Origin: a phage
Assembly (NCBI GenBank): GCA_012813795.1
Contig: GCA_012813795.1_4087.1
Reading direction: 5' to 3' (one strand)
Length of the DNA: 64,000 bases
Shown: positions 1 to 64,000 of the stretch, piece after piece
Layout of the letters: the number at the start of each line of letters is the position of its first letter
Numbering within the stretch: the first letter of the stretch is position 1
Notes under the pieces: generated by a model
The model's database searches: none
Seen by the model: only the letters and a program-made list of their open reading frames with translations
Told to the model about the DNA's origin: nothing
Translations under genes and position numbers: made by a program

Positions 1-172
1 ATATAACGTTGTGTCTTTGTTGTATTGAACTTTGTCAGGTCATTTAACAGTAAAGAGAGTACATGGGCTACATCGCGACCCCTAACATACATCGTGCGTT
101 CACTCATGACCTTTTCATAGCCACGAATGTTATCAAATTCAGATATACCCACGTATTCAATCACGTATCTGT

Positions 173-679
173 TCATTTATCATCCACTTGTATGTCAAAG
201 GCTTTACAGAAATTATCTACTCTTTTACCAGGAACTGACATGTATATGTTATATGGCAATTCACATACCTTATTGGAAATTGCCAGTACTTTAGGAATAT
301 CAGGATCGTGTAGTTCAAAGTTGTATAGCAATGAACTTTGGAATACACCCTCTTCAGTACTGTAATCTACAATGAACAGTTCGTGTGATGATGGTATATC
401 ATATTCTACAATGTTTTTGTGATTCGGTCTATTATGAAAGTGAATTTCATATGTATCACGCACCGTTGGTTTAGATAGATAAACCGCAGATTCAAAAAGA
501 TCACCAATACCGAATGTAACATCACACAGCTTATCACCGTTTGTATCATACAAATAGAACATTGTACTATCAAATACTTTATCAGATACAATATTCATAG
601 TATTGTACGTACCATTGTAGCTCTCATTGAAGTTGATAAACTCTATGAACTTTACAAACTTATCAGTACTAAGATTCAC
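173..679 (-). CDS. EEYFQ-motif paralog family member (168 aa), function unknown
   Basis: ORF track; C-terminal STEEGVFQSSLLYNF matches the motif shared by 18 ORFs in this window. Confidence 0.6.
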   Translation of the reverse strand: MNLSTDKFVKFIEFINFNESYNGTYNTMNIVSDKVFDSTMFYLYDTNGDKLCDVTFGIGDLFESAVYLSKPTVRDTYEIHFHNRPNHKNIVEYDIPSSHELFIVDYSTEEGVFQSSLLYNFELHDPDIPKVLAISNKVCELPYNIYMSVPGKRVDNFCKAFDIQVDDK

Positions 680-879
680 TACTTCACCTCAATGACCTTA
701 AGGTTAACAAAGTCACCTTTGACCTTCATACATTTGTATTCGGTACGAGTTTCTTCACCAGCATCACGAGGCCAGTGTGTCGCAGAATAACACTGCTCAG
801 GTGTTTTATATACACCGTCACCGAATGTATGTGTGATTTCACCATTTGTTAGTACTACGGCTAGATATAAAGTAAACAT
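679..879 (-). CDS. small hypothetical protein with hydrophobic N-terminus (66 aa)
   Basis: ORF track; abuts downstream gene; N-terminal MFTLYLAVVL hydrophobic stretch. Confidence 0.4.
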   Translation of the reverse strand: MFTLYLAVVLTNGEITHTFGDGVYKTPEQCYSATHWPRDAGEETRTEYKCMKVKGDFVNLKVIEVK

Positions 880-888
880 GTGTATTCC

Positions 889-1035
889 TCAAAAAAACTT
901 ATTAATGATAACTGCAAACAGTCCCAGTACTGCAATAATTACAGATACCCACATTACCGCATTCACTGTACCAGTTAGTTCTTTATCAAACTCCCTGCAC
1001 TTCTTGCGGTACTCTTCCCATTCTTTGTTGTTCAC
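889..1035 (-). CDS. possible small tail-anchored membrane protein (48 aa, GTG start)
   Basis: GTG 1 nt after upstream stop, GGAG 7 nt upstream, C-terminal TM WVSVIIAVLGLFAVII; shortened from track ORF 889..1203. Confidence 0.3.
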   Translation of the reverse strand: MNNKEWEEYRKKCREFDKELTGTVNAVMWVSVIIAVLGLFAVIINKFF

Positions 1036-1036
1036 C

Positions 1037-1246
1037 TTATGCTCCCAATAAATCAGTTGCTTTCTTGAGAACAACGTCAATTGTTTCCAGTACTGCACCT
1101 TTGTGTTCAATTGATACAATATTATTATAAGTATCAAGGTCCAAGTATTCCATGTATTCAGTTTTGAATACACGAACATCAGTACTAGTGATTTTAAGAT
1201 CACAACCTTTATTCCAGATAACCTGCATCATTTCATTGGTAGTCAT
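1037..1246 (-). CDS. hypothetical protein (69 aa)
   Basis: ORF track; start abuts stop of 1246..1521. Confidence 0.45.
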   Translation of the reverse strand: MTTNEMMQVIWNKGCDLKITSTDVRVFKTEYMEYLDLDTYNNIVSIEHKGAVLETIDVVLKKATDLLGA

Positions 1247-1521
1247 TATTCAACCTTATCATAAACAAGTTTGTGAGTGCTTATTACTTTGTTGAGTTGC
1301 CCAGGACATTCATATACGTATAATCTCTCCTGACGTTTTTCCCAACCACCACAAATACGTCCTGCTTGTGTACATATTTCATATTCGTTAATAAAAGACT
1401 TACCTGTGAATGTACAATCATAACGAACTAAGTCTTTTGCACTAAACCTGCCGTAATCATTACATGCTGTAAGAAACATTGTACAGAATACAACAAACAC
1501 AGTCAATAGTTTTTTAATCAT
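1246..1521 (-). CDS. putative lipoprotein (91 aa)
   Basis: Signal peptide plus lipobox MFLTAC near N-terminus. Confidence 0.6.
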   Translation of the reverse strand: MIKKLLTVFVVFCTMFLTACNDYGRFSAKDLVRYDCTFTGKSFINEYEICTQAGRICGGWEKRQERLYVYECPGQLNKVISTHKLVYDKVE

Positions 1522-1886
1522 TTAAGATCTCCCCAACGGCAACCCTTCATATGATTCAAATTCACCTCAACTATTTCATGTGTGTCAGTGCACAATATCG
1601 ACAGTTTTTTTGTAAAATCACCTGGTGAACTTTCATATTTCACACAATAGCCCTCGATACGGAGAACCGAGTGGGTCCATGATTCCCACTCAATCCAAAT
1701 TTCATTTGGGTGATATACAATATCTTCGTTTAACTTGTGATATTCATCCAGTGGAAGCTGTGTAGTGATATCAATATATTTTACATTTCGACTGAGTTTT
1801 TCAAGCTGATATCGTGTATTAGCTAGATATTCTTCGTCATTCAAACGTTTTAAGATATTTGCCGAACGAGTAGTATCAAGACTCAT
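1518..1886 (-). CDS. hypothetical protein (122 aa)
   Basis: ORF track; 4-nt overlap with downstream gene. Confidence 0.5.
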   Translation of the reverse strand: MSLDTTRSANILKRLNDEEYLANTRYQLEKLSRNVKYIDITTQLPLDEYHKLNEDIVYHPNEIWIEWESWTHSVLRIEGYCVKYESSPGDFTKKLSILCTDTHEIVEVNLNHMKGCRWGDLK

Positions 1887-1888
1887 TG

Positions 1889-2134
1889 TTATTCTCCATG
1901 AACCACAGATGTATCCACGCGAACTTTACCACTCATATAAGACGTAGTAGTGTTTGCATTAGGACAGTACACAGTGTACAAAGATGCACCAGCACCGTCT
2001 TGTTGCATACGATAAATCTTACACCCTGCTTCTTTGAGTTCAGTTGGTAAAACAAACTCACTAGTTCGTTCTTTGGTTGAAGCATCACATGCAGTGAGTA
2101 GGAAAGCAATTAGTACTGCTACAATATATTTCAT
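1889..2134 (-). CDS. putative lipoprotein (81 aa)
   Basis: Signal peptide plus lipobox FLLTAC. Confidence 0.6.
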   Translation of the reverse strand: MKYIVAVLIAFLLTACDASTKERTSEFVLPTELKEAGCKIYRMQQDGAGASLYTVYCPNANTTTSYMSGKVRVDTSVVHGE

Positions 2135-2442
2135 TAACGAACCTCCACTTCTTGAGAAAGAGCATGAGTCAGTGCATTTGAATTCGAACCATTCATTTCA
2201 CGCTGACATACAAACATAATGGCATCTTGTACTGAACCTGCGATTTCATACTCACGACCTTCTGGATCAGTTACCAGATGTTCAACGATACAACCACCAC
2301 GCAGTACAGAAGCACCAGTACTTACACTAATCCTGTAACCTAAAAAATCAAACTGCATACATGCGTCAGTAGGTTTCATCCAATAACCGCTGTTTTGATT
2401 CAAATCGATGATTACAAAACCTTGAGTGTTAGTTTGAAACAT
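2134..2442 (-). CDS. hypothetical protein (102 aa)
   Basis: ORF track; first gene after promoter 2536..2564. Confidence 0.5.
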   Translation of the reverse strand: MFQTNTQGFVIIDLNQNSGYWMKPTDACMQFDFLGYRISVSTGASVLRGGCIVEHLVTDPEGREYEIAGSVQDAIMFVCQREMNGSNSNALTHALSQEVEVR

Positions 2443-2535
2443 AGTTAATTCCTCATTTAATTTAAAAGGGTGGAAACGCAGTGACGAGTACGATTATGCT
2501 GTCTTTCCTTTCACTGCATTCCCTTTGATATAAAC

Positions 2536-2564
2536 ATTATACTGCTATTATTCAGTACTGTCAA
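2536..2564 (-). promoter_or_regulatory. sigma-70-type early promoter
   Basis: Minus strand reads TTGACA-N17-TATAAT followed by GTTTAT; spacer starts GTACTG. Confidence 0.7.
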
Positions 2565-2839
2565 TCGATATAAGTACCTTTTTTAACATCACAGACTTCT
2601 TCCATCCAATGTGGATTTTCGTTTTTATCAGTGAAGATTTGTTCTGCTTCTTCTTTTGTTTCAGCTAGGACGATACGGTCCCCATCATCCAAAACACGGA
2701 TACGATAAACTTTCAGTTCTTGTTTCTGCTCAAGGATATTACACAGTTCACGTGCTTTTTCTTCATCGCACTCCCCTTCATTAGCATAAAACCAGATTGC
2801 TTTTTTAATAAGGTCACGTTCTTCTTTGGTAAAAGACAT
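2561..2839 (-). CDS. hypothetical acidic protein (92 aa)
   Basis: ORF track; downstream of promoter 2885..2912. Confidence 0.55.
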   Translation of the reverse strand: MSFTKEERDLIKKAIWFYANEGECDEEKARELCNILEQKQELKVYRIRVLDDGDRIVLAETKEEAEQIFTDKNENPHWMEEVCDVKKGTYID

Positions 2840-2884
2840 AATATTTCCTATTATTTGTTAAAGTGGGTGTCGTTTGATATAAAC

Positions 2885-2912
2885 ATTATACAGTACTGAT
2901 ATCTTCTGTCAA
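2885..2912 (-). promoter_or_regulatory. sigma-70-type early promoter
   Basis: TTGACA-N16-TATAAT-GTTTAT; CAGTACTG abuts the -10. Confidence 0.65.
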
Positions 2913-3010
2913 GTATTAATCACCAAAAATCATCATATACCCAAACCAACAAACACAGATGACTAAAACTAACAATACCAACGATAATCTCTAAAGTCAC
3001 GTTTGCATCC

Positions 3011-3211
3011 TTAATCAATGATTTTATATTCACGATGACCATAGAAGCCAGCCTCAAGGATGTGATTACCATCAGCATCTTCCAAGTCCCAGCCACGGGA
3101 TGTTTCGGCAATAATAGTCATGATGTGACCTTTAGTGAAGGTTCCACTCATAGTAGATACGTCTTCAAGTAATTGAACCTGCTTACCAACATTTGTATTC
3201 GATTGAAACAT
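3011..3211 (-). CDS. hypothetical protein (66 aa)
   Basis: ORF track; preferred over overlapping frame 2920..3111. Confidence 0.45.
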   Translation of the reverse strand: MFQSNTNVGKQVQLLEDVSTMSGTFTKGHIMTIIAETSRGWDLEDADGNHILEAGFYGHREYKIID

Positions 3212-3222
3212 TTATTTTTCCT

Positions 3223-3303
3223 TTAAGGTTGGATATATGCCAGTGCACCAATACCGATAACAACTACAGTGAATACAACCAGAAATATATTAAGTTTCAT
3301 CAT
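3223..3303 (-). CDS. possible 26-aa single-TM peptide
   Basis: My translation gives MMKLNIFLVVFTVVVIGIGALAYIQP; ATGATGA overlap with upstream ORF; below track size cutoff. Confidence 0.3.
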   Translation of the reverse strand: MMKLNIFLVVFTVVVIGIGALAYIQP

Positions 3304-3467
3304 TGTTTAATCACCTCGATTACTTTATCGATCTTAGTTCCAATACTTTCAGTACTTTCAGTTTTAGATGTACAGTAATCTGGACGGGTGTCAGGAAACT
3401 TCTCAGTTACCCATGAATGTCCATAGATGCCTAAACCGATACCAACGATTAAGATAATGATTTGCAT
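3300..3467 (-). CDS. possible 55-aa N-terminal-TM protein
   Basis: My translation gives MQIIILIVGIGLGIYGHSW...; below track cutoff. Confidence 0.35.
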   Translation of the reverse strand: MQIIILIVGIGLGIYGHSWVTEKFPDTRPDYCTSKTESTESIGTKIDKVIEVIKQ

Positions 3468-3481
3468 GATAGTTCCTCTAA

Positions 3482-4276
3482 TTAAATTACATAGGGTTTA
3501 TAGTAATGAATCTCATTTGCTATTGCAGTGAAAACTTTCTTATTAAATCTTTCACCATAATCACGAAGTGATTCACCTTCTACGCTTTCAATAAAGTAAT
3601 TATATACTGGTAGTCGTGCACTGTCAATACCTATAAACGATTTCATGTAAATTTGTACTAAACGATTCATACCTGAATTTAAACATTCAACATCAAAGTG
3701 CTTGATACCTTTGTCTAAGTGCTTGAATGCATTGATGATACCACGCTTGAAATCACGCTCCATAGTACTGAATAGATTCTCAGGAAACACTGTAATCGGA
3801 GACATGGATTTAAGAATGTATGTATCTTTTGCATTCTTGATGTACTCAATGAAGCAGTAGTTTACATTAGGCTCAATTGAACGGTCTGCATTATGATACC
3901 AGTACTTAAACTCGCTGTACTCTGCGAACTTATGCTGGCGTAAGGCATTACAATCCTCACACAGTGCAGTCATGTTCTCTTTATCATTACCACCCTGAAG
4001 ACAGTCAAGTACATTATGGTCTAACGTCATGCGTACAAGGCGTTTCCCTTTAAGTACATAAGGTCTGAATTTATAACGGTCTTTAGTACTGTGCTTATGT
4101 AAAGTGAATACTACATTGGATTCACCACAACAATCACATTTAAAGCCGTCACGAGACATTACATGAATGAGTTTGCGAGTATTAGGTCCAAACTCAGATT
4201 TAGTAATATTATCCACAATTTCTGATGGTTGGTAATATTTTGAATTCAGTCGAATCAATTCATCGATAGTACTCAT
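3482..4276 (-). CDS. HNH-motif nuclease domain protein
   Basis: CDCCG...LDHNVLDCLQGGNDKENMTALCEDCNALR (Cys pairs flanking H-N-N); start moved to MSTIDE with GAGGA SD just after upstream stop. Confidence 0.65.
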   Translation of the reverse strand: MSTIDELIRLNSKYYQPSEIVDNITKSEFGPNTRKLIHVMSRDGFKCDCCGESNVVFTLHKHSTKDRYKFRPYVLKGKRLVRMTLDHNVLDCLQGGNDKENMTALCEDCNALRQHKFAEYSEFKYWYHNADRSIEPNVNYCFIEYIKNAKDTYILKSMSPITVFPENLFSTMERDFKRGIINAFKHLDKGIKHFDVECLNSGMNRLVQIYMKSFIGIDSARLPVYNYFIESVEGESLRDYGERFNKKVFTAIANEIHYYKPYVI

Positions 4277-4277
4277 T

Positions 4278-4502
4278 TTAGATTTCCTCTTCACTGCATT
4301 CGGTGATTACTTTTTTAACCTCTATAACTCTTACTAAATGATACCCGCACCTATGGTTGAAATTAAACATGTTTACTAATGCATCAGCTTCTGTTTTTGC
4401 CCTAAATTGGAGATTATATATGTGCATAGTTTCATCGAGTGAGGCTTCACCTTTGCTATTGAAAACAATTTTACAAACTTCAAACCTTACTCGATAAATC
4501 AT
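4278..4502 (-). CDS. hypothetical protein (74 aa)
   Basis: ORF track; 4-nt overlap upstream. Confidence 0.45.
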   Translation of the reverse strand: MIYRVRFEVCKIVFNSKGEASLDETMHIYNLQFRAKTEADALVNMFNFNHRCGYHLVRVIEVKKVITECSEEEI

Positions 4503-4708
4503 TGAGTTTGTCCTACAATAAATTTCGCTTTAATATCACTTTTGTAACACCACATTTGTTCTTCACTAACTGTCATCCAAGAATTTTTGTTTACTTGTTC
4601 GTATGTACTATCACGTACAGAAAAACATTGGTTTAATGAATTCATAGGGGTAATTTGTACACCGGATTGCATTGAAAGAGCAACAATTAAAAAGATTGTA
4701 GTATTCAT
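4499..4708 (-). CDS. small secreted/membrane protein (69 aa)
   Basis: N-terminal hydrophobic signal-like segment; first gene after promoter 4773..4801. Confidence 0.45.
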   Translation of the reverse strand: MNTTIFLIVALSMQSGVQITPMNSLNQCFSVRDSTYEQVNKNSWMTVSEEQMWCYKSDIKAKFIVGQTQ

Positions 4709-4772
4709 TGAATGTTCCTTAATAGTTAGTCATCCATCTCTTCGAGATGTCTGTTCGCTTCTAATACTACGT

Positions 4773-4801
4773 ATTCTACGCGAATGATTAATAACTGTCA
4801 A
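4773..4801 (-). promoter_or_regulatory. sigma-70-type promoter
   Basis: TTGACA-N17-TAGAAT on minus strand. Confidence 0.6.
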
Positions 4802-4804
4802 GGA

Positions 4805-5324
4805 CTTTTAATATTGACGGGATTTGAGGAAGGGATTTTTCTTCCCCCCGCTGGGAGGGGAATTTGACGCTGATGGTATCAGAGCTATTGCATTGAAGAT
4901 TACTCTTAATGAGTACGAAAGCGGGTCATCCTGTTTCTCTCTACTTCAGTTTCATATGACGGTCTACACTTTTAAACATAGTGTATCTTCATTAAGTATC
5001 TATGCAATCAAATACTTAATGTGAGTACTCAAATTTTGGACGCAACTTTCCTGTACAAAATTTGATAACTCTCCCTTAGATAATTCGTAAGGTGTTATCC
5101 TTATATGTCTATCTAGGAACCACCAGCCATCCTAACGTGGTTCTTTATAGTGCCGCATTGCCGTGAGGGGTTCATAATATGCCCACATCTGACGGGTTTC
5201 TTCTGCACTTCGCACTGCTGGACTGCTCAACTGCCCTCTACATTTTCGAGTGGATCAGGTTCATGTCATCCATGCCAACAGAATTGTACAATATCATTGT
5301 ATCATGAACATCCATTTTGTCCCA
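4805..5324. ncRNA. ORF-free, hairpin-rich island; candidate large structured RNA (strand unresolved)
   Basis: No ORF longer than 66 codons and none with an SD; several 5-9-bp nested stems; locally GC-richer; only one AGTACT. Confidence 0.3.
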
Positions 5325-5358
5325 TAAAAAAAGGGCTGACCTAAGTCAACCCTTTTTC
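5325..5358. terminator. bidirectional rho-independent terminator
   Basis: A7-AGGGCTGAC-CTAA-GTCAACCCT-T5 directly after the sigma gene stop. Confidence 0.75.
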
Positions 5359-5359
5359 T

Positions 5360-6322
5360 TTAGAAATCTTCGTATTCGTACCCTTTTTCAAGTACTATTT
5401 TTTTAAGCTTTTGAATAGCTTCACTATATTTTCGGTGCACAGATGAACGGGACTTAACAATGTTTCCTTTATCATCAACATATCCATTATCAGAAATTTC
5501 ACGAAGGGTTTCTGCTTTGTAATCCCCAAGACCATGAACACGCATGATAATTTCTCGTTCTTTAGTACTCAATTCGTCAATGATTTCTGTGATTGCATAA
5601 CGTAATGGATTACAAATGCTATCAACATTAAGGTTATAATCACGAGCAGATGAACTCAGAATATCCCCAAGGGTTCCGTCTGAATCTGAACCCAGTTGTG
5701 CATCAAGAGTCGTATATGCATTCTGGTATAACAAACAGTTCTTAACGTGCTGAAGCTCGATACCAGTACTCTCAGAGATTAATTCTGGTGTTGGTCGCTT
5801 ACCGTGTTCACGTTGATATGATTCATTAAATCGACGTACTTGGATGTTATGAACGCTCATATAACGTGGTAAGTACACCATGTAATTTGCATCTGAACTT
5901 TCATTATACATAGTCATATAAACGGACGTTGTTGCATATGTAATGAATTTGACATTCTTACTAAGATCAAAGGTTTTAAGTGCTCGCATAAAACCTTCTA
6001 CGCCATATGCAATTTTATCTTCAAACGGAATATAACATGTACACTTTGAAGCAACGTCAACAATCATACCATAGTTGTAACGAAGTAATAGGTCAGTATT
6101 CTTTTTTACATTAATCCCAGCACGAATCTCTTCTATGATAGATTCATTAGTTACACCTGCTGGACGTTTAATACTGATATTACTTTTACTACGAACTTTA
6201 TGTGGAATATCATCTTCAATAACTTCTGATGGTTCAATTGCTTCCAATGGATTGACTTCTTCATTCGCAAAACATTCATCCAGTACTTCTTCGGAAATTG
6301 CGTTTAAGTCTAGTTTCTTCAC
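5360..6322 (-). CDS. sigma-70 family RNA polymerase sigma factor (320 aa)
   Basis: Collinear with sigma-70 regions 2-4: FITYATTSVYM..., GKRPTPELISESTGIE, LGSDSDGTLGDIL, STKEREIIMRVHGL, C-terminal HTH. Confidence 0.85.
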   Translation of the reverse strand: MKKLDLNAISEEVLDECFANEEVNPLEAIEPSEVIEDDIPHKVRSKSNISIKRPAGVTNESIIEEIRAGINVKKNTDLLLRYNYGMIVDVASKCTCYIPFEDKIAYGVEGFMRALKTFDLSKNVKFITYATTSVYMTMYNESSDANYMVYLPRYMSVHNIQVRRFNESYQREHGKRPTPELISESTGIELQHVKNCLLYQNAYTTLDAQLGSDSDGTLGDILSSSARDYNLNVDSICNPLRYAITEIIDELSTKEREIIMRVHGLGDYKAETLREISDNGYVDDKGNIVKSRSSVHRKYSEAIQKLKKIVLEKGYEYEDF

Positions 6323-6343
6323 TTACTTCTCCTAATGAAAAAA

Positions 6344-6841
6344 TCAAAATTGGTATACATTAATATTGTCGTCAGTATATTCATCGTGGTTTTTTACCTC
6401 TTTGAAAGTACTGAATATTTTTTGAAGTAGTGTGTCTTGGTTCTCATGCACAGCAGCATCAACCATGTACTCTCCACCACTTCCCATGAAGAATACATAT
6501 TCCTCATGCATGAACTCAAGGTACTTAAAAAACTTCCCGTTCTTTGTTCCTAAGTGAATACAATAATCTTTGGACAACAAGACACAATGGCAGTTCTCTT
6601 TTCTACTGGGCAGTACTATATCACCATATATCAAATACATCAAGACTTTATTGATTTCATTCACTGAACCTGCTGCACTAAACAGACGATCATGAATGTA
6701 TAATGATTTTTGAGTAACTACACCATATTGTTTTTTTGGTTTTAACGGGAATAATCCGAGAAAGTACCTCTCTGTAGAGGTTGTTACTCTTGAATCAGTG
6801 AGCAATAATCCAACACGCTTGTCAACATATACTGTAGTCAT
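6344..6841 (-). CDS. HslV / proteasome-beta-like Ntn-hydrolase (165 aa)
   Basis: N-terminal MTTVYV (Thr nucleophile after Met removal), FSAAGSVNE vs HslV GFAGGTADA, MGSGGEYMVDAA vs HslV IGSGGPYAQAAA. Confidence 0.5.
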   Translation of the reverse strand: MTTVYVDKRVGLLLTDSRVTTSTERYFLGLFPLKPKKQYGVVTQKSLYIHDRLFSAAGSVNEINKVLMYLIYGDIVLPSRKENCHCVLLSKDYCIHLGTKNGKFFKYLEFMHEEYVFFMGSGGEYMVDAAVHENQDTLLQKIFSTFKEVKNHDEYTDDNINVYQF

Positions 6842-6842
6842 T

Positions 6843-7268
6843 CTACACCTTATCTAAGAATGCGGAATATATATCAATTTCTCTTCCTTTCAATACCTTA
6901 TCAAATGGGAAGGGATCTTTACTTCCAGTTAATATACCAAGTTTTGTGAAAAAATACAAGGCAATGAATTCAGTTATTTTGATGTTTTTCTTACTCTTAA
7001 CCAATTCTGCATAAGCAGAATTATAATCAAATTTTGTAGATGAACCATCAAATCCAAAATAGTGAATGTTGTAATTTTTTGAAAAGTTACTAACTGTCAT
7101 TCTTTCACATATCAAATCAATGGCTACTTTGGACCTACAATGCTTATTGAGTAAATCATAATTACAATTATTCAATGCCTCGTATATATCAAAAGACTCT
7201 TGAGCCAGTGTATGTACTTTAGGCTTAATTAGTTTACTTAGTAAGTACCTTATCTTTTTCAGAATCAT
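6843..7268 (-). CDS. hypothetical protein (141 aa)
   Basis: ORF track. Confidence 0.5.
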   Translation of the reverse strand: MILKKIRYLLSKLIKPKVHTLAQESFDIYEALNNCNYDLLNKHCRSKVAIDLICERMTVSNFSKNYNIHYFGFDGSSTKFDYNSAYAELVKSKKNIKITEFIALYFFTKLGILTGSKDPFPFDKVLKGREIDIYSAFLDKV

Positions 7269-7701
7269 AATAGTACTGCATCTCCGAAAGTAACATTACC
7301 TTATCAATATCAGGGAATGAATCAATAAGTAATGCTTTGATTTCATCCTTTAGCTCTTTGGCTTTTACAGACCATCCTTTGTAATAAGCTTGGAGGATGG
7401 GATCTTTCTTATGCATAGTATCTAATGCATTAACAGCGTAATCCACATGAAATGCAAGTACACCACATAGTTCTTCAATGTACTTCATCTTCATGTTATG
7501 AATATCGCGTTTAGCAGCGTTTGCAAGCACTGTGAACGCAGAATGCATATCACTAAGAGTATGTACTTCAAGTTTATAAAGGTCTTCACAAATGGCTACA
7601 ACGCGTTTTTCTGCCTTGGCTTGCTTAGAGTCTGCTTGGAAAAACAATTCAGACGGTGGATAGACCTTAGTTTTTTCTACCCATTGAACTAATTTATTCA
7701 C
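7234..7701 (-). CDS. hypothetical protein (155 aa)
   Basis: ORF track. Confidence 0.5.
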   Translation of the reverse strand: MNKLVQWVEKTKVYPPSELFFQADSKQAKAEKRVVAICEDLYKLEVHTLSDMHSAFTVLANAAKRDIHNMKMKYIEELCGVLAFHVDYAVNALDTMHKKDPILQAYYKGWSVKAKELKDEIKALLIDSFPDIDKVMLLSEMQYYYDSEKDKVLTK

Positions 7702-7973
7702 AGTACACCCTCTTCAAAAGATTCAGAAATGATCAGAGCATCATCGTAGTCGTCAGCAACAGAACGTACTACATCTAAATTAGTTTTACCTTGAACACTC
7801 TTAACATCGTTCATGAGATAATTAAGATCTACTTTAGTAACTTTTTCAGAATCGAATACACAAAAAGTAAGTTCAGTATCAGGGCAAATGTTTTTAAGAT
7901 TATTAGAAATAACTTTTTTAAAATCAAAAGACGGAGAAGCAACCAGGTTTACTGCTACTAGAATAGAGTTCAT
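7698..7973 (-). CDS. hypothetical protein (91 aa)
   Basis: ORF track; first gene after promoter 8014..8042. Confidence 0.5.
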   Translation of the reverse strand: MNSILVAVNLVASPSFDFKKVISNNLKNICPDTELTFCVFDSEKVTKVDLNYLMNDVKSVQGKTNLDVVRSVADDYDDALIISESFEEGVL

Positions 7974-8013
7974 TGTGTTTTTCCTTTTTGGTTTTCAATT
8001 AAAGTAGGAGTAC

Positions 8014-8042
8014 ATTGTACTCCTATATTTCAGTACTGTCAA
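8014..8042 (-). promoter_or_regulatory. sigma-70-type promoter
   Basis: TTGACA-N17-TACAAT; spacer begins GTACTG. Confidence 0.65.
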
Positions 8043-8046
8043 GTAC

Positions 8047-8298
8047 TTAGATACCTAAAACTGCATTTAGTTCTTTGCGTTTGTTAAAAGAATCTGATTC
8101 AATCTTACTTTTCTTATTGAACATTGATTCGATATCTTTGTAGATACCTTCGATGCTTTTAGTAACTACCCATTCTGATTCTTGTAACATACCTTGAAGT
8201 CTAGCGTATTCAACCTTAATAGTGTCACGTAGTTCTTGACATTGGACTTCATTTTTCTGTAAAGCTTCAGTTAATGATTTCACCACATCGAGATTCAT
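8047..8298 (-). CDS. hypothetical coiled-coil protein (83 aa)
   Basis: ORF track; heptad-like charged sequence. Confidence 0.5.
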   Translation of the reverse strand: MNLDVVKSLTEALQKNEVQCQELRDTIKVEYARLQGMLQESEWVVTKSIEGIYKDIESMFNKKSKIESDSFNKRKELNAVLGI

Positions 8299-8327
8299 AT
8301 GTGTCCCTCCTTTGTTTTGATAAAATA

Positions 8328-8356
8328 ATTATATCCCTTAACACATTTTATGTCAA
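8328..8356 (-). promoter_or_regulatory. sigma-70-type promoter
   Basis: TTGACA-N17-TATAAT. Confidence 0.65.
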
Positions 8357-8778
8357 GATGTTTTTGTTCCTTCCCTTGCCTCTCGTTCAAGAAACTCTTG
8401 GATTATTGAATTTTGTCGTGAACGAACAACTATTGTCATTAACAAAAGTATTGATGATGCAACACCAGGAATGATCTCACCCATTTGAATGAAATAAACT
8501 GTCAGTAATGCAAATGGTACAATAGTTACTGAACTGATCGTTTTCCACCCAAAGTCATTCGCAAAGTTGTTTTTATCTTTCTCGTCATTATCCATTGCAA
8601 TTGTTAGTAACGTAATAAGAGCAGCCAAACCCGCACACAGGCAGTATCCAACAATAGCAATAGTAAACCACGCTGGATTAAGTACTGTACCAATCGAATA
8701 CTTTGTGCATAATACGTCAATTAGACATAAAATACCAAATGAAAAGGGAGCGAGTAATAGTTTATAGTATGTTCTCAT
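8353..8778 (-). CDS. multi-pass membrane protein (141 aa)
   Basis: About 4 hydrophobic segments; same architecture as the adjacent gene. Confidence 0.55.
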   Translation of the reverse strand: MRTYYKLLLAPFSFGILCLIDVLCTKYSIGTVLNPAWFTIAIVGYCLCAGLAALITLLTIAMDNDEKDKNNFANDFGWKTISSVTIVPFALLTVYFIQMGEIIPGVASSILLLMTIVVRSRQNSIIQEFLEREAREGTKTS

Positions 8779-9221
8779 TATAAATCTACCTTTGTTGTTG
8801 GAATTGACTTCCTACGTATCTCTTCCGCAGTTTGCATGTCTTCGTACTCCTGTGCAAACTTGTTTTGAACCGTTCGCATACGTTCAAGGACAATAAACAA
8901 AATCATTGCCATGCCCATATATGAATAGTATTCATAGTTCAAAGCATAAATGATACATGGAATGAACGGGAGTGTTAGATACCACCCATAGTGTTTAAAT
9001 TCAAAAACTACTGCATAGAAACGTCTTGCATCGTCTTCATCACTAAAGATCATAAAAGCACTAGAAAAAAAGACACCAAGAAAAAATAAAAGTGAAAACA
9101 CTGAAACTACTGTTTGGTACTTGTTATCATCTGTGACTTGAAAGAAGTCCAGTACTGGTAATGAAAACCAAGACAAAATACCAAGAAGATAAATGTATTT
9201 TACGGATTTGATAGAAATCAT
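8778..9221 (-). CDS. multi-pass membrane protein, paralog-like of 8353..8778
   Basis: About 4 TM segments plus charged C-tail; start moved to the ATG in an ATGA overlap with the upstream stop. Confidence 0.5.
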   Translation of the reverse strand: MISIKSVKYIYLLGILSWFSLPVLDFFQVTDDNKYQTVVSVFSLLFFLGVFFSSAFMIFSDEDDARRFYAVVFEFKHYGWYLTLPFIPCIIYALNYEYYSYMGMAMILFIVLERMRTVQNKFAQEYEDMQTAEEIRRKSIPTTKVDL

Positions 9222-9676
9222 TTTAAACCCCATGCTTGTTTGATTAAGTTAATTTGACTTTGATTTACAACTTCTTTTTTAGCTGCCGCTTTTTCTACCT
9301 TATCCATCACATAAACTTGTGCATCTTTATCCAACATAAACTTACCATCAATCAAGTTACCAAATACTTTAGAATTTCGTGCTGGGTAAGGACCAATCTC
9401 ATCAATGGTTCGTACTTGTTTATCTACAATGGTCGCTTTAATGAATCCAGTTTCCAGTACTGTTGTCATTACTGTCATTTCAATTGCAACAGGTGAATCT
9501 TCCCAGTAAGCCACCCACTTGGTAAAGCCACGATCTTTATCAGATTTTGTCGCTTTTAATTTAATAGAAGCATTGAAAATGTACTGTTTGAAGTTTCCTT
9601 CAACCACTTCACTGATACTCAAGTACCCTTCACGTTGCTCGGTATTGCGTTTAAATTGGGTAGCTAATACTGTCAT
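9218..9676 (-). CDS. hypothetical protein (152 aa)
   Basis: ORF track; downstream of promoter 9726..9754. Confidence 0.55.
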   Translation of the reverse strand: MTVLATQFKRNTEQREGYLSISEVVEGNFKQYIFNASIKLKATKSDKDRGFTKWVAYWEDSPVAIEMTVMTTVLETGFIKATIVDKQVRTIDEIGPYPARNSKVFGNLIDGKFMLDKDAQVYVMDKVEKAAAKKEVVNQSQINLIKQAWGLK

Positions 9677-9725
9677 GGTTGGTTCCTCATTAGATTATAA
9701 ATTAGTGTTGTGTTTCATTGGTAGT

Positions 9726-9754
9726 ATCTTATCACTTCACCTATAGCCTGTCAA
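9726..9754 (-). promoter_or_regulatory. sigma-70-type promoter
   Basis: TTGACA-N17-TAAGAT. Confidence 0.55.
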
Positions 9755-10205
9755 GAACATCTGTAGTTTTATTTTGTAGTGCTTTTAGGATCAAACGAAT
9801 ATAGTACGGTGGTAAAACGAATCTTTCCATTGAGTTATATGAAAGATACATATCACTAAGTTTTAGTTCAGAACTGCTGTTACCTGGTTCTATAAAATGG
9901 ATCACCCCAGGATTTTTCATCACAACTTTGTATCCATTAACATTGTTGATAGCATTTCGACAAACCAGTTCAATGTTTGCTAAATCACTAATACTATAGT
10001 TTAGATTATATGATGAATGATATGAAGACACAACTAAAAATTCTTTGGGTAACAAATATGTCCAAAATAATGATTTAAAAAAAGCAAGATTTCCCTCAAA
10101 CTTAGATATAGATTTACTATATGCAATATGTTCAACATCATCAATGATAGAAAAAATCAATTGATATACAATAACAAATAGACTAATACATATCAGTGCT
10201 GTCAT
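9741..10205 (-). CDS. N-terminal-TM protein (154 aa)
   Basis: ORF track; MTALICISLFVIVYQLIFSII hydrophobic start. Confidence 0.5.
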   Translation of the reverse strand: MTALICISLFVIVYQLIFSIIDDVEHIAYSKSISKFEGNLAFFKSLFWTYLLPKEFLVVSSYHSSYNLNYSISDLANIELVCRNAINNVNGYKVVMKNPGVIHFIEPGNSSSELKLSDMYLSYNSMERFVLPPYYIRLILKALQNKTTDVLDRL

Positions 10206-10528
10206 TCATCAAACCCTCGTATGTAATTAAAAACTTCTACGCATTCTAATGTTTTTTCATCATCATTCATGTCATAGCCTTGAAGGAAATCTTCACGATC
10301 AACTCTCTTTGCCATCAAGTCAGTTTCTGAAATCATGGAATTGTAAAATGAAAACATATCCTTATAGTACTGCTTATTGTGTTGTTCATCCTTTACCTTA
10401 GCATAACCAGCACAATATGATGGGGATTTAACATCCTTCCATCGCACTTTATCAGCATAAACTGGATTGATGAAGCACGTAGTTAAGAATAGTACTGCTA
10501 CTATAGCCATGAAGCTCTTTAGCATCAT
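10202..10528 (-). CDS. secreted protein (108 aa)
   Basis: Signal peptide MMLKSFMAIVAVLFLTTCFINPVYA. Confidence 0.5.
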   Translation of the reverse strand: MMLKSFMAIVAVLFLTTCFINPVYADKVRWKDVKSPSYCAGYAKVKDEQHNKQYYKDMFSFYNSMISETDLMAKRVDREDFLQGYDMNDDEKTLECVEVFNYIRGFDE

Positions 10529-10767
10529 TATACCTCTTCGACAATAATATAGATTTCAACATCTTCACTGGAACTAAGATTTACTCTGTACTCAATATCA
10601 AGGATCTCGTACTGGGTATCATATGTATTTGTGATTGTCAGTACTGAACCAATAGATGGAAGTACTGGGAAATTCAATACATGTTGTACTGAACTAAATG
10701 AAAACTCTTTCTCACCGTTATATTGATTAGTAGTGTATTCATTTACTTCAATGTTACATTTAATCAT
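10528..10767 (-). CDS. hypothetical protein (79 aa)
   Basis: ORF track. Confidence 0.5.
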   Translation of the reverse strand: MIKCNIEVNEYTTNQYNGEKEFSFSSVQHVLNFPVLPSIGSVLTITNTYDTQYEILDIEYRVNLSSSEDVEIYIIVEEV

Positions 10768-11348
10768 AGTGGTAGCTCCTGTAGTGGTTTAAGAATACTC
10801 ATAACTGGATGGTTCTCAATTAATGGACGACCTGGTACACCTGTTAATACTACTGGAATAGAACTAATGTCTTTTACGTAATTGAATCCCTCAAACGTAA
10901 ATTCTTGTTTTTTCTCATTATACAAGACCCACAGAATAACATCAGCTTTTTTCTGAATGTTTTTCAATTGTCTAGTACTGACACATGGACCAAAGTCTTT
11001 CCATGATTTATACTTAATACCTTTTACTTCTATACGCAACCCATTTACTTTAATGTCACATTCACCATCACGTCCATCACATTGGAATGCTGGATCAATG
11101 TTTAACTTAATACCAGTACTGGCTTCAATTTCAGAGAACAATACAAACGATGCGTGTTCACAAACCATTCCAACAAAATGACTATGAGCGTGATTAAACC
11201 CATAAGGTGATTTGTTTTCAGGTGCAAGAACTTGATATCGCTCAGACTTTTCGATTGCCTTCGCCATGAAAGAATCTGCTTCATCAGAGTATAGTTTCAC
11301 AGTCATCTTGCCATTTTTAACAATTAAACGATTTTCTAATACATTCAT
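10764..11348 (-). CDS. possible PD-(D/E)xK-fold nuclease (194 aa)
   Basis: DGRDGECDIKVNGLRIEVKG resembles D...E-x-K; start moved to MNVLEN (AAGGAG SD, downstream of promoter 11377..11404). Confidence 0.35.
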   Translation of the reverse strand: MNVLENRLIVKNGKMTVKLYSDEADSFMAKAIEKSERYQVLAPENKSPYGFNHAHSHFVGMVCEHASFVLFSEIEASTGIKLNIDPAFQCDGRDGECDIKVNGLRIEVKGIKYKSWKDFGPCVSTRQLKNIQKKADVILWVLYNEKKQEFTFEGFNYVKDISSIPVVLTGVPGRPLIENHPVMSILKPLQELPL

Positions 11349-11376
11349 AAAATACTCCTTTTCACTATTAATGTAC

Positions 11377-11404
11377 ATTATACTCAAAAATACAGGTCTG
11401 TCAA
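11377..11404 (-). promoter_or_regulatory. sigma-70-type promoter
   Basis: TTGACA-N16-TATAAT. Confidence 0.6.
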
Positions 11405-11426
11405 GGCCGATTTTCACCCTCATTAT

Positions 11427-11434
11427 CATAAATA
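11427..11434 (+). promoter_or_regulatory. possible T4-type late promoter element
   Basis: CATAAATA (7/8 match to TATAAATA) 36 nt upstream of the ATG at 11470. Confidence 0.25.
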
Positions 11435-11469
11435 TTTTATAAGCATTTCAACAATGAGGGGTTTGTTTT

Positions 11470-12627
11470 ATGTCTAGAACCATAGCTGATACCGGTGAAT
11501 ACAAGTTCGGTGAATGTGGTTATATCGTGGATGGTGCTTTACTAATCGATGGAACCAAATTAAAAAATATAAGAATTTACAGGCAGCGTAGTTATAAACT
11601 ATTTGATATTATAGATCCTGTAACAAACAAAATATATAGACGCGTACAAATTACTTCTTATGATAAGGTAGGAAATTTACTTAACTATAAAAAATCCGAT
11701 GATGAATTATTGGATGTTATTGCAAAGAATACTTTCTTTGTTCGTGGATACACTAATCATTTGAAACCTACAGATCCAACAGGGTTTGTAACTAAATTCC
11801 AATTACACAAAACGATATTTGGAAACTCCGATGTTACTTTTGATATGTACACACCAACTTGTTCAATTATTGATCGTGATATAGATAATATTTTAGTTAA
11901 TCCAGTTCATGTTGGGGATACTGAAATATCGGGTAAACTGTTCAATGCTGGACAAACCATCAACACAACAGGAATGACAATTACTGTAAAATTTTCAGAT
12001 GGGTCCGAGTATTCAACGAGTACAATAGTCAATGATGAATTCATTATAACAGTACCGGAAATTATGTCAACCGGAACTGCAACTATAACTCTTACGTCTG
12101 ATTTTTATAATACAAAAAGCGTTGATTTTAATATATTAGATGTTGGTGAGGATGACGGCTTAACCACTACTGTATCAGTAACTACATTCAGTACTGGGCC
12201 TGGTGATGTGTATAGTGCAAGAATCCCTGCTGATGTACATGGGCGTGGTAATAACTTAGCTATTCAGGTATATGATAATCATAATAATTTGGTATCTGCT
12301 GGCATTAATGTTAGCTCTACTGGTGATATTACAGTAACAATATATGATAATACACCTATAAAACTAAGTATATTGGGTAGTACATTACAAACATCTCCAT
12401 ATGTACAAAATGTCTCTTCTTCTGAATGGACACGCAATGGTGAAATGTATGAAATTAATATATCCAGTACTGGACACTTAAAAGAATTTGTTTTTGTTCA
12501 AGTATATGATAATAACAATGATGCAGTTCAATGTGAAATTCAGCTTGATGATGATGAGAATGTTACAATTACTTCTGTCGAAGCATTTGATGCAAAGATT
12601 GTAGTGTTTGGTTATAACAAACAATAA
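11470..12627 (+). CDS. beta-sandwich repeat protein (385 aa), possibly virion or surface associated
   Basis: Only plus-strand CDS; GAGGGG SD; internal repeat [IV]QVYDN-x-NN-x-V...G[DN][IV]T[VI]T occurs twice; terminator follows. Confidence 0.7.
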   Translation: MSRTIADTGEYKFGECGYIVDGALLIDGTKLKNIRIYRQRSYKLFDIIDPVTNKIYRRVQITSYDKVGNLLNYKKSDDELLDVIAKNTFFVRGYTNHLKPTDPTGFVTKFQLHKTIFGNSDVTFDMYTPTCSIIDRDIDNILVNPVHVGDTEISGKLFNAGQTINTTGMTITVKFSDGSEYSTSTIVNDEFIITVPEIMSTGTATITLTSDFYNTKSVDFNILDVGEDDGLTTTVSVTTFSTGPGDVYSARIPADVHGRGNNLAIQVYDNHNNLVSAGINVSSTGDITVTIYDNTPIKLSILGSTLQTSPYVQNVSSSEWTRNGEMYEINISSTGHLKEFVFVQVYDNNNDAVQCEIQLDDDENVTITSVEAFDAKIVVFGYNKQ

Positions 12628-12655
12628 AAAAAAGCCTCCATATGGAGGCTTTTTC
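12626..12655. terminator. bidirectional rho-independent terminator
   Basis: A8-GCCTCC-ATAT-GGAGGC-T5 between convergent genes. Confidence 0.8.
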
Positions 12656-12662
12656 GTTCTCA

Positions 12663-13505
12663 TTACATAAAGTAATTGCGAATCACATATTCTAATGTTT
12701 TATCTTGGTGCTGCACTGCAACGGAATAAATTAGATTTTTAAATCCATCAATAGCAGCTTTCGATTCTTCTTCACCAAAATTCTTACTGATACTTTCGAA
12801 CATATCTTGTGCACGTTCAGAACTAACAACACTGTCAACGAATGCTGAAATTTCAGCACGCAACTGACGATCAAGCATATCACCAATCAGAATATCATCT
12901 GACTGTGAATCATCGTCGGTTTGTGCTGTGGTATCAGAATATCCAAAGATATCTTCAGATAGACCAAATTTCTTTTTAGCACCAGTAAATGCGGATTTCA
13001 CTTTAGATTTTACATCTTCTTTTTTGGAAGGTTGTTCTTGGGATTCAGGTTCTTCAGTTTCATATTCTTTTGTGAACATATGAGACAGCACTTGGTCAAG
13101 ATTATTAATCATACCATTTAACTTAGATTCTGCTGCGGCCCCCACGACTTTAAATGCTTCTTCATAAAGCTTATCTTCAGCCTTAGATTTTGCAGTACTA
13201 ACAGTTTCAGTGATTTTATCAGTACAATTTTTAAGAAGTTCAACAATTTCAGAAGATTTGCCATTTAGGATCTTATTGACCAACATATCCAACCCATCAG
13301 TTGGTTTGGATTTGTTTACTGGTTCACCATTTAATACCATTGCTAGTTCTTTTAGTGCAGCGTTAGATTCAAGACTAGAATCGAATTCTACCGATAACGT
13401 TGCCCCATTTGTCAACTCAATGACGAGATTATTGATAGACACATAAGAATGAGAATAAAGATCTTTATTGAATGATACAGTTTTGAATACGATAATGTTT
13501 GACAT
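12663..13505 (-). CDS. hypothetical acidic protein (280 aa)
   Basis: ORF track; start moved to MSNIIVF (GGAG SD). Confidence 0.55.
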   Translation of the reverse strand: MSNIIVFKTVSFNKDLYSHSYVSINNLVIELTNGATLSVEFDSSLESNAALKELAMVLNGEPVNKSKPTDGLDMLVNKILNGKSSEIVELLKNCTDKITETVSTAKSKAEDKLYEEAFKVVGAAAESKLNGMINNLDQVLSHMFTKEYETEEPESQEQPSKKEDVKSKVKSAFTGAKKKFGLSEDIFGYSDTTAQTDDDSQSDDILIGDMLDRQLRAEISAFVDSVVSSERAQDMFESISKNFGEEESKAAIDGFKNLIYSVAVQHQDKTLEYVIRNYFM

Positions 13506-13515
13506 TTGAACTCCA

Positions 13516-13857
13516 TTAATTCCCAGACGCGGGAAAGTTTTTAAACATATAGTGACATTGTACCAGATTTTCGAAAGTAAGTCCAAAATCTAGAGTAACC
13601 ATCAGAGTTTGATATAAGTAATGACCAATCTCATTAGTTTCCGCATCTTTAAGATAGATTCCGAATTCAGTACAGCAAAATTGAACAACTTCATTATAAT
13701 CGATAAATTGTGATATTACAAGTACTTGGTCATATGAATTTGCATCAAAGCGAACCATGAACATTTCATTTGTTACAGGGTGGATAATAATACCACCCCT
13801 TGATATGACCTTTTCGTAATTATCACTCAAAAAATTAATTGTTGAGCTTAAATCCAT
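13516..13857 (-). CDS. hypothetical protein (113 aa), possible distant EEYFQ-family relative
   Basis: Start moved to MDLSST just after the upstream stop; C-terminal YLYQTLMVTLDFGLTFENL resembles the family helix. Confidence 0.45.
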   Translation of the reverse strand: MDLSSTINFLSDNYEKVISRGGIIIHPVTNEMFMVRFDANSYDQVLVISQFIDYNEVVQFCCTEFGIYLKDAETNEIGHYLYQTLMVTLDFGLTFENLVQCHYMFKNFPASGN

Positions 13858-13858
13858 A

Positions 13859-14071
13859 TTATGCCTCGTTATAGAGTTTTCGTCCCGTGAGATGCTCATC
13901 TGCACAGAACTTCATTAAAAATGCTTTTTGTGAAAATCTCTGAAGCATTGAAACAGTTTCTTTTTTCATGTAAGCAATCTTATTGTCTACATCTAGCATT
14001 ATATCATGCTTTACGTTTAATTCCTGAATTGTTTTGTAAATTTCAAAATTTCGTTCTTTCATAGCCACCAA
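13859..14071 (-). CDS. hypothetical protein (70 aa)
   Basis: ORF track. Confidence 0.45.
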   Translation of the reverse strand: MVAMKERNFEIYKTIQELNVKHDIMLDVDNKIAYMKKETVSMLQRFSQKAFLMKFCADEHLTGRKLYNEA

Positions 14072-14372
14072 GATCCTCTAGTTCCCAAACAAGTTCTTTT
14101 GCTTCATCAATGTTATGGATGATTTGATAATGTCCAGAACTTGATGTTAGACGACTACCGTTTTGAGTAATGCAATAACCCCATGTTTTTGACTCATTAT
14201 GCATATCTCTCTGAAGTTTATATGGAGATTGTGGTTTCTTTTCTGCTATGTTTTCAGTATATAGGTCTTTTTCAATTTCCATACCACGAATGTGTGCATT
14301 CTTTTCAATACAACGGCAGATGATTATAGTAGCACAACATATTACAGTGATAATTATAGCATACATTTTCAA
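14043..14372 (-). CDS. N-terminal-TM protein (109 aa)
   Basis: MKMYAIIITVICCATIIICRC hydrophobic start. Confidence 0.5.
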   Translation of the reverse strand: MKMYAIIITVICCATIIICRCIEKNAHIRGMEIEKDLYTENIAEKKPQSPYKLQRDMHNESKTWGYCITQNGSRLTSSSGHYQIIHNIDEAKELVWELEDLGGYERTKF

Positions 14373-14797
14373 TAACCTCTACTCTTACTAGTATGTTCAT
14401 TTATTGCATCTACCAGGTCATAACCCTGATAGTTAATACCATCAATTATAACTTTGTACTTATTACGTACCTTTGTGCCATCAGTTTTGGTCCAAATTGT
14501 GTTGTCTGGTGTAATAGATACAGTGTGATTTAAAATGAAATCAAACATCTGTTCCTTTGATAGTACTGTGACATTTTCAGTAATCATATCTACATTGATA
14601 CATTCACGAGTATGCTCAACACCTTCAAAAATGGCAACACCTTCGGTTTCTTTCAGTTTCTGTGCTTGAGCTTTAGCCGTTCCCATATCATCGGCATGAA
14701 CTGTTTCTGTACTGTATTCTACATTTAGTACGTTACCAGTATCTACGTCTTTCCATGTGTCACGAAAATGAACTTTAATCTTTGCTGTATTAGACAC
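14369..14797 (-). CDS. hypothetical protein (142 aa)
   Basis: ORF track. Confidence 0.5.
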   Translation of the reverse strand: MSNTAKIKVHFRDTWKDVDTGNVLNVEYSTETVHADDMGTAKAQAQKLKETEGVAIFEGVEHTRECINVDMITENVTVLSKEQMFDFILNHTVSITPDNTIWTKTDGTKVRNKYKVIIDGINYQGYDLVDAINEHTSKSRGY

Positions 14798-15254
14798 GAC
14801 CGCTTACCTCATTTTCTTTCAATTTAGAACATACATAGAGAATAGCACCCAATTCGTCACGTGTCAAGTCCTGTAGGTCATATGCCACCTGCATCTGAAA
14901 GTAACTTTCATCACTAAGGTCAGTGAATTGGTCAACATTTTCTACATGCACAAAGAAGTTTTTGGGATCATCATTGTAATGTGAATTATAAGGTCTTATT
15001 GAAAACCCATGACTGTATATATCCAATACGAATTTAGCATTTAAATAGCCCTCTAAATCAAGAGATGCAAGAATCGAATTGGATCTTTCAAAAATGTCCA
15101 TGAAATTATTACGATAAGATCTTGCACAAATCAGTACATCACCGAGTTGGATATCAACTTTCTGTCCAGTCTTGGATTCAGCTAACCCAATGATGTACTC
15201 CATAAACCCAGGAAAATATTTCCTGGATTTAATATCTTTCAGTACTGGACGCAT
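14790..15254 (-). CDS. EEYFQ-motif paralog family member
   Basis: SDESYFQMQVAYDLQDLTRDELGAIL. Confidence 0.6.
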   Translation of the reverse strand: MRPVLKDIKSRKYFPGFMEYIIGLAESKTGQKVDIQLGDVLICARSYRNNFMDIFERSNSILASLDLEGYLNAKFVLDIYSHGFSIRPYNSHYNDDPKNFFVHVENVDQFTDLSDESYFQMQVAYDLQDLTRDELGAILYVCSKLKENEVSGRV

Positions 15255-15700
15255 TACATGTACCTCGCAAAAGAATCAATCTCTTCTGCATCAATCTTAA
15301 TCATATCTTCTGTACTGCTTGTGAAGATGATATGTCCATCAGGTGTAAATTGCAACCTCTGATTGATTGAGTACTGCATATTACATGAATCATATTCACC
15401 CCAGTCAATGACATATGATGCCATTTTGTCATTTGCACCGAAGAACACAACATGAGTAACATCACGCTCTGACAGGCGATCTACCAATGAAGTTCCGTTG
15501 TAAAAATCAGCCTCCGTGTCTTTCTTAAAGACAATAGCAAACTTCTTCAGTACTGATTCAATTGACAAACCATTAGCATAACGATATGCACGTTGCGATT
15601 CATCACCAACATACATGTACAGAATGTCAGTGAACTTGAAGTTTTGAACTTCACAGTTTTCAAATACTAGTTGTACTTCTTCAATGTTACCAAATGCCAT
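15254..15700 (-). CDS. hypothetical protein (148 aa)
   Basis: Start moved to MAFGNIEE (GGAG SD, downstream of promoter 15732..15760). Confidence 0.5.
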   Translation of the reverse strand: MAFGNIEEVQLVFENCEVQNFKFTDILYMYVGDESQRAYRYANGLSIESVLKKFAIVFKKDTEADFYNGTSLVDRLSERDVTHVVFFGANDKMASYVIDWGEYDSCNMQYSINQRLQFTPDGHIIFTSSTEDMIKIDAEEIDSFARYM

Positions 15701-15731
15701 TTTATATCTCCGTGTACTCATATGTAATTCG

Positions 15732-15760
15732 ATTACATATAGAAACAATTTAAATGTCAA
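15732..15760 (-). promoter_or_regulatory. sigma-70-type promoter
   Basis: TTGACA-N17-TGTAAT. Confidence 0.5.
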
Positions 15761-15790
15761 CCCATTCAAATCAGACAGTTATGTGGTCGT

Positions 15791-16258
15791 TCACACTGTA
15801 CCCTTATTTGGAATCATTGCACTTAATCTTATTAAATCACGAATTTCTTCATATGTCAAGTCATGGATATCATGTAGAGTTTGAATCTGGAAGTACTGTT
15901 CTTCGGTTAATGGATGATAATTAGCACCAACTTCAATGTGACAGATTTCTGTGCTCTCAATAACTGAACTTAAATCCAAATTAACAGCATTAAATGGTGT
16001 TAAATGTAATGTAACACCACCGGAATTCACAATTACAGTGTATGTACGTTCGGTTCCCCTGTACATGTGTAGCCTCAGTGAGTGAATTTTCTCAAATGAA
16101 GTTGCAGCCCCATGAAGTTTATATGCATATATCTCAATGCTATATGAAGCATTCCATTGTGATGGATGATAACGGCACATCTTTTTTACCATCATGTCAA
16201 TTGCAGCACCCACCATACGACCCAAGTACTCACGATTAACTACTTGATCAAATCGCAT
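15791..16258 (-). CDS. EEYFQ-motif paralog family member
   Basis: LTEEQYFQIQTLHDIHDLTYEEIRDLI. Confidence 0.6.
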   Translation of the reverse strand: MRFDQVVNREYLGRMVGAAIDMMVKKMCRYHPSQWNASYSIEIYAYKLHGAATSFEKIHSLRLHMYRGTERTYTVIVNSGGVTLHLTPFNAVNLDLSSVIESTEICHIEVGANYHPLTEEQYFQIQTLHDIHDLTYEEIRDLIRLSAMIPNKGTV

Positions 16259-16659
16259 CTGAAATCCTCAATAAATTTCTGTACTGAAACCATCAACTCA
16301 TAAGGAATTCGCATATCTTTCACAGTGCTATCCTGAAAGTACTCTTCTTCAGTAGTATACAACTTACTAGCTGCCATTTTAACATCTTCAAAATCATCAT
16401 GAAAGAATTCGTTCTCATTGACAATAACATTAATACGTGCGTCATTAACCAATGTACCAGGAACTAGGTGAATTCCAAATGATAGACCACTTTTAATATC
16501 CTGAATATGGATAGTCAGAACACCATTATTCAGATAGCACCAGTTTTCATCTCCGAAGTAAACGTTCAATCCTTCACCTGGATAACGAAACTCACCATGA
16601 TTATCAAGTGCATTGATGATCATTTCATTGTATTCTGTACTTAACTTATAATTTTTCAT
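16240..16659 (-). CDS. EEYFQ-motif paralog family member
   Basis: TTEEEYFQDSTVKDM. Confidence 0.6.
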   Translation of the reverse strand: MKNYKLSTEYNEMIINALDNHGEFRYPGEGLNVYFGDENWCYLNNGVLTIHIQDIKSGLSFGIHLVPGTLVNDARINVIVNENEFFHDDFEDVKMAASKLYTTEEEYFQDSTVKDMRIPYELMVSVQKFIEDFRCDLIK

Positions 16660-17129
16660 TCGTCCTCTTCCTCATATAGTTTGATACATTCAACGAAGTT
16701 TTTTGATAGTGCTTTATAAAAGTTATAATCAAAAACTAAATCATTGATTAAACTTTCCTGAAAGTATTCTTCTTCTGATTTATAATCTAACTTTAAATTA
16801 TCATCAGATGACAAAACTCGAACAAAGTGTGAGGCTCCATCTTCAGTACTAATATCGTAATAGATATTAATACTAATCACTATCTTGTTCTTGGTTCTTG
16901 GTTTCGTTAACTCAATTGTACAGTGCCATCCTTTGAGTTTGATTTCTTCAATGATAACATATTCATCCATGTATTCAAAGTAAATTAATGAACAGGAACG
17001 ATTAATATAAACACCCGGATAATGGTGTCTATCAAACATAAATTCTATCTTAGAGTTTTTAATAATTTCATCTGAAAGCATTTCAGTACTGATACCGTAC
17101 TGCATTAATACATCACGTATATTTGTCAT
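16656..17129 (-). CDS. EEYFQ-motif paralog family member
   Basis: KSEEEYFQESLINDL. Confidence 0.6.
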   Translation of the reverse strand: MTNIRDVLMQYGISTEMLSDEIIKNSKIEFMFDRHHYPGVYINRSCSLIYFEYMDEYVIIEEIKLKGWHCTIELTKPRTKNKIVISINIYYDISTEDGASHFVRVLSSDDNLKLDYKSEEEYFQESLINDLVFDYNFYKALSKNFVECIKLYEEEDE

Positions 17130-17521
17130 AACTTACCTACGACGTAACAGATTCTGCGTAAGTCAAAGAATGAAATTTTACTCAAATCATACACAAAGCA
17201 TAATTGCTCATACATTTCTTCTTGTAACTCATACATTACAGGATCAATATCGATGGCAATCATCTTGTCTATATCAATTTCAATATGATCTTTGAATAAA
17301 TCAATGGATATGTCATTAGTCGTAGTGATGTTATCAATGGTTATAAAAATGTTATCACAATTGTAAAACTCGGTTAAGTATCCATTATTGTATGCACCAA
17401 CAGTAATAATCCCATCCTTATGTGTCAATGTATGACGTTGTACAAATTCATTAAGTCTAACAAGATTGTACATATACTCAATAGCATCGGAAAAGATATC
17501 GTCTTCTACAACCAAATTCAT
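17126..17521 (-). CDS. EEYFQ-motif paralog family member (divergent)
   Basis: LQEEMYEQLCFVYDLSKISFFDL; start moved to MNLVVEDD (AAGGAG SD). Confidence 0.5.
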   Translation of the reverse strand: MNLVVEDDIFSDAIEYMYNLVRLNEFVQRHTLTHKDGIITVGAYNNGYLTEFYNCDNIFITIDNITTTNDISIDLFKDHIEIDIDKMIAIDIDPVMYELQEEMYEQLCFVYDLSKISFFDLRRICYVVGKL

Positions 17522-17534
17522 GGTGTTCTCCTTA

Positions 17535-17570
17535 AAAAGAAAAAAGGCCGATTCAATTTGAATCAGCCTT
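17535..17570 (-). terminator. rho-independent terminator
   Basis: AGGCTGATTCAA-ATT-TGAATCGGCCT followed by T6 on the minus strand. Confidence 0.7.
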
Positions 17571-17571
17571 A

Positions 17572-17600
17572 AGTATAACATTTGTGGCATTGAAAGTCAA
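17572..17600 (-). promoter_or_regulatory. sigma-70-type promoter abutting the terminator
   Basis: TTGACT-N17-TATACT; predicted start falls inside the 5' arm of hairpin 17535..17570. Confidence 0.5.
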
Positions 17601-17850
17601 TACCAAAATCAAAAGTAATAACCTAGAGGGAGGGTAGTTATTACTCGTTTAGTGACATATATAATGATAAACAGGAGGTAAAAAACATTATACATGTTAT
17701 ATCTCTCCAGAACTACAATGATAGGTACTGGACCTGGAGAGAATGGAAAGACAAACCACTCACAGTACCATTTTACGACAAAATATGTGATAGCTTCTGA
17801 AAGAAAAAGGAGGATTCAGTACTGCTCCAGAAGCTATCGGTATAACATTT
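17601..17850 (-). other. 250-bp intergenic region with three long hairpins (possible leader or sRNA)
   Basis: Stems AGTAATAAC/GTTATTACT, CTCTCCAG/CTGGAGAG and GATAGCTTCTG/CAGAAGCTATC; two CAGTACTG copies. Confidence 0.35.
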
Positions 17851-18129
17851 TCAGTACTGAATGTTTAGTTTAGGATGAGTATGTCCATCTTCGATTTGTT
17901 TTAGAATCGAGTCACGAATTTCTACTGCCCCTTGATAACTATATTTATCTCGTGGGATCACCCATGTATATTCACCATCAGTGGTTTTAAAATCAATACA
18001 CGGGTTATCTTTATATTCAGATGCAACCATTGCAATTACATGAATAGAATTCAAAGAATGATTAGAATACGGATAATTATCTTTGAACTTAAAGGTCTTG
18101 AGTTCTTCAGGAGCTACAATGAATTCCAT
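17851..18129 (-). CDS. hypothetical protein (92 aa)
   Basis: ORF track. Confidence 0.5.
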   Translation of the reverse strand: MEFIVAPEELKTFKFKDNYPYSNHSLNSIHVIAMVASEYKDNPCIDFKTTDGEYTWVIPRDKYSYQGAVEIRDSILKQIEDGHTHPKLNIQY

Positions 18130-18344
18130 TATTCATCCTCGTACTTCTTAAATGGTGGTACTGTTACATTGAAGTCTTTGCACATTTTAGTGGAACGAAC
18201 TTCAGTGTTGTTGTGGTAATTCTTCTTAAATTCATAAGAAACAAAATTACGAATACCTGGTGTATGAATAATTGCAAGAACAAAGGTACGACCAAAAAGA
18301 CATAACAAATTCCAGAACATATTAATCTCCAAATTAGTAGGCAT
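18129..18344 (-). CDS. hypothetical protein (71 aa)
   Basis: ORF track. Confidence 0.4.
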   Translation of the reverse strand: MPTNLEINMFWNLLCLFGRTFVLAIIHTPGIRNFVSYEFKKNYHNNTEVRSTKMCKDFNVTVPPFKKYEDE

Positions 18345-18688
18345 TAATCAAACGTGATACATCTAGTATAGCGTTAATCTCTTCTAATGTCAAGTCACCA
18401 ATGTCATTTATCATTGAGTACTGAAACAGTGATTCTTCAGTGTAATTGCATTCTGGTACAGCGATAAGGATAGGCTGCTTGGATACGTCCAAAGTTATTT
18501 TAGCCATTGTGCTATATATATCAAATTGATATAATTGATTTTTGGAAGTATATGATATGTATATATTATTTGATTCAGATGGATGTACCAAGGTAAAACC
18601 ATCGTAACATAATAGTTTAATGTTCGGATCGTCAAAATTGCCTGTATAAAGGTTCTTTCGAACATCTTGTATTATACGTACTATTAGA

Positions 18689-18696
<8 letters not shown>
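18334..18696 (-). CDS. EEYFQ-motif paralog family member
   Basis: YTEESLFQYSMINDIGDLTLEEINAIL. Confidence 0.6.
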
Positions 18697-19465
<769 letters not shown>

Positions 19466-19468
19466 ACA

Positions 19469-19601
<133 letters not shown>

Positions 19602-19602
19602 A

Positions 19603-19702
<100 letters not shown>

Positions 19703-19746
19703 ATAGGCACATACGGGTCTGCTTTTAAGCTACTGATTCGGGAATC

Positions 19747-19792
<46 letters not shown>

Positions 19793-19799
19793 CGTTCTT

Positions 19800-20018
<219 letters not shown>

Positions 20019-20027
20019 TAATACCCT

Positions 20028-20429
20028 TTAGTAGTTTAAGTCAGCGGCGTTGAACACACCGAGTGAAGTCTTACCACGTAGTTTAGGGGAAATGACATAT
20101 TTTGTCAATGTCTTTTTACCGTACCAGTACTCGAAATCTTTTTCTTCTACATACGGATTAGGGAAATCCCATTTGCGTTCTTTATGAATTTGCTTGGCCT
20201 GGACTTGAAGCTTTTCAACTTCATCTGGTGGTACAGTATCTACATTATTAAACTGCATGTACATACCTTTTAACCCATCAAGAATTAATTTTTCAGTTTC
20301 TTTAACTAATGTAATCTTTTCGATTCCAGTACTGATATTCATGTAGTCATCTACATAACCATTCCAGATAACAATCTCTGGATTACCTTCGATTCCCTGA
20401 AGCATCTTGATCAAGTCATTCTTTTTCAT
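20028..20429 (-). CDS. hypothetical protein (133 aa)
   Basis: ORF track; shared N-terminal motif with 19800..20015. Confidence 0.55.
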   Translation of the reverse strand: MKKNDLIKMLQGIEGNPEIVIWNGYVDDYMNISTGIEKITLVKETEKLILDGLKGMYMQFNNVDTVPPDEVEKLQVQAKQIHKERKWDFPNPYVEEKDFEYWYGKKTLTKYVISPKLRGKTSLGVFNAADLNY

Positions 20430-20437
20430 TTGAATTC

Positions 20438-22078
<1,641 letters not shown>

Positions 22079-22094
22079 ATCACCAACTTTAATT

Positions 22095-22240
22095 AAAAAA
22101 ATGGATGGTGACGCTTTTAAACGCCGCTGTTAATTCAGCTTTATAACCACCCGTTTTAACTTGCCTTTCGGCTACCTTGACGTGGGGCGTACAGGCTACT
22201 AAAAGCAACTTCTGTAAACATATTTCCACGCCTTACCATT
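22095..22240 (-). ncRNA. structured RNA 2, related to 20811..20885
   Basis: Extended -10 promoter (CTGATATAAT at 22244..22252), no ORF, GCC-GAAA-GGC hairpin, GCTG-AATTAA-CAGC hairpin, closing stem followed by T7. Confidence 0.4.
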
Positions 22241-22263
22241 TTCATTATATCAGTACTTTTATC

Positions 22264-22503
22264 TTATACTTTAGTTAGTACTAAGTTGTTGATGTTGTTT
22301 ACATCTGGACAGACGTCGGTGCGATGCATCAATTCAATATCAAGAATGTATTGTTTGATTTTTGAAATGTCAATGTCTTTTTCTTGCATTACGATGATAC
22401 ATGACTCATTTAAAGTATATGTATCATAAGACCATCCCATTCCATCACCACGTGGAACTTTTTGTGATACATTATAACTATAACTCACAAAATACTTACC
22501 CAT
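22264..22503 (-). CDS. hypothetical protein (79 aa)
   Basis: Start moved to MGKYFVS, downstream of the promoter 22536..22563 start site. Confidence 0.5.
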   Translation of the reverse strand: MGKYFVSYSYNVSQKVPRGDGMGWSYDTYTLNESCIIVMQEKDIDISKIKQYILDIELMHRTDVCPDVNNINNLVLTKV

Positions 22504-22531
22504 TTCAATATACCTTCTGTTGTTAAGATAC

Positions 22532-23385
<854 letters not shown>

Positions 23386-23386
23386 C

Positions 23387-23570
<184 letters not shown>

Positions 23571-23574
<4 letters not shown>

Positions 23575-24074
23575 TTACGTTGCATCCAATGTGAGCCAGT
23601 CCATACTTTTTTCTTTTCACGTTCTATCTGTCGTTTTTTTAATTCTTCATCCCACAGGATATTGTCATTCAAGAAATAGTCATATAGTTCTTTTAATTTC
23701 AAATTATCAGAAAATGCGGGAAAGTACTTATTATCGCATACCAAGCTCTCTTGGAAATGTGCATCTTCATCTGTGATGTATCGATATGTAAAAATTCTAT
23801 TCGGGTTTGGATAGATACCATTTGTTTCAGAGAAACATTTTCTAAGTAGACTTTTACCAAAATCACAGATAATAGTGTCTTTACGAACAAAATTCCAGCG
23901 AGTAACCATTGTAATTGTTAGAGTTTGATAATTCTGATCTAAGCTTATTCGATGTTCACCATCTTTGTGCTTATAGTGATAAGTGCCCTGTTTTCGAACT
24001 GTTCGTTCAAACTCATTAATATTAATTTTACTTAAAATTTCAGTAATACTTTCCGGTACATGCGTAATGAGCAT
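23571..24074 (-). CDS. EEYFQ-motif paralog family member (divergent, 167 aa)
   Basis: ITDEDAHFQESLVCDN. Confidence 0.5.
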
Positions 24075-24119
24075 TATTGATCTCCTGTTTAAAACAAAAG
24101 AATAGCATATATATCAGTA

Positions 24120-24302
24120 CTAGTCAATTTTTTTACCTCTAACCGCAAGCTCATAGATGAACCAGCGATTACTATCCTCATCCAAGACAAATGATTTGAA
24201 CTTGTTCTTATCTTTTAAAATATCATAATGACCCTGGCGTACACCAAAGCCAAAATGATCATGTTTGAATTTTAATTCATCTAACCATTCTTGATGTGTC
24301 AT
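24120..24302 (-). CDS. MTHEEW small-protein family member (60 aa)
   Basis: Track ORF trimmed to MTHQEWLDELKFKHDHFGFG; ATGA overlap upstream. Confidence 0.55.
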   Translation of the reverse strand: MTHQEWLDELKFKHDHFGFGVRQGHYDILKDKNKFKSFVLDEDSNRWFIYELAVRGKKID

Positions 24303-24484
24303 GTGTAACATCCAGTTGTTCGTGCTATAGCGTACATAGTCCCATAGCAATCATAATAGCTAATGATCGAATTGAAATAATCATCACTATCACGTAAAAT
24401 ACTTCCAAGACCACCGAATGCGAAGAAGAAAATATCATTTTCATACAGTTTATCGTTTCTTTTATGCCATTCATCTAGTGTCAT
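24299..24484 (-). CDS. MTHEEW-family relative (61 aa)
   Basis: Begins MTLDEWHKRNDKLY. Confidence 0.5.
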   Translation of the reverse strand: MTLDEWHKRNDKLYENDIFFFAFGGLGSILRDSDDYFNSIISYYDCYGTMYAIARTTGCYT

Positions 24485-24485
24485 T

Positions 24486-24701
24486 TTATTTGTCCAGTAC
24501 TATCAAGTGTTTCATCTCTTCTTCGGTAAAGAATGCACTGTCGTGTACAATAGAACCATTTTCATCTATTACATAGTACAGGTTGCCATATCGTTGGACT
24601 TCAATTCCGTCGATTTCAATTCGTGGAAAATTATGCACAATACTGTCTGCACCGAAAACCTCACCAAAAAAGTTTGATGCTGGATTAATAATAACTTTCA
24701 T
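24486..24701 (-). CDS. hypothetical protein (71 aa)
   Basis: Start moved to MKVIINP (GAGG SD, downstream of terminator). Confidence 0.5.
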   Translation of the reverse strand: MKVIINPASNFFGEVFGADSIVHNFPRIEIDGIEVQRYGNLYYVIDENGSIVHDSAFFTEEEMKHLIVLDK

Positions 24702-24715
24702 ATGTACCTCGGAGT

Positions 24716-24747
24716 AAAAAAAATGAGTACTGCAAGCAGTACTCATA
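24716..24747 (-). terminator. rho-independent terminator
   Basis: ATGAGTACTGC-TTG-CAGTACTCAT followed by T8; stem built from two AGTACT copies. Confidence 0.8.
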
Positions 24748-24754
24748 AATAGTT

Positions 24755-25105
24755 TTATTTTTTGTAAAACAACCAACCGAATGCACGAACACCAGCATAC
24801 ATAATCATACTACGTGGCTTACCAACTTCAGTAGTACGTAGAGCCTGTAGTAGCACCTTATCACTATCTTTACGGGATAGCATACCAGTACTATACAAGT
24901 AGTCATGTATTGTTGCTGCGGCGTGACCCATATTACCGACTAGTTCAAATATACCACGAATACGTGGGACGCTTGCAAAATCAGTTTTGAAACCTGCGGG
25001 AACAACAATTTTAATACCGTTATACTCGTATTCTAGATCTTCTAGAACTTTCCAACGTTGACCTTCGTTATTAATTAATTCTACTTTAAGATTACTTTTA
25101 AACAT
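24755..25105 (-). CDS. DUF1353-like protein (116 aa)
   Basis: FKTDFASVPRI ... AATIHDYLY pattern. Confidence 0.55.
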   Translation of the reverse strand: MFKSNLKVELINNEGQRWKVLEDLEYEYNGIKIVVPAGFKTDFASVPRIRGIFELVGNMGHAAATIHDYLYSTGMLSRKDSDKVLLQALRTTEVGKPRSMIMYAGVRAFGWLFYKK

Positions 25106-25156
25106 AGTTACTCCTTAGATTAATCTATAGGTAACTATTTATTTTTTTTGAGAGTA

Positions 25157-25726
25157 TTAATATTCCTCAATTACTTCTAAGAAGGTATCCCATCCAGTAT
25201 AAGTAAAGTGGTCAAAATATTGTTTCTCACCACCGACCATATAAACTTCAATTGTACCATGATCAAATGCATCTTTTGGTTTACGTACAGCAGTTACAAT
25301 TGCTTTATGAGTGAAGTTATTGTAATCAGTGTACAGTACAATATCATTTACTTTAATCGTATCAGGTGTATAGATGGAAGCATTACGATTTAGGTTGTGC
25401 AGATAATGCTCAGCATACTCTTTGTTCTCAATAACACCATATACGTTACCAGGGAAAACCCTGCTACCATTACGTGTTAAGGCCCAGCCAGCCCCAACTT
25501 CTTGCAGTTCGTACACAAAATGTGTACACACTTTATCAACTTCGTGCAGTTCCCAAAAGTCACCATCGAGGTTTGAGAATTTGTAGATAGTATTAAGTTT
25601 TTCTCCTTCAAACGCAAGAAGAGCCACACCAATTTGAACTGTACCATCGTTTAACATAATGTTAAAGAGGTTGTTTGTGTTGAACATACGTTCAGCATTT
25701 TTTGGATTAAACTTCACTAAATTCAT
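25157..25726 (-). CDS. hypothetical protein (189 aa)
   Basis: ORF track; downstream of promoter 25754..25782. Confidence 0.6.
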   Translation of the reverse strand: MNLVKFNPKNAERMFNTNNLFNIMLNDGTVQIGVALLAFEGEKLNTIYKFSNLDGDFWELHEVDKVCTHFVYELQEVGAGWALTRNGSRVFPGNVYGVIENKEYAEHYLHNLNRNASIYTPDTIKVNDIVLYTDYNNFTHKAIVTAVRKPKDAFDHGTIEVYMVGGEKQYFDHFTYTGWDTFLEVIEEY

Positions 25727-25753
25727 TTTATATTCTCCAGTGTTATTGGAACT

Positions 25754-25782
25754 ATTATATCAGTACTGGATAGTACTGTCAA
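25754..25782 (-). promoter_or_regulatory. sigma-70-type promoter
   Basis: TTGACA-N17-TATAAT; spacer holds two AGTACT copies and a TG extended -10. Confidence 0.7.
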
Positions 25783-26171
25783 ATGTTTTTCATAACTTCT
25801 ACAATGAAATCAATTTTATCTTTGAGTTTATAAGGGATACATCCCGCATCACGCTCTAAAGAAGTAATTTTTTGGAACTCGTCTTCGTCTGATTCGGATA
25901 CATAGAATGGACTAGGTATAAATGATTCATCATCTGGAAGCTTCTTTGTTCGGTCAAACAATACTGCTGGGTTCACAAAATAAAATGCATTGATATCTGG
26001 GCGATAATACACACAATCAACCTTATAGTACTGATGTAACCACAAAGACAAAGAATATGTCCTTACATTTCCAATTGGTTTTGAGCCGGAAGCTATGTAA
26101 TTTATATTGTTTTTATCTTGAACCATTTCATAGATGTAATCAATGAGTTTTTGTAAGTCAGTATCAGACAT
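25779..26171 (-). CDS. hypothetical protein (130 aa), paralog of 21695..22078
   Basis: Shared SDEDEFQK motif and C-terminal helix. Confidence 0.55.
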   Translation of the reverse strand: MSDTDLQKLIDYIYEMVQDKNNINYIASGSKPIGNVRTYSLSLWLHQYYKVDCVYYRPDINAFYFVNPAVLFDRTKKLPDDESFIPSPFYVSESDEDEFQKITSLERDAGCIPYKLKDKIDFIVEVMKNI

Positions 26172-26182
26172 GAATTTTCCTT

Positions 26183-26214
26183 AAAAAAATACCCAGTATC
26201 TAATTACTGGGTAA
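26183..26214 (-). terminator. rho-independent terminator
   Basis: TACCCAGTA-ATTAGA-TACTGGGTA followed by T7. Confidence 0.75.
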
Positions 26215-26220
26215 TATATT

Positions 26221-26364
26221 TTATTTCTTTTCTGCTTCAGCAAACACTACTAAAATAGATGCACTGAGGTCGTCTACCATTTTAGTACTTTTTTCATCGA
26301 GATTTTTTGCAAGTGCTTGAATCTCTTGAAGTTTTAAAACCAAATCAACTTTCTGTGAACTCAT
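26221..26364 (-). CDS. possible 47-aa helical protein
   Basis: My translation gives MSSQKVDLVLKLQEIQALAKNLDEK...; stop just before the terminator; below track cutoff. Confidence 0.4.
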   Translation of the reverse strand: MSSQKVDLVLKLQEIQALAKNLDEKSTKMVDDLSASILVVFAEAEKK

Positions 26365-26366
26365 TT

Positions 26367-26663
26367 TTAATCTCCTAAGTCTAGATTGATATCACTAATA
26401 TCAAGGATTGTTTTTTGTTTAACAACTTGTGTTACCTGAACTTCTTCAGGGATTTCTCGTTCTTCTGTTACATCTTTCTTCAGAACTTCAGGGATAATTC
26501 CGTGTTGAACATCACAATACATCGAGACTACGGTTTCAGCACAAGAAAGCATTTCGCGAACCTTGTACTGATATCCTTGTGGTAAATCTTTTACTGCGTC
26601 CATTACGTGTAGAAGTCGATTTTGAACTTCAACGAGGACTTTACTTGCTTCATCTGGTAACAT
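26367..26663 (-). CDS. hypothetical protein (98 aa)
   Basis: ORF track. Confidence 0.5.
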   Translation of the reverse strand: MLPDEASKVLVEVQNRLLHVMDAVKDLPQGYQYKVREMLSCAETVVSMYCDVQHGIIPEVLKKDVTEEREIPEEVQVTQVVKQKTILDISDINLDLGD

Positions 26664-27202
26664 TATAACTCCACGATATCACTATCACGCTTATGCACAT
26701 GATTTGGTGCTGCGTTTTCTGAACTTGGTTTCTTTAACTCGTGTTCAAGTTTTAGAATACGTTTAAATGTATTTAAACTTGGACGTTTCTTATAAAATTC
26801 TTCCTTTCGTTGACCGTAGTAACGATGGATATATCCATAAGCATAGTATTTAGAACCAATCCAGATTTCACCTTCTGAATTAAGAACTTTAACATAACGT
26901 GGATCTGCATGACTAGTGCGATATTGATTTGCTACAAGTGTTGTTTCTTCATCGTTAGGATTGACAAACATAATCGTGTCATCAGATGGTGATAATTTCG
27001 CAATAAGTATTCCAGCTTCAGTCTTATCTAGTAATAGATTAATGGCTGTATCAGCTTCTTTATTATATGACATAGCTGACATAAGAAACTGGAAAGAACG
27101 AAAATATTTAGAACCACTTATGCATGTATTAATAATTAATCCTACCGTTATCAACACCAGAACACTAAGGCATCCAAATAAAAAATAATATTCTACACCC
27201 AT
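26663..27202 (-). CDS. N-terminal-TM protein (179 aa)
   Basis: Start moved to MGVEYYFLFGCLSVLVLITV (GAGGA SD). Confidence 0.5.
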   Translation of the reverse strand: MGVEYYFLFGCLSVLVLITVGLIINTCISGSKYFRSFQFLMSAMSYNKEADTAINLLLDKTEAGILIAKLSPSDDTIMFVNPNDEETTLVANQYRTSHADPRYVKVLNSEGEIWIGSKYYAYGYIHRYYGQRKEEFYKKRPSLNTFKRILKLEHELKKPSSENAAPNHVHKRDSDIVEL

Positions 27203-27267
27203 TTTCTTTTTTCCTCTATACTTTTGATTAAAAAGCCCCATCCATATGGACAGGGCATAAACCCTAA

Positions 27268-27477
27268 TTACTTACGATTTGCTTTACGCAGTTCGTGTAG
27301 TTCTTCTTGGAGATTTTTCTTCCAAGTGATGAGATGAGCGAACATGATTGGCTTAGCACCAGTACCGTGGAATTGAGCAAGTGCTTCTTCCGCTTGGTGA
27401 ATTTGGAACTGAATGTAGTTTACAGTGCGGTCAAAATCAGTTACGTCTAGTACTTGTGCTTTAATTTCTTGTGCCAT
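27268..27477 (-). CDS. hypothetical helical protein (69 aa)
   Basis: ORF track. Confidence 0.5.
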   Translation of the reverse strand: MAQEIKAQVLDVTDFDRTVNYIQFQIHQAEEALAQFHGTGAKPIMFAHLITWKKNLQEELHELRKANRK

Positions 27478-27560
27478 TGTTAATACCCTTTTATTTCTTT
27501 TTTATAGAACCCTCAATCATTGAGGAAGTGATTTGCATTTTAACATCTGCCGATGAAAAC

Positions 27561-27589
27561 ATTATATCATTGGATTCGAAATTGTTCCA
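27561..27589 (-). promoter_or_regulatory. possible promoter (weak -35)
   Basis: TGGAAC-N17-TATAAT-GTTTTC. Confidence 0.35.
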
Positions 27590-27596
27590 CAACTTC

Positions 27597-27893
27597 TTAA
27601 GAATTTTTTAGAACAATCTCAACTACAGGTAAATCAGTGTTATTTGATTCTTGTTCATTGTAACCGTTACTGATAAGAACGTCAATAACTTTTTTAGAAT
27701 CAATTGTGAAACTTTCCAACTCAGTATAACGGTAATACCCGATAGTCTGGCTGAACTCGTACTCACCTGGACGTTGACGGCAACACGTTTGGGTTGCTGA
27801 CATGATATTATTAATTAGATAATATGATTCAGTACTTTCACATGTTGGTACATAGAACTTATTATCAAAAACTAGAACTTCATGTTTATTCAT
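27597..27893 (-). CDS. hypothetical protein (98 aa)
   Basis: ORF track. Confidence 0.5.
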   Translation of the reverse strand: MNKHEVLVFDNKFYVPTCESTESYYLINNIMSATQTCCRQRPGEYEFSQTIGYYRYTELESFTIDSKKVIDVLISNGYNEQESNNTDLPVVEIVLKNS

Positions 27894-28161
27894 ACATTGA
27901 TCTCAGTTCAGATAGTAAACGCTCAGTGATTTCTTTTTGAATTCCAGTAATCTCACTATTCAGACATGATAGACGCTTGGACAGTGCTGAAAATTGTTTA
28001 GCATCTTCTTTAGAACGTTCGTTACGAACTTTATCTGAACTCCAGTTGGCATAGGATTGTTCATCCTTGCGGTTAAGAATATCCCAATCCAGACGAACAA
28101 TGCGGCGTTCTTCACGGAGTTTAGATAGGCGTTCTTTCAGTACTTCTGTTGATTCGGTCAT
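27886..28161 (-). CDS. coiled-coil protein (91 aa)
   Basis: Start moved to MTESTEVLKERL (AAGGGA SD, after upstream stop). Confidence 0.5.
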   Translation of the reverse strand: MTESTEVLKERLSKLREERRIVRLDWDILNRKDEQSYANWSSDKVRNERSKEDAKQFSALSKRLSCLNSEITGIQKEITERLLSELRSMYE

Positions 28162-28171
28162 TCGCTTTCCC

Positions 28172-28435
28172 TTATTGAAGATTGACGATGTGAGGATTAT
28201 ACTCAACATAACCATTCTTTGCAAGAAGTTTTTTAATATCAGCATCTGTGGTAATATATTCTTCTGGATTGCGTGATTGAACGTCAACACGCTTAACAAA
28301 CGGTTCCTTAGTACTGATATCTCTCTTCAACCCTTGAATGCGTTGTAACATATCCAGAGGGTCTGGACTGAATTCATTACCAACATAAAGAGTGCTTTGA
28401 TGTTCACTGCCATATACGTATTCTAAAATTTTCAT
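28172..28435 (-). CDS. hypothetical protein (87 aa)
   Basis: ORF track. Confidence 0.5.
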   Translation of the reverse strand: MKILEYVYGSEHQSTLYVGNEFSPDPLDMLQRIQGLKRDISTKEPFVKRVDVQSRNPEEYITTDADIKKLLAKNGYVEYNPHIVNLQ

Positions 28436-29250
28436 CGCTTATCCTCGTCAGTTACACCTTGTACTGGGAAGTACAAATCACAGTCATCTTTAGGGTTGAT
28501 TACTCTATATTGTTTAACGAGTATATCATTTACACCGCTGTTGTCAATGATTAAATCCATCACCTGATTCCATTTCTGTAGATCAACCACTGATATGTTT
28601 TTACGGTACAAATCATGCCCTTTACAATGAACAAACCCAATAACTTCACTGTTGTATTTGATACATACTGTGATTTCACCTTCAACTATGTTATTAAAAT
28701 TATAATACGATTTATCATATATAAGGTAACTTTCAAGGGCCGTACATTCAGATACAGCATCAGCAAGCATGTCTGCTATTTCAATTGAAATCTCACGATC
28801 CAAATGTTCTTCTACACAGTACTGTATTGTACCAAATACATCCTCCCCGACAGATGGTGCATTGATAGCGACTTTAAGTGGTGCTGGCTTTATATAAAGT
28901 TTTGGAAACTCATCAGTACTAATGAATACAGCATCACATATGTTATGTACAATCTCTGCATATGGAGTATACAGATAGAAAACATTAGTCTCATGTACAT
29001 CTGTTTCAATCCATACGTCCGAATCAGACAATTCACTTTTATTCAGTACACGATTTGTGAATCCAATGTGAAGACAATCGTGTTCTTCCTCGTTATTAAT
29101 TTTAATAGGACAAAACATGATGTAAGGATAACGTTTTAAGTACCCGTTAAATTTACGGCGTACATCACGGTCGCAATTCATCAAGTACTTTGTTAAGTTA
29201 TCTTTTAATATCTTTTCAATACTCATTATCCGATTTCTCATCTTGCTCAT
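28432..29250 (-). CDS. hypothetical protein (272 aa; start uncertain)
   Basis: ORF track; several in-frame Met near the N-terminus. Confidence 0.6.
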   Translation of the reverse strand: MSKMRNRIMSIEKILKDNLTKYLMNCDRDVRRKFNGYLKRYPYIMFCPIKINNEEEHDCLHIGFTNRVLNKSELSDSDVWIETDVHETNVFYLYTPYAEIVHNICDAVFISTDEFPKLYIKPAPLKVAINAPSVGEDVFGTIQYCVEEHLDREISIEIADMLADAVSECTALESYLIYDKSYYNFNNIVEGEITVCIKYNSEVIGFVHCKGHDLYRKNISVVDLQKWNQVMDLIIDNSGVNDILVKQYRVINPKDDCDLYFPVQGVTDEDKR

Positions 29251-29470
29251 ATGGACTTTTGCGGTTCATCACCCAAACAACAAATAGTAACCAAATCACA
29301 AAACCTAATATACGCAATGCAAAGTCAATATCAGTGTTAGTTCCACCATTATATTGGTAAATGATGGATGGAATCAAAGCAACTACAATTGTGATTAAGG
29401 TCATAAGAGCGAATACAACACCTTCAACGATGATTTTCACTTGTTCCCATATAGTTTTAAGATGTTCCAT
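29216..29470 (-). CDS. two-TM membrane protein (84 aa)
   Basis: Two hydrophobic segments. Confidence 0.5.
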   Translation of the reverse strand: MEHLKTIWEQVKIIVEGVVFALMTLITIVVALIPSIIYQYNGGTNTDIDFALRILGFVIWLLFVVWVMNRKSPYEQDEKSDNEY

Positions 29471-30036
29471 TACATGTCCTCTGAACCGATTCTAACCAAT
29501 TTCTGTTCATTATAGAAATCGCAGAAATCACCTTTCATGTATTTGATTTTAAGATTGCGTGTGCCTACCAGACGACGCAAACGACGCTTAACTGCACTCA
29601 GATCAGTTGAGAAGTTAAGATACATACCACCGACTTTACCTGGTACATCTGGTACGTACAGGTAATATGCATATTCCATTACCAGTCGTTGCTGGAACTG
29701 TTTCAGTGCAGCTTTGTATTCATCGAGGTTTTCAAAAAACACAGCATAGCATTCGGATTTACCCCACGGTGTACGTTTAAACATGCGGAAGTATTCATAA
29801 TTATCCCAATTCTCTTCTGTTGGATTGGGATTCACACATTCCAATGATGCGTCGGATTGACCACCTGATTTCCAAACTTCTTTCAAACCATTTTCAAAAA
29901 CAAAAAGAGTTGCCTCTTTACCACGGAAATGTTTTCTGTGCTTAGATAGTACTTGAATATGATTGCGTTTATGGTGATACATTTCATGTCCAATGTATTC
30001 ATCACTGTATTCACAAATCTTTTCACATCCAGCCAT
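29470..30036 (-). CDS. hypothetical protein (188 aa)
   Basis: ORF track; downstream of promoter 30075..30103. Confidence 0.6.
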   Translation of the reverse strand: MAGCEKICEYSDEYIGHEMYHHKRNHIQVLSKHRKHFRGKEATLFVFENGLKEVWKSGGQSDASLECVNPNPTEENWDNYEYFRMFKRTPWGKSECYAVFFENLDEYKAALKQFQQRLVMEYAYYLYVPDVPGKVGGMYLNFSTDLSAVKRRLRRLVGTRNLKIKYMKGDFCDFYNEQKLVRIGSEDM

Positions 30037-30074
30037 TTTTATTTTACCTTTTTGTTTAATTAAAAGACGAGAGT

Positions 30075-30103
30075 ATTATCACACACTCTCGATATATTGT
30101 CAA
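30075..30103 (-). promoter_or_regulatory. sigma-70-type promoter
   Basis: TTGACA-N17-GATAAT; the -35 overlaps the stop of the upstream small ORF. Confidence 0.6.
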
Positions 30104-30270
30104 TCTTCTTTTTTGACTTCTTCATGTAACCCGTATCGTGGGTCATATCGGTCATAAGTAGTACCGTTAGTACTGGCCTTAATGCTTTCAGTACGATTGA
30201 TTGGTTCAATCGATACACCACGATAACCAATCTCTTCTTTGAACTGTTTCCAGGATTCACTCAGACTCAT
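30100..30270 (-). CDS. hypothetical 56-aa protein
   Basis: My translation gives MSLSESWKQFKEEIGYRGVSIEP... with AAGGGGA SD; preferred over track ORF 30060..30260 in another frame. Confidence 0.45.
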   Translation of the reverse strand: MSLSESWKQFKEEIGYRGVSIEPINRTESIKASTNGTTYDRYDPRYGLHEEVKKED

Positions 30271-30282
30271 TTTGTCCCCTTA

Positions 30283-30426
30283 TTATTTCATACACTCGCG
30301 TAGATCAATCTTTTCAACTGAACCACCAAGTACTAGATAGTAAAAATTAGAATCTTTATTAGCCATATTCAGAAGATCTGCTTTCTGTTGAAGTGTAAAG
30401 CGTGATGTACTGTTACGCACTGGCAT
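30283..30426 (-). CDS. possible 47-aa protein
   Basis: My translation gives MPVRNSTSRFTLQQKADLLNMANK...; starts 2 nt after the upstream stop. Confidence 0.35.
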   Translation of the reverse strand: MPVRNSTSRFTLQQKADLLNMANKDSNFYYLVLGGSVEKIDLRECMK

Positions 30427-30428
30427 AG

Positions 30429-30868
30429 TTACTCCTTAAAGTAGATATCACGAATTTGTTTAATCATCTCTAACTCTTGAAGTCCTATCATACCAAAGTC
30501 TTCTTGTATTGTCAACTGCTGAAAGTACATTTCTTCTAAATTATTGTACGGAATCCCAACAAGATTCAAAGGCTCACTTTCCACACGATATATTGTATCT
30601 TCTACGTCATGCTTTTCAATGTGAATACTAAATGTATCTTTTTGAATTCTAAATTTATAAAATGTTTGATTTGATGTAAACAATCCAACTTTAGGATGGA
30701 ATCCCATTTGAATACACAAACAATCTTCATCGTTATATTTCAGGTATATAGTTTTTGACGTTGCCAGTACTTTAGACTTTGGGTAGTAAAAGTCCCCCAT
30801 CTCCTTCTGGCGTAGCCAATCATTATAAACTACCGGATGTTTAACTTTCTTTAATTGGTGCAGTACTG

Positions 30869-30884
<16 letters not shown>
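30429..30884 (-). CDS. EEYFQ-motif paralog family member
   Basis: NNLEEMYFQQLTIQEDFGMIGLQELEMI. Confidence 0.6.
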
Positions 30885-32257
<1,373 letters not shown>

Positions 32258-32272
32258 TTGTGCCTCTGATGG

Positions 32273-34171
32273 TTAAAAGAATATATCACGTAGTAAATGT
32301 TCTATAACAGGTGCTGTCCAGCCATTACCAAGCATTTTGTACGCTTGTGTTGAACTACTAACTTTGAAGTAGTTTACATCAATTCCTTGCAACATGCAAC
32401 ACTCTTGTACTGTTAAATGACGATAGTCCACATTTCGTTTACCCTTCTCAATCAGGAAGTTCCTGTTGATATCAGGGTCTTTGAAAACGATTTGTCTTCT
32501 TGACTTATTGAAGTACTGATTCGGATCTCCACCCTTGAAGTAGTTTGCGTCAATGCAATATGATTTATCACGATCAGTATACCAATTACCAGTTAGTATA
32601 TCTTGTAATTTTGGTGCTAAAATAAGAGGTTTTGGAATAAACAACTTATCCGAGCTATACCAGTAGTAACGTTGGCGATAATGTGCTGTATAATTTTGTG
32701 AATTTATCAAAATTGGTGTCATTTCCAACACGCCATTGATATAATCCTTGAAATCTTCCTTCATCTTAACATTCTCAAAAAGAACTTTCAAGTTAGGATT
32801 GAGACTTTTTATGTGCTGGTAAATATCAACCATTGTATGGAATAACATACCACGAGGATCATTCACACCGCCTTGTTTCCCAGCAACTGACCACGCTTGG
32901 CAGTTATGAACTACAATATTGTTCGCCGTATATGTGTTATCTACTGCAACTTCAATATTGTAAACGGTTTTCCATTCTCCGGTTGTGGTGTTCGATTTAA
33001 CACCTTTTACCCATGAATATGACCCATCATCATAGAATGCTTCATCTTTTCGGTGCTTTTCTTTTTTGTATGTTAATACGTAATACGGCTTCTGATTAAC
33101 AACACGTTCTTCTATAACTTTTGTTTCAGACGGTTTAAAGTATGTTATGTTAGAATGACGACCATACACATTCATAATTAGTTGTTGTATACCAAGAATA
33201 ACATTCTTTGATGTTGATGTAAATTTTAAACAATCATCTTTCTTGTCATGGTGACCATCTGCGTCAAAATAACCATCAATGAATGCTTTCTGATTAGCGA
33301 TACTTTCAGTGAAAAGTGTGGGGTGTACTTGTTTATTTGAAGCACCCTTACCCATTTGTTCACAAAATTCAACTAGTTCTTTTGAACAAATATAGAATTT
33401 ATAAGATGTTCTTTCTTTAACAAAATTATATTTCATATTCATACCATCAAAACATGAAACCAATTCATCAAATTCATCATGAGCACAGCAAATAAAAACA
33501 CGATATTGATAACTATTTTTTCTATTTTGTCGTTTTACTTTGTAAGTCCATCCATCACCCATAAATCTACCCATGAAATACCAAAAGCTTTCACTCTTGT
33601 TATGTTGAAAATTCACATTACAACGAACATTACATATAGCATGTTCTTCTGTGAGTTCATGTGCATCGATCCATGTAGGTTCTGTATATTCACGAACATA
33701 TTGTCGTTTTTCATTATCCCACTTCTTGCTCATTTTTCTCGCATAAAATGGATGATTATCAGTGCATTCAATTGGTATATGTCCCTGACCTGTGATGATT
33801 CTTGTTGGTGCAATCTTGCTACCAATACTCAATACTTTTTGGTATTGTCCAGTGTGTGTAAGAACCATATCACCAATTTTTATATCTTTTATATCTTTAT
33901 GACCTTCATTTGTCATGATCATGGTTCCTGCTGGGAAGCAAGGAAAACCACCCATCAGAAGATCTATCTTGTCCCATTCGATATCCCATTCTTTCCATCT
34001 AGTTACATCACCCAATTGGATGATATCAGGAAAGTTAGCCTGGGATTCAGCTATAGCAAATTTATCAATTTCAGATGAGTAGTACTTTTCAACTGGTATT
34101 CCTGCACTTTGCAAGGCCATATACCCAACACTCATCCCATTGAATAGTGATAGTACACGTATCGGTTCCAT
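32273..34171 (-). CDS. C5-cytosine DNA methyltransferase precursor carrying an intein
   Basis: Motif I LSLFNGMSVG; motif IV split as GGFP|C...HN|CQAWSVAGKQ; ENV motif FENVKM; C-terminal QECCMLQG...GNGW. Confidence 0.85.
   Translation of the reverse strand: MEPIRVLSLFNGMSVGYMALQSAGIPVEKYYSSEIDKFAIAESQANFPDIIQLGDVTRWKEWDIEWDKIDLLMGGFPCFPAGTMIMTNEGHKDIKDIKIGDMVLTHTGQYQKVLSIGSKIAPTRIITGQGHIPIECTDNHPFYARKMSKKWDNEKRQYVREYTEPTWIDAHELTEEHAICNVRCNVNFQHNKSESFWYFMGRFMGDGWTYKVKRQNRKNSYQYRVFICCAHDEFDELVSCFDGMNMKYNFVKERTSYKFYICSKELVEFCEQMGKGASNKQVHPTLFTESIANQKAFIDGYFDADGHHDKKDDCLKFTSTSKNVILGIQQLIMNVYGRHSNITYFKPSETKVIEERVVNQKPYYVLTYKKEKHRKDEAFYDDGSYSWVKGVKSNTTTGEWKTVYNIEVAVDNTYTANNIVVHNCQAWSVAGKQGGVNDPRGMLFHTMVDIYQHIKSLNPNLKVLFENVKMKEDFKDYINGVLEMTPILINSQNYTAHYRQRYYWYSSDKLFIPKPLILAPKLQDILTGNWYTDRDKSYCIDANYFKGGDPNQYFNKSRRQIVFKDPDINRNFLIEKGKRNVDYRHLTVQECCMLQGIDVNYFKVSSSTQAYKMLGNGWTAPVIEHLLRDIFF
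32903..33940 (-). mobile_element. 346-aa intein with LAGLIDADG homing-endonuclease domain, inserted at the catalytic Cys of motif IV
   Basis: N-terminal block CFPAGTMIMT, block B CTDNHPF, LAGLIDADG motifs FMGRFMGDGW and FIDGYFDADGHH, C-terminal VVHN followed by Cys+1; no AGTACT in 1038 bp. Confidence 0.8.
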
Positions 34172-34370
34172 CTATAATCCTTTATAAAATAAAATACTGG
34201 ACGAATATTCGCCCAGTATTGTCCTTTTTAATACTATTTAAAACTTATGTGGATTTCTCTTTTTAAGACCATCCAGTACATCAGTAGGTAGAATTTCACG
34301 GAATGACCCCACTGGGATAAGGATCATTACATATTTCAATTGGAGTTTCCTCGTTGTATAAGATTGATTA

Positions 34371-34399
34371 ATTGTATAATATTATTGCTCCATTGTCAA
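34371..34399 (-). promoter_or_regulatory. sigma-70-type promoter
   Basis: TTGACA-N17-TACAAT. Confidence 0.6.
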
Positions 34400-34442
34400 G
34401 CAAAATATAATTCCTTATACATTCTTTCTCTCTGATACAAAC

Positions 34443-34471
34443 ATTATATCTCCTAATTTAGAAATCGTCAA
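34443..34471 (-). promoter_or_regulatory. sigma-70-type promoter
   Basis: TTGACG-N17-TATAAT-GTTTGT. Confidence 0.6.
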
Positions 34472-34709
34472 TACTTTTTTCTTGACACCATCGGGCAGTA
34501 CAGATGATTGCCGATGCAAGGATTGAAGCACTAGCACGACCACCGCCTAATATGTACTGACTGACCACACCAATCATATTGAACACTTTATCACTCTCGG
34601 ACAGTTGTTCAAAATCCTTTTTCCAAAATTCATATTCTTCGTCTGAAACTTCAAATTCACTACCCATATCATTTAAAATCTTTTTTAGTACTGCACTATG
34701 TTCACTCAT
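34458..34709 (-). CDS. hypothetical protein (83 aa)
   Basis: Start moved to MSEHSAVLKK. Confidence 0.5.
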   Translation of the reverse strand: MSEHSAVLKKILNDMGSEFEVSDEEYEFWKKDFEQLSESDKVFNMIGVVSQYILGGGRASASILASAIICTARWCQEKSIDDF

Positions 34710-34785
34710 CTTTATCACCATAACGTTCGTCGTAGTAATCATCATCACGGTCTAATGGTTCTTTTGGTTTTTCGCTCATATTTCC

Positions 34786-35046
34786 TCACATGGTAAACGT
34801 GTTATCACCATCCATGTCTTCATCAGTTGCTTCTGCTAAGGTCTTGATAGTTAATAATCCACGCTTCACATACAACATGAAAACCTTTTCATAATTACCA
34901 AACATGATTTCCGGTGACATGTAATTTTCTGTTACAATGACAATTGGTCGCCCCTGTGTCAGCATACGAAACATAGTGCGATATTTGTCAAATGTACGGA
35001 ATTCATCCATGTTCATCATGTGGCGTTTACGAACTACTGTAGTCAC
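34786..35046 (-). CDS. hypothetical protein (86 aa)
   Basis: ORF track. Confidence 0.5.
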   Translation of the reverse strand: MTTVVRKRHMMNMDEFRTFDKYRTMFRMLTQGRPIVIVTENYMSPEIMFGNYEKVFMLYVKRGLLTIKTLAEATDEDMDGDNTFTM

Positions 35047-35050
35047 TGTG

Positions 35051-35473
35051 TTACCCTTTCAATTGTTTCTCGATATGGAATGTATTGTATATCTTGTTGT
35101 ACACAGTGTCAATAATTTTCTTAACGTCTGCTAACTCTTCGACAGTTGTGCACACATCACTGATAGTACTTAACTGAAACAACTCTTCTTCAGTACTGTA
35201 CAGTGTTATATCAAATTTGTTGCGAAGTTCATCTTCGATAACGTATTGATTTGTGACAGTATATGATGCAATTTCAACATCCAACAACTTATCACCTTCA
35301 AAAACATTATAAATGAACACAAATGTTAGTTCTTCACTCTCATCATCACTGTAGCTTATATATACATTGTAATTTTCACCATGAAAATCAAGATTGTGCT
35401 CAAACCTATTATCAGGTACTAGTGAATCTATAGGCATTCCCTTTAACAAATCAAAACAATCTCTTGGGTTCAT
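35051..35473 (-). CDS. EEYFQ-motif paralog family member
   Basis: YSTEEELFQLSTISDV. Confidence 0.6.
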   Translation of the reverse strand: MNPRDCFDLLKGMPIDSLVPDNRFEHNLDFHGENYNVYISYSDDESEELTFVFIYNVFEGDKLLDVEIASYTVTNQYVIEDELRNKFDITLYSTEEELFQLSTISDVCTTVEELADVKKIIDTVYNKIYNTFHIEKQLKG

Positions 35474-35910
35474 TTTACATCCATTTGTCGCTGTTCATCA
35501 ATAAAAAAGATGTTAAAGATAGCTGAACGCATTTTTGTTAGCGTACTCATGAGATATTTTAAATCCTTGAAATCAATATTAAATGTTTGAACCAGTGATT
35601 CCTGGAAATACCCCTCTTCAGTAGTGCATTCACTTACATTTTGTACCTGATATATTTTGATAATATTATCATCACGAAGCATAATTTCTAAGTTATTGTT
35701 ATTAACATTGTGCACGATATACATCTGATCACCATATACCAGATTATTAACTGATAATGATAATACATTATTTTCAATAATAATCTTAAAGCAATTCTGA
35801 CCTACGTATGTGGTATTTTTAATTTGTTCTTCAGGATCAGTCAAACCATCGTTGATAAATTTAATTTTATTAAAAGTACTGATATATTTTTTAACTAATT
35901 TAATGTTCAT
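35470..35910 (-). CDS. EEYFQ-motif paralog family member
   Basis: CTTEEGYFQESLVQTF. Confidence 0.6.
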   Translation of the reverse strand: MNIKLVKKYISTFNKIKFINDGLTDPEEQIKNTTYVGQNCFKIIIENNVLSLSVNNLVYGDQMYIVHNVNNNNLEIMLRDDNIIKIYQVQNVSECTTEEGYFQESLVQTFNIDFKDLKYLMSTLTKMRSAIFNIFFIDEQRQMDVK

Positions 35911-36287
35911 TGCTTTACCTTAGATAGAGCATAATTCATTATTGACTTGATTTTTTGTAAATTGTCATATGACATTACATGTTTTTCAATTAATGATAGT
36001 TGAAATAATTCTTCTTCAGTTGAATTCAAGTAAACTTCTGAACCATCATAATTTTCAAAATCATAAAGGTATGAAAGACGGTCATCTATATACCAACCAA
36101 TCCATTCAATGGTGTTTCTTTCTTTGAAAACACAAGTATATGGATTATCTCTTGAATCTAAGGTTATGGTTAAACGTAAACATGAATTTGATTGTTGTAC
36201 ACTCTGTCTCCCATAATATACAGTAACCTCATCGGTTTCAATTGATTTATACAAAGCATCAATTTTTCTATCCAATTCATCTACCAT
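35907..36287 (-). CDS. EEYFQ-motif paralog family member
   Basis: NSTEEELFQLSLIEKH. Confidence 0.6.
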   Translation of the reverse strand: MVDELDRKIDALYKSIETDEVTVYYGRQSVQQSNSCLRLTITLDSRDNPYTCVFKERNTIEWIGWYIDDRLSYLYDFENYDGSEVYLNSTEEELFQLSLIEKHVMSYDNLQKIKSIMNYALSKVKQ

Positions 36288-36691
36288 AATCTTACCCTTT
36301 TCAATGCTTTAACTTCGTCAGTGCACGGGAACACAACGAATCCAGTTAATGTTAGACCATCAAAATGGTTGAATCCATAATCATGAATCTTAGTTGCAGT
36401 GAATCCTTCAGCTTTCACTTTATCGAATAGATTAAGCATCTGTTCTTCAGATTTAGCCTTTAAGATAATCTTGCGGCGACCGTCCTGTACCCAAGTACTG
36501 AAATCGTTCAGGATCTTTTCATCTTCATCTCTTGGGTTCTCACCAACAGCATTACAACCACGAATTGATGTACCAGCAACTGTAACCGTGGACCAGATAG
36601 AATCAACCGCATGACCCGCCTGAGCAGCAAGCTTCCCAACTGGCATATCTAAGTCTTCACGAATGATTATGTAACATTTACTTACTGTCAT
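36281..36691 (-). CDS. peptidyl-tRNA hydrolase, PTH2 family (136 aa)
   Basis: YIIIREDLDMPVGKLAAQAGHA and C-terminal HDYGFNHFDGLTLTGFVVFP match the PTH2 pattern. Confidence 0.7.
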   Translation of the reverse strand: MTVSKCYIIIREDLDMPVGKLAAQAGHAVDSIWSTVTVAGTSIRGCNAVGENPRDEDEKILNDFSTWVQDGRRKIILKAKSEEQMLNLFDKVKAEGFTATKIHDYGFNHFDGLTLTGFVVFPCTDEVKALKRVRLW

Positions 36692-37103
36692 CTACAATCT
36701 CCTTTTCATATTGCTCAAGTATCGAATAGATCTTATTGGAAATGTCCAATGTTTTAACATAATCACAGTACCTGATACACCCAAAATCATACAAAGTACT
36801 AACCATAAAGAATTCTTCTTCAGAGTACTTCTTTTCATTGAATGTAATGGTATTTGTAATTTTTCCAGATTCTGAATATTTTACATAGATAATACTACCA
36901 TTACTTATGTAATCTAATGTCTCTGAATACTTTTCAATACTAGAACTATGTCTAAATTGAATTCCTACAGATTTATCATACCAAAGAGATTTATTTCCGT
37001 CAGTAAGTATAGCATAATCAATCTTACGTTTATCATTGACACACATACCACAATCGGTAATTTTTAGTTTAGTGATATCAATATTCAACAGATCACTTAT
37101 CAT
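36678..37103 (-). CDS. EEYFQ-motif paralog family member
   Basis: KYSEEEFFMVSTLYDF. Confidence 0.55.
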   Translation of the reverse strand: MISDLLNIDITKLKITDCGMCVNDKRKIDYAILTDGNKSLWYDKSVGIQFRHSSSIEKYSETLDYISNGSIIYVKYSESGKITNTITFNEKKYSEEEFFMVSTLYDFGCIRYCDYVKTLDISNKIYSILEQYEKEIVDDSK

Positions 37104-37527
37104 CCAATTCTCCGAATTTGGTTAGAGCAAACACTTTTGCCTCATCATGCAGTTTGTGAATTAGTATGATATTATCATATGTTAAATCTAGTACATTGTC
37201 AACAAGTGAACGTTGAAATAGTATCTCTTCAGATGTGATTTCATGGATGTTTTCTATCTTAATTTCATTGAATGTATCAGTTTCATTTTCTCGCGTACTC
37301 ATGATCAACGTACCACTCGTTGAAATGTATGATATCTTGGTATCCACACCATCAATGGTTGCGTACAGGCGAATTATTTCATATGAATCAGTTAATCTTA
37401 CATTAACCTTAATTTCATCCTCTGTACAAAACCACACACTTTTAGCAAAGAAATTGACACGTACTTTCATATCTTTAAGTTTATTATTTTGGAAATATTT
37501 TAGTACTTTTTTGAATGATATAATCAT
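37093..37527 (-). CDS. EEYFQ-motif paralog family member
   Basis: ITSEEILFQRSLVDNVLDLTYDNI. Confidence 0.6.
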   Translation of the reverse strand: MIISFKKVLKYFQNNKLKDMKVRVNFFAKSVWFCTEDEIKVNVRLTDSYEIIRLYATIDGVDTKISYISTSGTLIMSTRENETDTFNEIKIENIHEITSEEILFQRSLVDNVLDLTYDNIILIHKLHDEAKVFALTKFGELDDK

Positions 37528-37544
37528 ATGTATCTCCTTTAGTA

Positions 37545-37940
37545 CTATATCGCATAGTACTTAAATAATGTTTTTAGATCATCAATAGTGAATGGTAAAT
37601 CCTCCAAAAGCAACTGTTGAAAGTAATGCTCTTCGTCAAGATACTTATGTATATTGATGAATGATTTTCTATGATAATCCGCTTTCCATGTAGGTCTTGT
37701 ACCCTTAGTATATTCAGTGAATACAATTTTGTCCATACCATAATCATACACGAATTCATTCTTTTCTGCAACCCCCTGATACTTTAGTTTTACCGGTTCT
37801 TTGCTGATAGAAAATTTATGCTCAGATGATTCATAATAGAATGATGATTGCTGATATTTTGATAAATCAATCTTTGAAAAATCATTTAGATAATAAGAAA
37901 GTTTAATTGTGACGATGCTGCCTATTCGACGACCCAACAT
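37545..37940 (-). CDS. EEYFQ-motif paralog family member
   Basis: LDEEHYFQQLLLEDLPFTIDDL. Confidence 0.6.
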   Translation of the reverse strand: MLGRRIGSIVTIKLSYYLNDFSKIDLSKYQQSSFYYESSEHKFSISKEPVKLKYQGVAEKNEFVYDYGMDKIVFTEYTKGTRPTWKADYHRKSFINIHKYLDEEHYFQQLLLEDLPFTIDDLKTLFKYYAI

Positions 37941-37955
37941 ACTTTTATCCTAATA

Positions 37956-37980
37956 TAAAAAATGCCCCTGGGAGGGGCAG
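37956..37980 (-). terminator. rho-independent terminator
   Basis: GCCCCT-CCC-AGGGGC followed by T6. Confidence 0.75.
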
Positions 37981-38089
37981 TACGAAAAGATATAAAATGT
38001 ACAATAAGAAATGGAAAATATAATAAATTAATTTTATTATAGAAGGGAGGAAAAATAACATAATAATATGTTAGCCATTACTGGCATAA

Positions 38090-38641
38090 TTATTTATCAT
38101 TAAGCTCTTTTAATTTAGTCTGAACATCTAGTGTTAATTTTCTTAGTTTCTTAAAGACAAAAGCACTGTCATCTAGTTCAAGTTTCATACCATGTGTAAT
38201 GGCATAAAGAACTTCAGCTTTAGCCAAATCATGACGCATCCAATTACCATTCTTATAGAGAGTCATTACACAAAAAGGGCAAACACTTTCAGATGTTTGA
38301 TGACCAATAAAAACGGATTGTATCGTATCATGTTGGAAATTAATAAATGACTCGTTAATTTTTTGAATTTCTGCAATTACATCAAGTTTAGCATCCGTAT
38401 TAATAGCAAAAATATTGTTCCCGTTGTCATCAGTATTGATGTTTAGCTCTATATCAGAACCTATTTTGCGTACTGCCATTGTATAAAGCAATAACTCATA
38501 CATGTCATATGACGTTACATCACCGCTTGGTGCAGTAACGTTAAGGTTAACACCGTGATGTGTAACTTCAGTACTGAATCCTTCTTTATCTGCTAGGAAA
38601 TTTACAATTTGGTTCGTGAATTTTTGAATTTGTTCGATCAT
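38090..38641 (-). CDS. hypothetical protein (183 aa)
   Basis: ORF track. Confidence 0.6.
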   Translation of the reverse strand: MIEQIQKFTNQIVNFLADKEGFSTEVTHHGVNLNVTAPSGDVTSYDMYELLLYTMAVRKIGSDIELNINTDDNGNNIFAINTDAKLDVIAEIQKINESFINFQHDTIQSVFIGHQTSESVCPFCVMTLYKNGNWMRHDLAKAEVLYAITHGMKLELDDSAFVFKKLRKLTLDVQTKLKELNDK

Positions 38642-38718
38642 ATTAAGTACTCCTTTACTTTGTCTTATTTAACAAATGAATATAAGGCTCCCGATTGAGA
38701 GCCTTATTTCTTTTTATA

Positions 38719-39156
38719 TTATGCGGTTTCTTCTTCGAACTTAGCGACGATATCAACCATTTCATTGATTAGTTTGATATGGTCATAAGTTACTGAACGG
38801 AAATCTACAACAAGTGACTGTTGGAAGAATTCTTCTTCTGGCAACCCACCATCAAAGTTGAGATCAACATTCTCATCATCATTAGTTGGTGCAACCTTGA
38901 TGTTGAAACTATTTTCATCAACAACCAGTTTAACTACACAACCCAAGCAGATAGATAGTACATATGCTGGTTTCTTAGCTGCTTCTTTACGGAAAGGTGC
39001 ACGAAGAGCACATACTACGCTACTAATTTCATCACCTTCTTCTTTATATTTGACGGTAATCATTAGCTCTTCAACTTTAATCGCTTCAATTACACGAGAA
39101 GGGTTTTCTGCGAAGAATGGGTTGTTACGGATTACTTGTTCAAGATTCATATTCAT
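38719..39156 (-). CDS. EEYFQ-motif paralog family member
   Basis: LPEEEFFQQSLVVDFRSVTYDHIKLI. Confidence 0.6.
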   Translation of the reverse strand: MNMNLEQVIRNNPFFAENPSRVIEAIKVEELMITVKYKEEGDEISSVVCALRAPFRKEAAKKPAYVLSICLGCVVKLVVDENSFNIKVAPTNDDENVDLNFDGGLPEEEFFQQSLVVDFRSVTYDHIKLINEMVDIVAKFEEETA

Positions 39157-39347
39157 TCCTTATTCATATCACTAAAGTTACGGAGATTGCGATTAGCTTT
39201 GAATTGTTTCAAATCACTGAATCGGTCATCAACCAAAAATGTTGCTGTTTCTGTTGCCTGACATGTTGTACAAACTAACATACCTTGTATTGTATACGCT
39301 GTATTGCAATTTGTACAGTACTTTTTTTCAATCAACTCGACGTTCAT
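39153..39347 (-). CDS. zinc-ribbon protein (64 aa)
   Basis: CTNCN...CTTCQ. Confidence 0.5.
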   Translation of the reverse strand: MNVELIEKKYCTNCNTAYTIQGMLVCTTCQATETATFLVDDRFSDLKQFKANRNLRNFSDMNKE

Positions 39348-39679
39348 AAAACCTTCACATCACTACGTTTATTTCGTGCGTCTTTCTTTTCCTCATCAGT
39401 TCGTGTATCATCTAATTGTAACACAACTTCTTTAAGAATGTCAACATCAATTTCAGCTTCTACGTAATGAAAGTCATTGCGACCAAAAACATACTTCACT
39501 GCAACCCATACACGCTTGTACCATTTAAGAAAAGGATTCAAACGCATACTGACTGTACATTGACCAAGTTTATCATCACCGTGTTCTTCTGTCAAGTCAA
39601 ATTGTGCAATGTGAACACAATGTTCATTTTTATCACCACAAGTACAACGCAACATAAACTCTTTGCTATCTTTACTCAT
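39344..39679 (-). CDS. hypothetical protein (111 aa)
   Basis: ORF track. Confidence 0.5.
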   Translation of the reverse strand: MSKDSKEFMLRCTCGDKNEHCVHIAQFDLTEEHGDDKLGQCTVSMRLNPFLKWYKRVWVAVKYVFGRNDFHYVEAEIDVDILKEVVLQLDDTRTDEEKKDARNKRSDVKVL

Positions 39680-40098
39680 ACTGGATATGCCTTTTCAAAC
39701 GATTTCAGAACACCAAACTTAGCAGCATCGTAATCAAATTGATAACTCAATTCACGATTTTCATTCATACGATATACCATATGAAAGTTTGGATAACCAA
39801 TTCTAACAGGTTTATTAGAATTAGCAAGGAGAATTGCCCATTCTTTTACAGGGAACACATTTTCCTGTAACATTTTAAGATTACGTTCAAAGTACTTCAT
39901 AGCTTGTGTGCCAATCTTGTATTCTTGTTCAGTAATCTCATCAATCTCTACACTTTTGGATTCTAAATCAAAAACCCAATTGTTATCTTCGTAGTATAAA
40001 TCTTTTACATCATCGATGGTATATGAATCTGGAAGATCATAAAAAATCCACGCTGATGCCCCTGAACTGGTAATGATACGAATTTTATAATACTTCAT
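39676..40098 (-). CDS. hypothetical protein (140 aa)
   Basis: Start moved to MKYYKIRI. Confidence 0.5.
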   Translation of the reverse strand: MKYYKIRIITSSGASAWIFYDLPDSYTIDDVKDLYYEDNNWVFDLESKSVEIDEITEQEYKIGTQAMKYFERNLKMLQENVFPVKEWAILLANSNKPVRIGYPNFHMVYRMNENRELSYQFDYDAAKFGVLKSFEKAYPV

Positions 40099-40261
40099 CA
40101 CGATCCTCATTACTGTTAATGTAATAGTAACAGACAATACAGTGTATTACCAATAAAATTAGTTCTATGATGTTAAGCATAACCACATGTGATTGTGGGA
40201 ACACCAGAGCCAATATCAACATTATAGTTGGAATGACGAATATTGTCAACTCTTTTTTCAT
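40085..40261 (-). CDS. possible 58-aa two-TM membrane protein
   Basis: My translation gives MKKELTIFVIPTIMLILALVF...; below track cutoff. Confidence 0.4.
   Translation of the reverse strand: MKKELTIFVIPTIMLILALVFPQSHVVMLNIIELILLVIHCIVCYYYINSNEDRDEVL
40221..40249 (-). promoter_or_regulatory. sigma-70-type promoter internal to the small membrane ORF
   Basis: TTGACA-N17-TATAAT. Confidence 0.55.
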
Positions 40262-40263
40262 GT

Positions 40264-40494
40264 TTATTCCTTAATATATGCATACGGCATAAAAACAACT
40301 TCAGCACCATCTACAGTATCAGCTATCACCTTAACAATACTTTCATTTTTGTTACATTGCCATACTTTTGTTATTTTATGCCTGAATACATTTCCATCTT
40401 TGACAATCCAGTACATGTTCATTTTAACAGTGCTTTCTTCACTTGGCACTAAAAGTTCATTTATTGGGGTTGCATCAAATGTTAGTTTGTTCAT
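40264..40494 (-). CDS. hypothetical protein (76 aa)
   Basis: Start moved to MNKLTFDATP. Confidence 0.45.
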   Translation of the reverse strand: MNKLTFDATPINELLVPSEESTVKMNMYWIVKDGNVFRHKITKVWQCNKNESIVKVIADTVDGAEVVFMPYAYIKE

Positions 40495-40747
40495 TTTTAT
40501 ATAAATCCAAAACATATTGTCCAAAATAAAGCTCAATAGCATCATTTACCATTTGAACCTCATTGCGATATATACCATTTCCACCACACACAGAACACAA
40601 ACACTGATACTGTGGTGTTTTTATTATAACACGACCAGCAGAAAATGACCTTATATCTTTTGCATAGTTCATCTCCATATATTCAAGTTCAAGAGTATGA
40701 TCTACATCCTTATTGTAACATATCCAACAAGTTCTTGAATGATTCAT
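40475..40747 (-). CDS. zinc-ribbon protein (90 aa), paralog of 40749..41024
   Basis: CWICYN...CSVCGGNG; start moved to MNHSRT after the upstream stop. Confidence 0.5.
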   Translation of the reverse strand: MNHSRTCWICYNKDVDHTLELEYMEMNYAKDIRSFSAGRVIIKTPQYQCLCSVCGGNGIYRNEVQMVNDAIELYFGQYVLDLYKNEQTNI

Positions 40748-40748
40748 A

Positions 40749-41024
40749 TCAGTTGAACCCCCATAAATGTGCAAATGAACTGTCATTTCTAACCAATTCT
40801 TTTGCATACGAACTAATTGCATTCACAACCATAATATTAACACAATTCAACTCATGAAGAACAAGTTCATTACCACATAATGAACAAGATGTACTATAAA
40901 ATGGTGTTGGTAATTTTATATAGCCACCTCTTAATGGAAAGACTTGTTCCTCTATTGTCAACATTGTATCAGACGGAGTGACAAACATCTCACATTCAAG
41001 ACAACAAATTTTCACTTTATCCAT
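40749..41024 (-). CDS. zinc-ribbon protein (91 aa)
   Basis: CCLECE...CSLCGNE. Confidence 0.5.
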   Translation of the reverse strand: MDKVKICCLECEMFVTPSDTMLTIEEQVFPLRGGYIKLPTPFYSTSCSLCGNELVLHELNCVNIMVVNAISSYAKELVRNDSSFAHLWGFN

Positions 41025-41511
41025 TATTCATCTCCTTCAGTACAGTTCTGATATCCTCAAAGGTCTGAACAAACCAGCGGTGTTCATCACTAACATCAAT
41101 GATCTTACCACTATACAAATAATAATGCTCAAACTTCAGAGTACTTTTACGCAATCGTTCAGCAAGTTCAGGATTCTGCATTATTTTAGCACATATCGCA
41201 TCCTGGATTACATTTAATCGCTCAGGTGTCATCTCTATACGGTCATGCATATATGTGTTTGCAGCGGCTTTCGCTGCGGCTCCTGACACCTTTCTAAGTT
41301 CTTCATGCTGTTGTCCAGTGAGGAACCAGAAATAAAAAGACTCAACCGAAGGAAACCATCCATATGGTTCTAGTGTAAAGCTATGGGGAGAAAAATTAGA
41401 TAAATCTCTCCCTAGCTTAGTTTTCCCTTTACTGTAGATATTGATATGCGTGTATCCATCTTCAGTACAGTCAATGTAGTTTTTTGGTTGTTCATCAGGA
41501 AATTCAAACAT
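41017..41511 (-). CDS. possible NADAR (YbiA/DUF1768)-like protein (164 aa)
   Basis: LSNFSPHSFTLEPYGWFPSVESFYFW and AKIMQNPELAERL resemble NADAR core motifs as I remember them. Confidence 0.35.
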   Translation of the reverse strand: MFEFPDEQPKNYIDCTEDGYTHINIYSKGKTKLGRDLSNFSPHSFTLEPYGWFPSVESFYFWFLTGQQHEELRKVSGAAAKAAANTYMHDRIEMTPERLNVIQDAICAKIMQNPELAERLRKSTLKFEHYYLYSGKIIDVSDEHRWFVQTFEDIRTVLKEMNNG

Positions 41512-41864
41512 TATTCTTCATCACCTGATGGTGTTCCGCGTAGTTTATCAAAATCTACCCAAATACCATGCTCATTTTTAAAACGACACTTACCATAGTA
41601 CCAGCTATAGTCAGTTTCGACACCTTGTGAATATGAGCGAACGCTACAATCATACATACCATAGAGATGGCCTTTTACACAGTATGTTCCAAATAACATA
41701 ACAACAAAAACAACGGCTGCACTGATTTTAGGAAAATCCATAACTAAATCGATAACAGAATTTTCTTGATGATTATCAATTTTAGAACGAATAGTTGAAA
41801 TAGTTTTCAGTACTAATACTGCTACAACCAATGAAACCAAAAGCACACATAAGTAAATCAACAT
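41511..41864 (-). CDS. two-TM membrane protein (117 aa)
   Basis: Two hydrophobic segments. Confidence 0.5.
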   Translation of the reverse strand: MLIYLCVLLVSLVVAVLVLKTISTIRSKIDNHQENSVIDLVMDFPKISAAVVFVVMLFGTYCVKGHLYGMYDCSVRSYSQGVETDYSWYYGKCRFKNEHGIWVDFDKLRGTPSGDEE

Positions 41865-41865
41865 A

Positions 41866-42396
41866 TTATTCTCCTAACATTCTTAATACATTAGAAATAA
41901 AGAACACATCAAATGGTTCTTTTGGATTTGCTACAGAATGCTGAAATGCATATTCATGAAAATTTTCACGGTCTAACCAATCTTCATTATTAACTAACAT
42001 TTTTTTCTCACCAAGAATCACACTATGTATAGATGTGAAAGATTCTGTTGATATGGTATATCCAACCAATGTACCTTTTTTAGTGAAATCGAAAGTACCA
42101 AAATAATTTCGGGTATATTGTCTTGTTCTATTTTCAAACATTCTTGCAATATTTTCTTTGTATGGATCAGAATATGGCTGACGATATATGGGGTCTAAAG
42201 ATCCAAACATTTCTATTTTAGATTGCAGGGTTATTAAATTATCCGTGATAAAAAAATGAACGCCTTTATATTCGAAATCCTTCTTACGATTATATGAAAA
42301 TACTGATACATCCCACTCTGATATTACCTGAACGAACTCATTAACACCTCTTTCCAGATCGGGGAGATATGGTAGATCTTTATTATCGTATTGCAT
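41866..42396 (-). CDS. hypothetical protein (176 aa)
   Basis: The track start is a TTG; moved to ATG MQYDNKD (AAGGA SD). Confidence 0.5.
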   Translation of the reverse strand: MQYDNKDLPYLPDLERGVNEFVQVISEWDVSVFSYNRKKDFEYKGVHFFITDNLITLQSKIEMFGSLDPIYRQPYSDPYKENIARMFENRTRQYTRNYFGTFDFTKKGTLVGYTISTESFTSIHSVILGEKKMLVNNEDWLDRENFHEYAFQHSVANPKEPFDVFFISNVLRMLGE

Positions 42397-42964
42397 GTTT
42401 ATAATCCTTTTCAAGATTTAATACTTCTAAAATACTAAATTTATTGGAACCCTCAATGTCTTTAATAAATGCATCTGGATTGTCTTCTAATGAATATATT
42501 TCACCATTGATAAGCGTTTTTTCATGTAGAATCATAGCTGACATAATCTTATTACCCATAGATTCTTTCTCAGGCGTTGTACCATTACTATTGGTGAAGT
42601 AAATGAAGTTACTTGGTAGTTCACTCCACTCAACTGATATGATATTTTTCATAGCTGTTGTTGTACAAACTTTAATATAACGCTCAATAATCGTATTGGA
42701 TGAAGTTGCCGCAATTGTCATTGGATGACCGTGGGCAATATTTACACCGCTTGGAACTGCGATAGATGATGATATATTTGGAACATTGGATTCAATTTTA
42801 GGTTCTTTTATCCCTAAAATAAATTCATAATGACGAGCATGATGCTTCATTTTAAAAATTATAGTATCTGATTCAAAACTATAAGGAAGAATTATATTAT
42901 CATATGCACGCTTTTTGATTTCTGCTATACGCTCGAACAACTTAAGAGTTTCATTATAAAACAT
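42383..42964 (-). CDS. hypothetical protein (193 aa)
   Basis: ORF track. Confidence 0.55.
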   Translation of the reverse strand: MFYNETLKLFERIAEIKKRAYDNIILPYSFESDTIIFKMKHHARHYEFILGIKEPKIESNVPNISSSIAVPSGVNIAHGHPMTIAATSSNTIIERYIKVCTTTAMKNIISVEWSELPSNFIYFTNSNGTTPEKESMGNKIMSAMILHEKTLINGEIYSLEDNPDAFIKDIEGSNKFSILEVLNLEKDYKHAIR

Positions 42965-42978
42965 AGTTTATATCCTAT

Positions 42979-43007
42979 TAAAAAGGGAGTACATTATTGT
43001 ACTCCCC
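42979..43007 (-). terminator. rho-independent terminator
   Basis: GGGAGTACA-ATAA-TGTACTCCC followed by T5. Confidence 0.7.
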
Positions 43008-43013
43008 AAATAC

Positions 43014-43568
43014 TTACAATTTAATTACTTCCTGAATACCAGTTTCCATTGCTTTCTTAGTGCGAGTATCAGAAACGACAGTACACAAATGTTCAATATC
43101 TTTACTTGGGAATGTATTAGAATCGATGATTTTTGAGTTCCAGAATCCTTTACGGAATTTCTCATAATCAGTACATTGTTCAATTTTCATTTTCTGCAAG
43201 TTATTGAACTTCTCACGCCCTGCATCAATTGTAACCATCAACTCTTGATAAATCTTAGGATCAAGATTTGGAACTTGTTGTTGAATCTGTGACATTACAA
43301 ATTTCTGATCAACTCCTTCACGTCCCTTAAAGTACGCTTCGATTGTCTCTTTCAATGCATCCTTATATTTGTCCGATACTTGAACCTTTTCTTGAATAGT
43401 TAGTGTATAACTACTCAGTTGACTTTCAGATGCATCGTAGTACTTTTTAATATTACCTTCAAAATTCACTGCACTATCATGTACTGAACTATACATACTT
43501 ACAGTTGCAAACACACCAATAACAAAAATCACCAACATACCAACCAACAAAATCATAGGCTTATTCAT
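43014..43568 (-). CDS. LemA-like membrane-anchored protein (184 aa)
   Basis: N-terminal TM plus helical body; VPNLDPKIYQELMVTIDAGREKFNNL...DYEKFRKGFW resembles the LemA C-terminal half. Confidence 0.4.
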   Translation of the reverse strand: MNKPMILLVGMLVIFVIGVFATVSMYSSVHDSAVNFEGNIKKYYDASESQLSSYTLTIQEKVQVSDKYKDALKETIEAYFKGREGVDQKFVMSQIQQQVPNLDPKIYQELMVTIDAGREKFNNLQKMKIEQCTDYEKFRKGFWNSKIIDSNTFPSKDIEHLCTVVSDTRTKKAMETGIQEVIKL

Positions 43569-44662
43569 ACATTATTTTCCTTCATATAAAGACCAACAAC
43601 AATCGACAGTACAATGAGAATCAAAGATGCAGCAATCATAACATCTTTTCGTGGTTCCATTTTAACTGCCATGTATTCAAACTCTTTATTAGACAGACGT
43701 TCAAACTTAGTCTGTATATTATGAACCTGAACTTTAAGTAAGTCAAGTGTTAATACTTCATTTAACGCATCCATTCGCATTTTAGAATGCAATTCTTCAT
43801 TATTCATACCTTTAGCGAATGACGTACTATTGAATGATTTAACGACACCATCATTACTGATACCAAAGAACATAATCACATCGTTCTTCTTGCCACCACG
43901 CCAGATTGAGGTTACTGCATCAACAAAATTCACGTCATGATAATCATATACTAGTACTTGAATGTTTACTTGCTTTTGTGCACCTAATGTTTTTAACACT
44001 TCACGTAAATATTCATCATACCCACTCACATCGTAATCAGTTTTATTAATAACGTGGTGTGTTTTATAATAATCACTAATACTTGGATATTCAGGTAAAG
44101 ATTCCAGATATTCTTTATCATACATAGAAATCAAATCTTCAGTACTGAATAATGAGTGTTTATCTGCAAATAGATAATTTATGTATGTGTTTTCTGCTGC
44201 TGCATAATCACCATTTTTCACTTCTTGCCAGCGTGGTGGAGTTTGTGTTCCTTGTCTATTGACCCTTTCAATCTCAAACTTACCAACAGTGCTTTTAACG
44301 TACCAATCAATCTCATACGGATAGTCGAATACCTTATAAGATTCACATTCACGTTGTGAGCGACCTTTAGAATCATAGGTAGTCCAGCAACGCTCATGCC
44401 AAGTATAGTGTTTACAAGAACTTGATTGTGATGTGCAGTTCTCACGTTGGCTGTATTTCTCTGTAACCTGACCATTTAGAATTTCAACATCACGAAGTTG
44501 GCTGTAGTTTATCAAGTATGATGTTCCCAATACCAACACCGCTGCAAGAAAGCAAATTCCAGTATGAATTAGCAATTCCTTTGTTGTTATGGCAGTATGG
44601 TATTTGAACTTCATGATTAGAACAACTATCAAACTTGGTATTAGAAGAATTGCTAAGTTCAT
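43565..44662 (-). CDS. membrane protein with TPM-like domain (365 aa)
   Basis: N- and C-terminal TMs; QVNIQVLVYDYHDVNFVDAVTSIWRGGKKNDVIMFFGISNDG resembles the TPM/YgcG core; start moved to MNLAILLI. Confidence 0.4.
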   Translation of the reverse strand: MNLAILLIPSLIVVLIMKFKYHTAITTKELLIHTGICFLAAVLVLGTSYLINYSQLRDVEILNGQVTEKYSQRENCTSQSSSCKHYTWHERCWTTYDSKGRSQRECESYKVFDYPYEIDWYVKSTVGKFEIERVNRQGTQTPPRWQEVKNGDYAAAENTYINYLFADKHSLFSTEDLISMYDKEYLESLPEYPSISDYYKTHHVINKTDYDVSGYDEYLREVLKTLGAQKQVNIQVLVYDYHDVNFVDAVTSIWRGGKKNDVIMFFGISNDGVVKSFNSTSFAKGMNNEELHSKMRMDALNEVLTLDLLKVQVHNIQTKFERLSNKEFEYMAVKMEPRKDVMIAASLILIVLSIVVGLYMKENNV

Positions 44663-44672
44663 TGTGTTACCT

Positions 44673-45374
44673 TTAATAGTTCCCGCGTTCGTTGATTGCA
44701 TTTAAGCAATATGAAACCTGGATAGCTTCACGTGCTGCATCGAATAATGGGTGGTGAAGTTCTAGACCATAAAGACCATGATCAGCAACCATCTCCACAA
44801 ACTTTTTCAATTGTACATCAACAATGGAATCCATGTCAAATTTTTCATCTTCAGTTAGGCGATTCTTAACACTTCGGGCATTCTGTGGTGCATTATATTT
44901 CCACAATTCGCCCACACCAAACATTTTACGATGGTTTGCTTGAAGAATACTACAATCGAAGTGGCAGCCATTACCCCAAATTTCAATATTGTTCTCATTT
45001 CCATTAAGATCATAACGAAGTGAATTCCACAAATCAAGTACATTTTTTGTTTTATACAAATTGTTCTGACTACCGGAAATAATCTCAGGATCTGTCAACG
45101 TGAGTGTGCTAACTACTTCTTCATATGCACCTTTATGATCATTTTGACACATATTCATCCAAAAGTTCATTGAACCTGCATCAACTTTAAGACCAGCATC
45201 AATTTGTTTTTGGAATGGTAGTTTAACATATGCATAACGTGAGATATCTTTCATTGGGTTAGTTGGAACTAAAACAATTGCGTAATTTGGAATGATAATA
45301 TCATAACCACTACGTTCTGGAGTTCCGAAAGATTCAATATCAACTGCATAGTGTGTAACTTTATCTGCCATCAT
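44673..45374 (-). CDS. DEDDh 3'-5' exonuclease (233 aa)
   Basis: Exo I AVDIES, Exo II NGCHFDCSIL, Exo III HHPLFDAARE. Confidence 0.6.
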   Translation of the reverse strand: MMADKVTHYAVDIESFGTPERSGYDIIIPNYAIVLVPTNPMKDISRYAYVKLPFQKQIDAGLKVDAGSMNFWMNMCQNDHKGAYEEVVSTLTLTDPEIISGSQNNLYKTKNVLDLWNSLRYDLNGNENNIEIWGNGCHFDCSILQANHRKMFGVGELWKYNAPQNARSVKNRLTEDEKFDMDSIVDVQLKKFVEMVADHGLYGLELHHPLFDAAREAIQVSYCLNAINERGNY

Positions 45375-45391
45375 ATTATCCTTAGATAATT

Positions 45392-45426
45392 AATAAAATA
45401 TGTGCCCATTATACAATGGGCACATT
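45392..45426 (-). terminator. terminator hairpin after the TelA gene
   Basis: ATGTGCCCATT-GTAT-AATGGGCACAT followed by ATTTTATT. Confidence 0.55.
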
Positions 45427-45436
45427 TATATGTCAA
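45408..45436 (-). promoter_or_regulatory. sigma-70-type promoter embedded in the terminator hairpin
   Basis: TTGACA-N17-TATAAT; the -10 lies in the loop and 3' arm of hairpin 45400..45425. Confidence 0.55.
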
Positions 45437-45439
45437 CTA

Positions 45440-46567
45440 TTACTTGTTAGCTTTGTCAGCAATTTCGCGAAGAGTTTCTTCAAGTTCGTAGGACAACTGT
45501 GCAATTTCATGTTTAGCACGTTCACGTTCTTCCTTACCTTTCTTCTCTTCAATCAGTACTGCTTCGATGCTATCAATCATTGTTTTGTGTACGTTACGCA
45601 ATGTTTTAATATCCACAATACCACGGTTATTAGCTTTAGCAGCATCTAACATATTAGTTGCTACCATTTTGGAGTTCACTTCAAGTAAACGGTTAGTTTC
45701 ATTATCAATCAAATTACCCAACTCGTTATCTTTGCGTTGGCGTTCAGAAATCAATTGTTCTGCTAGTTGTGATTTCCATGCAGGGATGACAACAGATTTC
45801 AGATCTTCAAATTTAGATACAGTGTTTAGATTCACTTTCTTCATACTCATCAGACGAGGGCCACTAAGCTCACACATCATGATAAGACGGCGAATCTTAT
45901 CTTCCTGTTTAGACAATGCTTCACAAATCATCTTCTGCTCTTGGATTGCGAAAGAATCCACATCAGGGTTCGCTTGCATTTCTTCCAGTTTAGCATCTTG
46001 AGTTTTTGTGACTTGTTCCAATTCAACCAGCGTATCGCGTAATTCAAATAGATAGGCTTTATTCTCATTGTAAGCAGTATCCAACCACTCACATTCACTA
46101 TGTTGGCGATTGATACCAACCTGGAGTGTGTTCATGATTTCATCAATCTGCTCTTTACTATTCTTGTACTGATCACCAACTTTCTGTTTTGCATTGACAA
46201 AGAGTTTTTTGACCCAACCTACAATTGATTTATCATCTTGTAGACTGTCAATATCAACAGCACGGGTTAGGGATAAAATTGTGGTAATTGATTTACCAAA
46301 TTCAGTATTGTCATCAGTGACGTTCACTTTTGACATGATTTCATCAGCCAAACGTCCTACACCTGCACCAGCAGTTGTTCCAATGGTGTTAATGTTCTGA
46401 ACAGTTAAAGACATAGTGTTACCTTTTGTATCTTTCAGTACAGGTAACGTTTTAGCCTGTTGGTCGAAAATATCACTCGCATCAAAAGTATTACCTTTGG
46501 TTTTGGTTGTAGTACGCTTAGTAGTTTTGGTAGTTGCTTTTTTTGGGTTGATTTCTTTCTCGGACAT
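45440..46567 (-). CDS. telA: TelA (toxic anion resistance) family protein (375 aa)
   Basis: VIPAWKSQL and NRGIVDIKTLRNVHKTMIDSI match TelA signatures (IPLWKNQ, RGIVDIETLK) as recalled; long helical protein. Confidence 0.65.
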   Translation of the reverse strand: MSEKEINPKKATTKTTKRTTTKTKGNTFDASDIFDQQAKTLPVLKDTKGNTMSLTVQNINTIGTTAGAGVGRLADEIMSKVNVTDDNTEFGKSITTILSLTRAVDIDSLQDDKSIVGWVKKLFVNAKQKVGDQYKNSKEQIDEIMNTLQVGINRQHSECEWLDTAYNENKAYLFELRDTLVELEQVTKTQDAKLEEMQANPDVDSFAIQEQKMICEALSKQEDKIRRLIMMCELSGPRLMSMKKVNLNTVSKFEDLKSVVIPAWKSQLAEQLISERQRKDNELGNLIDNETNRLLEVNSKMVATNMLDAAKANNRGIVDIKTLRNVHKTMIDSIEAVLIEEKKGKEERERAKHEIAQLSYELEETLREIADKANK

Positions 46568-46615
46568 TAGGTTAATTCCTCATTTAATTTAAGATAGTGT
46601 TGCTCTGTGATAAAC

Positions 46616-46644
46616 ATTATACGAGCAACACACATTCATGTCAA
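46616..46644 (-). promoter_or_regulatory. sigma-70-type promoter
   Basis: TTGACA-N17-TATAAT-GTTTAT. Confidence 0.7.
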
Positions 46645-46653
46645 CAACTATTT

Positions 46654-47775
46654 TTACTCTTTATCACCGTAAGCTAAGTTGCGAATGATAGCTGCGGTAT
46701 CAGCGTCTACTGCTTTTCCAACTTGTGTCTGTAATCGATTGATAATCAACGGAATAGTAATAGTTTGGATATCTACCATTCTATTCATGTCAATCTGATA
46801 CTGTTTACTCACATTAACTATACTAGCTTCAGTCATTGCGGCGGTAATGCTCATTTTCATGATACGTTCAAGAGTCAGTTCATATTCAAATGCATCATCC
46901 AAACGACGAATAGCATACTCACACCCAATTTTTCCGTATTCTAATTCATCTTTAATATCACGAACTTCAGTTCGAATTTCATTAAACAATGAAGTTAAAC
47001 CACTAAACTTATTCGTATCATATTTCACTGCATCATTCAATGCTTTCATTACTTTCGGTAAATCGGCCTGTTGAACCTTTATATCCGCTTTACCAAACAG
47101 TTTTTGTGTAAATGTTGGTTTCAATGGGAATAACGATTCAAGTGCAGTGGTTAAGTTATTCATTAATGTTCTAACATAATCACTATGCTTATGTAATGCA
47201 TCATTAAGATCCAATTGACGCTCTGAAATTTTTTGAATCTTCACACCAACTTCCTGTGCACATACTGGTAAGTTTACGAACCAATCCAGTACTTTTACAG
47301 AATCCTTTTTAATAGTTTCAGGAAATTCCATCCATTGTTCGATATCCGCAATGCGTTCATCTTCTGGATCAATTGGTGTTTTAGTCAGAACAATTGGTGC
47401 TGGCACTTCAACCACTGCAAGTTCTGGACGTGGTTTAAGACGACCTTCTTTCCATGCTTCGTATTCACGCTCAAGTGGAGGTACTGGCAAATCACGAATC
47501 TGAATATTTTTAAAATGAATTTCATCTTTCATGAGATCTAACATATTCAAACGTGTGTTTGAATAGTAAATTTTTGATAGTTCTAAATTACGAACATCAA
47601 ATTCGGGATTTCCCATTGAATCATAAGTACGTTTTACGATTACATTATAAAAGTACTTTTTATTGTCGCGACGATCATACTTTTTCAGTAATGAATTCAA
47701 CACAAACTGGTAATCAAACTCTTGGATTTCAATTTCTTGTTTGTTCTCAATGAAAAAATATTTTCCTTTCATCAT
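46654..47775 (-). CDS. divergent TelA-like helical protein (373 aa)
   Basis: C-terminal half is helical with TIPLIINRLQTQ in the position of TelA IPLWK; similar size to the neighbour. Confidence 0.4.
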   Translation of the reverse strand: MMKGKYFFIENKQEIEIQEFDYQFVLNSLLKKYDRRDNKKYFYNVIVKRTYDSMGNPEFDVRNLELSKIYYSNTRLNMLDLMKDEIHFKNIQIRDLPVPPLEREYEAWKEGRLKPRPELAVVEVPAPIVLTKTPIDPEDERIADIEQWMEFPETIKKDSVKVLDWFVNLPVCAQEVGVKIQKISERQLDLNDALHKHSDYVRTLMNNLTTALESLFPLKPTFTQKLFGKADIKVQQADLPKVMKALNDAVKYDTNKFSGLTSLFNEIRTEVRDIKDELEYGKIGCEYAIRRLDDAFEYELTLERIMKMSITAAMTEASIVNVSKQYQIDMNRMVDIQTITIPLIINRLQTQVGKAVDADTAAIIRNLAYGDKE

Positions 47776-47811
47776 CAGCCTCTTTTTAATTAATAGTAAA
47801 TCAATAATGCT

Positions 47812-47840
47812 ATTCTATCTAACTTGATTAGTATTGTCAA
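47812..47840 (-). promoter_or_regulatory. sigma-70-type promoter
   Basis: TTGACA-N17-TAGAAT. Confidence 0.6.
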
Positions 47841-47866
47841 CACCTAAATGAAAAAAAGGACGCACC

Positions 47867-48685
47867 TTAGCACGTCCCTTTGTTGTTCTTCTCTCTGTAC
47901 CAGTTGAAACCCTTAACTGGTGGGTACTTCTCATCTTTAGGTGGCTCCGGCATATCATACACCGTTGCATTCCTAAATTTTAAAATGTAAACTTCCATAA
48001 GACGTATGATAGCATAGTTTAAACATTTCTGTGCTCTTTCTTTCCAAAAATGTTTATATGGTTCTGGACAGTTTAGATAGTCCAGTTTATACATACCCAT
48101 TGCTGCTTGTACAAATCTCTGTGCTGAAAATTTACGTTTGTCAACCTTACTGGCTCTGTACTGATCAGATGTCCAGCTTTGTACCCCAGGTAAATGACAA
48201 AACAAATCAAACTCTACCATAGAACTAAAATATTCATTATGACCGTGTAGTTCACCATAGAACAATGCCTCATTGACAGTCTCATATAATGAAAAATTCA
48301 TATGTATATGTTCATTATCAAAGATGTTCTTTAGTTCTTTGTACGTCTCTGGTACTGGTGGTTCAGGTAACAACTCACCAAATGTCTCAATGCACCAGAT
48401 TTTCCACAATCCTTTTGTGAATTGTACTTCACGTTCTCTATCACTGTCAATATAAAATGTTTTTTCATTAATGAAAACCTTTCGTGCCATATATGCTTTA
48501 AAGATTGCATCGGGATCGATATCATCACGTTTAATGTCATCCCATCCCTTACCAATCCTTGAAATCTCAAATCTACGCATATACATTCTACAAGCTAAAT
48601 CTTTTGTAGTACTGCGACGATACTTTTCATCCTGAACCAATTTAGTACTTTCATGTAGAGATTTCAACATATTTAAAATTCTCAT
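47867..48685 (-). CDS. hypothetical protein (272 aa)
   Basis: ORF track. Confidence 0.6.
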   Translation of the reverse strand: MRILNMLKSLHESTKLVQDEKYRRSTTKDLACRMYMRRFEISRIGKGWDDIKRDDIDPDAIFKAYMARKVFINEKTFYIDSDREREVQFTKGLWKIWCIETFGELLPEPPVPETYKELKNIFDNEHIHMNFSLYETVNEALFYGELHGHNEYFSSMVEFDLFCHLPGVQSWTSDQYRASKVDKRKFSAQRFVQAAMGMYKLDYLNCPEPYKHFWKERAQKCLNYAIIRLMEVYILKFRNATVYDMPEPPKDEKYPPVKGFNWYREKNNKGTC

Positions 48686-49362
48686 CTTAGCACCAGATAC
48701 TTCCCATCTCTACCAACTATATACTGATTACCACTACGTAGTACTGTATAGTTTTCACCTAATATAGAACTAAGTCTTGATGTATCTAATTTGGTTTCAG
48801 TTTTCAGCATAGATTTGATGTATTCCTCAGATGCAAAACCACTACCAGTGCTATAACATAAATCACCATACACGGTTTGTAGTTTTAGGTTATTACCCTC
48901 TTTGAGTACAGTTATACCAGCATAATCCAAAAACTCGCTTAGTGCATCTGGAGTTCCTAATTCTACACGTTGTTGAACTTCATCAAAGTCTACATCAATT
49001 GGATCATTAACACCATAAAGCTGAATTTTCCATCCAGGATTTGGACAAATGTTTTCAATAGTCTTAATTAGAGTTAGTAATTTTTCTGGAAACTCTGCAT
49101 TACGTTCCATTTCAACAAATACTTGATATCTACCATCTAGGTTAGGTGTTTCAGCAGCTTCAGTATCTACCGCAGTGATTGGTGATTTCTCAATGAAAGA
49201 GGACAAATCATATGCAGCATCAAAATTATTCAATACCTGAAACATAACAACGATATTACCATCTTCAATCTTGGGTGTATATTCATCAACACTGATAATA
49301 GGGTAAATCAGATCTTTAAGTACTTCAGGACGTAATCCCTGTTCATTTAATTGTTTAGACAT
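48682..49362 (-). CDS. hypothetical protein (226 aa)
   Basis: ORF track. Confidence 0.6.
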   Translation of the reverse strand: MSKQLNEQGLRPEVLKDLIYPIISVDEYTPKIEDGNIVVMFQVLNNFDAAYDLSSFIEKSPITAVDTEAAETPNLDGRYQVFVEMERNAEFPEKLLTLIKTIENICPNPGWKIQLYGVNDPIDVDFDEVQQRVELGTPDALSEFLDYAGITVLKEGNNLKLQTVYGDLCYSTGSGFASEEYIKSMLKTETKLDTSRLSSILGENYTVLRSGNQYIVGRDGKYLVLR

Positions 49363-49937
49363 TACATTCCTCCTTTTTGTTCATCAGGTGCACCAAATTC
49401 TGCATCTAATTCTTGAACATCCTGCTCATCTTCCATACTCATATCAGGTGTATTTTGATCTAAGTTCATTGGATTACTATTAAATTCAGATGCCATTAGT
49501 TTGTATTCATCAAAGCTTTCTGGATTAATTAGATTTCGAGGTATTTGAAAACGAACTAGTAGTACTGGTACTCTTTCGGTTCTTGGTACATTCACTGATC
49601 CATGTTGAGTTGCTTGTGTTTTCATATCATTACGACTACGAGGCTTCGCAATTGGTCGTATTTCGTAATCAGCTTTAACTTGAACTTTAGTGCCGTGTTT
49701 TTCTAAAACTGTGAATGCTGTTGGATCTGGAAAGTTTTCTCTATAATATTTGAATGTAACAGTACACCAGTACTTAGTAACATTTGGTCCCTCAACTAGT
49801 TCACCTTCAATTACACCAGTATAGGCATATAAATCATTGTCATCAAAATATTTTTCAACCGCCAGAAGAATGTCTAATATTCCAGAATTATCATATAATT
49901 GCTGGATAGCATTGTCTGTTGTATTCATATCTTCCAT
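49362..49937 (-). CDS. hypothetical protein with acidic C-terminal tail (191 aa)
   Basis: Start moved to MEDMNTT (AAGGGA SD); tail MEDEQDVQELDAEFGAPDEQ resembles SSB tails, but no fold evidence. Confidence 0.5.
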   Translation of the reverse strand: MEDMNTTDNAIQQLYDNSGILDILLAVEKYFDDNDLYAYTGVIEGELVEGPNVTKYWCTVTFKYYRENFPDPTAFTVLEKHGTKVQVKADYEIRPIAKPRSRNDMKTQATQHGSVNVPRTERVPVLLVRFQIPRNLINPESFDEYKLMASEFNSNPMNLDQNTPDMSMEDEQDVQELDAEFGAPDEQKGGM

Positions 49938-50020
49938 GTTTTTTATTCCCTTAAAAACTTGAACATTTATATTATTTACTACTTTGAAAACAATGAAAGG
50001 GGAATCAAGTTCCCCTATTG

Positions 50021-50641
50021 TTATTTTTTCATTAGTTCGTAAATTTTTAGACGAAGTTCGCTCCAATTATTAACATAATCAAAGCCGTTGTTATGCTTGT
50101 ATTCATGGTTATGACACGCACACATCATAACAGCAGGTATATCCAACTCTATAGCCGTTTCTATATTTTTAATATAATCGTCAATCAAAAATTTAACGTC
50201 ATATTGAGCTTTTAATTTCATTAGTGCTGATTTTTTGGATTCATACATTTCAATGATAATGATATCATCAAAAATACCCTCACCAAAGACATTAATGAGA
50301 TTCACATTACGGAGAACTTCTCCGTGTCCGAATGTACCCGATTTAGTCAGTACTACAAATTTATCATATGGGAACTTATCACGTAATTCTTGCATAATTC
50401 CAACCGTGTTATGTTCTACTGGGTCAAGTAGACCAAACTCATAAGAACGATGGTTGAAGTGTTTTAGAATCTCTTGCACTTCAGGTTGAGTAATTCCACC
50501 CAACCACTGACACAAATCATATTTTTCTGGATATGGTGTTTCTGGATGAATATCATAATGTTCTTTAACAAAATTATATAGACCACCAATGTGGTCCAAT
50601 AGCACTTCATCACAATCCCATACTACACAACGTTGTTTCAT
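50021..50641 (-). CDS. HAD-superfamily hydrolase, 5'(3')-deoxyribonucleotidase-like (206 aa)
   Basis: N-terminal DxD motif VVWDCDEVLLD; start moved to the TAATG overlap with the clamp-loader stop. Confidence 0.5.
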   Translation of the reverse strand: MKQRCVVWDCDEVLLDHIGGLYNFVKEHYDIHPETPYPEKYDLCQWLGGITQPEVQEILKHFNHRSYEFGLLDPVEHNTVGIMQELRDKFPYDKFVVLTKSGTFGHGEVLRNVNLINVFGEGIFDDIIIIEMYESKKSALMKLKAQYDVKFLIDDYIKNIETAIELDIPAVMMCACHNHEYKHNNGFDYVNNWSELRLKIYELMKK

Positions 50642-51594
50642 TACATATTTCCTGAACAAATCAAGTCAATTTCACATAGTAATGCACTCAGGTTCATCTC
50701 ACGATCAGAAACTGTTGATTGTTTGACAACTGCATCACGGATTTTAACCTTGATTTTCATTAGTGTGATTTCATCAGTACTGAACATTTCTGCATTACGA
50801 TACAGATACGAGAAAAACGCATCCATTTCGTCATCAGGGATATTTTGAACAATCTGCTCACGCATCTGACGAATGTTTCCCGCCTTTAATGCATCAACGA
50901 TTGCCGTGCGATACCCAGCAGAATTCTCAATACTGTCTTCTAGTTTTACTAGTTTACCATCAACTACTGAACTCTGCAATACGTTTAATGTTTTGCGGAA
51001 GTCAGGGTACGATGCATTGATGTATTGCTGCACTTGATCAATACTTTCTTCTGATGATAAATCTACACCCTCAGCTAACAGTACGTTGATGATACGGGTC
51101 ATAAACTGTTCCATATCATGCTTCTCGATTGTAATTACTTGCACACGAGAAATAATAGGTTTCAAAATTTTATGTGGCTCATTACTGGTTAGAATAAAAC
51201 GAGCATTCTCGTGATAATCTTCCATGACACGCTTCAGGCTACCTTGTGCTTTGTGGTTCATCTGTTCCATTTCTTCCAGAACAAATACACGATAACGTCC
51301 AAAACATGATAGTTTTGCGGCAGCGTCAATCTTATCACGCACAGCATCAATACCCTCATCTGACATGTTTAGAGTTGTTACATCACTTGGGTCCAGGTGA
51401 CCATTAGCTTCAAGTCCATTTAGTAGTACTTTAATCGCTGAAGTTTTTCCTGTACCAGCGGGACCAAAGAATCCAATATGTGGAATATTGCCAGTACAAA
51501 TCCATTCTTCCATCTTTTTACGAAGAGCATCATTTTTGAAAACGTAATCTTCTAGGGTTTGTGGGCGATATTTTTCAGTCCATAGTGTAGTCAT
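50641..51594 (-). CDS. RFC/gp44-like clamp-loader AAA+ ATPase (317 aa)
   Basis: WTEKYRPQTLEDYV, Walker A GPAGTGKTS, Walker B VFVLEEM, sensor ISRVQV. Confidence 0.85.
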   Translation of the reverse strand: MTTLWTEKYRPQTLEDYVFKNDALRKKMEEWICTGNIPHIGFFGPAGTGKTSAIKVLLNGLEANGHLDPSDVTTLNMSDEGIDAVRDKIDAAAKLSCFGRYRVFVLEEMEQMNHKAQGSLKRVMEDYHENARFILTSNEPHKILKPIISRVQVITIEKHDMEQFMTRIINVLLAEGVDLSSEESIDQVQQYINASYPDFRKTLNVLQSSVVDGKLVKLEDSIENSAGYRTAIVDALKAGNIRQMREQIVQNIPDDEMDAFFSYLYRNAEMFSTDEITLMKIKVKIRDAVVKQSTVSDREMNLSALLCEIDLICSGNM

Positions 51595-51613
51595 TTATTA
51601 TTCCTCATGTAAA

Positions 51614-51883
51614 TTAGTGAGTCCAATCTGATAGATGGTATAGTAGTGCGGTGAATAGGTCTTCTGTCATCTCCAACTGATTAAAGAGATAGTCAAAAGA
51701 ATTTACTTTATTGTCAATGCCCCTGGCTTTTGCATTCGCAGCAACCACAAGTAAGTGCTTAAATACATCGTGAGATACTTCATAAACATATTTGGTATTC
51801 TTCCTATCTTCAAACAAAAATCTATTATTCTTTGAAACAAGTTGAACATCCGAAAAGCTAAACTTATCATTATCTGTAATCAT
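51614..51883 (-). CDS. hypothetical protein (89 aa)
   Basis: ORF track. Confidence 0.5.
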   Translation of the reverse strand: MITDNDKFSFSDVQLVSKNNRFLFEDRKNTKYVYEVSHDVFKHLLVVAANAKARGIDNKVNSFDYLFNQLEMTEDLFTALLYHLSDWTH

Positions 51884-51896
51884 ATTATATAACCAA

Positions 51897-51926
51897 ATAA
51901 AAAGCCCAGAATATATATTCCGAGCT
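51897..51926 (-). terminator. rho-independent terminator
   Basis: GCTCGGAAT-ATAT-ATTCTGGGC (includes G-U pairs) followed by T5. Confidence 0.55.
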
Positions 51927-51937
51927 TACTTTTATAA

Positions 51938-52261
51938 TTAACGTCCAAATGTTTGTACTGAAGTACGTGGGTCTTCATCGGAAACCAAAGATACTGCGGC
52001 TGGGTAATCAACTAAGTTTAATTGAACACCATCAACCTCAATAGTTCTGGACCAGCGACCGTGGTCAATAAGAATCCATTGACCTTCTTTGATATCAGTT
52101 ATATCTTCACCAACTGAATAAACTTTAGCCCAACGACAACGAATACCACGAATTTTACCGTCATCATTTGTTAAAACAATTCCACCAGCAGTTTTTCGTT
52201 CGCCATGTTCTAAATCAGTAACCAGTACTTTTCCCTTACATGCTGTCATAACTTTAGACAT
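51938..52261 (-). CDS. GroES/Cpn10-like co-chaperonin (107 aa)
   Basis: KVLVTDLEHGERKTAGGIVLT and GEDITDIKEGQWILI follow the Cpn10 pattern. Confidence 0.6.
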   Translation of the reverse strand: MSKVMTACKGKVLVTDLEHGERKTAGGIVLTNDDGKIRGIRCRWAKVYSVGEDITDIKEGQWILIDHGRWSRTIEVDGVQLNLVDYPAAVSLVSDEDPRTSVQTFGR

Positions 52262-52266
52262 TTGTA

Positions 52267-52629
52267 TTACTCCTGATCTTTAGTTTTTGCTCTGCGTGGT
52301 GCTTTCTTCTCTTCAGGTGAAACTGAAGGATCAACTGTTTCTTCGTTTTGTACAACGACATGCTCAACTTCAAAGCTTGCATCATCCCAACCATCATCAG
52401 AATAATCAGTGCTTTGTGCCTGATGTTCTGGAATATAGTCAGGAATTTGCATTTCACGTTCTTTCTCTTGAAGTAGTTCTTCACGAGTTTTAATTACAGT
52501 TCCACCAGAACCAATTTTATCACCACGAGCATTTAGTTTAGCATTACCCAATGCAACCTGATGTTGGTTCTGATATTTTAGCATATCCATATCAATGATA
52601 GTGCCACGATAAGTAGTATGTTTTGACAT
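52267..52629 (-). CDS. hypothetical protein (120 aa), acidic C-terminal half
   Basis: ORF track; preferred over overlapping frame 52254..52484. Confidence 0.55.
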   Translation of the reverse strand: MSKHTTYRGTIIDMDMLKYQNQHQVALGNAKLNARGDKIGSGGTVIKTREELLQEKEREMQIPDYIPEHQAQSTDYSDDGWDDASFEVEHVVVQNEETVDPSVSPEEKKAPRRAKTKDQE

Positions 52630-52670
52630 ATAAAAATCCCTTTTCTAAGTGCTATAACGTCACAACAACC

Positions 52671-52700
52671 ATTATATCACATGTTTCGTTACCATTTCAG
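52671..52700 (-). promoter_or_regulatory. extended -10 promoter
   Basis: TGATATAAT with a weak -35. Confidence 0.4.
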
Positions 52701-53231
52701 AAATTCGTTCACATCGAGATCATACTTCAATGAGTCAACCATATGCAAACCAATCAGAAACAGACAATATGAGGCTACAGAACTACCACGCCCTAAGCCC
52801 CAGAAGATGTTGTGCTCTTCCATATAATCTACCAACCATATCATACAACGCAATAGCTTTGTCATATTATATTGTTCGTATAAATCAATTTCGTATTCCA
52901 CACGCTGTTTTGCTTCAGGTGTGGAACACTTTTGTAAAAAGAATTCTCTTAGATTGATATTGTCATACATTGGATCATAACGCCATAACTCATGATTACT
53001 ATCATGGTCAATTGTATAATCCAACATACGTTGCTCTAGTCCAAATTTTTTACAGTTATCGTTAAACTTCAAACGCTCTTGTTCATCTATATCTTGTAAT
53101 TGTAAGTACTGAATATCTGAACCACAATTCATAGCATAAACTACAGCATTTAAATTACATTTAACATCACCATTGGGACTTATATATCTGTTTCCTTGAA
53201 CTTTCATTTGTCTTTTTACTATCCTCTTCAT
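52689..53231 (-). CDS. stand-alone protein resembling a DnaE (Pol III alpha) segment (180 aa; start uncertain)
   Basis: FWGLGRGSSVASYCLFLIGLHMVDSLKYDLDVNEFLKW parallels DnaE GPGRGSAAGSLVAY.LGIT..DP..Y.LLFERFLN and ends before the catalytic Asp pair. Confidence 0.5.
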   Translation of the reverse strand: MKRIVKRQMKVQGNRYISPNGDVKCNLNAVVYAMNCGSDIQYLQLQDIDEQERLKFNDNCKKFGLEQRMLDYTIDHDSNHELWRYDPMYDNINLREFFLQKCSTPEAKQRVEYEIDLYEQYNMTKLLRCMIWLVDYMEEHNIFWGLGRGSSVASYCLFLIGLHMVDSLKYDLDVNEFLKW

Positions 53232-53475
53232 CTGATAGATAAGAATTCATATCAAAAATACATGGATCAGCTTCCTCGTATGTATCTTTCTCTTTTCTAC
53301 CTTGTCGTAAAGTCATTTCTTCATAGCACTGATTCAGTACTATCTGCATGTTACCAATGATAGAATCACTCATACCAGCGGCACGAGCGGAACTAATACG
53401 TAAACTTTGATCATTAATCTTTTGTTGGAGTTCTTTATCACTCATACCAGAAGGGTCATAAAATGGATTAAACAT
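53167..53475 (-). CDS. hypothetical protein (102 aa)
   Basis: ORF track; 65-nt overlap with the downstream ORF as drawn. Confidence 0.45.
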   Translation of the reverse strand: MFNPFYDPSGMSDKELQQKINDQSLRISSARAAGMSDSIIGNMQIVLNQCYEEMTLRQGRKEKDTYEEADPCIFDMNSYLSDEEDSKKTNESSRKQIYKSQW

Positions 53476-53487
53476 ATTTTTCTCCTA

Positions 53488-55875
53488 TTATATTATGTCA
53501 TTCTGTAAAGCAATTCTAAATGTATCATGTACATAACGTTCATGGTCCTGTGCAAAGTATCCAAATTCAACAGCAGTTACTTCGAATTCAGTACTAACCA
53601 TAGAACTATGCTCATTGTTTTGTAACAACATTTGGAAAAATGCTTCACCCTTACCAGGCAAACAGTATGCTACTGGAATGATAGGCATGAATTTCTTCTC
53701 AATACCATCTTCGATATATGGATGGTTCATGAAGCGTGGAACTGTGTCAATCATCTCATCACTTATGCCTGGTATAGCATCCACATATAGACCACGATTG
53801 ACTAAATCAGTTGGGTCTTTAACCAAGTTTGTTGTATCTTCACCAACAGCCTTATAGATGTTTTGGCGTAAACCAAACAACTCAGCAAGTAAACCATTAT
53901 CTACATTAGTGTAAATTCGAGGGTTGGTGGATACTACAACTTGTGTTCCTTCTGGATGAAGTTCTCTAAACACCAAATCATACAGAAGATTCCCTTTGTT
54001 GTCAAGTGCTGACATGATTTTATAATTACCAATAACCATCTTGAATTTACCATTGGGAATAGTAGCCCCTGATGGATCTATAATATTCTCACGGAGAACT
54101 TTTTTCAAATCACTTAAGTTGGTGTAATTATAGTTCTGATTTACAAAGTTTTCTTTCAATAGAATTCTAGGAACTTTCTGTAACCCATATCTATCATCAG
54201 ATTGACGATGGAATCCAAAATTAGCAAATGTTTGAGTACTGATGCATTTAAACCAATCACGCTCAAACTGTACCGATGGTACAATATGTGAACTCAAATG
54301 ATTTTGTCCCAACCCACGAACGATTTTTAATTTGAAATCACCAATAACACTACTACCCTCGGTGTCATACACTTCAACCTTGAAATTCAATTTTATATCA
54401 TCATTGGCACTAAAATCAGTACTTAATGCATATGCAGTTCCTACAAGATAACCGTCAGGGGTAAGGTCCAATCCATATTTAGTTATATCATCACCACCTG
54501 CCAATACACAAGATACTTGATTCTTACTATTAGTGAGTATTCGTGGGTATACCGTATGTCCGAAATATTCACCAACATGGATGGTTCCCAAGTCTGGATC
54601 GGTGATTATCTGTATAGATGAACCTTCTGCGGCGTTTTCCAAAAATCGGAACATACGTTTCTCACCAATAATACCACTACCTAAAGATACGTCATAATAA
54701 CCTAAATCATTCCAATCTGAACTTTTGAATAATGGTTTTATCATACCTTCATCATATTCACCACTAATAACATATGGATAAACAACGTTATCCCTTAACT
54801 GGTATAAATGGTTAGGTTTGGGTTTTTCATCAGTTGCAGCAATAGTAGATACATCATTTGGACATACCCACATTTGATATGCTTTGAAACGTTGGTCGAT
54901 TGCAAAACGTTCAGCGAGTGTAATGTATGTTTTAAGAATATCTACAATTTCAATCTTAAAGTAAACATCCGTTGGTTCGGATTCATGTAAGAATGTTTGT
55001 AAGAATTGCCCATTAGGGTTAAAGGAAAGACCACTTTTTGTTATCTTCCCAGTGTCATCAACTATGTTAACTTTAACTTCTTTATTAATTCCATCAACTG
55101 GAAATGCTAAATCATCAGGGCGTAGGTAAGCTGCTTTACCTGTAACGTGTCTTGTTGGTAAATCCTGTTCAGTTATATCCAGTAGGCGATACGCTGGAAA
55201 GAACACACGAGGACTAGTATCGGTCGCACTATCTACATTTGGCTGGTATGGACGTTTACGACCGAAGCCTTGAATGAACAAAGTACTGTCAGAACCATAT
55301 TCAATATCACCAATGCAATATAATCGATCGTCATCTGTGATAGTTAATCCAGGGGTTACCCATATTTCTTTACTATCAAAAGTTACTGTTGCTTTGTTTG
55401 CACGCAACAAACCAGATGGTGAAATGTTCCCAAAATGCATAACATTAACTGCCTGTAAATTGAAAACAACACTCTCAACGTTGTTAAATGTACCATCACG
55501 CTTACAATGCAACTTTAGATAATAAACATCTTCACTGATTATAGTACTTGGAAGATAAAAATTATTCTTTTGTATTCTACACTTATGTCTTCCATTTAAA
55601 AACTGGTTTCCAGTGGTTCCGTCCGATAGTGGGACTAAATTTCGTGGGTCATTACCAACAAATAATGAATAATGGTTTTCAGCGTTAAAAACATTACCAA
55701 CATTATCTAAACATTGTATAGTGAAAATCATCTCTAAGTATTCGTTTTCACTTAGTGTATAGCTATCACCTGTAGTTCCTTCTTTATTGATACTTAATCT
55801 AATAAGAATGTCAGATCCTTCTTGAATATATTGAGTATCAGCCTTTAAATCCCAATACGGGGTAAAAGATGCCAT
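53488..55875 (-). CDS. large hypothetical protein (795 aa), possibly a late/virion protein
   Basis: Long uninterrupted ORF; TATAAATA element 34 nt upstream; no motif I can name. Confidence 0.75.
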   Translation of the reverse strand: MASFTPYWDLKADTQYIQEGSDILIRLSINKEGTTGDSYTLSENEYLEMIFTIQCLDNVGNVFNAENHYSLFVGNDPRNLVPLSDGTTGNQFLNGRHKCRIQKNNFYLPSTIISEDVYYLKLHCKRDGTFNNVESVVFNLQAVNVMHFGNISPSGLLRANKATVTFDSKEIWVTPGLTITDDDRLYCIGDIEYGSDSTLFIQGFGRKRPYQPNVDSATDTSPRVFFPAYRLLDITEQDLPTRHVTGKAAYLRPDDLAFPVDGINKEVKVNIVDDTGKITKSGLSFNPNGQFLQTFLHESEPTDVYFKIEIVDILKTYITLAERFAIDQRFKAYQMWVCPNDVSTIAATDEKPKPNHLYQLRDNVVYPYVISGEYDEGMIKPLFKSSDWNDLGYYDVSLGSGIIGEKRMFRFLENAAEGSSIQIITDPDLGTIHVGEYFGHTVYPRILTNSKNQVSCVLAGGDDITKYGLDLTPDGYLVGTAYALSTDFSANDDIKLNFKVEVYDTEGSSVIGDFKLKIVRGLGQNHLSSHIVPSVQFERDWFKCISTQTFANFGFHRQSDDRYGLQKVPRILLKENFVNQNYNYTNLSDLKKVLRENIIDPSGATIPNGKFKMVIGNYKIMSALDNKGNLLYDLVFRELHPEGTQVVVSTNPRIYTNVDNGLLAELFGLRQNIYKAVGEDTTNLVKDPTDLVNRGLYVDAIPGISDEMIDTVPRFMNHPYIEDGIEKKFMPIIPVAYCLPGKGEAFFQMLLQNNEHSSMVSTEFEVTAVEFGYFAQDHERYVHDTFRIALQNDII

Positions 55876-55908
55876 TTTATTTCTCCATAGCTACTAATAT
55901 CTATAGAT

Positions 55909-55916
55909 TATTTATA
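55909..55916 (-). promoter_or_regulatory. T4-type late promoter element
   Basis: Exact TATAAATA on the minus strand, 34 nt upstream of the ATG at 55875. Confidence 0.4.
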
Positions 55917-55920
55917 TAAA

Positions 55921-55949
55921 GGAGGAAGGAAGACCCATAGGGTCTTCCA
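55921..55949 (-). terminator. terminator-like hairpin
   Basis: GGAAGACCC-TAT-GGGTCTTCC followed by a T-rich tract, after the topoisomerase gene. Confidence 0.45.
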
Positions 55950-55956
55950 TTATATA

Positions 55957-57369
55957 TTAATCTTCAGACTTAGGTGTAAAGTCCATTTTTAGTAATTCTT
56001 GTAGTTCTTCTTTATAGATATTCCAGATTTTATCTTGGTTATTAAGTAAATCATTATAACTATCCATTAGATCTAGATTATCTTGAATGTCTTTCAGTAC
56101 TACATCGTAATTATCTTTCGTCCAGCGATAAGATGGGAAGTTTACAATACTCTGGATATTCTCAGATGTAGCTTCGATTTCAGTATTAAGCGAAGTTACA
56201 AATTCAACCATTTCAGCACGGTTTGCAAAGCCTTTTACTTTACCAATCATGTCATTATCAAAACACTCTTTGATGAGAATCTTATAACGAACTTCGGCTG
56301 CACAGTCTTCCAGTTTCTTCTCATATCGCTTCACATAGTATTTGAAACGGAAATTTACGAAATCTTTAATCAGGTCAAGTGTACTGTCATATACACGAAC
56401 TTTACCATTTTCACCAAGAACAGTTAACAATTGAGTCATTTTCTTATTCAATCCAAAATACTCAATTACATCAGCTTCGGTCCATTTTTGAGAAATTCCG
56501 CGTGGTAGTTTGATCGTGATATCAATAACATCAGTACTATCATTATCGTAATCACGAATATCACCATCATCACTCATCTTGATTAGTTTTTCGATAAACT
56601 TTTCAATACTATAATTGGGTGGAAGACCTGTCACTTTAACAGTACTTGCGTCAATTACCTGTGCTTTACCATAAAATTCATATTTGTTTTCGTCTAGTTT
56701 AGTTACTATATCACTAGCACCAACCGATGCATAATATGGTGTCATTTCTTTAAGGGGTTTCCCTTCAATTGCACGAATACAGTTCTTTATTACATCCTCA
56801 ATCTTATGTGGAAGAATTGTACTCTTATACCCTACTGACATACTATCATTACCAAACAATGCTAATGGGATGATAGGTAGGAAGTGTACTGGTTCCATTG
56901 TAGTACCATCATAGTTCTCTTTCATTGGAATTATATCCATATCACGTAGAACTAATGCTTCAGTCGTTTTTGTCTTTTTGACGTAGGTATAACGAGCAGA
57001 TGCCGGAGTACTGTTAACTTGTGTCCCGAAACCACCACGCTTACCAATCAGTGGGTAGTTGTTAGCAACTGGACTAGCTAGGTTTTGTAATGTTCCTGAT
57101 GCAGATGTGTCACCATGAACGTAAATCCCATCACTGATCATACGACCTGCACATGAAACAGTTTTAATCTCCCCACTGATTTTGGATAATGTGAAGATTG
57201 CTTTACGTTGAGAACTCTTGAGTCCGTCAATCCCTGGGATAGCACGGTCAAGTGTGTACATTGAGTATTCTAATGATGTAGTATTGACATAATCTGAACT
57301 TTTATAATCAAGTAAAGTTAGAGTTAATTCATCAACATTTGTATTAGTGTTTTTCTTACTTTTAGCCAT
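55957..57369 (-). CDS. type II DNA topoisomerase, DNA-cleavage subunit (GyrA/ParC N-terminal-like; T4 gp52-type), 470 aa
   Basis: LDRAIPGIDGLKSSQRKAIFT; active-site Tyr context PASARYTYVK. Confidence 0.85.
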   Translation of the reverse strand: MAKSKKNTNTNVDELTLTLLDYKSSDYVNTTSLEYSMYTLDRAIPGIDGLKSSQRKAIFTLSKISGEIKTVSCAGRMISDGIYVHGDTSASGTLQNLASPVANNYPLIGKRGGFGTQVNSTPASARYTYVKKTKTTEALVLRDMDIIPMKENYDGTTMEPVHFLPIIPLALFGNDSMSVGYKSTILPHKIEDVIKNCIRAIEGKPLKEMTPYYASVGASDIVTKLDENKYEFYGKAQVIDASTVKVTGLPPNYSIEKFIEKLIKMSDDGDIRDYDNDSTDVIDITIKLPRGISQKWTEADVIEYFGLNKKMTQLLTVLGENGKVRVYDSTLDLIKDFVNFRFKYYVKRYEKKLEDCAAEVRYKILIKECFDNDMIGKVKGFANRAEMVEFVTSLNTEIEATSENIQSIVNFPSYRWTKDNYDVVLKDIQDNLDLMDSYNDLLNNQDKIWNIYKEELQELLKMDFTPKSED

Positions 57370-57417
57370 TCCATTGTCTCTTTGTTAAGCGGGGAACACC
57401 ATGTCCCCCTTATTACA

Positions 57418-59382
57418 TTATTCCATCCAGTTTTTACGATCATCAGCACGTTTCTTGTTGAAAATCAAATCTAATGTTTCACCAAGACGACCGTCATCAG
57501 TAATTGCTACTGCAACACTATTCGTAAATGCATCGCGGAAGTTACTTTTTTCGAGTGTTCCTAAACCTTTCGCACGAGTTGCTTTCCACCCTTTCCAATC
57601 TTCAGGAATATATTCATGGACGTTATGACCATAAAAATACTTAGATTCCTTACCTTTCTCCAAGATAATAAATGGAGTTTTGAATACGTATACAAACGGA
57701 TTATCAGGATCTTGGAATAATTCGGGCCAGAATTTGTACAAGAAGTTACAAACTAGTGCACCAATGTTCTTACCATCCTCATCTTCGTCCGCACAGATAT
57801 ATAGCTTACCGTAATTCAAATCAGCACGGTCAGCTTTAACTCCAGGGACCAAGTTGATGCTTGCCATTATATCATGCAATGCCATAGAATCCATTAATTC
57901 TTTGGTTTTCTCATTCCCACTAACGTTCATAATCTTACCACGCAATGGGAGGATACCATGAATACTAGGAATACGAGCACTTGCCATGTTGGAAATAGCA
58001 GAGTCACCTTCCGCAACCAATAGAATACATTGTGAACGGTCAGTTCCAGTACTATCAAGTAGTTTTGCAACTTTACCTTTCAAAAGTTTCTTGGCAAGGC
58101 GACGGTCTTCTTCTGCGTCTTTCTTATTAGTACGGGCAGCACAACGTTCAAAAATCTCATCAACCCATTCTTTATTTTTCTTGACCAATTCATCAAACCA
58201 GTCAGTACTCATAGCTTGCTGAATAGGACGAATTACATTTTCATTAGTCAACTTAGATTTAATCTGTGAGTTGAATGATGGTGCTTTCATTGTAGTTACA
58301 TTGTAAATCAACAAACCTTCTTCAATATCAGAACGGTTTGGTTTCATCTTACGCTTCTTCGCTTCTTTCTCTAATGCAGTTCCTACCCCTAAAGAGAAGA
58401 ATTTCTTGAAGGTATCTAGATGTGTACCACCATCAAATGCTGGAGCATTATTCACAAGACCATGCATATGGAAGTTTGTGTTCATACCAGATACAGCATT
58501 AGGTACAATATAAAACGTACTATTGAAATTGAATGATTCATCTTTAACATTCAATGACATTAGTTTTGAAGCATTAAAGAGTGCCTTTTCTGTGCTTCCT
58601 TTAATTGCAATACGTTTACCATTCAAGAAGATTTTGTATGTTGGGTTCGCTGCTGCCATTTCTTTTAGAATACTATAAAGTAATTCAGTTGGTAGCTTGC
58701 GATTAGGAAATACTTCTTTACTTAGGGTAAAGCGAATAGTTGTACCAGTTTTATCGGATTGTACTTTTCGAATAGTTGGTTCATGTACATGAAGTTCAGG
58801 GAACATAATTGTACCTTCTTCAAACTTCTGTGTATATTTGTACATACCATCATAACCGTCATTACTGGATTGCGTTTTATATGGACGTCCGGTTCGGTGA
58901 ATTTCAAGTTCTGCTTTAGAGCTAACAATCATAGCCACAGAACCACCTAGACCGTTTTGACCGATTGTTTCATCACGCTTAGAATCATCAAAGTTACGAC
59001 CAGTTTTAGTTTCAGTCATTACCATCGTACAGAGGTTTTTCTCATACTCTGGGACATAATCAATCGGAATACCACGACCATTATCACTGATTTCGAAGGA
59101 AAGGTCTTCTTCATTGAAATCAACTTTCAGTACTGGTTCTTTCGTACCAGCTTTTTTGAATTCATCAAGACTGTTATCAATAATTTCACGAGTTGCAGTA
59201 AGAATTGCAGGAACCCATTCCATATTTTTTACAGCATAATCATTTTCACCAAAAATCAGTACTTGACTTTCGTGAATAGAACGAGAACCAAGATACATCT
59301 CAGTACGTAGACGAGCATGTTGATAATCGTTTAGACGTTGAACGTCATGTTCTTGTAGAACAGCACTTTCTTTCTTAGCCAT
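57418..59382 (-). CDS. type II DNA topoisomerase, ATPase/Toprim subunit (GyrB-like; T4 gp39+60-type), 654 aa
   Basis: REIIDNSLDE, SDNGRGIP, QNGLGGS, Toprim LLVAEGDSA and ICADEDEDGKNI. Confidence 0.9.
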   Translation of the reverse strand: MAKKESAVLQEHDVQRLNDYQHARLRTEMYLGSRSIHESQVLIFGENDYAVKNMEWVPAILTATREIIDNSLDEFKKAGTKEPVLKVDFNEEDLSFEISDNGRGIPIDYVPEYEKNLCTMVMTETKTGRNFDDSKRDETIGQNGLGGSVAMIVSSKAELEIHRTGRPYKTQSSNDGYDGMYKYTQKFEEGTIMFPELHVHEPTIRKVQSDKTGTTIRFTLSKEVFPNRKLPTELLYSILKEMAAANPTYKIFLNGKRIAIKGSTEKALFNASKLMSLNVKDESFNFNSTFYIVPNAVSGMNTNFHMHGLVNNAPAFDGGTHLDTFKKFFSLGVGTALEKEAKKRKMKPNRSDIEEGLLIYNVTTMKAPSFNSQIKSKLTNENVIRPIQQAMSTDWFDELVKKNKEWVDEIFERCAARTNKKDAEEDRRLAKKLLKGKVAKLLDSTGTDRSQCILLVAEGDSAISNMASARIPSIHGILPLRGKIMNVSGNEKTKELMDSMALHDIMASINLVPGVKADRADLNYGKLYICADEDEDGKNIGALVCNFLYKFWPELFQDPDNPFVYVFKTPFIILEKGKESKYFYGHNVHEYIPEDWKGWKATRAKGLGTLEKSNFRDAFTNSVAVAITDDGRLGETLDLIFNKKRADDRKNWME

Positions 59383-59416
59383 TTTAATTCCTTTTAGTGT
59401 CTCTGTGTCTTGTGAT

Positions 59417-59446
59417 ATTGTATCACGAAAAGTTTATTTGTCTCAA
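59417..59446 (-). promoter_or_regulatory. sigma-70-type promoter with extended -10
   Basis: TTGAGA-N18-TACAAT preceded by TGA. Confidence 0.45.
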
Positions 59447-59482
59447 AAAGAATTCGGAGAGCATAAAGCCCCCCGAATATAA

Positions 59483-59869
59483 TTACAAAAGAAGTAATCC
59501 AAAAATGATAACATAATGGGTAAAATGATGAATCATTTGATCATACCCTAACCACCACCAAAATTCAGCATCTTGTGGTGTGTGTTGTTTAGAGCCAACA
59601 ACTTTAACTCGGTCCATTACAAAATGAACAACTGCATCAATTGCAAGAAGCATGAAAAACACCTTCCACGTTGTTCCAATATAACAAGCAAAAATTGCAA
59701 TAATTATTGCAGTTCCTAATACATGAACAGCAACGTGTGCTGCCAATGGTAGAAACCACCCATGCTCTTTAAATTTACCAAGCATGTATTTGCCTTGGAA
59801 TATATAATCACACAGAAAATGTTTTATTTGAAATAATGCCAATAGCCCAAAAACTAAAAGTATACTCAT
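59483..59869 (-). CDS. four-TM membrane protein, DUF3307-like (128 aa)
   Basis: IKHFLCDYIFQG motif, His-rich TM helices. Confidence 0.45.
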   Translation of the reverse strand: MSILLVFGLLALFQIKHFLCDYIFQGKYMLGKFKEHGWFLPLAAHVAVHVLGTAIIIAIFACYIGTTWKVFFMLLAIDAVVHFVMDRVKVVGSKQHTPQDAEFWWWLGYDQMIHHFTHYVIIFGLLLL

Positions 59870-59878
59870 ATAGTATCC

Positions 59879-60733
59879 TTATTTAACAAGGAGTAATTGT
59901 AACTCAGCACTTGGGCTTGTCTCATCATCACTCCAATATTTGTGAACTTTTTCTGGTGTTGCCTTTGCTAAAACTTCACCACCACCAACAATGTACACTT
60001 GATGTGATCCAATTAGTCTAGTCCAAAATTTAATTGCATCATCAGTGTGTAAACTATCACTAAGTATAGCGTAGCCGTGCTTTAGCATATCCATAAAGAT
60101 AGTGTAAATGATACCTTTTGTGCCTGTTTTAGATGCAGTTGCTGCGATTTCGAAAACATTCTGAACACCTAGTACTGCATCATTAGAAGTATAACCACTA
60201 ACAATAGCTAGTTGTTTACCGCTCTTATCATATGCGATAAAACCAGTACCATTCTTATTCTGATAAACGTCATAATCATTGTGCTTAGCAAAGATTACCA
60301 TGTTATGCTTACCTGTCATTTCTGCTGTCTTATCTACAAACTCATCACGGTCTTGGCCCTGAAAACTATCAAAGCGTTGTGGCATTTCTTCCAACTTCTC
60401 AGTATTTTCATAGAAGTGATGTTCTTTATTTTGACAACACTGTTCACACTCACAATCATCTGCGTGTACATCCATTGTATCATCAATTTCAGGATTGTCC
60501 TGTGCAATTTCTGCATCTTGAATGATATCCACCCAACCTTTCATTGAAGATTCAGTAGTTTTCTTTTTAACGTGTTGGGGCAACTTCGCCCCCTTTTTAA
60601 GATTTCCAGCTTTTTCATCAGCATGATTCCATTCCTTAGCAGTATCTGTTGATACACCATGTGATTTTGCAATCTCTGGGTCATGTGCCATAGCAGCAAA
60701 TAGTCTTGCTTGACTCTTAGATTTAGATGGCAT
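59879..60733 (-). CDS. hypothetical protein with DUF3008-like N-terminus (284 aa)
   Basis: MPSKSKSQARLFAAMAH N-terminal motif. Confidence 0.5.
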   Translation of the reverse strand: MPSKSKSQARLFAAMAHDPEIAKSHGVSTDTAKEWNHADEKAGNLKKGAKLPQHVKKKTTESSMKGWVDIIQDAEIAQDNPEIDDTMDVHADDCECEQCCQNKEHHFYENTEKLEEMPQRFDSFQGQDRDEFVDKTAEMTGKHNMVIFAKHNDYDVYQNKNGTGFIAYDKSGKQLAIVSGYTSNDAVLGVQNVFEIAATASKTGTKGIIYTIFMDMLKHGYAILSDSLHTDDAIKFWTRLIGSHQVYIVGGGEVLAKATPEKVHKYWSDDETSPSAELQLLLVK

Positions 60734-61658
60734 TTTTAATATCTCCTATTAAGTTCTCTAATATAGTTCGGTGATTTTGTTTATAATTTATTCGTATCAA
60801 ATTGATATTGTTAATATTACAAAAATTAGTTTTTATCAAATCACGTTTTTTAATATTAATCAATTCGTCAACACCACCCCAATGTTCCTTTTCGACGTAA
60901 TGCTGTTCACCATCATATTCTATACATATATTATAATCTGGTAAATAAAAATCAAAAGGTAATGGGTTTATATTCTTACAATCATCAAACTTATATTCTG
61001 TTATGTATTTAATTTTATTAATAGTGAGTATGTGACTAATATCTTGAACAGCTTTGGATATTTTATTATTACATAAGGAACAACCTTTTCCAGCTTGATG
61101 GTCAGAAAGTCTTTGGAAATAATAACCATGATTTGGGCAACCAATTTCAACAATATCATTCATATATTCATAATCTAATTTAGAATAATCATACTTATTA
61201 TTATGTATAAAATTACATTTATTAATAACTTTTTCTTTAGATTTTTTTCTTTTATTACCAATTACCACATTAGCACATTTTTTACATCCCTTCCCATCCA
61301 AATGAGAATTAACGGTTTGATAAAACATACCATGATTTTCACATGGACAAAATATTTTGATGGTTGTGGAATGTGATATTTTTTCGCAATATTCATATAT
61401 ATACTTATTGTTATGTATAACATTTGAACGTTCTATAAATTTATCATATGTTAATTTCGCATTACCTGAACACTCTGGACAACCGCCACCATTTCTATGA
61501 TAATAAGCATCTTGTACAAATTCACCATGAAAAGGACATATTATAATTATATTTGATTTTATTTTTATCAAATCAGTTTGAGTGTAATCATAAAAGAAAT
61601 TATGTTTTAAATGACATGAAATTATATATTCTTTCAATGTTATTTTAGGTCGCCCCAT
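60723..61658 (-). CDS. endonuclease with three Zn-ribbon repeats and a Vsr/DUF559-like PD-(D/E)xK C-terminal domain (likely homing endonuclease)
   Basis: Three repeats of HG-x-F/Y-x-Q...GCP-x-C type; C-terminal FDFYLPDYNICIEYDGEQH; very AT-rich and lacks AGTACT. Confidence 0.6.
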   Translation of the reverse strand: MGRPKITLKEYIISCHLKHNFFYDYTQTDLIKIKSNIIIICPFHGEFVQDAYYHRNGGGCPECSGNAKLTYDKFIERSNVIHNNKYIYEYCEKISHSTTIKIFCPCENHGMFYQTVNSHLDGKGCKKCANVVIGNKRKKSKEKVINKCNFIHNNKYDYSKLDYEYMNDIVEIGCPNHGYYFQRLSDHQAGKGCSLCNNKISKAVQDISHILTINKIKYITEYKFDDCKNINPLPFDFYLPDYNICIEYDGEQHYVEKEHWGGVDELINIKKRDLIKTNFCNINNINLIRINYKQNHRTILENLIGDIKNAI

Positions 61659-61661
61659 GAA

Positions 61662-64000
<2,339 letters not shown>

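Follow-up and report, generated by a model that had tools for sequence, protein, structure and literature searches.

Motif IV of the C5-cytosine DNA methyltransferase A4_120 very likely harbours a genuine class 1 intein with a LAGLIDADG homing endonuclease, a selfish mobile element for which both splicing and endonuclease activity are predicted. The window, that is, the whole 64,000-nucleotide stretch of DNA that was analysed, derives from Escherichia phage A4, a jumbo E. coli phage (Asteriusvirus). The gene is a single, unbroken open reading frame of 632 codons and is 100% identical to A4_120 of ON286972.1, where its sole annotation is 'DNA-cytosine-methyltransferase'. A sequence-only reading of the window had called a LAGLIDADG intein of 346 aa at 32903-33940; these coordinates are exact, and the junctions that it quoted, ...LLMGGFP^CFPAGTMIMT... 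and ...NNIVVHN^CQAWSVAGKQGG (here and below a caret marks a splice junction or insertion point), are correct. In the following, we document the anatomy of the insert (Table 1), its clean boundaries, fold and residue conservation, its population patterns and the selection acting on it.

Table 1. Features of the A4_120 precursor gene, in window coordinates.
Feature	Position	Strand	Basis or remark
Precursor gene A4_120: C5-cytosine DNA methyltransferase with in-frame intein, 632 aa plus stop	32273..34171	-	ORF; Pfam DNA_methylase, Hint_2, LAGLIDADG_3
N-extein, aa 1-77: motif I (LFNGMSVG), ending at motif IV ...GGFP, Pro at -1	33941..34171	-	Aligned with intein-less 121Q, RaK2, Hallingskeid, GAP32
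Class 1 intein, 346 aa (Cys1 to Asn346), precursor aa 78-423	32903..33940	-	Pfam, residue check, AF2 model, Foldseek
N-terminal splicing (Hint) subdomain, intein aa 1-105	33626..33940	-	Hint_2 at aa 1-56; resembles gp41-1 mini-intein 6qaz
Block A (Cys1)	33902-33940	-	Within N-terminal Hint subdomain
Block B (T60..H63)	33743-33778	-	Within N-terminal Hint subdomain; C1, T60, H63 nearly invariant in family alignment
LAGLIDADG homing-endonuclease domain, intein aa ~106-305	33026..33625	-	LAGLIDADG_3; PI-PkoII and I-DmoI matches by sequence and fold
LAGLIDADG motif 1 (D129)	33548-33586	-	D129/G130 at least 90% conserved
LAGLIDADG motif 2 (D228)	33251-33292	-	D228/G229 at least 90% conserved
C-terminal splicing subdomain, intein aa 306-346	32903..33025	-	N346 invariant; residues 100% identical in all 5 Asteriusvirus inteins
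Block F (VYNIEV..DNTYTA)	32924-32971	-	Within C-terminal splicing subdomain
Block G (NNIVVHN)	32903-32923	-	Within C-terminal splicing subdomain
+1 Cys codon (TGC): splice-junction nucleophile and motif IV (P-C-Q) catalytic nucleophile	32900..32902	-	Alignment to GGSPC Cys of DNMT3B; intein-less alleles GGFPCQAWS
C-extein, 209 aa plus stop: CQAWSVAGKQ (rest of motif IV), ENV (motif VI), QRYYW (motif VIII), GNGWT (motif X)	32273..32902	-	

In a Pfam search with the precursor, Hint_2 (36.7 bits, cutoff 28.4) and LAGLIDADG_3 (33.8 bits, cutoff 22.5) both scored above cutoff, while Intein_splicing and Hom_end_hint gave sub-cutoff matches only. All of the splicing residues are present, namely Cys1, T60-x-x-H63 (within CTDNHPF), H345-N346 and the +1 Cys, as are two LAGLIDADG motifs, FMGRFMGDG (D129) and FIDGYFDADG (D228), which bears out the earlier claim of canonical splicing blocks and a two-motif endonuclease. 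N346 is invariant across a family alignment of 31 sequences, in which C1, T60, H63, D129, D228 and the +1 Cys are each conserved to at least 90%. Block F carries an Asn (VYN-IEV) that is typical of inteins at this site, at a position where many class 1 inteins carry Asp. The AlphaFold (AF2) model of the intein has a pLDDT of 93.1 and by Foldseek matches TliVMA (7qsu, E 6.6e-19), PI-SceI (3.7e-17) and PI-PfuI (7.5e-14), as well as I-DmoI; in it, the endonuclease domain forms two alpha-beta-beta-alpha-beta-beta-alpha repeats, a secondary structure that fits the pseudo-dimeric fold of such enzymes. By its motifs and fold, this domain is a putative two-motif monomeric LAGLIDADG homing endonuclease and is presumably active. 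Similarly, the Hint fold, the combination of Cys1 with TxxH, the HN^Cys end and the existence of collinear intein-less homologues identify the insert as a class 1 intein that is predicted to splice. A group I or II intron or a free-standing homing endonuclease gene is ruled out by an insert that is in frame and stop-free, with Hint blocks at both ends and an HN^C end; a class 3 intein or a BIL domain is ruled out by the presence of both Cys1 and the +1 Cys and by flanks that belong to one host protein.

Removal of the intein in silico gives DLLMGGFPCQAWSVAGKQGG, which is identical in more than 30 intein-less relatives (121Q, PBECO4, and Erwinia and Cronobacter phages). These intein-less alleles come from more than 30 records of Asteriusvirus, Erwinia and Cronobacter phages; over 286 aa they align collinearly with the exteins, read GGFPCQAWSVAGKQGG and show no indel at the junction, just as the sequence-only reading had anticipated in proposing clean excision boundaries. 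In 121Q and PBECO4 the motif IV region reads ATGGGTGGTTTCCCA^TGCCAAGCCTGGTCAGTTGC, and the RaK2 allele reads GGSPCTDVSFAGKQ with no insert. A pairwise MAFFT alignment sets the catalytic Cys of RaK2 against Cys1 of the intein, which would imply a shifted insertion boundary; we regard this as an alignment ambiguity, given that the 121Q, Hallingskeid and GAP32 alleles settle the matter in favour of the +1 Cys. The intein thus follows Pro77 and directly precedes the catalytic Cys of motif IV, exactly at P-C-Q as first proposed; its +1 residue is the homologous counterpart of the catalytic Cys in DNMT3B, M.HhaI and M.HaeIII. On the precursor, the match to DNA_methylase PF00145 (E 4.9e-29) is split into three stretches; after in-silico splicing it is continuous across the junction and rises from 102 to 124 bits (E 1.6e-35), and TIGR00675 is lifted from 96.4 bits to 116.1 bits, above its cutoff of 100.65. 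Since the insertion runs for 1038 nt in frame with no stop codon in a genome of 34.5% GC, and since its removal restores a continuous PF00145, it is not a chance feature.

Once spliced, A4_120 would be a C5-cytosine DNA methyltransferase (PF00145) with motifs I, IV, VI, VIII and X. Among solved structures it matches the catalytic domains of DNMT3B and DNMT3A best, with M.HhaI and M.HaeIII also found; the alignment with DNMT3B covers aa 2-282 and pairs GGFPC with GGSPC, FENV with FENV, and LGNGWTAPVI with LGRSWSVPVI. The enzyme had been called 'Dcm-type', which is right as to a C5-cytosine methyltransferase but not as to Dcm proper: the Dcm equivalog model NF007772 (PRK10458) gives the spliced protein 25.9 bits against a cutoff of 710.

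Within the Asteriusvirus clade, the intein is carried by five of about 40 records (A4, UE-S1, ph0011, TH47 and JNE01), and the intein and extein trees disagree. The inteins of TH47 and JNE01 share 94% nucleotide identity (dS 0.25), whereas their exteins share 83% (dS 1.10), so that the intein looks younger than the exteins around it. The TH47 extein is nearest to that of the intein-less phage 121Q, with 94% identity in N-extein nt 1-171 and at least 93% from C-extein nt 181 onwards, but identity falls to 77-82% in the 60 nt upstream and the 180 nt downstream of the insertion site. Between A4 and UE-S1, tracts of about 95% identity extend across both junctions, and the endonuclease cores are just 20-50% identical. 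We interpret the tracts that flank the junctions as probable co-conversion tracts. Alternatively, these mosaic patterns could have been produced by general recombination between co-infecting phages rather than driven by the endonuclease. The endonuclease also appears to be under purifying selection, with a dN/dS of 0.076 between TH47 and JNE01, the pair on which the estimate mainly rests, dS being saturated or undefined for pairs that involve A4. The splicing parts give a similar value (~0.08), and purifying selection on the exteins is strong (dN/dS 0.06-0.12). A further observation is that the inteins are mosaic at the level of domains, their splice junctions conserved and their endonuclease cores swapped.

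The same site is also used outside this clade, and the rarity implied by the sequence-only reading did not hold: dozens of metagenomic C5-methyltransferases and several phage isolates are interrupted there. About 35 of 41 related metagenomic protein clusters have an intein at ..P^CF.AGT...[HFY]N^C(Q/T)xFS in PF00145 proteins, and the same P^C site is occupied in Lactobacillus phage Nyseid, in Mannheimia phage 587AP2, whose C-extein is frameshifted, and in Paenibacillus cisolokensis (PACILC2_22540). P1-type Dmt with a same-site intein is encoded by 152 of 5,426 complete E. coli genomes and also by RCS47. These inteins are 27-54% identical to that of A4. They share with it the insertion point (..P^C...N^C-Q/T-x-F/W-S) and the two-domain architecture, and the same-site inteins of C5-methyltransferases are one insertion-site ('allelic') family. 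Unlike A4, however, these relatives include Firmicutes-type methyltransferases with a Zn-ribbon insert and the P1 Dmt, which is fused to a Dam domain; furthermore, the penultimate intein residue is His in A4 but F or Y in many of them. The family seems to be undescribed but common. The sequence-only reading knew of no earlier account of this site in a phage Dcm-type enzyme and the literature agrees: a full-text search, which left most subscription journals and databases such as InBase outside its scope, found no description of an intein in any C5-methyltransferase, its hits being purification tags, inteins of N6_N4 methylases or papers on other subjects, and the A4 genome paper does not mention the intein. 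Deposited labels are equally silent, A4_120 and its relatives in UE-S1, ph0011, TH47 and JNE01 being listed as plain 'methyltransferase' or 'hypothetical protein', and the intein-bearing P1-type Dmt as 'Dam family methyltransferase' or 'LAGLIDADG homing endonuclease'.

Several of these relatives have decayed inteins, namely P0003 (264 aa, same extein lineage, catalytic motif lost), P0038 and P0013, and two, P0039 (153 aa) and P0040 (149 aa), are mini-inteins from which the endonuclease has gone. The A4 intein might itself be dead or dying, having lost splicing or homing, in which case A4_120 would be a methyltransferase pseudogene or a frozen insertion. The loss of the endonuclease in P0003, P0038, P0039 and P0040 and the frameshift in 587AP2 fit such a fate, Pro at -1 and the Asn of block F are not textbook residues, and the methyltransferase gene may be dispensable, as it is frameshifted in the intein-less phages CMSTMSU, SD-6_S16 and SD-1_S14 (matching in two to three pieces). 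However, given that all 632 codons are intact, that no essential splicing residue and neither catalytic Asp has been lost, all of them being conserved, that purifying selection acts on the exteins (dN/dS 0.06-0.12) and on the splicing and endonuclease parts (~0.08), and that the structure model is confident and canonical, we consider this outcome improbable.

We propose instead that the intein is functional and selfish. First, the whole 632-aa precursor would be translated, and Cys1 would convert the Pro77-Cys78 bond to a thioester by an N-S acyl shift. This would then be attacked by the +1 Cys, which later becomes the catalytic Cys of motif IV. Cyclisation of Asn346, aided by His345, and a subsequent S-N shift would release a 286-aa methyltransferase (...GGFPCQAWS...), presumably a normal enzyme, and a free intein of 346 aa. 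In a mixed infection, the endonuclease of the freed intein would cut intein-less alleles at their motif IV sequence, and repair off the intein-bearing genome would copy the intein together with short flanking tracts of extein. As the intein breaks the catalytic loop and splicing itself engages the catalytic thiol, it seems reasonable to infer that the precursor is very probably inactive before splicing. We believe that conservation of the target is the best explanation for the choice of insertion site, because motif IV, the best-conserved DNA of the gene, cannot mutate away and provides the Cys on which the intein depends; no regulatory role has to be invoked. Pro at -1 is said to hinder N-terminal cleavage in widely used inteins, among them Sce VMA and Mxe GyrA. 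Its near-universal presence in the same-site family, with P0010 (SPD^C) as the exception, argues that these inteins are adapted to it.

The sequence-only reading drew a regulatory conclusion from the same arrangement, holding that DNA methylation is post-translationally gated and that Cys-dependent inteins can respond to redox state or temperature. On such a view, a reversible Cys1-Cys+1 disulfide, for instance, would block splicing, and hence methylation of phage DNA, until a cue came from redox state, temperature, metal or infection stage, and the intein would be kept for timing methylation. Indeed, a Cys serves as nucleophile at each junction and the one at +1 doubles as the catalytic residue, so activity would depend strictly on splicing, and mini-inteins without an endonuclease (P0039 and P0040) fit retention for a reason other than homing. 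There is also precedent in other inteins, conditional splicing having been demonstrated for, among others, the Pyrococcus horikoshii RadA intein (PMC4513877). However, an intein found in five of about 40 close phage records, the others being uninterrupted at the same locus, is not a conserved regulatory feature, and the disagreement of the trees, the co-conversion tracts and the purifying selection on the endonuclease are what would be predicted of a mobile parasite. No extra sensor domain and no conserved additional Cys pair was seen in the intein, Cys59 beside block B varies across the family, and the cytoplasm of E. coli is reducing. We therefore consider a conditional role quite improbable and the proposed gating unsupported; the patchy distribution and the endonuclease decay of relatives, taken with the discordant trees and the co-conversion tracts, indicate a selfish homing element. 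A related idea is that the precursor serves as a thiol- or redox-sensitive (or metal- or temperature-sensitive) pro-enzyme that delays or tunes phage C5-methylation, which is conceivable because the splicing and enzymatic nucleophiles are one cysteine and Cys1 adjoins it. We think this highly improbable; if true, a DNA methyltransferase would be naturally controlled in the manner of a zymogen, and recurrently so in many phages including P1. That full-length inteins persist may, for its part, be compatible with some benefit to the host phage.

Recognition of the intein means that the mature A4_120 protein is predicted to have 286 aa, not 632, and it explains length polymorphism among near-identical phages. 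As the motif IV family contains every stage of the homing cycle, together with mosaicism at the domain level, it is a good natural system for phage intein turnover. From a practical standpoint, the family offers mesophilic, E. coli-compatible Cys/Cys inteins, predicted to splice, with a natural tolerance of Pro at -1, a residue with which most engineered inteins perform poorly. Furthermore, the target sequence of its predicted LAGLIDADG enzyme is conserved in many methyltransferase genes. Our understanding of inteins is unchanged, insertion into the active-site motifs of DNA-metabolism enzymes being a known rule, and the A4 intein looks like an ordinary selfish element of a widespread, poorly annotated family, not a regulatory switch.

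The A4 intein is not unique in its design. PI-SceI (Sce VMA1), TliVMA, PI-PfuI and PI-PkoII likewise have a Hint domain split by a two-motif LAGLIDADG endonuclease, use the same chemistry (Cys1, TxxH, HN and Cys+1) and occupy a conserved active-site motif of the host protein. However, sequence identity between these inteins and that of A4 is just 10-18%, and their hosts are a V-ATPase, RNR or polymerase rather than a C5-cytosine DNA methyltransferase. The A4 intein is also compact, at 346 aa compared to 430-540, lacks the extra DNA-recognition region of PI-SceI, and differs from this group in having Pro at -1 and, in block F, Asn at the often-Asp position. Inteins in phage DNA methylases are known from mycobacteriophages and actinophages (Kelley et al., 2016, PMC5050341; Gosselin et al., 2023, PMC9957025). 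Similar to the A4 intein, these are phage-borne, carry a homing endonuclease, reside in a DNA-modification gene and are patchily distributed, with horizontal transfer between divergent methylase alleles, yet they are only about 26% identical to it (tblastn). In addition, the hosts described by Kelley et al., 2016 are N-4/N-6 amino-methyltransferases (N6_N4 MTases, PF01555-type; PMC5050341), whereas that of A4 is a C5-methyltransferase (PF00145) with the insertion at the catalytic Cys. Finally, the RadA intein of P. horikoshii resembles that of A4 in interrupting a catalytic motif and making host activity dependent on splicing (PMC4513877). In that case conditionality has been shown experimentally, whereas the population pattern in A4 favours a purely selfish element.

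The window corresponds to the Asteriusvirus Escherichia phage A4 (ON286972.1), whose jumbo genome measures 355 kb and whose gene A4_120 is 100% identical to the region concerned and carries 'DNA-cytosine-methyltransferase' as its sole annotation in the record. The sequence-only reading had placed an intein in this gene, and its coordinates are exact within the open reading frame, as are the junctions, LLMGGFP↓CFPAGTMIMT on the N side and NNIVVHN↓CQAWSVAGKQGG on the C side. Pfam splits the C5-methylase domain of the precursor into three stretches and places Hint_2 and LAGLIDADG_3 over cutoff, with Intein_splicing and Hom_end_hint matches under it. An uninterrupted homologue in Klebsiella phage RaK2 is 297 aa long, and a 286-aa intein-less protein is encoded by Asteriusvirus phages and by related jumbo phages of Erwinia, Cronobacter, Pectobacterium and Xanthomonas, over 30 records in all. 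The 286-aa proteins are collinear with the predicted ligated exteins, the methyltransferase parts flanking the intein, in one ungapped piece at 72-81% identity, and the alleles of the jumbo phages 121Q, Hallingskeid and GAP32 read DLLMGGFPCQAWSVAGKQGG, the exact letters expected from A4_120 splicing. Splicing in silico raises the PF00145 score from 102 to 124 bits, the match now continuing over the junction, and lifts TIGR00675 from 96.4 to 116.1 bits, that is, from below to above its cutoff of 100.65. Judged by these alignments, in which the excision boundaries are clean, the insert is a clean intein with respect to its host gene.

Coordinates of the features discussed (window positions unless another sequence is named)
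Feature	Coordinates	Strand	Remarks
A4_120 precursor gene	32273..34171	minus	single unbroken ORF, 632 codons
Intein	33940..32903	minus	aa 78-423 of the 632-aa protein; length 346 aa
A4-specific segment	34187-34442	minus	about 260 nt, upstream of the methyltransferase start
Two sigma-70-like promoters	34471-34443; 34399-34371		11/12 matches each; segment and its upstream edge
Terminator-like hairpin	34220-34193		ends 22 nt ahead of the methyltransferase ATG
tRNA, TelA-family and topoisomerase features taken together	19131-23260; 45440-46567; 55957-59382		
GyrB-like subunit	57418-59382		type II topoisomerase
GyrA/ParC-like subunit	55957-57369		type II topoisomerase
587AP2 C5-methyltransferase gene	964-2800 of its locus sequence		intein-bearing, same motif IV site
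RCS47 dmt	2270-5557 of its locus sequence		about 341-aa LAGLIDADG intein, C5 domain

Among sequences with solved structures, the spliced protein aligns over its full length with the catalytic domains of mammalian DNMT3B and DNMT3A, its nearest such relatives (E about 2e-22), and the bacterial M.HhaI and M.HaeIII also match, ranking lower. In C5-methyltransferases the motif IV cysteine acts as the nucleophile towards cytosine C6. Since GGFPC of spliced A4_120 is superimposed on GGSPC of DNMT3B, and given this chemistry, the earlier assignment of the +1 residue as the catalytic cysteine is secure by homology. The accompanying label 'Dcm-type' is loose: with the PRK10458 profile for E. coli Dcm the enzyme reaches only 25.9 bits where the cutoff is 710, and on its profile matches it is a PF00145 C5-methyltransferase and no orthologue of Dcm. 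Around gene nt 1494-1620 the A4 C-extein is unusually diverged from other Asteriusvirus alleles (55-60% at the nucleotide level), and this stretch may be the target-recognition region.

None of the canonical splicing residues, nor either LAGLIDADG motif, has been lost, in agreement with the sequence-only reading: Cys1, T60 and H63 of block B, D129 and D228 (the acidic ends, one per LAGLIDADG helix), H345-N346 and the +1 Cys are all present. In an alignment of 31 family sequences each of them is either invariant or conserved to 90% or more, with the exception of H345, which is F or Y in many relatives. AlphaFold2, run with this alignment, gave a confident model (mean pLDDT 93.1, pTM 0.90) in which the Hint domain, rich in beta strands (aa 1-105 and 306-346), is split by two alpha-beta-beta-alpha-beta-beta-alpha repeats. 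Its best PDB matches are the endonuclease-bearing inteins TliVMA (6.6e-19), PI-SceI, PI-PfuI and PI-PkoII, with I-DmoI matching the endonuclease core and sequence-level matches concordant. Two residues depart from the textbook, Pro at -1 and Asn in block F (VYNIEV); as both are typical across the family, they are lineage traits rather than lesions.

Searching with the A4 intein by itself gave 41 protein clusters (23-54% identity), nearly all with PF00145, and about 35 of them have a complete intein at the identical place (..(S/F/T)P↓CF.AGT....[HFY]N↓C(Q/T)x(F/W)S.AG). The family ranges from full-length inteins (330-370 aa) through partly decayed forms to mini-inteins. In P0003, the metagenomic cluster whose extein lineage is nearest that of A4, the intein measures 264 aa, its first LAGLIDADG half gone and its second motif degenerate (FLCGLFSSK); those of P0038 and P0013 are also partly decayed, and the mini-inteins of P0039 and P0040 have 153 and 149 aa. 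Isolated phages with an intein at this site are Lactobacillus phage Nyseid, Mannheimia phage vB_MhS_587AP2 and P1-like phages, the last having it in the C5 domain of Dmt: RCS47, a P1 variant and Ro157c2YLVW carry the intein at the motif IV P↓C site (VLVGGTP↓CFTAGH...VVHN↓CQAFSIAG). Of 5,426 complete E. coli genomes, 152 contain intein DNA of the RCS47 type, for the most part on P1-like plasmids, at loci annotated 'Dam family methyltransferase' or 'LAGLIDADG family homing endonuclease'. Because the same site is filled in some 35 clusters, several phages and P1-type Dmt, the A4 intein is, on this comparison, one instance of a widespread insertion-site family rather than a singular event.

The 587AP2 gene has a frameshift in the C-extein just past the C-terminal splice junction, and its record splits it into one CDS called 'hypothetical protein' and another called 'cytosine-specific DNA methyltransferase'; it is either a pseudogene or a sequencing error, and an HNH endonuclease gene lies directly downstream. 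In a phage collection search, more distant relatives (26-29% identity) were found in other genes: anaerobic ribonucleotide reductase (Lactococcus 949-group), thymidylate synthase (Aeromonas phages PS1 and PS2) and mycobacteriophage helicase/methylase genes, the same mycobacteriophage locus being labelled helicase, methylase or anaerobic RNR in different records.

Within the clade, only A4, UE-S1, ph0011, TH47 and JNE01 of about 40 records carry the intein, and intein and extein histories disagree as judged by pairwise identities. TH47 and JNE01 share 94% nt identity in their inteins (dS 0.25) and 83% in their exteins (dS 1.10); the A4 extein is nearest UE-S1 (89.5% aa), whereas its intein is nearest TH47/JNE01 (77%, versus 55%), and the TH47 extein is nearest intein-less 121Q (93% aa). 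TH47 and 121Q are 94% identical over N-extein nt 1-171 and at least 93% from C-extein nt 181 on, falling to 77-82% around the insertion site (60 nt on its upstream side, 180 nt on its downstream side), a stretch in which the sequence common to intein-bearing alleles reads INDPRGMLFHTMVDIY.. versus LNDIRGQLFLVMVEIF... We read these flanks as probable co-conversion tracts; together with the patchy distribution, the discordant histories and the mosaicism and selection described next, they are indirect evidence that the intein behaves as a homing element. Tracts spanning each junction (gene nt 94-346 and 1187-1425) are about 95% identical between A4 and UE-S1, compared with 70-85% for the region at large. 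That the splice-junction blocks are near-identical in the three Asteriusvirus intein variants while the UE-S1/ph0011 endonuclease core is just 20-50% identical in protein to the A4/TH47 type, with A4 and TH47 at 96-100% along part of the core, suggests that endonuclease domains have been swapped inside a conserved Hint scaffold. The dN/dS ratio is about 0.08 in endonuclease and splicing parts alike and 0.06-0.12 in the exteins, estimates limited in pairs with A4 by saturated dS.

The best-supported scheme is one of splicing and homing. The whole 632-aa precursor would be translated and would splice by the standard four-step class 1 route via Cys1 and the +1 Cys, leaving a normal methyltransferase of 286 aa and setting the LAGLIDADG enzyme free; in mixed infections this enzyme would cleave intein-less motif IV alleles, and repair would copy the intein in. 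As a rule, inteins occupy those motifs of DNA-metabolism enzymes that are best conserved and least able to mutate; the site fits this rule, and motif IV also provides the Cys that the intein requires. The precursor is very probably inactive, because a 346-aa domain breaks the catalytic loop immediately before the nucleophile. The sequence-only reading went further and took DNA methylation to be post-translationally gated, adding that Cys-dependent inteins can be sensitive to redox state or temperature. Conditional splicing is documented elsewhere, for example in the P. horikoshii RadA intein (PMC4513877), and with two Cys nucleophiles next to each other a redox trap is conceivable on chemical grounds. 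However, the intein is missing from most close relatives, which have the uninterrupted enzyme at the same locus, the element moves between alleles and decays in relatives as selfish inteins do, and no sensor features are apparent. We therefore consider such gating very improbable, and the data do not require it.

The A4-specific segment ahead of the methyltransferase has no counterpart in 121Q, UE-S1, TH47 or JNE01; a short ORF of about 29 codons (counted by eye) lies in it or at its upstream edge. The window also encodes five tRNAs (Thr, Asn, Met and two Ser) and a TelA-family protein.

The A4 genome paper makes no mention of an intein, and the full-text literature, incompletely covered and exclusive of intein databases, returned no description of one in a C5-methyltransferase or P1 Dmt, so that the site seems undescribed, as the sequence-only reading had supposed. 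The A4 intein is real and worth annotating, if unsurprising to a specialist, and it is of some use for study as a natural system and for supplying inteins that tolerate Pro at -1. The phage methylase inteins described in the literature covered are hosted by N-4/N-6 methyltransferases (Kelley 2016) or by an actinophage methylase family (Gosselin 2023).

Follow-up and report, generated by a model that had tools for sequence, protein, structure and literature searches.

A Pth2-type peptidyl-tRNA hydrolase gene beside a hypervariable EEYFQ-family array in an Asteriusvirus phage

The window, a 64,000-nucleotide stretch of phage DNA that shares 99% identity with Asteriusvirus phage A4, carries a gene for a Pth2-type peptidyl-tRNA hydrolase among short genes of the EEYFQ family. 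Does this embedding reflect a common function? The original prediction took co-transcription of the two as a hint at a family role in translation or against defences that target tRNA or the ribosome. Comparison with other phages instead leads us to favour, with some reserve, a reading in which a translation-support Pth2 lies beside a hypervariable family array and their adjacency probably stems from the shared descent of an accessory block with conserved gene order.

Layout and divergence of the locus

All eight predicted open reading frames (seven family members and pth2) were found at exactly the predicted coordinates on the minus strand, which also carries every other feature described in this section. 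Furthest upstream lies the family member 38719-39156 (family HMM match), a conserved gene with 72% identity to 121Q gp80 and 48% to RaK2 ORF184 that lies in a separate unit. A terminator-like hairpin (38707-38682) is located 3’ of this gene, followed by a conserved non-family gene of 183 residues at 38090-38641 (PHROG 15745, E = 2e-76; 70% identity to 121Q and 52% to RaK2) that interrupts the array, and by a terminator-like GC hairpin with a T-run at 37963-37979. The latter marks the upstream edge of a hypervariable cassette of ~2.7 kb (35216-37958), which holds six family genes, the last of them in part, and pth2. The seven listed genes, described as a near-continuous array, do belong to one family, however 38719-39156 evolves at the pace of the conserved flanks and is cut off from the other six by the non-family gene and the two hairpins.

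The cassette begins with 37545-37940 (131 residues, family HMM), which has an ortholog of 29% identity in 121Q (4794-5189) and none that we could find in RaK2 and JNE01. It is followed by 37093-37527 (144 residues) and 36678-37103 (141 residues), both modelled with AlphaFold2, the former as the first of the family. Next comes pth2 (36281-36691, 136 residues), with AAGGAG 7 nt ahead of its ATG, and then three further genes that match the family HMM: 35907-36287 (126 residues), 35470-35910 (146 residues, with orthologs of 25-28% identity in 121Q, JNE01 and RaK2) and 35051-35473 (140 residues, pI 4.2). The 3’ ~165 nt of this last gene can be aligned with 121Q and thus lie outside the cassette. 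The putative transcription unit ends with two small conserved open reading frames at 34458-35046 (86 and 96 residues; 92-95% and 64-74% identity to 121Q and JNE01), after which there is another terminator-like hairpin (34220-34193). An Rfam scan of 33.5-40.5 kb detected no RNA elements in the intergenic gaps, and a sigma-70 promoter scan gave matches at the level of shuffled sequence (45 versus 44.6 expected).

Translational coupling of pth2 on both sides had been proposed from its overlaps with the family genes directly upstream (14 nt, 36678-36691) and directly downstream (7 nt, 36281-36287). Both overlaps are real, however in the 20-kb homologous stretch of A4, 19 of 39 neighbouring gene pairs also overlap, so that ‘translational coupling’ of this kind is the default in this genome.

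Between 37958 and 35216, blastn against 121Q finds no similarity, while the DNA on either side is 74-80% identical. At the protein level, each of the three pairings of Asteriusvirus lineages gives 24-44% identity for array members and 60-95% for flanking proteins; against RaK2, the corresponding values are 26-48% for family orthologs, 60% for Pth2 and a median of about 52% for the flanks. The positional orthology of the array genes is nevertheless kept among the window, 121Q, JNE01 and RaK2, apart from the missing orthologs of 37545-37940. Few parts of these genomes diverge as quickly as the array, and its genes are reasonable candidates for host-interaction or counter-defence screens.

Pth2 and its genomic partners

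The assignment of 36281-36691 to PTH2 was borne out by a profile search, in which residues 5-126 aligned with positions 2-103 of the 115 in Pfam PF01981 (66.7 bits, gathering cutoff 23, E = 2.6e-18). The protein also matches archaeal Pth2 crystal structures, with E-values down to 3e-13 (PDB 2zv3), and its A4 counterpart, A4_114, is annotated as a peptidyl-tRNA hydrolase. It missed the cutoffs of the NCBIfam equivalogs NF003314 and TIGR00283 (64.9 versus 126 and 62.7 versus 82), and thus belongs to the PTH2 family without qualifying, under NCBI criteria, as an equivalog of the archaeal enzyme. Among phage Pth2 homologs GK(20)...Q..H and D104-Y-G are invariant; K20 and D104, unchanged in five phage orthologs, line up with GK and D-A-G of the archaeal proteins, and an invariant Asn108 takes the place of the archaeal Thr of D-A-G-x-T in the phage clade. 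The active-site residues of PTH2 were reportedly assigned by Fromant et al. in 2005 as Lys18, Asp86 and Thr90 in S. solfataricus numbering. By its profile and structure matches, 36281-36691 is a genuine Pth2-family protein, and family membership makes peptidyl-tRNA hydrolase activity most likely. A second ‘peptidyl-tRNA hydrolase’ listed for phage Munch proved to be a misannotated SPFH/Band7 protein with no ortholog in the window. Our literature search found no experiment on any phage Pth2. The presence of such a gene in a RaK2-like jumbo phage in itself adds little, since it has already been annotated and discussed for RaK2, CBB and jumbo phages generally (review PMC7824862).

Within Asteriusvirus, carriage of Pth2 by A4-type phages is the exception: the gene is absent from about 35 genomes of the same database, including 121Q, PBECO4, phAPEC6 and JNE01. 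The two that we examined, 121Q and JNE01, keep every gene of the array in collinear order in genomes devoid of Pth2, and in 121Q the orthologs of 36678-37103 and 35907-36287 (the latter at 6063-6440) abut directly without any pth2 remnant. This pattern suggests that pth2 is an accessory gene that was cleanly lost from most Asteriusviruses. The contrast between A4-type phages with pth2 and 121Q/PBECO4-type phages without it, in an otherwise collinear block, makes the role of a phage Pth2 directly testable.

Conversely, four of four distant phage contigs (L017-L020) encode Pth2 and lack the EEYFQ family, and in three of them pth2 sits within clusters of 7 tRNAs per 10 kb. Going by these gene neighbourhoods, tRNA genes, and not the EEYFQ family, are the partner that phage Pth2 has kept in evolution, which supports tRNA recycling over a family-tied role. 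The tRNA clusters that had been called nearby are in fact 13-17 kb from the array (five tRNA genes, at 19131-23260), where the family genes 18689-19114 and 23571-24074 adjoin tRNA-Thr and tRNA-Ser, respectively.

The pairing of pth2 with the family is conserved in other genera, and the start of pth2 adjoins or overlaps a family gene in 14 of 16 RaK2-clade genomes or contigs from three subclades, with 2 to 11 family copies around pth2 per locus (6-12 kb). The gene before pth2 is an ortholog of 36678-37103 in RaK2 and in contigs L026 and L027, and a different paralog, orthologous to window gene 23571-24074, in the Munch-like subclade. Such persistent pairing with different paralogs could reflect selection for the pairing instead of mere inheritance. 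Within the window, only the two flanking genes among 18 family members adjoin pth2, and three other unrelated genes are embedded likewise in family arrays.

Two alternatives to shared descent can be weighed against these data. The family and Pth2 might form one functional module, serving translation or opposing defences aimed at tRNA or the ribosome; acidic family proteins would, for instance, be decoys or inhibitors of anticodon nucleases or aminoacyl-tRNA-modifying toxins, and Pth2 would clear damaged or blocked tRNAs. The recurrent order of family gene then pth2, with subclade-specific paralogs, and the tRNA genes adjoining the arrays are consistent with such a module, as are the closest fold analogues of the family, p32, Mam33 and mt-SAF19/25, which are linked to mitoribosome biogenesis. 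However, the fold resemblance is statistically not significant, few family members flank pth2, unrelated genes are embedded in the same way and overlap is the genomic norm. Together with arrays that lack Pth2 (121Q and JNE01, alongside the absence of Pth2 from PBECO4, phAPEC6 and some 30 other Asteriusviruses) and distant phages that have Pth2 and no family, this makes the module distinctly unlikely. The step from co-transcription to a family acting on translation is not supported, and the distribution of the two genes, as read from the genomes, gives no support for a joint unit. The cassette might also have been exchanged as a whole by recombination between related phages, without in-place diversification, Pth2 being gained or lost with the swapped module in the A4 lineage. 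This would fit the sharpness of the similarity edges at 37958, right after the terminator hairpin, and at 35216, as well as the cassette lengths of 2.74 and 2.40 kb, which differ by about the size of pth2. The preserved positional orthology argues against such an exchange, and no sampled donor has a close cassette, the best non-identical relatives of the window Pth2 being 59-73% identical. We regard mosaicism as rather unlikely; it overlaps with shared descent of the block and is compatible with it.

Under the shared-descent reading, Pth2 would join the tRNA genes of RaK2-like jumbo phages in a set of translation-support functions. The enzyme would hydrolyse the ester bond of peptidyl-tRNAs or N-blocked aminoacyl-tRNAs that accumulate in infection, and free the tRNA for reuse without recourse to host Pth1.

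Sequence and predicted fold of the EEYFQ family

Pairwise BLAST among the seven genes gave only weak matches in the C-terminal ~40 residues (E from 4e-4 to above 1). A profile HMM built from the seven detected 8 further open reading frames in the window at E < 1e-3, and iteration brought the total to 18 members, confirming a single family with 11 members beyond those predicted. We define the family by a profile match at E < 1e-3, a single domain of 64-193 residues and a C-terminal [ST]EEx[YF]FQxS[LT][IVL]xD helix. Two divergent candidates, 38090-38641 (hhalign probability 0.2) and 39676-40137, were ruled out by hhalign. An exhaustive profile search of 1.8 billion proteins gave 142 representative clusters (50% identity), all of 64-193 residues, and the loose motif [ST]EEx[YF]FQxS is present in 150 of 161 retrieved family proteins. 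Leftward of the window, a further 29.5 kb of A4 adds just one member. The family is mostly acidic (median pI 4.67 versus 5.63 for other open reading frames), with two basic members. Searches of Pfam (142 members), NCBIfam and PDB sequences returned no relevant match, a search of nine proteins against the defence and anti-defence profiles of PADLOC-DB found nothing at E up to 0.1, and we found no description of the family in the literature. Mass spectrometry of phAPEC6 identified 62 virion proteins, none of them an ortholog of the array (gp127c-132c), and the RaK2 orthologs carry no structural label in their annotation.

The family models confidently and carries a striking invariant helix. The model of 37093-37527 (pLDDT 94.2, pTM 0.87) consists of helix 4-14, seven strands spanning 21-91, helix 100-109, which contains the motif, and helix 117-142; 36678-37103 (pLDDT 86.7) has the same α-β7-α-α topology. 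Helix 2 is the peak of conservation, with 3.0 bits per position versus 0.4-0.8 in the strands, and F104, unchanged in 141 of 142 sequences, behaves like a core residue. The motif resembles ENLYFQ|S, the TEV protease site, and could mark family proteins as substrates or precursors cleaved at ExxYFQ|S by a TEV/3C-type protease of phage or host. Yet in both models it forms a packed α-helix (residues 100-109 and 95-104, pLDDT above 90) and not an extended, accessible linker, and the P1’ residue is variable while F104 is fixed; the packed helix led us to reject cleavage, the chance of which we put close to nil.

The models and the pattern of variability suggest that the family may represent diversified binding proteins. 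The array is a hypervariable, clade-specific tandem family of ~140-residue, mostly acidic, non-virion proteins, each combining a helix that hardly varies ([ST]EExYFQxS...D) with a hypervariable β-sheet rich in indels on the predicted α-β7-α-α fold. Such proteins would be non-enzymatic, the constant helix serving folding, oligomerisation or docking and the variable sheets recognising fast-changing targets, a pattern expected of host-interaction or counter-defence genes. A more specific version, which we consider unlikely, is a phage-specific radiation of p32/MAM33-like acidic oligomers, in which the invariant helix would oligomerise or dock to a common hub and the sheets would act as decoys or sponges that neutralise fast-evolving host factors. 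The sheets could mimic nucleic acid or tRNA, or bind basic proteins, and the host factors could include tRNA- or ribosome-targeting defences. If true, this would explain why arrays repeatedly lie beside pth2 and tRNA genes, and would define a new, structurally distinct counter-defence class with dozens of specificities per genome.

Comparison with known systems

The window Pth2 shares a full-length profile match, the GK..AQ..HA and D-x-G motifs and a single-domain architecture with archaeal and eukaryotic Pth2 (for example 2zv3 from M. jannaschii, 1wn2 from P. horikoshii, 1xty from S. solfataricus and 1q7s, human Bit1). In contrast to these proteins of about 115-120 residues, it has 136, with a 20-25-residue insertion after helix 1, and belongs to a phage whose host uses Pth1. 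Its annotated phage orthologs are A4_114, RaK2 ORF188, GAP32_382 and CBB_392, with identities of 99% to A4, 60% to RaK2 and 40-51% to GAP32, CBB and Munch. In RaK2-like phages, as in the window, pth2 occupies the same genomic block upstream of a C5 DNA methyltransferase. In Mimasvirus-type phages, pth2 instead lies between tRNA-Thr(tgt), upstream, and tRNA-Leu(tag), immediately downstream, whereas the nearest tRNA in the window is 13 kb away.

The topology of the EEYFQ models resembles that of p32/gC1qBP/Mam33 (PF02330), a likeness below significance (Foldseek E of at least 0.12, TM about 0.3). A sequence link to p32 was rejected (hhalign probability 0.06 for the family profile against the 1p32 sequence, and no Pfam match in the 142 members). 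p32 is a doughnut-shaped homotrimer with an acidic face; most family members are acidic, and the family models cover the monomer. Each array member matches one of the PHROGs phrog_30548, 36084, 30841, 24510, 24941, 33313, 23322 and 13866, which are linked by cross-matches. PHROGs splits the family into many small groups without assigned function, whereas here a common profile, motif and predicted fold bring it together.

Gene organization around pth2

Across 35051-39156, sequence identity to Escherichia phage A4 is 99.1%. This jumbo phage (355 kb) is an Asteriusvirus of the RaK2-like clade, and its annotation of the same ten genes lists nine hypothetical proteins and one 'peptidyl-tRNA hydrolase'. 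G+C content is ~33-36% throughout, and the minus strand carries every real gene. We found each of the eight predicted ORFs exactly in place on this strand: pth2 (36281-36691) and seven genes for small proteins of the EEYFQ family (35051-35473, 35470-35910, 35907-36287, 36678-37103, 37093-37527, 37545-37940 and 38719-39156). The 14-nt and 7-nt overlaps flanking pth2 are also real. A Shine-Dalgarno sequence, AAGGAG, precedes the pth2 ATG by 7 nt. Overlapping start and stop codons are, however, the default in this genome: along the homologous 20-kb stretch of A4, 19 of 39 pairs of adjacent genes overlap.

Minus-strand hairpins resembling terminators at 38707-38682, 37979-37963 and 34220-34193 suggest a single unit from 37940 to 34458, in which pth2 is accompanied by six family genes and two small ORFs. 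Of the seven members in the near-continuous array put forward in the original prediction, 38719-39156 lies in a separate unit by this reading. Besides pth2, three other unrelated genes lie between family members (38090-38641, 30869-31324 and 15254-15769). The one that interrupts the array, 38090-38641, was considered as a family member and rejected.

Two further genes nearby are notable. In a C5 DNA cytosine methyltransferase (32273-34171, minus strand), the catalytic GGFP|C motif is split by an intein (~345 residues, ~32906-33940) that contains a LAGLIDADG homing endonuclease and matches Pfam Hint_2 and LAGLIDADG_3. A4 and JNE01 share this intein; 121Q, phAPEC6, RaK2 and GAP32 lack it and have methyltransferases of 286-297 residues. 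Within the block, conservation is highest for 41017-41511 (minus strand; 83% identity to RaK2, 78-81% to other Asteriusviruses), which Turkey3 and Turkey5 phage records label 'NADAR domain-containing protein' but which has no Pfam match here at E<0.001.

A hypervariable protein family

BLAST likeness among the seven EEYFQ proteins is weak and confined to the last ~40 residues, and no member matches a Pfam family. Nevertheless, their grouping as one family is genuine. An HMM of the seven retrieved eight more ORFs in the window at E<1e-3, iteration brought the total to 18 members between 173 and 39156, and an exhaustive profile search of 1.84 billion representative proteins yielded 142 clusters, all 64-193 residues long. 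A loose [ST]EEx[YF]FQxS[LT][IVL]xD motif occurs in 150 of the 161 proteins retrieved. Most members are acidic: the median pI of the family is 4.67, compared to 5.63 for other ORFs.

The array is hypervariable. Among the window/A4, 121Q and JNE01 lineages, array proteins are only 24-44% identical, whereas flanking proteins are 60-95% identical (92-95% for 34786-35046). Similarly, no DNA similarity to 121Q is detectable from 37958, just past a hairpin, to 35216, while the flanks of this stretch are 74-80% identical. Compared to RaK2, family orthologs show 26-48% identity, Pth2 60% and the flanks a median of ~52%. Family proteins are absent from the available virion proteomes: mass spectrometry of phAPEC6 detected 62 proteins, none of them gp127c-132c, and no family ortholog in RaK2 or 121Q carries a structural label.

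AlphaFold2 models based on the 142-sequence alignment (37093-37527, pLDDT 94.2, pTM 0.87; 36678-37103, pLDDT 86.7) share one topology, in which an N-terminal helix is followed by seven successive β-strands, the short motif helix and a long C-terminal helix. The motif helix holds most of the conservation (3.0 bits per position; F104 in 141, E100 in 137, Q105 in 135 and S107 in 131 of the 142 sequences), in contrast to the strands, which are hypervariable and rich in indels (0.4-0.8 bits). Foldseek found no significant match in the PDB; its top hits there were p32 homologs (1yqf, 6szw, 3rpx and 1p32; E 0.12-0.5, TM ~0.3, not significant), and all BFVD hits were uncharacterised proteins from this phage clade. 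The described element order of p32 is likewise α-β7-α-α, but no sequence similarity links p32 to the family (hhalign probability 0.06), and the predicted p32-like topology may serve as a lead rather than a statement of membership. The members are probably binding proteins rather than enzymes, each with a constant helix and variable sheets, and would be evolving in an arms race or by module exchange.

Linkage of pth2 to the array and to tRNA genes

Outside the genus, the synteny of pth2 with the family is retained, so that the check set out in the original prediction is passed there. Among 16 distinct RaK2-clade genomes or contigs searched with the family profile, 14 have a family gene that adjoins or overlaps the start of pth2; in the other two the orthologous family gene lies ~330 nt upstream. 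Each locus has 2 to 11 family genes around pth2 (6-12 kb). The upstream gene is orthologous inside each of three subclades, the Munch-like subclade having a different paralog, the ortholog of 23571-24074.

Within Asteriusvirus, however, pth2 is accessory. Tblastn found no Pth2 homolog anywhere in ~35 Escherichia Asteriusvirus genomes in the same database (including 121Q, PBECO4, phAPEC6, slurp01 and JNE01), in which the neighbouring gene 41017-41511 is present; A4 and EJP2 were the only Escherichia phages to score. Gene order in 121Q and JNE01 follows the window gene for gene from 43.0 to 29.5 kb. In 121Q, the orthologs of 36678-37103 and 35907-36287 (5657-6061 and 6063-6440, respectively) lie directly next to each other, and no trace of Pth2 remains between them. 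Conversely, four distant Pth2-bearing IMG/VR contigs (L017-L020) contain no family members. Array and Pth2 are therefore separable in evolution, each occurring alone, and the functional link proposed between them is not supported. Nor is the suggestion that the array acts on translation, drawn from co-transcription with Pth; only neighbourhood connects the family to translation. Overall, the gene arrangement described in the original prediction is confirmed, and its interpretation gains partial support only.

The association of Pth2 that evolution has conserved is instead with tRNA genes. In L017-L019, seven tRNA genes per 10 kb form a cluster around pth2, and in Mimasvirus-type phages the gene is flanked by tRNA-Thr(tgt) and tRNA-Leu(tag).

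Several side observations concern these surroundings. L020 has a single tRNA, and all four distant contigs encode a CTA-anticodon tRNA, which would read amber stop codons. In the window, family members 18689-19114 and 23571-24074 directly adjoin tRNA-Thr(tgt) (19131-19204) and tRNA-Ser(tga) (23171-23260), respectively. ARAGORN also identified a tRNA-Ser with the unusual anticodon ACT (20972-21063, minus strand), which has a same-anticodon counterpart in Salmonella phage Munch (L004 396-486). Mimasvirus-type phages encode an R2K-clade (RimK-like) ATP-grasp protein ~2-3 kb upstream of pth2 (GAP32_376, L003 3251-3988; L028 1776-2567), with no ortholog found in the window.

Phage Pth2 and its archaeal relatives

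The predicted PTH2-type hydrolase is a PTH2-family member: 36281-36691 matches Pfam PTH2 (PF01981) over the whole domain (66.7 bits, cutoff 23) and, by sequence, archaeal Pth2 proteins of solved structure (best 2zv3, E=3e-13), although it scores below the stricter NCBIfam equivalog cutoffs. E. coli Pth can be replaced by archaeal Pth2, and λ growth is blocked when Pth is limiting. During infection, Pth2 probably recycles tRNA from peptidyl-tRNA or N-blocked aminoacyl-tRNA, with the host relying on Pth1. Candidate substrate pools would be ordinary drop-off, toxin-acetylated aminoacyl-tRNA and, as proposed in PMC7824862, ribosomes stalled after tRNA cleavage.

Phage Pth2 itself is already known. 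Tblastn identified it in 42 phage records, mostly jumbo phages of the RaK2, GAP32, CBB, Munch, Yen9 and XacN1 types, many already labelled 'peptidyl-tRNA hydrolase', and it is discussed in the RaK2, CBB and jumbo-phage comparative papers. The GenBank 'peptidyl-tRNA hydrolase' CPT_Munch_385 (L004 3270-4109) is a misannotated SPFH/Band 7 protein (PF01145, E=2e-28) with no ortholog in the window. The hypervariable family, which is uncharacterised, is the more interesting object. The window Pth2 shares the GK..AQ..HA and D-x-G motifs with archaeal Pth2 but differs in a 20-25-residue insertion after helix 1, and phage Pth2 proteins have an invariant Asn, Asn108 in the window protein, where the archaeal enzymes have Thr.

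Follow-up and report, generated by a model that had tools for sequence, protein, structure and literature searches.

A widespread phage TPM-LemA gene pair and two neighbouring units in a RaK2-type jumbo coliphage

Here we analyse five consecutive genes (positions 43014-47775) in a 64,000-nucleotide stretch of DNA, referred to below as the window, from a RaK2/121Q-like jumbo coliphage with 98.4 % identity to Escherichia phage A4. Three units, each inherited independently, lie side by side here in an arrangement specific to one clade: a TelA gene with its upstream partner p1, an exonuclease gene, and a pair encoding a TPM-domain protein and a LemA-like protein. This last pair is the most useful new point of the analysis, being a widely conserved pair of phage membrane genes that forms a self-contained cassette, carried by some 480 large virulent phages that infect Gram-negative hosts. 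The explanation we lean towards is that the three units act independently, and that p1 with TelA and the TPM protein with the LemA-like protein are made early and alter or stabilise the envelope of the infected cell.

Gene layout and transcription signals

All five open reading frames are present on the minus strand, just where the initial annotation had placed them. In the direction of transcription they encode p1 (46654-47775, 373 aa), TelA (45440-46567, 375 aa), a predicted DEDDh exonuclease (44673-45374, 233 aa), the TPM-domain protein (43565-44662, 365 aa) and the LemA-like protein (43014-43568, 184 aa), and the records of Escherichia phage A4, Turkey5 and Klebsiella phage RaK2 show the identical order. 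The TPM gene has a longer open reading frame extending to 44701; alignments of homologs and the A4 annotation back the start at 44662.

The region is transcribed by the host RNA polymerase, and its signals, all on the minus strand, divide it internally. On the upstream side it is bounded by a terminator-like hairpin (47854..47881; 12-bp stem with 5 G-C pairs and a T tail) that closes the preceding gene (48685-47867). The sigma-70-type promoter P1 (47812..47840), upstream of p1, reads TTGACA-17-TAGAAT and matches the consensus at 11/12 positions, as does the site upstream of the RaK2 ortholog of p1. A second sigma-70-type promoter, P2 (46616..46644), precedes TelA as a perfect TTGACA-17-TATAAT, with an equivalent perfect promoter upstream of TelA in RaK2; P2 is not listed in the initial annotation. 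After TelA, a compact element (45400..45436) combines a terminator hairpin (45425-45400; 11-bp stem, 5 G-C pairs), conserved in RaK2, with promoter P3 (45436-45408), again a perfect TTGACA-17-TATAAT (12/12), whose -10 hexamer falls within the hairpin. A terminator-like hairpin at 42984..43007 (10-bp stem, 5 G-C pairs, T tail), with an equivalent after the RaK2 ortholog, ends the exonuclease-TPM-LemA transcription unit. The flanking promoter and terminator proposed earlier, together with the combined element after TelA, were all located. Eleven perfect TTGACA-N16-18-TATAAT sites occur in the window, every one on the minus strand, compared with 0.14 expected from shuffled sequences; promoter signals far exceed chance. 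Searches of both strands of the region for Rfam families gave no match.

The five gene products

TelA belongs to the family proposed for it, matching Pfam PF05816 well above threshold (E = 4.9e-38, 131.5 bits against a cut-off of 30, profile positions 14-331 of 332) and phrog_5890 (E = 4e-131). It is a soluble, helical protein whose N-terminal tail is basic and of low complexity, and a search for transmembrane segments found none. Finding TelA in a lytic phage had been called unexpected; that view does not hold, since TelA occurs in 286 phage records and its presence in the RaK2-type group is already published (PMC5114366; PMC7824862).

p1 is likewise soluble and was modelled by AF2 with a pLDDT of 85.9. 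Its N-terminal domain (about residues 1-110) is of the alpha/beta type, and its C-terminal domain (about residues 160-370) consists of long helices. It is assigned to phrog_13312, labelled as of unknown function, and its family is small (29 representatives among 1.84e9 proteins). No match to p1 was found in Pfam (E up to 1), NCBIfam or PADLOC, and the Pfam TelA profile matched neither 10 distant members of the p1 family nor XaC1_433. With extended profiles, hhalign pairs p1 with TelA at 88.9 % (P = 2.4e-6, 190 columns) and with KlaA at 87.9 %, the two alignments of the helical domain spanning the same N-terminal two-thirds of the TelA domain. Controls were clean: reversed and column-shuffled profiles reached at most 2.3 % and unrelated helical families at most 0.2 %. 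Narrow alignments gave p1-TelA probabilities below 2 %, and Foldseek matches of p1 to phage TelA models were weak (E 0.065-0.55, TM about 0.3). The helical domain of p1 is probably a remote relative of the KlaA/TelA family, in keeping with the earlier description of p1 as a divergent TelA-like protein.

The product of 44673-45374 is a predicted DEDDh 3'-5' exonuclease, Rv2179c-like, as had been called. It matches PF16473 (E = 1.6e-8, 34.9 bits against a cut-off of 27) and is assigned to phrog_255, and its residues D12, E14, D140, H207 and D212 are invariant among 18 homologs.

The LemA-like protein has a single hydrophobic segment (residues 1-30) and none elsewhere, giving an N-terminal signal-anchor followed by a helical soluble domain. 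At E up to 1 the window protein has no match to Pfam LemA (PF04011), and 6 of 32 family members match that profile at E up to 0.05 (best 4.2e-4). The best PDB match of the family profile is 2ETD, 'lemA protein' (E = 7.4e-4, two collinear segments), and hhalign pairs the family with four bacterial LemA proteins at 93.9 % (P = 1.6e-7, 129 columns; reversed control 0.2 %). These results support the LemA-like call and point to a remote homolog of LemA. Cys132 and Cys162 of the family covary, both being present in 46 members, neither in 28 and a single one in none, which suggests oxidative folding in the periplasm.

The TPM protein has two N-terminal transmembrane helices and one at the C-terminus, a beta-rich domain at residues 57-161 with four conserved cysteines, and a TPM domain at about residues 200-320 carrying the motif W-x-G-G-K-K-N-D. 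The Pfam TPM profile (PF04536) does not match the window protein and matches 4 of 49 family members (best E = 1.7e-6); profile-profile comparison of the family with four bacterial TPM proteins gave 0.3 % by hhalign. The assignment is structural: the protein was found to have the TPM fold, and the TPM/YgcG-like call stands on that ground. From the cysteine patterns, the hydrophobicity, the lipoboxes that proteobacterial LemA homologs bear and the fact that known TPM proteins are lumenal or secreted, we infer that the soluble domains of the LemA-like and TPM proteins are extracytoplasmic, the large loop of the TPM protein being presumably periplasmic.

Three independently inherited units

The TPM and LemA-like genes are translationally coupled, the stop of the first and the start of the second overlapping by 4 bp in the window. 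They are adjacent in 82 of 83 viral loci drawn from 16 clades, in the order TPM to LemA in 81/82, with an approximate median gap of 19 bp (at most 60 bp in 68 of 79 loci), and across the 16 clades there is no third neighbour conserved beside them. Carriers comprise Ackermannviridae, the RaK2 group, Aeromonas T4-likes, Erwinia and Xanthomonas jumbo phages, Acinetobacter phages and ICP1; the TPM protein is found in 480 phage records, whose ten commonest host genera are all Gram-negative. The phage family is almost confined to phages: a set of 185,579 species genomes yielded 18 loci, mostly on MAG contigs, and the phage-type genes are adjacent in 12 of 17 bacterial or MAG loci.

A similar pairing, of an N-terminally anchored LemA protein beside a membrane-anchored TPM protein, is known from bacteria, and the earlier claim that it exists is borne out: the genes are adjacent and co-directional in three of four sampled replicons (Parabacteroides, Ralstonia and Halomonas). 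The bacterial order is LemA to TPM, the reverse of that in phages, and the phage TPM protein differs from the bacterial one by its two N-terminal transmembrane helices and its extra cysteine-rich beta domain. Other TPM-domain proteins, TLP18.3, Psb32 and LMTP1, serve in photosystem II assembly or repair; their partners and substrates are unrelated to those of the phage protein because enterobacterial hosts lack a photosystem.

TelA has a dedicated partner, p1, on its upstream side. In the window TelA begins 86 bp downstream of p1, while in XaC1 and in three metagenomic Ter clusters a p1-like gene precedes TelA by 4-10 bp. The arrangement recalls the kilA operon, klaA-klaB(telA)-klaC(telB), of IncP RK2-type, IncHI2 and Pseudomonas plasmids, in which a shorter TelA paralog stands directly upstream of full-length TelA on the same strand, and p1 with TelA appears to correspond, in phages, to klaA-telA (klaB) of these plasmids. 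The two differ in three respects. KlaA itself scores above the Pfam TelA threshold (E 2e-10 to 3e-7), whereas p1 reaches no Pfam threshold; the N-terminal alpha/beta domain of p1, some 110 residues, is missing from KlaA and from the shorter phage p1-like proteins; and the kilA operon includes the membrane protein KlaC/TelB, for which HMM and tblastn searches of the window found no counterpart, the gene after TelA being the exonuclease.

In the Ter/Tel stress-response system of bacteria, plasmids and some phages, made up of TerC, TerD, TerF-vWA and TelA, TelA is a hub component, and other phages have the p1-like/TelA pair as the last part of a TerC-vWA-TerD-TerD cluster; three metagenomic clusters are ordered TerC-vWA-TerD-TerD-p1-TelA. 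Of these genes the 64-kb window, in contrast, has p1 and TelA only, since tblastn and phmmer searches with nine phage proteins found no match there for TerC, TerD or vWA at E up to 1. Iyer et al. call TelA in RaK2-type phages 'standalone' (PMC7824862); contrary to that description, TelA of these phages in fact has a conserved paralogous partner, p1.

The initial annotation had joined all five genes into a single module, a view whose fullest form is one integrated envelope-stress operon with cooperating products, the exonuclease included. In its favour, all 17 RaK2/GAP32/121Q-type loci agree in gene order and strand, as do the A4, RaK2 and Turkey5 records, and a promoter and a terminator flank the block. 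Against it, a separate consensus promoter precedes each of the first three genes, and TelA is followed by a terminator both here and in RaK2. The phyletic distributions are also independent. All five genes were seen together only in RaK2-type phages, and TelA, p1 and the exonuclease accompany TPM-LemA only in the 17 loci of that clade; outside it the three units never co-occur within 5-10 kb, with 66 TPM-LemA loci lacking TelA and nine other TelA loci lacking TPM, LemA and exonuclease. By BLAST, relatives of the exonuclease occur only in RaK2-type and T5-like phages (86 records). Together with the want of any third gene conserved beside TPM-LemA, these observations dismantle the single module and make an integrated operon quite improbable. 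The retention of the five-gene order across the 17 RaK2-type loci could still reflect a functional link.

Proposed envelope functions and rival explanations

The Ter/Tel system has been hypothesised to build a sub-membrane structure that blocks the entry of phages or xenobiotics, and jumbo phages to use TelA sub-membrane structures against superinfecting phages (PMC7824862). In our preferred account, p1 and TelA would assemble at the inner membrane on its cytoplasmic side, in line with the proposal made for TelA of the Ter system, while the TPM and LemA-like proteins would form an inner-membrane complex with its bulk facing the periplasm. The first of these units would thereby act on the membrane from the cytoplasm and the second from the periplasm. 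Both would be expressed early, most plausibly excluding superinfecting phages or other envelope-damaging agents, and would also keep the membrane intact through a long infection. None of the five proteins matched a PADLOC defence model at E up to 0.1.

A more specific and distinctly more tentative idea is that the TPM and LemA-like proteins form an unrecognised early, disulfide-bonded, periplasm-facing inner-membrane complex that blocks superinfection or governs lysis timing. The likeness to T4 Imm/Sp and the RI antiholin would be one of role only, these being early, small, inner-membrane-anchored or periplasmic proteins with the infected cell's envelope as their target; the searches showed no similarity to them in sequence or profile, and PHROG and Pfam searches return unknown-function families only. 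If the idea is true, the cassette would be a non-homologous functional counterpart of Imm/Sp or RI in hundreds of phages, its study would reveal what the bacterial LemA-TPM pair does, and in RaK2-type phages a minimal KlaA-like/TelA pair would complement it on the cytoplasmic side.

Among the rival explanations, the genes could instead be morons that benefit the host, conferring resistance to tellurite, metals, xenobiotics or antimicrobial peptides on the infected or pseudolysogenic cell. TelA-family proteins are linked to tellurite resistance and, in Listeria, to resistance to nisin and cell-wall antibiotics (PMC5114366), and Iyer et al. add xenobiotic resistance in pseudolysogeny as a possibility (PMC7824862). 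The carriers, however, are strictly virulent large myoviruses, in which any long-term benefit to the host is limited, and the window is without TerC, TerD, vWA and KlaC/TelB. Tellurite resistance of RK2 requires klaA, telA and telB. We judge this explanation unlikely.

It is quite unlikely that the LemA-like protein, alone or together with the TPM protein, is instead a virion component such as a membrane-inserting ejection protein delivered with the DNA. RaK2 ORF175 is annotated 'virion structural protein', a label repeated in PHROG 1383, A4 and GG32, and the two genes directly upstream of the region are reproducibly virion proteins. On the other side, gp143c of phAPEC6, a close homolog, is not among the 62 proteins of that phage's virion proteome; the LemA-like gene is served by an early-type sigma-70 promoter and, here as in ICP1 and Kuttervirus, is surrounded by non-structural genes; its product is homologous to a housekeeping bacterial envelope protein; and the probable periplasmic folding of the covarying cysteine pair is at odds with assembly into cytoplasmic virions.

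Aeromonas T4-like phages, which have rI, also carry the cassette, and in none of the 16 clades is there homology or linkage to holin or endolysin genes, so that control of lysis timing as the role of the pair, with a periplasm-facing TPM-LemA complex sensing envelope events and delaying or triggering lysis like T4 RI/RIII, is very unlikely. It draws on the probable early expression, membrane anchoring and presumed periplasmic location of the two proteins, and on the RaK2 group being without homologs of T holin, RI and RIII (PMC3622015), which leaves room for a non-homologous lysis-control system.

Under the early-envelope account that we prefer, the exonuclease would be a nucleic-acid turnover enzyme that only shares a transcript with the TPM and LemA-like genes. 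It resembles Rv2179c-like DEDDh exoribonucleases, including T5p085-like proteins, with which it shares the PF16473 domain and all five DEDDh residues. This family is often mis-annotated 'metallopeptidase' after T5p085, and several phage records name homologs of the exonuclease 'metallopeptidase' or 'DNA polymerase III epsilon'.

Gene order and transcription signals

The window derives from a RaK2/121Q-type jumbo myovirus. Its 4.8-kb region of interest shares 98.4 % identity with Escherichia phage A4 (Asteriusvirus) and is matched more weakly by other Asteriusvirus phages and by Klebsiella phage RaK2. Five open reading frames on the - strand are borne out. They encode a divergent TelA-like protein, p1 (46654-47775), TelA (45440-46567), a DEDDh exonuclease (44673-45374), a polytopic TPM protein (43565-44662) and a LemA-like anchored protein (43014-43568), and this order is annotated likewise in A4, Turkey5 and RaK2. 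The initial annotation had described these genes as a single envelope-stress-like module, unexpected in a lytic phage. Its observation is confirmed, but its interpretation only in part: the family assignments hold, whereas the single-module and unexpectedness claims do not.

The flanking promoter (47840-47812, 11/12 match) and terminator (43007-42984) predicted for the region were both found, as was the combined element after TelA, in which a terminator (45425-45400) overlaps a promoter (45436-45408). A further promoter, of perfect consensus and absent from the initial annotation, lies upstream of TelA (46644-46616, - strand). Perfect TTGACA-N16-18-TATAAT sites occur 11 times in the window and exclusively on the - strand, versus 0.14 expected by chance; such strong enrichment indicates that the region is genuinely transcribed by the host polymerase. 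An Rfam scan of both strands of the region matched no family.

Using the TPM family as bait, we retrieved 80 viral loci. In 82/83 loci, spanning 16 clades at 45 % identity, the TPM gene is followed immediately by the LemA-like gene, with a median gap of ~19 bp. TelA, p1 and the exonuclease join this pair only in 17 RaK2/GAP32/121Q-type loci, and no conserved third neighbour of the pair was found across the 16 clades. TPM, LemA and the exonuclease were not found at nine TelA loci of other phages. Moreover, the window phage and RaK2 share a terminator after TelA and an individual promoter for each of p1 and TelA. Thus, the five-gene module is a clade-specific juxtaposition of three phyletically independent units: p1 with TelA, the exonuclease, and a TPM-LemA cassette. 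A true complex of all five products is improbable, the units differing in their distribution.

In the element at 45400-45436 (-), the promoter of the exonuclease unit is perfect, and its -10 hexamer sits within the TelA terminator hairpin, so that a folded hairpin and an active promoter might exclude one another, whether in DNA or in RNA. At this position RaK2 retains the terminator without a strong promoter. Every open reading frame of the inspected region is on the - strand; GC skew is negative throughout.

The TPM-LemA cassette

The TPM protein comprises two N-terminal TM helices, a beta-rich domain, a TPM domain with the motif W-x-G-G-K-K-N-D and a C-terminal TM helix. Pfam gives no match for the protein itself; PF04536 is matched by 4/49 diverse family members, with a best E of 1.7e-6. 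Because profile-profile comparison failed (hhalign of the phage family against four bacterial TPM proteins, 0.3 %), the TPM/YgcG-like assignment is upheld on mainly structural grounds. The beta-rich domain (44180-44494, residues 57-161) precedes the TPM domain, carries four conserved cysteines (76, 83, 92 and 106) and has no counterpart in the sampled bacterial TPM proteins. All four inspected records label the gene "hypothetical protein".

Searches with close homologs of the LemA-like protein, including a PDB search with their profile, returned nothing useful, and neither did PDB sequence searches with the p1 and TPM (p4) profiles or with the TelA and exonuclease sequences. A diverse LemA-like alignment was built from 32 phage loci. 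The top PDB match of the resulting profile is LemA 2ETD (E = 7.4e-4), with both halves collinear, and PF04011 is matched by 6/32 family members. In hhalign the family aligns with four bacterial LemA proteins at 93.9 % (P = 1.6e-7, 129 columns), versus 0.2 % for a reversed control. On these profile comparisons the LemA-like call stands, and the anchored protein is a remote LemA homolog. Among 74 distinct family members, Cys132 and Cys162 covary perfectly (both in 46, neither in 28, one alone in 0). This is a disulfide signature, and the soluble domain would hence be periplasmic; the lipoboxes of the retrieved proteobacterial LemA proteins agree with such a location.

Among four inspected records, three label the LemA-like gene "structural protein" or "virion structural protein" and one "lemA protein". 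A virion component is indeed what the RaK2 record and PHROG 1383 would imply. However, the close homolog gp143c is missing from the phAPEC6 virion proteome, whereas homologs of the two genes that precede the module, gp149c and gp150c, are found there. A place in the particle is also disfavoured by the early promoter, the surrounding non-structural genes and the putative disulfide. We consider such a place very unlikely, and the "structural" labels are probably wrong. The two upstream genes (48682-49362 and 49362-50066, both -) correspond to RaK2 ORF169 and ORF168, annotated as virion structural, and match by position and mass phAPEC6 gp149c and gp150c, both identified by MS in virions. Nevertheless, replication genes (clamp loader, HAD phosphatase) surround them, and sigma-70 promoters are abundant in this region.

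A TPM protein of this type is encoded in 480 phage records, among them Ackermannviridae, the RaK2 group, Aeromonas T4-likes, Erwinia and Xanthomonas jumbo phages, Acinetobacter phages and ICP1, and the ten commonest host genera are all Gram-negative. Across 185,579 species genomes the phage-type protein has 18 occurrences, mostly on MAG contigs. The bacterial LemA-TPM pairing invoked initially is present in 3/4 sampled replicons, in the opposite gene order to that of the phage pair. Within the searchable literature, no paper on LemA or TPM in phages was found.

TelA, its partner and the exonuclease

TelA is a secure family call (PF05816, E = 4.9e-38, near-complete profile coverage). Its presence in a lytic phage had been regarded as unexpected, yet 286 phage records carry TelA, and the gene was reported in 121Q, PBECO4 and slurp01 in 2016 (PMC5114366). 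A genome scan for TelA with overly clade-specific patterns yielded 0 confirmed loci. Iyer et al. 2021 listed the TelA of group 2.2 jumbo phages as "standalone" and proposed that sub-membrane structures of Ter and TelA act against superinfecting phages; LemA and TPM are not mentioned there (PMC7824862). TerC, TerD, vWA and KlaC were not found in the window.

p1 has no match in Pfam, NCBIfam or PADLOC and belongs to a small family (29 representatives in a set of 1.84 billion proteins). Its model (pLDDT 85.9) combines an alpha/beta domain at the N-terminus with a C-terminal long-helix domain. Foldseek against viral models recovers its own family first; the phage TelA models that come next reach only E 0.065-0.55. 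By hhalign, the p1 family scores 1.5 % against a single TelA sequence and 0.6 % against a RaK2-clade-only TelA alignment. With alignments extended by distant p1 members and by diverse phage and plasmid TelA sequences, the helical domain aligns with TelA at 88.9 % (P = 2.4e-6, 190 columns) and with KlaA at 87.9 %. Controls (reversed, column-shuffled or from unrelated families) reach at most 2.3 %, and because they are clean we accept the relation, still a remote one. The "divergent TelA-like" description of p1 was therefore right, and p1 is, on remote support, a TelA paralog of the KlaA type bearing an extra N-terminal domain.

Gene order points the same way on plasmids, where klaA, like p1, is a TelA-family paralog upstream of telA (IncP, IncHI2 and Pseudomonas plasmids); KlaA proteins pass the Pfam TelA threshold (E 2e-10 to 3e-7). 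p1-family genes immediately precede TelA in Xanthomonas phage XaC1 and in three metagenomic phage contigs, in the latter at the end of TerC-vWA-TerD-TerD clusters. Phage TelA described as "standalone" is always accompanied by a divergent TelA-like protein, as it is on plasmids.

The N-terminal alpha/beta domain of p1 (46654-46983, residues ~1-110) is confined to the RaK2-type clade, distant p1-like proteins of ~300 aa being without it, and fold-search matches of p1 are dominated by the helical domain. Plasmid KlaA of the three groups covers only positions ~12-250 of the Pfam TelA profile and is thus a truncated TelA paralog; the pK29 gene (L109 3042-3851) already bears the RefSeq name 'toxic anion resistance protein'. 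The metagenomic clusters (L104 155-7627, L107 751-7041, L105 3692-7146) take the form TerC - (vWA-TerF) - TerD - TerD - p1-like - TelA. After that of L104 come genes for a SleB-like cell-wall hydrolase and a PRTase, and a GmrSD-like gene lies near that of L107. klaA is said, in a 1992 report, to inhibit lambda development; a literature search for this found no relevant paper.

The DEDDh exonuclease call holds: PF16473 (Rv2179c-like) is above threshold, the protein falls in phrog_255, and D12, E14, D140, H207 and D212 are invariant among 18 homologs. BLAST homologs occur in RaK2-type and T5-like phages only. Several records annotate the gene as "metallopeptidase" or "peptidase", labels that are probably wrong. 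The exonuclease (44673-45374, -) is only ~55-57 % identical to the copies in 121Q, PBECO4 and phAPEC6, whereas the adjoining TelA is ~88-90 % identical to TelA of PBECO4 and others in that group, a contrast that points to local mosaicism.

A possible role in the infected-cell envelope

We propose that p1 and TelA assemble on the cytoplasmic face of the inner membrane, and that the TPM and LemA-like proteins form an inner-membrane complex facing the periplasm. Both pairs would be made early and would modify or stabilise the infected-cell envelope, with exclusion of superinfecting phages or shielding against envelope damage as the most plausible purpose. The exonuclease would be an unrelated nucleic-acid enzyme sharing only a transcript. 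That the genes are instead xenobiotic-resistance morons seems to us a poor prospect, and control of lysis timing is just as doubtful; a defence or counter-defence system was rejected, as no PADLOC match was found.

LemA, bacterial TPM/YgcG and TelA/KlaA are widespread families, for none of which the searchable literature yielded an established mechanism. The present result re-annotates a jumbo-phage region and does not establish a new type of system. The most promising lead is the uncharacterised and widely conserved TPM-LemA cassette, a compact pair shared by ~480 virulent phages with sequenced genomes, the well-studied ICP1 and Kuttervirus/CBA120 group among them. Should the proposed envelope role prove true, the cassette would join a short list of phage superinfection-exclusion or envelope-control devices.

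Single weak Pfam/NCBIfam matches below threshold (MG280, Spore_III_AF, TrbI and DUF753) were discarded. About 1.5 kb downstream of the module, the gene at 41017-41511 (-) has a Turkey5 homolog annotated as a NADAR-domain protein, of an ADP-ribose-processing family.

Follow-up and report, generated by a model that had tools for sequence, protein, structure and literature searches.

The NTP-binding half of a probable two-gene, Pol III alpha-like minimal nucleotidyltransferase in a Rak2-like jumbo phage

The N-unit gene and its surroundings

The DNA analysed here, referred to throughout as the window, is a stretch of 64,000 nucleotides. Over 10 kb, it shares 96% identity with Escherichia phage A4 (ON286972.1, genus Asteriusvirus, 355.5 kb); the identity to 121Q, PBECO4 and other Rak2-like jumbo phages is about 77%. 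A window position w is converted to A4 coordinates as 326819 minus w. The minus strand of the window holds an open reading frame at 52689..53231, which encodes 180 aa when counted from its first ATG. The original prediction took this frame, at that length and with a 65-nt overlap with the upstream open reading frame, for a stand-alone protein whose C-terminal part follows DnaE, the alpha subunit of Pol III, and breaks off before the catalytic aspartates. The reading frame is real, but the true protein has 172 aa and the overlap is 41 nt. We call this protein the N-unit and its proposed partner, described below, the C-unit. The coordinates are collected in Table 1.

Three observations place the start of the N-unit at M9 of the frame, the second ATG, at 53207. 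PHROG 11127 (annotated as 'DNA polymerase', 171 positions) is matched end to end from residue 9 of the ORF with an E value of 2.4e-86. The homologs are mostly 170-180 aa long, with 172 aa as the commonest length among the 120 matches listed of 130 in a large protein collection. The shorter 172-aa form is also the one annotated in phage A4 (A4_84) and in RaK2 (ORF162). In the alignment, the N-termini of the family start at MKVQGNR. Judging from these comparisons, the eight in-frame codons ahead of M9 are probably not translated as part of the N-unit.

The start of the N-unit is overlapped by the last 41 nt of the upstream gene. An overlap of the same length is found between ORF161 and ORF162 of RaK2, and the corresponding overlap in PA5oct is 17 nt. 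The 41-nt overlap could be a means of translational coupling to the N-unit. The upstream gene is unannotated in the A4 record, so that A4_83 and A4_84 are separated by a gap.

The order of the N-unit, a small ORF, a GroES-like gene and, further downstream, a clamp loader is common to RaK2 and PA5oct. Besides the clamp loader, a topoisomerase II is also encoded near the N-unit gene. The GroES/gp31-like co-chaperonin gene (51938..52261, minus strand) lies two genes downstream of the N-unit and matches Pfam Cpn10 and PHROG 931; phage A4 has a second annotated 'co-chaperone GroES' (A4_23, 226162..226461) near its family B polymerase. A promoter scan around the N-unit gene performed no better than on shuffled sequence; terminators were scanned as well, and neither result was used. 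The omics paper on PA5oct makes no mention of the N-unit or C-unit genes.

Table 1. Coordinates of the features under discussion (window positions, except in the last line)
Feature	Position	Strand	Description
N-unit coding sequence	52689..53207	-	172 aa plus stop; start at M9 of the frame as first drawn
Eight in-frame codons 5' of the real start (MKRIVKRQ)	53208..53231	-	Fall within the upstream gene, at its 3' end
Upstream 102-aa gene	53167..53475	-	PHROG 15348 over its full length, E = 2e-48; RaK2 ORF161
DnaE-homologous segment, aa 97-172	52692..52919	-	E. coli DnaE ~318-394; by PF07733, hhalign and PDB profile search
GRGSS motif, aa 139-143	52779..52793	-	Counterpart of E. coli DnaE G361-R-G-S364
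Clamp-loader gene, gp44/RFC-like	50641..51594	-	Pfam DNA_pol3_delta2, AAA, Gp44_lid; PHROG 168; context only, outside the enzyme
Single-chain minimal Pol III locus (putative)	L013:519-1649	+	

Similarity to DnaE and conservation of the N-unit family

The similarity of the C-terminal part of the N-unit to DnaE was borne out by several kinds of search. ORF residues 100-179 match Pfam PF07733 (DNA_pol3_alpha) at 39.1 bits (E = 8.5e-10, against a gathering cutoff of 23.9 bits), covering profile positions 16-95 of 260 only, and the PA5oct ortholog scores 36.9 bits against the same profile. By phmmer against the PDB, ORF residues 104-178 align with residues 318-392 of E. coli DnaE. A 53-member N-unit profile was aligned to E. 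coli DnaE by hhalign over DnaE residues 319-400, with a probability of 89.8 and an E value of 1.8e-6. When the family profile was searched against PDB sequences, the best 9 matches were all Pol III alpha.

The segment shared with DnaE is the part of the palm ahead of the strand that bears D401 and D403. In E. coli DnaE, residues 361-364 are GRGS and residues 400-406 are PDFDVDF. The GRGSS of the N-unit aligns with the former (G363-S364) and corresponds to the G-S motif that binds the nucleotide triphosphate in the Pol-beta-like fold. The N-unit ends at about E. coli DnaE 394, some 7 residues short of D401 and D403, and in agreement with the original prediction it contains none of the catalytic Asp triad (D401, D403 and D555 in E. 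coli). The N-terminal ~95 aa are family-specific, with no DnaE match in sequence searches by Pfam and hhalign. Pfam matches to PHP (PF02811), HHH_6 or an OB domain were found neither in the N-unit nor in the C-unit.

An AlphaFold model of the isolated N-unit has a pLDDT of 77, and a Foldseek search with this model found nothing. The lowest-confidence stretch of the model, residues 138-153 with a pLDDT below 50, is also the most conserved stretch of the family. Taken at face value, the model suggests that residues 138-153 may need the sheet of a partner in order to fold.

The conservation of the family was examined in an alignment of 53 members, down to 30% identity, with positions numbered from M9. 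Sixteen positions are invariant (W75, R102, E106, L119, G137, G139-R-G-S-S-V144, S146, L149, L151, H155 and S159), and GRGSS is kept in 53 of the 53 aligned members. Homologs at 30-40% identity occur in phages of Pseudomonas, Agrobacterium, Sinorhizobium and Xanthomonas. Compared with A4, the N-unit gene carries only 6 substitutions, 5 of them synonymous and 1 non-synonymous, which give a dN/dS of 0.043. Compared with RaK2, the pN is 0.106 while the pS is saturated at 0.76. These values point to strong purifying selection on the N-unit family across Rak2-like jumbo phages.

The original prediction had considered a gene fragment, which in its plainest form would be the decaying remnant of a host dnaE gene once captured by the phage. 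That the N-unit corresponds to no more than a short internal stretch of DnaE and stops ahead of the catalytic residues is in line with such an origin. However, 130 homologs keep a length of about 172 aa down to 30-40% identity, the dN/dS is about 0.04 with pN far below pS, the active-site motif is invariant, and the order of the genes and their overlap have been kept. These observations refute the fragment reading, and the probability that we leave to a decaying remnant is negligible.

The partner gene and the proposed enzyme

The original remark that no continuation of the polymerase can be seen nearby holds within the window. A phmmer search with E. coli DnaE against the 262 window ORFs returned only ORF 52689..53231, and an HMM of the C-unit found no C-unit among the same 262 ORFs, the best E value being 0.061. 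A search of the window for the DxDxD pattern picked out ORF 48685..49380 (minus strand, 232 aa), which carries PIDVDFDE. It is not the C-unit, because it is the ortholog of A4_91, an annotated structural protein, and has no match to the C-unit profile. Two further ORFs on the minus strand, 18337..18696 and ~18916..19284 (the latter A4 307535..307903), were matched by phmmer to DnaE 200-265 in the PHP region with E values of 0.04-0.1, and A4 36366..37007 was matched to DnaE 386-459 with an E value of about 9. These three weak matches, with short alignments, no motifs and no family support, were treated as chance. The two minus-strand ORFs, of about 120 aa each, are paralogs of one another and share ...NLYTGNFDD.NIKLLCYDGFTLVHPSESNNIY... 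In A4, the 'putative nucleotidyltransferase' A4_502 was rejected as a partner; it belongs to the RlaP/RNA-repair Pol-beta family (Pfam PF10127).

A search for other DnaE pieces in the rest of the genome, carried out on A4, found the missing half. With E. coli DnaE as a single sequence, only the N-unit was recovered from the A4 genome; the C-unit was found by a DxDxD pattern search of the whole A4 genome. The C-unit is A4_42 (A4 242008..242646, 212 aa), which is identical in sequence to P0121 and matches PHROG 11778 ('DNA polymerase') with an E value of 3e-106. The N-terminus of A4_42 reads RKARTDIDIDFKD, and the C-unit starts about 15 residues before DIDID. The gene sits among those for a DnaQ-like exonuclease, helicases and a primase. 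Given the 96% identity to A4, the C-unit gene of the present genome is expected at a distance of about 20 kb from position 64000, outside the window.

The invariant positions of the C-unit, as seen in 48 homologs, include D16, D18, D20, G77-Y-x-K80-x-D82, R149-P150, H190 and Y194. In order, its motifs are the counterparts of DnaE PDFDVDF (D401/D403), KFDFLG (K553/D555), FRPGP (638-642) and FNKSH (756-760). The third aspartate stands in KVD (D82, within GYQKVD), and the two finger motifs are IRPGK and FKKPHAYAY. The DnaE region 642-756, which holds YQEQ and R709/R710, has shrunk to about 35 aa. The catalytic triad lacking in the N-unit is thus located in a separate protein, at D16, D18 and D82, and the window protein is therefore a subunit and not a complete polymerase.

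The sequence links between the C-unit and DnaE are individually weak. The Pfam finger match has an E value of 0.19 and the hhalign comparison with DnaE one of 0.011. The C-unit profile gave only 2 sequence matches in the PDB, both to M. tuberculosis DnaE1 chains with a weak E value of 0.25, each consisting of four collinear segments, and a single-sequence PDB search with the C-unit gave chance matches only. The AlphaFold model of A4_42 has a pLDDT of 93.9 and a pTM of 0.82, and its best 11 Foldseek matches in the PDB are all Pol III alpha (including 4iqj, 2hpi, 3e0d, 7pu7, 2hnh and 5fkw), followed by noise, with probabilities up to 1.00, E values from 1e-3 and a TM score of about 0.5 on the query. 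Structure prediction, put forward originally as a check on the window protein, linked the C-unit to Pol III alpha and did not do so for the N-unit. The assignment of the C-unit to the C-family is supported by the collinear motifs together with the match of the predicted fold.

The two genes go together in number. Phage A4 has exactly one copy of each. In the phage collection, at E<=1e-5, 95 records contain the N-unit and 96 contain the C-unit, in a comparison of totals and genus counts rather than of the record lists themselves. By genus, the N-unit and C-unit counts are 34 and 34 for Escherichia, 11 and 11 for Pseudomonas, 10 and 11 for Klebsiella, 8 and 8 for Salmonella, 8 and 8 for Erwinia, 4 and 4 for Xanthomonas, and 4 and 4 for Yersinia. 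The distance between the two genes in eight phage genomes ranges from 14.7 kb in Stenotrophomonas phage CM1 to 224 kb in Phosso, with 31 kb in 121Q, 31.6 kb in A4, 33.7 kb in RaK2, 43.8 kb in PA5oct, 116 kb in SCTP-2 and 182 kb in Atu_ph07.

When the C-unit alignment was used for an exhaustive profile search, the matches were mostly proteins of about 190-215 aa, but they also included P0309 (375 aa, matched at residues 189-371) and P0380 (336 aa, matched at residues 108-318). In these two proteins, as in P0390 and P0391 (which like P0309 have 375-376 aa), the N-unit and the C-unit form one chain. The window protein is 36% identical to P0309 residues 10-180 (E = 1e-20), and A4_42 is 34% identical to residues 190-374 (E = 1e-27). 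In P0391, PHROG 11127 covers residues 8-180 and PHROG 11778 residues 190-375, and the match to PHROG 405, a full-length phage DnaE family, spans the junction. The PF07733 match of the fusions likewise spans the junction, extending over profile positions 12-121 at 59.6 bits. The window protein ends ...DVNEFLKW and the C-unit begins ...RKARTDIDIDFKD, and the junction in the fusions reads ...KYKLNIKEFIKDNKEGIYNIADFDIDTKNREE... The fusions come from metagenomic and Logan assemblies, and P0391 lies on a 5.85-kb contig beside phage-type genes. P0309, P0390 and P0391 are mutually 78-81% identical and are separate metagenomic cluster entries, for which reason we regard the fusion as a real gene and not an assembly artefact. 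By sequence comparison, the fusions are direct evidence that both Rak2-type proteins are likely to be halves of one catalytic module.

These results bear on the proposal of a decoy, in which the 172-aa protein alone would bind a replisome component of the host or the phage, or regulate it. A stand-alone protein of this kind, with an N-terminal ~95 aa that is family-specific and has no DnaE match, and with a model in isolation of only moderate confidence (pLDDT 77), could be imagined in that role. The DnaE regions that bind epsilon (PHP), beta and tau are known, however, and they are absent from the N-unit, with no Pfam match to any of them. The strictly invariant residues are GRGSS and its helix, for which a decoy has no need; with GRGSS as its most conserved part, the protein is a true homolog of DnaE rather than a mimic. 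Moreover, the Asp-bearing partner is present in a near-equal number of phage records, and some genomes encode the two as one chain. We consider a decoy very unlikely. It is the third possibility raised originally, a subunit of a split enzyme, that is supported by the partner in A4, the near-equal record counts and the fusions, which are joined exactly at the break.

We propose that the N-unit is the NTP-binding half of a two-gene minimal C-family (Pol III alpha-like) nucleotidyltransferase, with auxiliary DNA polymerase as its likeliest role, and we regard this as probable. The N-unit would give the helical front of a Pol-beta-like palm, in which the GRGSS loop would hold the triphosphate of the incoming nucleotide. 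The C-unit would give the beta-sheet with the three catalytic carboxylates (D16, D18 and D82) for two metal ions, and also the pared-down fingers (IRPGK and FKKPHAYAY). The break would separate the helix after the G-S loop from the fold's first catalytic strand. Since such a break lies inside the catalytic fold, the active site would need both chains and neither would be active alone. No Hint or intein match was found by Pfam in either unit, and there is no extra sequence at the C-terminus of the N-unit or the N-terminus of the C-unit. With no intein, the two units must therefore associate non-covalently. Both their physical assembly and the DNA-polymerase activity are what we infer from these comparisons.

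Phage A4 encodes a family B polymerase, A4_18, with DNA_pol_B_exo1 and DNA_pol_B domains. The reduced domain set of the two units, together with the presence of this complete family B polymerase with its exonuclease domain, favours an auxiliary role. The enzyme would then act beside the T4-type family B polymerase in primer extension, on one strand, or in repair. As the thumb, most of the fingers, PHP, the clamp-binding region and OB are missing, templated and processive DNA synthesis is not assured.

For the same reasons, the two proteins might form one Pol-beta-fold nucleotidyltransferase that is not a templated DNA polymerase. Its chemistry might be untemplated nucleotide addition, modification of DNA or RNA ends, or the making of a nucleotide signal or of primers. 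Pol-beta-fold enzymes carry out many non-polymerase chemistries. The thumb and most of the fingers are absent, the dNTP-contacting RR and YQEQ are not recognisable, and the phage already possesses a family B polymerase that is complete and has an exonuclease domain, all of which count for this alternative. On the other hand, all of the closest relatives, whether in sequence or in fold, are C-family replicative polymerases, and both genes lie among replication genes. In addition, Iyer et al. (PMC7824862) place the retained RPG and FxKSHxxAY in the DNA/template-binding part of DnaE. An enzyme of the non-polymerase kind seems unlikely to us, and the auxiliary DNA polymerase remains our preferred reading.

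We suggest more tentatively that the two proteins, or the fusions of about 375 aa, may be the smallest working C-family polymerase known, with a core of about 385 aa, or may perform a non-canonical nucleotidyl transfer that would be new for this fold; this is a possibility to which we give distinctly less credence than to the auxiliary role itself. As a minimal polymerase, it would be a second, specialised enzyme at the fork, for example one that extends primers and then hands them off to the family B polymerase, in a manner similar to that of Firmicutes, where DnaE hands extended primers to PolC. If either a polymerase or a novel transfer is true, the enzyme would establish what is minimally required for catalysis in the bacterial replicase family.

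Relation to known systems, and minor observations on the genome

A split minimal Pol III alpha in group 2.2 jumbo phages was described by Iyer, Anantharaman, Krishnan, Burroughs and Aravind (2021, Viruses 13:63; PMC7824862). In the passages of that paper concerned with these phages, an NTP-binding N-terminal unit and a C-terminal unit that binds Mg2+ and template are assigned to distant genes of Rak2-like phages with a family B polymerase, these phages are stated to have no further Pol III domains, an auxiliary polymerase role is suggested and minimal forms are proposed to be ancestral. Because that interpretation is the same as ours, the split minimal Pol III is already known. The present case is the same in kind, with a Rak2-like genome, a T4-type family B polymerase and a distant C-unit (in A4). 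Orthologs of the window gene are RaK2 ORF162 and CBB_328, the latter noted as a 'truncated' 172-aa DnaE in the account of phage CBB (PMC5259590). Several GenBank records label one or both genes DNA polymerase III alpha, the nearest one as 'DNA polymerase III alpha subunit'.

The original prediction had allowed that the protein might turn out to be a conserved domain of an already characterised phage family. The family is indeed conserved and has been described in silico, but a literature search for experimental follow-up on the N-unit or the C-unit found none. What is added here is the start codon, the conserved 41-nt overlap, the structural confirmation of both halves, the record counts and the single-chain fusions; the last are not mentioned in the passages of PMC7824862 that deal with the split enzyme.

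With bacterial DnaE and PolC, the phage proteins share the Pol-beta-like palm, including GRGS in the N-unit and the DxD pair, the third Asp (KxD), RPG and FxKSHxxAY in the C-unit. Whereas bacterial DnaE has 1160 aa in one chain, the phage enzyme would have about 385 aa in two. It is without the PHP, thumb, beta-binding, HhH, OB and tau-binding regions, its fingers are much reduced, and the cut in its chain separates the NTP-binding helix from the first catalytic strand. Cyanobacterial DnaE is also a C-family polymerase that comes from two distant genes. However, DnaE-N and DnaE-C of cyanobacteria carry split-intein pieces and are joined by trans-splicing into one full-length chain, whereas the phage N-unit ends EFLKW with no intein, and both the split site and the protein sizes differ.

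Among phage families, the N-unit matches the same palm segment in PHROG 13169 (463 aa), PHROG 11165 (782 aa) and PHROG 405 (1190 aa). In contrast with the N-unit, which has its own 171-aa family (PHROG 11127), these are much larger and keep further DnaE domains. Comparison of these families indicates that phages carry DnaE genes of several kinds, truncated or divided.

Nearly all bacterial chromosomes are replicated by C-family polymerases, which have no relationship to the replicases of eukaryotes and archaea and serve as targets of antibiotics. An enzyme of about 385 residues that is divided inside its active site would be a ready-made system for finding the parts needed in catalysis. It would show why a phage with a T4-type polymerase keeps a second one, and it would bear on whether minimal forms preceded the large cellular enzymes, that is, whether they are ancestral or reduced. 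The single-chain fusions could be the easiest form to express. The gene is already a published feature of Rak2-like phages, and its remaining value lies in the biochemistry of the enzyme rather than in discovery.

Some features of the window and of A4 were noted apart from the split enzyme. Five tRNA genes are clustered on the minus strand at window 19131..23260, with Thr-TGT, Asn-GTT, Met-CAT, Ser-ACT and Ser-TGA as their assignments. The Ser tRNA with anticodon ACT, as called by ARAGORN, has an A at position 34, which is unusual for bacterial systems. In phage A4, seven tandem paralogs of about 370-450 aa, annotated as 'putative DNA condensation protein', occupy 345902..354619, and a gene for a kelch-like protein follows this array at the end of the A4 genome.
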